From Eledone cirrhosa (taxonomy: Eukaryota): a DNA stretch of 28,275 nucleotides. How positions within the stretch are numbered: the first letter of the stretch is position 1; each line of letters starts with the position of its first letter. The notes below the pieces were generated by a model. That model was not told the DNA's origin. It saw only the letters and a list, made by a program, of their open reading frames with translations, and did not search any database. The translations under genes and the position numbers were made by a program. The stretch is from positions 1 to 28,275 of the forward strand of contig CAXHJY010000926.1 in NCBI GenBank assembly GCA_964016885.1. Reading direction: 5' to 3'. Shown here piece after piece: positions 1 to 28,275 of the stretch.

Positions 1-13607: not shown

Positions 13608-13970
13608 GATATTAAACAAATGGAAACTATATTTATAAAACCATATTTATTTCATTATACATATTTCGGGGATACCATATTAAAAATATGGCATGCCTTC
13701 TTCAGATAAAATACAATATATAAGCAGTTTTATAAATAATTTTGACTTACCATAAATATTGATCAACTTTCATATAAGAAGTTGGTTTGCCATGCCATAT
13801 TTTTAATATGGTATCCCCGAAATATGTATAATGAAATAAATATGGTTTTATAAATATAGTTTCCATTTGTTTAATATCGTATATCTACTCCAAAACTTGT
13901 TGAGTGCTTTATATCAGTTATAAAATATTTACTTGTTGTAACCCAACAATTTTAAATAAAACTTTTGCAT
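13602..13970 (+). mobile_element. Family B fold-back/tail element
   Basis: Perfect 94-bp inverted arms at 13602-13695 and 13791-13884, tail to 13970, (TA)n on both sides. Confidence 0.8.
13648..13713 (-). ncRNA. Near-intact type-I hammerhead ribozyme
   Basis: Minus strand: tattttat-CTGAAGA-a ggcatgccatat tttta atatggtatccc c-GAAA-tatgta-TA-atgaaata. Stem I has 8 bp (1 GU), stem II is long, and stem III is quasi-palindromic. Confidence 0.7.
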
Positions 13971-13988
13971 ATATATATATATATATAT

Positions 13989-14197
13989 AACGAAGGAAAT
14001 GTGGTAAGGAACCAGGTGGACCATAACGCACCAAAGTACTCAATACTTGGGGTAGTAGAGTGGGTAATAGGAACCAGTAAGACCCCGACGGCTGAGCTCA
14101 AGCCGTTTCGACGGCTAATTCTGGACTAAAATATTTTAGTCCAGAATCAGCCGTCGGTCGAAACGGCTTGAGCTCAGCCGTCAGGGTCCTACACGTT

Positions 14198-14201
<4 letters not shown>
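13989..14201 (-). mobile_element. Family A fold-back/tail element
   Basis: Same length and junction as 13358-13570, with a few substitutions. Confidence 0.8.
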
Positions 14202-14246
<45 letters not shown>

Positions 14247-14607
14247 GTTTGAAAGTAGCACCAGAAAAGATCTCCACTTCGAATGTAGAGAAAATAACAG
14301 TCGGGAATGTGTGATACGTTGCAATAATATTGAAAACACATTAAATATACATGAATATATAGAATTTATTATAAATATAGATACGTTCAACTTACGAAGG
14401 AAAATTAAGATAAGTGTATCGAACTAGACAAAGTGAGTTTGTGCTAGTACGTTGAACTCTCCCATAGGCTCAATGAAGTCACGGGAGTTGCACTTCCGAG
14501 CGCGCAAGTCCGTGATTCGGAGCGTACATATTTAGTTATTAGTGGTAAGTGAACAATTGTGTGAGCGGGAGCAAATAATTTAGCCTCGATCAAACGAAAT
14601 CGTTGGT

Positions 14608-15120
14608 TTCTACTCCGTGTTTATATGTATATATGTGTATATATGTGTGTATGTGTATAAGTGTGTGTGTGTGTCTATCTAATATAAATATATATATATA
14701 TGTGTGTGTGTGTGTCTATCTCATCATATATATATAGAGAGAGAGATAGAGAGAGAGATAGAGATTCTACTCCGTGTTTATATGCATATGTGTGTATATA
14801 TGTGTGTATGTGTATATGTGTGTGTGTGTGTCTCTCTCATATAAATATATATATATATGTGTGTGTGTGTCTATCTCATTATATATATAGAGAGATAGAG
14901 AGATAGATAGATAAATAGAGAGAGAGAGAGAGAGATAGAGAGAGGGAGAGAGAGATAGAGAGATAGAGAGATAGATAGATAAATAGAGAGAGAGAGAGAG
15001 AGAGATAGAGAGAGGGAGAGAGAGATAGAGAGATAGAGATAGAGAGAGGGAGAGAGAGATAGAGAGATAGAGATAGAGAGAGGGAGAGAGAGAGAGGGAG
15101 GGAGAGAGAGATAGAGATAG
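14608..15120. repeat. Duplicated ~157-bp microsatellite-rich unit followed by (GA/GATA)n
   Basis: ttctactccgtgtttatatg occurs at ~14608 and ~14765, each followed by similar TG/TA/GA runs. Confidence 0.7.
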
Positions 15121-15329
15121 AGATTACACCTACTGTTGCGTTCAGTTTGCAAATTAGCTCTATCAAGTTCAAATACACTCGCACTTTGTCTAGATTTTCG
15201 AGACAACAATATATATATGTATATATGTATGTATGTATATGTGTGTGTGTGTCTGTGTGTGTGTGTGTGTCTGTGTCTGTGTGTGTCTGTGTGTGTATAT
15301 ATATATATATGTATGTACATATGTATATA

Positions 15330-15402
<73 letters not shown>

Positions 15403-15691
15403 ACATTCGTATGTATAACCCTTGCAAGCAGGAAAAAGTGGACGTAAAATGATGATGATGATGATGATGATGATGATATATATATATATATATATTATAT
15501 GTGTGTTTGTGTGTGTATGTGTGTGTTGGTGCGATGGTGAATGTCTTCCTGGCCCTGAGAATAACAAAATACAGAGAAACATCATATCCTGTCGCTGTCA
15601 TATGTCGGATTGTTTATTTATCCGGCGAAGACTTGGAAATAGTTATAAAATTAGTCAACATTCATGATAGCATAGTCATTCTAGTAGACAT

Positions 15692-16104
15692 ATTGTCTAT
15701 TTAGTATCATAGTCCTATTGATGCTTGGAAACAGTACAGTGTTTGAAATATATTTGATACTGTTGTTGCTATTGGTGTTGTTGTAGTATTATACATTAGT
15801 GTGATACGACGGAGAGTTTTAATTGTTTCTACTTTAGGCACAAGGCCAGCAAATTACCCAGTGCATTACTGGTACTTTATTTTATCGACCCCGTAAGGAT
15901 GAAAGGCAAAGTCAACCTCGGCGGGATTTGAACTCAGATCGTAAAGGGACGTAACTATGCTGGAAAGCATGGCGTCCGACCCTCTACCGATACTGCCAAT
16001 TGTCTCTTTAGTATCATAGCGCTATGGATGCTTGGAAATAGTACAGTGATTGAAATATATTTGATACTGTTGTTGCTATTGGTGTTGTTGTATTATACAT
16101 TAGT
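15692..16104. repeat. ~107-bp direct duplication flanking a SINE
   Basis: 15692-15800 and 15999-16104 (attgtct.tttagtatcatag...tattatacattagt) are clearly similar. Confidence 0.9.
15820..16000 (-). mobile_element. tRNA-derived SINE, young full-length copy
   Basis: Reverse complement of the 8771-8952 unit, nearly identical. Confidence 0.9.
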
Positions 16105-16105
16105 T

Positions 16106-16294
16106 TGGTGGATTGGCAGTATCGGTAGAGGGTCAGACGCCATGCTTTCCAGCATAGTTACGTCCCTTTACAGTCTGAGTTCAAATCCCGCCGAGGTTGA
16201 CTTTTTGCCTTTCATCCTTACGGGGTCGATAAAATAAAGTACCAGTAATGCACTGGGTAATTTGCTGGCCTTGTGCCTAAAGTAGAAACAAATT
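16106..16294 (+). mobile_element. tRNA-derived SINE, young full-length copy
   Basis: A box tggcagtatcgg, B box gagttcaaatcc, same body and end as the other copies. Confidence 0.9.
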
Positions 16295-16599
16295 AAATTA
16301 AAGACAAGCACACAATCACAGCGTTTTAATAGTATATAGATCATAGATTTTAAATGAAGATATAAACTTTGTTGTGCTGTCTTTTCACATTTGGTCATCA
16401 TTTTCATCATCCTCTGGCATGTGTACTTGATATGATATCAACATTGTCACCTCTTTGGTCACATGTAGATATGTAGAGCACAACAATATATACACACATA
16501 TATTTATATGTATCGCCAGTGTCAACTCTTTTACCGTCCAGGCTATTAAGCTTATTTTATAAGATGTTTATACCAACTCGATGCATGAAGCCATCATTT

Positions 16600-17250
16600 T
16601 GTTATGTGTGTGTGTGTATGTATGTGTGTGTGTATGTGTGTGTGTGTGTATGTATGTGTATGTATGTATGTGTACGTCTGTGTACGTGTGTGTATGTGCA
16701 TGTATGTGTGTGTATGTGTGTGTGTGTGTGTGTATGTATGTGCGTGTGTGTGTGAATAGCGAGCAAGATAATTAAGAAAGTTAATAGACAAATAGATTTA
16801 TAGATAAACACACATGCGGATACGTATATAAATAAAGAGAGAGAGAGAGAGAGAGATATAGAGAGACAGAGAGATGATAAATAGAGCAAAGATATGTATA
16901 GATAGAGAGAGGGCGGGGGGAGAAAGCGAGGGGTAGAGATATAGAGGGGCAGAGAGAGAGAGGGGGGTGAGAGAGAGAGGGGGTGAGACAGCGAGGGGCA
17001 GAGACAGCGAGGGGCAGAGACAGCGAGGGGCAGAGACAGCGAGGGGCAGAGAGAGAGAGGGGCAGAGAGACAGAGATAGAGACAGAGAGAGAGACAGAGA
17101 GACAAGAAATAGACCAAAGATATGTACATATATATATATATATATGAGAAAGCGAAGGGCAGAGAGAGAGGGGCAGAGAGAGAGGGAGAGAGAGGCAGAG
17201 AAATAAATAGACAGAAATACAGTCAGTTAGATAGATAGATAAATAAATAG
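16600..17250. repeat. (TG/TATG)n, (GA)n and a 16-mer gagacagcgaggggca repeated about 4 times
   Basis: Direct reading; the 16-mer lies at ~16985-17050. Confidence 0.85.
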
Positions 17251-17524
17251 ACAAGTTCATCTAAATTATTGAACATACATTAATAGACCGTGTGACTTTG
17301 AGTGGCAATTGTATGGAAGAGCCCCCCGATGGGTCCAAAATGTTAAATATTTAATATAATGCAATTATTAGAGTGAAATAATTAATTAGATCTTCTCTAT
17401 TTCCTTTCTCGTTTGATGTATCGAATTTGAAATGTTAGTCACGATATTCCACGATACTTCACGATATTTCATGATACATTATCATCGTTTGGCCAGTGGG
17501 AGATTATAATCACAAACACACACA

Positions 17525-17568
<44 letters not shown>

Positions 17569-17716
17569 TATATAAGTTTATCCCGTGTTCAATATGTGTA
17601 TATATATATATATATATACATATATTTATATATTAAGTTTCGCCGACCTGAAAGTCAACAAATTTATATATATATATAGATGTGAGAAAAACCACAGACC
17701 CTCCATCTCAACTCTA

Positions 17717-17753
17717 CTTTTGAAAAACAGAAGAACTGCGAAACCGGTAAAGG
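17717..17753 (+). ncRNA. Decayed minimal hammerhead motif
   Basis: ctt-TTGAAAA-acag aagaa ctgc-GAAA-CCGG-TA-aag. Three transitions would restore CTGAAGA-gcag. Stem III is the palindrome accggt. Confidence 0.45.
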
Positions 17754-17818
17754 AACCAAATAAATATATATATTTTTTAAAAAATAAGACTACAGTTGCA
17801 TTTTTGATTTCATCTTTT

Positions 17819-17845
<27 letters not shown>

Positions 17846-17855
<10 letters not shown>

Positions 17856-17977
17856 AGATCAAAAGATGGTTAAAATCTTATATATTATGTATACTCCAGT
17901 CCTACAAACTGTAGAGTGCTTCTTATCCGATATCTGCATTGATTGCTTTATTGTACTACAATAAAACTCACCTCCTA

Positions 17978-17980
<3 letters not shown>
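17846..17980 (+). mobile_element. Family C short fold-back plus tail insert
   Basis: ataatatataagat (17846-17859) pairs with atcttatatattat (17875-17888). The tail contains tagagtgcttc. TA flanks. Confidence 0.45.
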
Positions 17981-18041
<61 letters not shown>

Positions 18042-18052
18042 TAGATAGATAT

Positions 18053-18305
18053 CTTTCTTTATTTGCCACAAGGGCGTACAAAATATGGGACATTGCAATA
18101 CGTGACGGCGGGGGTTTTCCAAATTGTGTAAACTTTAACATTAATAAATTAAGATTGATAATTAGATGTATATATTATATGCAGCTAAGTATCTATCTAA
18201 CTAGCTATGTTAAAACCTCTTTTTACACGATTGTATATAAAATCCCCACCGTATGTCTTTGTATTGTCCCCTTTTCTCACGCATCCTTGTGGCAAATGAA
18301 GGATT
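18053..18305. mobile_element. Two oppositely oriented 3'-UTR ends of the L1/Tx1-like LINE family
   Basis: 18053-18136 (minus) and 18222-18305 (plus) both resemble tgtccc...cttgtggc.aataaagaaa at 22600-22640. Confidence 0.6.
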
Positions 18306-18334
18306 CTATCTATTTATGTATCTATATATATATA

Positions 18335-18524
18335 TAGGAAAATGTTTAACCCCGACGGCAGAGCTTAAGCCGTTTCGATGACTATTTCTGGCCCAGAAAT
18401 AGCCGTCGAAACGGCTTGAGTTCTGCTGTCAGGGTTAAACATTTTCCTATTACCCACTCTACTACACTTAAGTATTGAGTACACTGGTGCGATATGGTCC
18501 ATCTGGTTCCCTACCACACCTCCT
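18335..18524 (+). mobile_element. Family A subfamily fold-back/tail element
   Basis: Palindrome taggaaaatgtttaaccc...gggttaaacattttccta plus tail ttacccactctactac...ccacacctcct. Confidence 0.8.
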
Positions 18525-18628
18525 GAAATAAAGTGTCTTGCTCAAGGACACAACGCATCGCCCGGTCCAGGAATCTAACTGACAACATCACGATTGGAAA
18601 TAAAGTTCTCTAACCAATCAGCCACACG
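18525..18628 (-). mobile_element. Second tRNA-derived SINE family, 5' part with CORE-like domain
   Basis: Minus strand: cgtgtggctgattggttaga (A box)...gttagattcc (B-box-like)...tgtgtccttgagcaagacacttt, resembling the CORE-SINE consensus GTGACCTTGGGCAAGTCACTT. Confidence 0.7.
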
Positions 18629-18629
18629 A

Positions 18630-21976
<3,347 letters not shown>

Positions 21977-22171
21977 TAGGAACCAGTAAGACCCCGACAG
22001 CTGAGCTCAAGCCGTTTCGACGGCTAATTCTGGACGTCCAGAATTAGCCGTCGAAACGGCTTGAGCTCAGCTGTCGGGGTCTTACTGGTTCCTATTACCC
22101 ACTCTACTACCTCAAGTATTGAGTACTTTGGTGCGTTATGGTCCACCTGGTTCCTTACCACATTTCCTTCG

Positions 22172-22173
<2 letters not shown>
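21977..22173 (+). mobile_element. Family A element: perfect 118-bp palindrome plus 79-bp tail
   Basis: 21977-22035 is the exact reverse complement of 22036-22094. Tail at 22095-22173, (TA)n flanks. Confidence 0.85.
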
Positions 22174-22256
<83 letters not shown>

Positions 22257-22259
<3 letters not shown>

Positions 22260-22640
22260 CCAGCAACTGATTCTCTCATTCAAATACCACTTTGGAAGAA
22301 GAATCAGGATGGAGAGAGAGGTGCTGTACCCCAGCAAGTTTTATGAAAGGTGGGTGAAAGTGGCGAGAATGGCCCGAGTGAATGGGCCTTCTCTCTATAT
22401 CAGCTTGTAGGTTGAGGAAAAAGAGGAAAGGGGTACTCACTCCTCGTACTCCTGGAGATGAGGGTTGCACATTTTTTCGGGGGTATGTGTTACCCTTATG
22501 TAATGTCTGCCCCTATTGGGGAAAATCGATTAACTTTTAAATTGTATTTGTGATAATATTTTAAACGTTTTTATTGTATGGAAACTTCCCCCTTTGTAAT
22601 TGTCCCCTTCTTCTGTGCCCCTGTGGCTAATAAAGAAACA
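22257..22640 (+). mobile_element. 5'-truncated LINE 3' end (L1/Tx1-like): ORF2 C-terminal remnant plus 3' UTR
   Basis: Open frame [50 protein letters not shown] ending at 22410, with an F..RW terminus as recalled for Tx1/L1 ORF2. AATAAA at 22629-22634. (TA)n on both sides. Confidence 0.6.
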
Positions 22641-22652
22641 TATATATATATA

Positions 22653-22747
22653 TAGGAACAAGTTCCTATTACCCACTCTACTACCATAAGTATTGAGTAC
22701 TTTGTTGCGTTATGGTCCATCTGGTTCCTTACCACAATTCCTTCGTT
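22653..22747 (+). mobile_element. Family A minimal copy: 7-bp hairpin plus full tail
   Basis: taggaac-aa-gttccta followed by ttacccactctactac...ccttcgtt. Confidence 0.8.
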
Positions 22748-22937
22748 ATCTATATATATTTAGTAATATGGATATAAAACATATACATCTGTGTCCATGT
22801 GTGTCCTACTATGTGTATATTGAGTGTTTGTATGCCTGTGAATGTGTAAATGTGTGATGTGGTTCTATGTTTCACCTACATATATCTAATTCCAGAATAC
22901 CTGCTTGTTTGTTAATGCCCAATGATGAAATATTTCG

Positions 22938-23522
22938 GTCTATGTTTCTCACTATTTGTAGTTCCTTTCATTTTATTTGTCTAAGTAAGAAAGAAGAGAA
23001 AATTAATCATTTTATCATATACGTTACCAACTGATATATAACCTTCGTACTTATTCTCCTCGCCAAATCAAGCTAAACGGGTCAATAAAAAATATGTGAT
23101 AACCAGACCTGGACTCCCGGAATTGCTGTTAAAATATATATATATATATATTTATTTATTTATTATATTTATTTATTATTTATTATATTTATTTATTATA
23201 TTTATTATATTTATTTATTATATTTATTATATTTATTTATTATATTTATTTATTATTTATTATATATATATATATTTATTTATTATTAAAATATATATAT
23301 ATATATATATATATTATTTATTTATTTTATTTATTTTATTTATTTATATGTTTGACTGATCTCTATTTAAGTCATTTATTGAAAGCGTAAGTACTGGCGA
23401 GGAGAATAAGTACGAAGGTTGTATATCAGTTGGTAACGTATAAGATAAAATGATTAATTTTCTCTTCTTTCTTACATAGACAAATAAAATGAAAGGAACT
23501 ACAAATAGTGAGAAACATAGAC
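22938..23522. mobile_element. 585-bp element bounded by 128-bp inverted repeats
   Basis: 22938-23065 versus 23395-23522, with about 3 mismatches. The centre is a (TTTA/TTA)n tract. No TSD recognised. Confidence 0.7.
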
Positions 23523-23890
23523 ATGTGTTGTATCGTCCCCTTTAGCTGGATAGTTTAATATTTCACGATTAACCAGTGATCAGACGATATATAATTCCTT
23601 TCTACTGTGTTATTATCATCACAATCGTGAGAAGATTTGAGCTCGATTGACTGACGTGTGTTGTATTATTTGTCCCTTTTAGCAGGACAGTTTAATATTT
23701 CACGTTGAACCAGTGATCTGACGACGTATCATTCCTTTCTGCTGAGTTATTATCTTCACAGTCGTGAGGAGATTTGAGGTCGGTTGTTTCACGTGTGTTG
23801 TATTGTCCTCTTTAGCAGGATAGTTTAATATTTCACGTTGAACCAGTGATCTGATGACATATCATTTCTTGCTACTTACTTATTGTCATC
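23523..23890. repeat. ~135-bp tandem repeat, about 2.7 copies
   Basis: tgtgttgtat..gtcc..tttagc.gga.agtttaatatttcacg..aaccagtgatc recurs at 23523, 23656 and 23793. Confidence 0.9.
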
Positions 23891-24374
23891 AAAGACTTTA
23901 ATAAATGAACACAATAATCTGTGAGTATGGCAGATTTTCCGGCTTGTTTGGGTGTTTTTGCTCAAGATCGTAGATAGAATAACATTGGAGAAGATTTATT
24001 TACATTCACATTAAAGCAAATGAAAGTGTTAGATACATATACCTGAGTGAGATAAAGTTTTGAAATATATCATACCAGTTTCAAACATTAAAGATTTGTT
24101 CATGTTCATTTCCATATCATATCTCTCCATTTGAAATTTTTTGGTTTTACAAGTTTCAAAAGGGAATAAAATATCTCTAAACAAATGTAAATCCAGAGCT
24201 ACTCATTCATAGATTTCATATCTAGCGAACTGTAAATTTATTTCAATACGGAAAGTATGAAAAACAAACAAACAGACGAAAATATTTTTCAGAAACATCC
24301 TACGTGCTCGCGTAATTATAAGCTTTAATACGTTGACATACACAAACATATAGAAAATATAGATACATAAACAT

Positions 24375-28050
<3,676 letters not shown>

Positions 28051-28275
28051 ACGGTGGCTGCCAACTCGTTTTCGAGTACGGCCACTACTTTATATCCATG
28101 TAGGTGAACCCCTACCGATGCGCTGAACGAGTGTGACTTTTTAGTCCAGTCAGCGACTTGAAAACTCTGGTACAAACACTACACTTGTGACAATTATTGA
28201 CACATAGTGCTGGGCCCATGGTACCATGTGACAACAAGTGCAGAGAGATCTCCAGATATAAAGCAATGCCTGTGC

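Follow-up and report, generated by a model that had tools for sequence, protein, structure and literature searches.

The window, by which we mean the whole 28,275-nt stretch of DNA analysed here, is eukaryotic and microsatellite-rich, and a search for tRNA genes in it found none. It contains seven copies of a repeat that we call family A, together with copies of two further, unrelated families (B and C) that have the same layout: an inverted arm, a main arm and a tail. The family A copy at 21977 is the focus of this analysis, and its parts are as follows.

21977–22035, minus strand: tail-less inverted arm, which starts at the fixed site (TAGGA on the plus strand) and adjoins a 3.3-kb AT run
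22036–22094, plus strand: main arm, the exact complement of the inverted arm, with no spacer
22036–22080, plus strand: 3′ half of a type I hammerhead, predicted from the sequence
to 22052, plus strand: predicted 3′ strand of helix II, followed by the predicted GAAA at 22053–22056
22057–22073, plus strand: predicted helix III with a palindromic GAGCTC loop
22073–22075, plus strand: predicted GUC triplet, followed by the predicted 3′ strand of helix I at 22076–22080
22095–22173, plus strand: one-sided tail of 77–79 nt with (TA)n at its end

Comparison of the two arms shows that 21976–22095 is a perfect palindrome of 60 + 60 bp without a spacer. The 118-bp palindrome described in the initial annotation corresponds to 21977–22094 and is correct as far as it goes, the true extent being 60 bp per arm, and the A/T variant (gacAgctg/cagcTgtc) that it reported is indeed present on both arms. 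The palindrome leads into the tail and then into (TA)n, so that the copy has TA runs on both sides; AATT occurs on both arms, 16 nt apart. The other six family A copies are:

4088–4200, minus strand: seventh copy, diverged and decayed, with a single arm and no tail
5819–5871, plus strand: tail-less arm with its turn at the helix III hairpin, followed by unrelated sequence
13358–13570, minus strand: copy with a near-symmetric junction and a 4-nt duplication, its arms differing at 1 of 44 positions
13989–14201, minus strand: copy with the same junction as 13358, its arms being two haplotypes that differ at 4 of 44 positions
18335–18524, plus strand: copy of a diverged subfamily, its arms differing at 5 positions and its tail entering another repeat
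22653–22747, plus strand: copy with arms of 7–8 bp, a 2-nt spacer and a full tail

A core 23-mer of the family has 9 matches in the window and none in 100 shuffles. In all six copies recognised initially, TAGGA beside TA repeats opens the tail-less arm, as had been claimed; the claim that every copy also closes at a matching TCCTA fails for the 5819 copy, which has neither that end nor a tail. One-sided tails with fixed boundaries are present in five of the seven copies, and in four of those five they measure 77 nt to the last non-TA base or 79 nt with the TA, in good agreement with the distance of about 79 nt first given between the fixed TA and the 3′ end. Main arm and tail together fold no better than shuffles (z 0.91, 0.30, −1.25 and 0.57).

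The initial annotation had the sequence turn back in the GAGCTC palindrome, in the helix II hairpin or after 7 bp. In the 5819 copy, a 20-bp stem with a 7-nt loop whose right arm ends after the stem, the turn does fall in the GAGCTC loop of helix III, and the centres of 13358/13989, 18335 and 21977 do lie in the helix II region. The 22653 copy turns 7–8 bp from the fixed end, at a place outside any hammerhead helix. The 13358 and 13989 copies share their centre, the 4-nt duplication and a G-T mismatch and do not share their flanks; they are therefore probably not independent events, and the helix II junctions, originally counted as four separate turn-arounds, represent three events at most. 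Segmental duplication of this pair was considered and rejected, since the flanks align only as AT-rich noise. The centre of the 21977 copy equals theirs minus a 12-nt AT core, the 4-nt duplication and the mismatch.

The 4088 copy, which the initial annotation had missed, starts without a tail at a site equivalent to the fixed site of the others. Its local alignment score against a family A arm was reached by 1 of 2000 shuffles, and by eye 26 of 30 letters agree with the loose-end consensus of 1325 reads from one of the sequencing runs described below (X21). It has a long helix II and a decayed candidate for a hammerhead core of the U3-A8 type (4194–4188), with a fold z of −1.4, and passed neither full hammerhead descriptor.

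Hammerhead motifs and likeness to Penelope-like elements

The main arm of family A reads, in order, as a helix II strand, GAAA, helix III with its palindromic loop, GUC and a short helix I strand. Sister arms matched a half-hammerhead descriptor at 13478, 14109, 14160 and 18376; the focal copy, which lacks the 5′ hammerhead core, has a G-U pair and was for that reason missed by the strict form of this descriptor. Neither the strict nor the looser full descriptor found a complete hammerhead in any family A copy in the window. For the window as a whole the strict descriptor returned no complete hammerhead and the looser one returned two, against a mean of 0.1 in 40 shuffles. These two belong to families B and C, of which the window holds the following copies.

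13602–13968, plus strand: family B copy with identical arms of 94 bp, a 95-nt spacer and a tail
4667–4845, plus strand: tailed family B copy whose arms measure 84 nt (inverted) and 10 nt (main)
12677–13027, minus strand: family C copy with arms at 12735–12829 and 12931–13027 and a 101-nt spacer

In both families the complete hammerhead is found only on the tail-less arm, with its core at 13705–13699 on the minus strand in the 13602 copy and at 12833–12839 on the plus strand, within the spacer, in family C (fold z −2.1). Family B is AT-rich, with a tail of about 88 nt and a minimal hammerhead, and the presumed tail of family C, 12677–12734, is assigned from a single copy. In all three of these assembled copies the inverted arm is longer than the main arm. 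The tail-less arm in family C and the 4088 copy in family A both stop at the 5′ edge of helix I, and this shared end may mark the 5′ end of the RNA or a stall site.

No hammerhead was among the Rfam matches listed for the window (150 of 200), nor among the full set of matches for 4075–4205 and 5680–6040; Rfam matches to miRNA and plastid families were rejected as artefacts of composition or of hairpins. Just upstream of the 5819 copy, 5705–5785 contains a CTGATGA ... GAAAC motif that looks hammerhead-like by eye; it failed the hammerhead descriptors and folds no better than shuffles. At 23520–23894 there are three tandem units of ~130 bp, two of them with a CTGANGA motif, among which the descriptors found no complete hammerhead.

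Family A is likely to be a high-copy repeat made up of the 5′-truncated pseudo-LTR (pLTR) ends of a Penelope-like retrotransposon (PLE). PLEs are described as leaving 5′-truncated copies with an inverted copy at the 5′ end and a one-sided tail of 30–40 bp (PMC8557442, PMC8969392, in the portions available). Family A has such an inverted, 5′-truncated copy at its 5′ end, joined through a palindromic junction, and is inserted in AT-rich or microsatellite DNA, as PLEs are. No direct partial-tandem arrangement of pLTRs occurs in the window; in the reads, a joint between 13986 and 14067 links a tail end to the following arm (35 and 8 reads).

Comparison with individual groups, on the available text, gives the following picture. 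EN+ PLEs (Penelope/Poseidon, Neptune and Nematis; PMC3846280, PMC8557442, PMC11167929) share with family A the 5′ truncation, the inverted copy at the 5′ end, the palindromic junction, the one-sided tail, AT-rich or (TA)n targets and a hammerhead, of which family A has a predicted 3′ half, upstream of both end sites. They differ in tail length (30–40 bp in published PLEs and 77–79 nt in family A), and family A is known as remnants of ~200 nt with no linked ORF, both of whose ends begin with TA. Naiad and Chlamys PLEs resemble family A in their (TA)n or microsatellite targeting, inverted copies, tail and very high copy numbers (PMC8557442), and the preference of Naiads for (TA)n is described in a second source as well (PMC8969392); Naiads reportedly lack canonical hammerheads (PMC8557442, available text), whereas family A has a hammerhead-like motif. 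With the type I hammerheads of PLEs, as presented in the accessible part of PMC4209133, family A has in common GAAA, a helix III with a palindromic loop, GUC, a short helix I and a long helix II, and the U3-A8 core variant that is reported there for Schistosoma PLEs has its candidate in the 4088 copy. Unlike these ribozymes, the hammerhead of family A is a prediction in which no single copy holds a whole motif that passes the descriptors, and its helix III, of 5–6 bp, is longer than in the minimal metazoan form. Non-LTR retrozymes, proposed to be derived from PLEs, are likewise short, non-coding and hammerhead-bearing (10.64898/2026.07.22.740005, in the part available), but they form head-to-tail tandem arrays, whereas family A copies are dispersed and head-to-head, which sets them apart from retrozymes.

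Because no RT or endonuclease gene is linked to family A, its membership of the PLEs rests on architecture; an ORF scan of 22200–24400 found no RT or GIY-YIG ORF in that span. The family motifs had no matches in metagenomes (two scans) or in viral and prokaryote contigs. A coding role for the tail was also considered and was not supported, the single match of its 45-aa frame being to an unrelated repetitive protein. Family A is a real feature and most likely belongs with a known kind of element, with a tail longer than those published, the arrangement of arm, arm and tail being in itself ordinary for PLEs. The retroelement, ribozyme and fixed-end readings of the initial annotation hold up.

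The fixed end and the arm junctions in sequencing reads

We mapped four of 23 public runs (X1, X4, X21 and X22; runs with a small share were left out) to the 13989 copy, whose coordinates are used for all loose ends and joints. X1 and X4 consist of assembled contigs, and X21 and X22 are raw RAD reads from two other animals, in which family A accounts for ~0.2% of the reads (24,848 of 12.47 million and 25,643 of 12.79 million). Among the 24 loose-end records listed out of 567, loose (TA)n ends at position 14067 were recorded in 3527 X21 reads, 3074 X22 reads, 98 X1 contigs and 2 X4 contigs. The fixed end is present in both of the other animals, and so this part of the initial annotation extends beyond the assembly. 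Run X4, which carries a different organism label (B), holds 42 family A contigs, some with the same fixed end. Two X1 records (14033–14082 and 14043–14081) suggest subfamilies with a tail ~25–35 nt shorter.

The central proposal of the initial annotation was that the second arm had been copied from the same molecule by self-priming, with the arms of a copy expected to be more alike than arms of different copies. This expectation is borne out in three of the four testable copies, which have 0, 1 and 5 differences between their arms over ~44 nt, and not in the 13989 copy, which has 4. The copy with 5 differences is 18335, which does carry its subfamily sequence on both arms, as had been noted, in the form of matched variants. 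The 13989 main arm is 1 difference away from 21977 and its inverted arm 2 differences away from the main arm of 13358, and both arm haplotypes are common in the reads (14075 C>G and 14080 A>G in ~38% of first-mate-plus X21 reads). Matched arms do not discriminate between mechanisms, because two transcripts of one donor or later homogenisation would give the same result.

Arm length bears on the question differently, in that the fold-back of one cDNA requires an inverted arm no longer than the main arm. Fifteen of 28 joints were listed, 13 between opposite strands and 2 that are skips; with the tail-to-arm joint set aside, 12 were tabulated, and in 11 of these 12 the inverted arm is nominally the longer. 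Seven of the 11 have ends at the positions of loose ends and could for that reason be breaks in the alignment of diverged subfamilies. Two others reach 14067 exactly on the inverted side: 14073–14127 (62 and 30 reads and 2 X1 contigs; inverted side 61) and 14073–14121 (11 and 11 reads; inverted side 55), both of which are asymmetric because a 150-nt read leaves too few letters for an equal main arm. Joints 14058–14127 (2 and 61 reads), where the main strand ends within the tail, and 14090–14126 (15 and 13 reads) have letters in common where their two sides meet, and both are probably direct joints. X1 contigs have the same asymmetric geometry at 14070–14157 and 14040–14156. Overall, the inverted arm exceeds the main arm in about six read junctions, from few loci.

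The arms of 21977, 13358, 18335 and 22653 are as expected of a fold-back; the asymmetric joints depart from this expectation in arm length, and 13989 in the mismatch of its arms. Since the inverted arm exceeds the main arm in about six read junctions and in the three copies of families B and C, fold-back fails as a general rule. Self-priming still fits 5819 and the near-symmetric copies, and it is likely that fold-back explains a subset of copies such as 5819. The further proposal that the fixed TA is the point at which a fold-back is resolved is not supported: the single-arm 4088 copy starts at the equivalent site without a tail, and the fixed site therefore behaves as a start point rather than a resolution point.

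Symmetric junctions are under-counted in both kinds of data: RAD reads are cut at AATT, as their ends at 14120 and at 14130 indicate, and palindromes are often collapsed in assembled contigs. The spacer-less 21977 junction, with AATT on both arms, is absent from the 15 joints listed, a set in which it would scarcely be expected to show. The junction type of 13358 and 13989 appears in ~24 raw X21 reads, and no X22 read extends past 14153. RAD ligation chimeras near AATT were considered as a source of the joints and are not the whole explanation, as two such joints are also present in X1 contigs.

Origin of the paired arms

How the inverted repeats and tails of PLEs form is named as an open question in the available text of PMC8557442. 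Self-priming was inferred in 2013 from the palindromes at inverted junctions, with an antisense template (PMC3846280, available part). In vitro, the PAc protein, a predicted dimer, cuts and extends both target strands, and its reverse transcription starts at two sites that bound the tail (PMC11167929); in its accessible portion this study accounts for the tail and not for the inversion, and the phrase "twin priming" does not appear there. In twin and dual priming of L1, two breakpoints lie close together (PMC11702581, PMC2837659, in the portions available), which resembles the cluster of family A joints at 14070–14073. L1 and family A also have in common that oppositely oriented pieces are joined internally and that the non-inverted piece often ends beside the second start. 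They differ in that the second start is one fixed site in family A and a varying internal site in L1, and in that family A arms often overlap as a duplication and have no poly(A), target duplications being unreadable in (TA)n. In the literature consulted we found no proposal of twin priming for PLEs, an idea that older reviews and biochemistry (2004–2006) may contain. The layout and the self-priming idea are both already published, and the mechanism of the initial annotation is neither new nor sufficient.

We put the probability at about one half that both cut target strands primed cDNAs from two fixed RT starts and that these cDNAs were then joined head to head. We infer every step of this reaction from the fixed end, the tail, the TA context, the two types of junction and the hammerhead-like motifs. 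A PLE protein with RT and GIY-YIG domains, not seen here, would cut (TA)n on both strands; one target end would prime at the end of the tail and the other at an internal site 77–79 nt upstream, both starting at TA. If a single RNA served as template, the first cDNA would end within the tail or shortly beyond the internal site, which would leave a short main arm opposite a long inverted one. Where there were two RNAs, or strand displacement took place, both cDNAs could extend further and stall in the long helix II, whose two strands would yield copies able to anneal; symmetric palindromes would be the outcome. The cDNA ends might then join through hairpin-derived complementarity or short homology, which would bias the junctions to helices II and III, and true fold-back (5819) and later homogenisation or deletion of arms would modify some copies. 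Matched arms would be transcripts of one donor, and the mismatched arms of 13989 would reflect two templates or later conversion from a neighbour.

The presence of the fixed end in six of six copies and in raw reads counts for a fixed RT start. Two priming events are favoured by the asymmetric joints and the three copies of families B and C, by the position of both complete hammerheads on tail-less arms, by the tail-less 4088 and 5819 copies that start at the fixed site, and by the 13989 arms being two haplotypes common in the reads; the in vitro behaviour of PAc and the close breakpoints of L1 point the same way. In about six read joints and the three B and C copies the inverted piece is not derivable from the non-inverted one, a pattern that later partial deletion of a palindrome can mimic. 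Other observations also count against two priming events. Four of the five tailed family A copies are near-symmetric, which speaks against priming on a single RNA unless there was strand displacement or a second RNA, and the loop-less centres (21977; 13358/13989) are more easily explained by a hairpin or by trimming at a later stage. In most of the joints listed, 0–1 nt is shared, so that hairpin-guided joining gains no support there. The start site of PAc is not homologous to its target, whereas TA opens both ends of family A; at 77–79 nt, its tail has roughly double the published length of 30–40 bp, and no RT or endonuclease gene is linked.

In a general fold-back, a cDNA started at the end of the tail would bend back at a hammerhead hairpin, serve as its own template and find its resolution at the fixed TA. 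This would explain why subfamily variants match on both arms in three of four copies, why 5819 turns exactly at helix III and why the centres of 13358/13989, 18335 and 21977 fall in the helix II region, where, judging from loose ends at 14130, the 13358/13989 centre may have a natural apical hairpin; the published self-priming proposal, on antisense RNA (PMC3846280, available part), lends it a precedent. We nevertheless consider it unlikely, given that inverted arms exceed main arms, that junctions lie inside the tail, that inverted arms of families B and C carry sequence absent from the main arm, that 4088 has a single arm, that the arms of 13989 are mismatched, that no hairpin lies at the 22653 junction and that the centres keep no natural loop. 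We are similarly doubtful that palindromes formed rarely and were then copied as units or reshaped after insertion, in which case the junctions would not record integration. The common junction, duplication and mismatch of 13358 and 13989, in unshared flanks, would suit such a history, as would the 21977 centre being a reduced form of theirs and 20 X21 reads that may come from an allele resembling 13358 whose inverted arm has lost a short piece, and template switching is known to homogenise the arms of inverted repeats (PMC8604942, PMC8794818, in the parts available). But this junction type is rare (an X1 depth of ~300–3800 against 4–5 million, as a rough measure), many different junctions exist, and main-arm ends cluster 3–6 nt past the fixed site, which is unexpected from random deletion.

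It is improbable that family A is instead a MITE, a Helitron-like element or another TA-inserting DNA element with inverted repeats. TA targets, inverted repeats, the missing link to an RT and the lack of a hammerhead among the Rfam matches listed would all be compatible with this, but the inner ends are variably truncated, some copies are tail-less, and three families have hammerhead motifs on the upstream side of the fixed site; a MITE in particular was rejected, as the 77–79 nt tail follows one arm only, lengths vary and the repeats are not terminal at both ends. Least of all do we believe in a fold-back artefact of reads or assembly. The 21977 junction is known from the assembly alone and lies beside the 3.3-kb AT run, where polishing could have equalised the arms, but the symmetry ends at the same site in every copy with the tail never mirrored, raw reads from other animals contain the fixed end and one symmetric junction type, and RAD reads and X1 contigs have two asymmetric joints in common.

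This first small sample of junctions favours two priming events over self-priming. Family A is abundant enough to provide a large natural set of junctions that could decide between the models, with arm lengths and arm haplotypes as the test. We also entertain, tentatively, the broader idea that PLEs routinely integrate by programmed twin priming, with a dimeric RT-endonuclease, two fixed sites on the RNA and helix II as the point of stalling or annealing. If this were true, a single reaction would account for tail, inverted pLTR and junction palindrome alike, the ribozyme would serve a structural function besides cleavage, and thousands of junctions in several families of this genome would preserve a record of that reaction.

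Further repeats in the window

Additional inverted pairs are found at 18040–18318, at 2182–2404 and at 22938–23065 with 23395–23522, the last two flanking AT-rich runs; these are possibly more families with the arm–arm–tail layout. Between the focal copy and the one at 22653, 22257–22640 contains a short frame, which had no Pfam match and ends in what we take to be a Tx1/L1-like C-terminal motif, followed by a 3′ region patchily similar to 18040–18318. SINE-like repeats, which presumably resemble octopus repeats, are present at 7969–9147, 9961–10048 and 15818–16297, in tandem at 8014–9147 and as an inverted pair at 15818–16297. Finally, 10689–12559 is made up of ~23 copies of an 80-bp unit whose identity declines from one end to the other.
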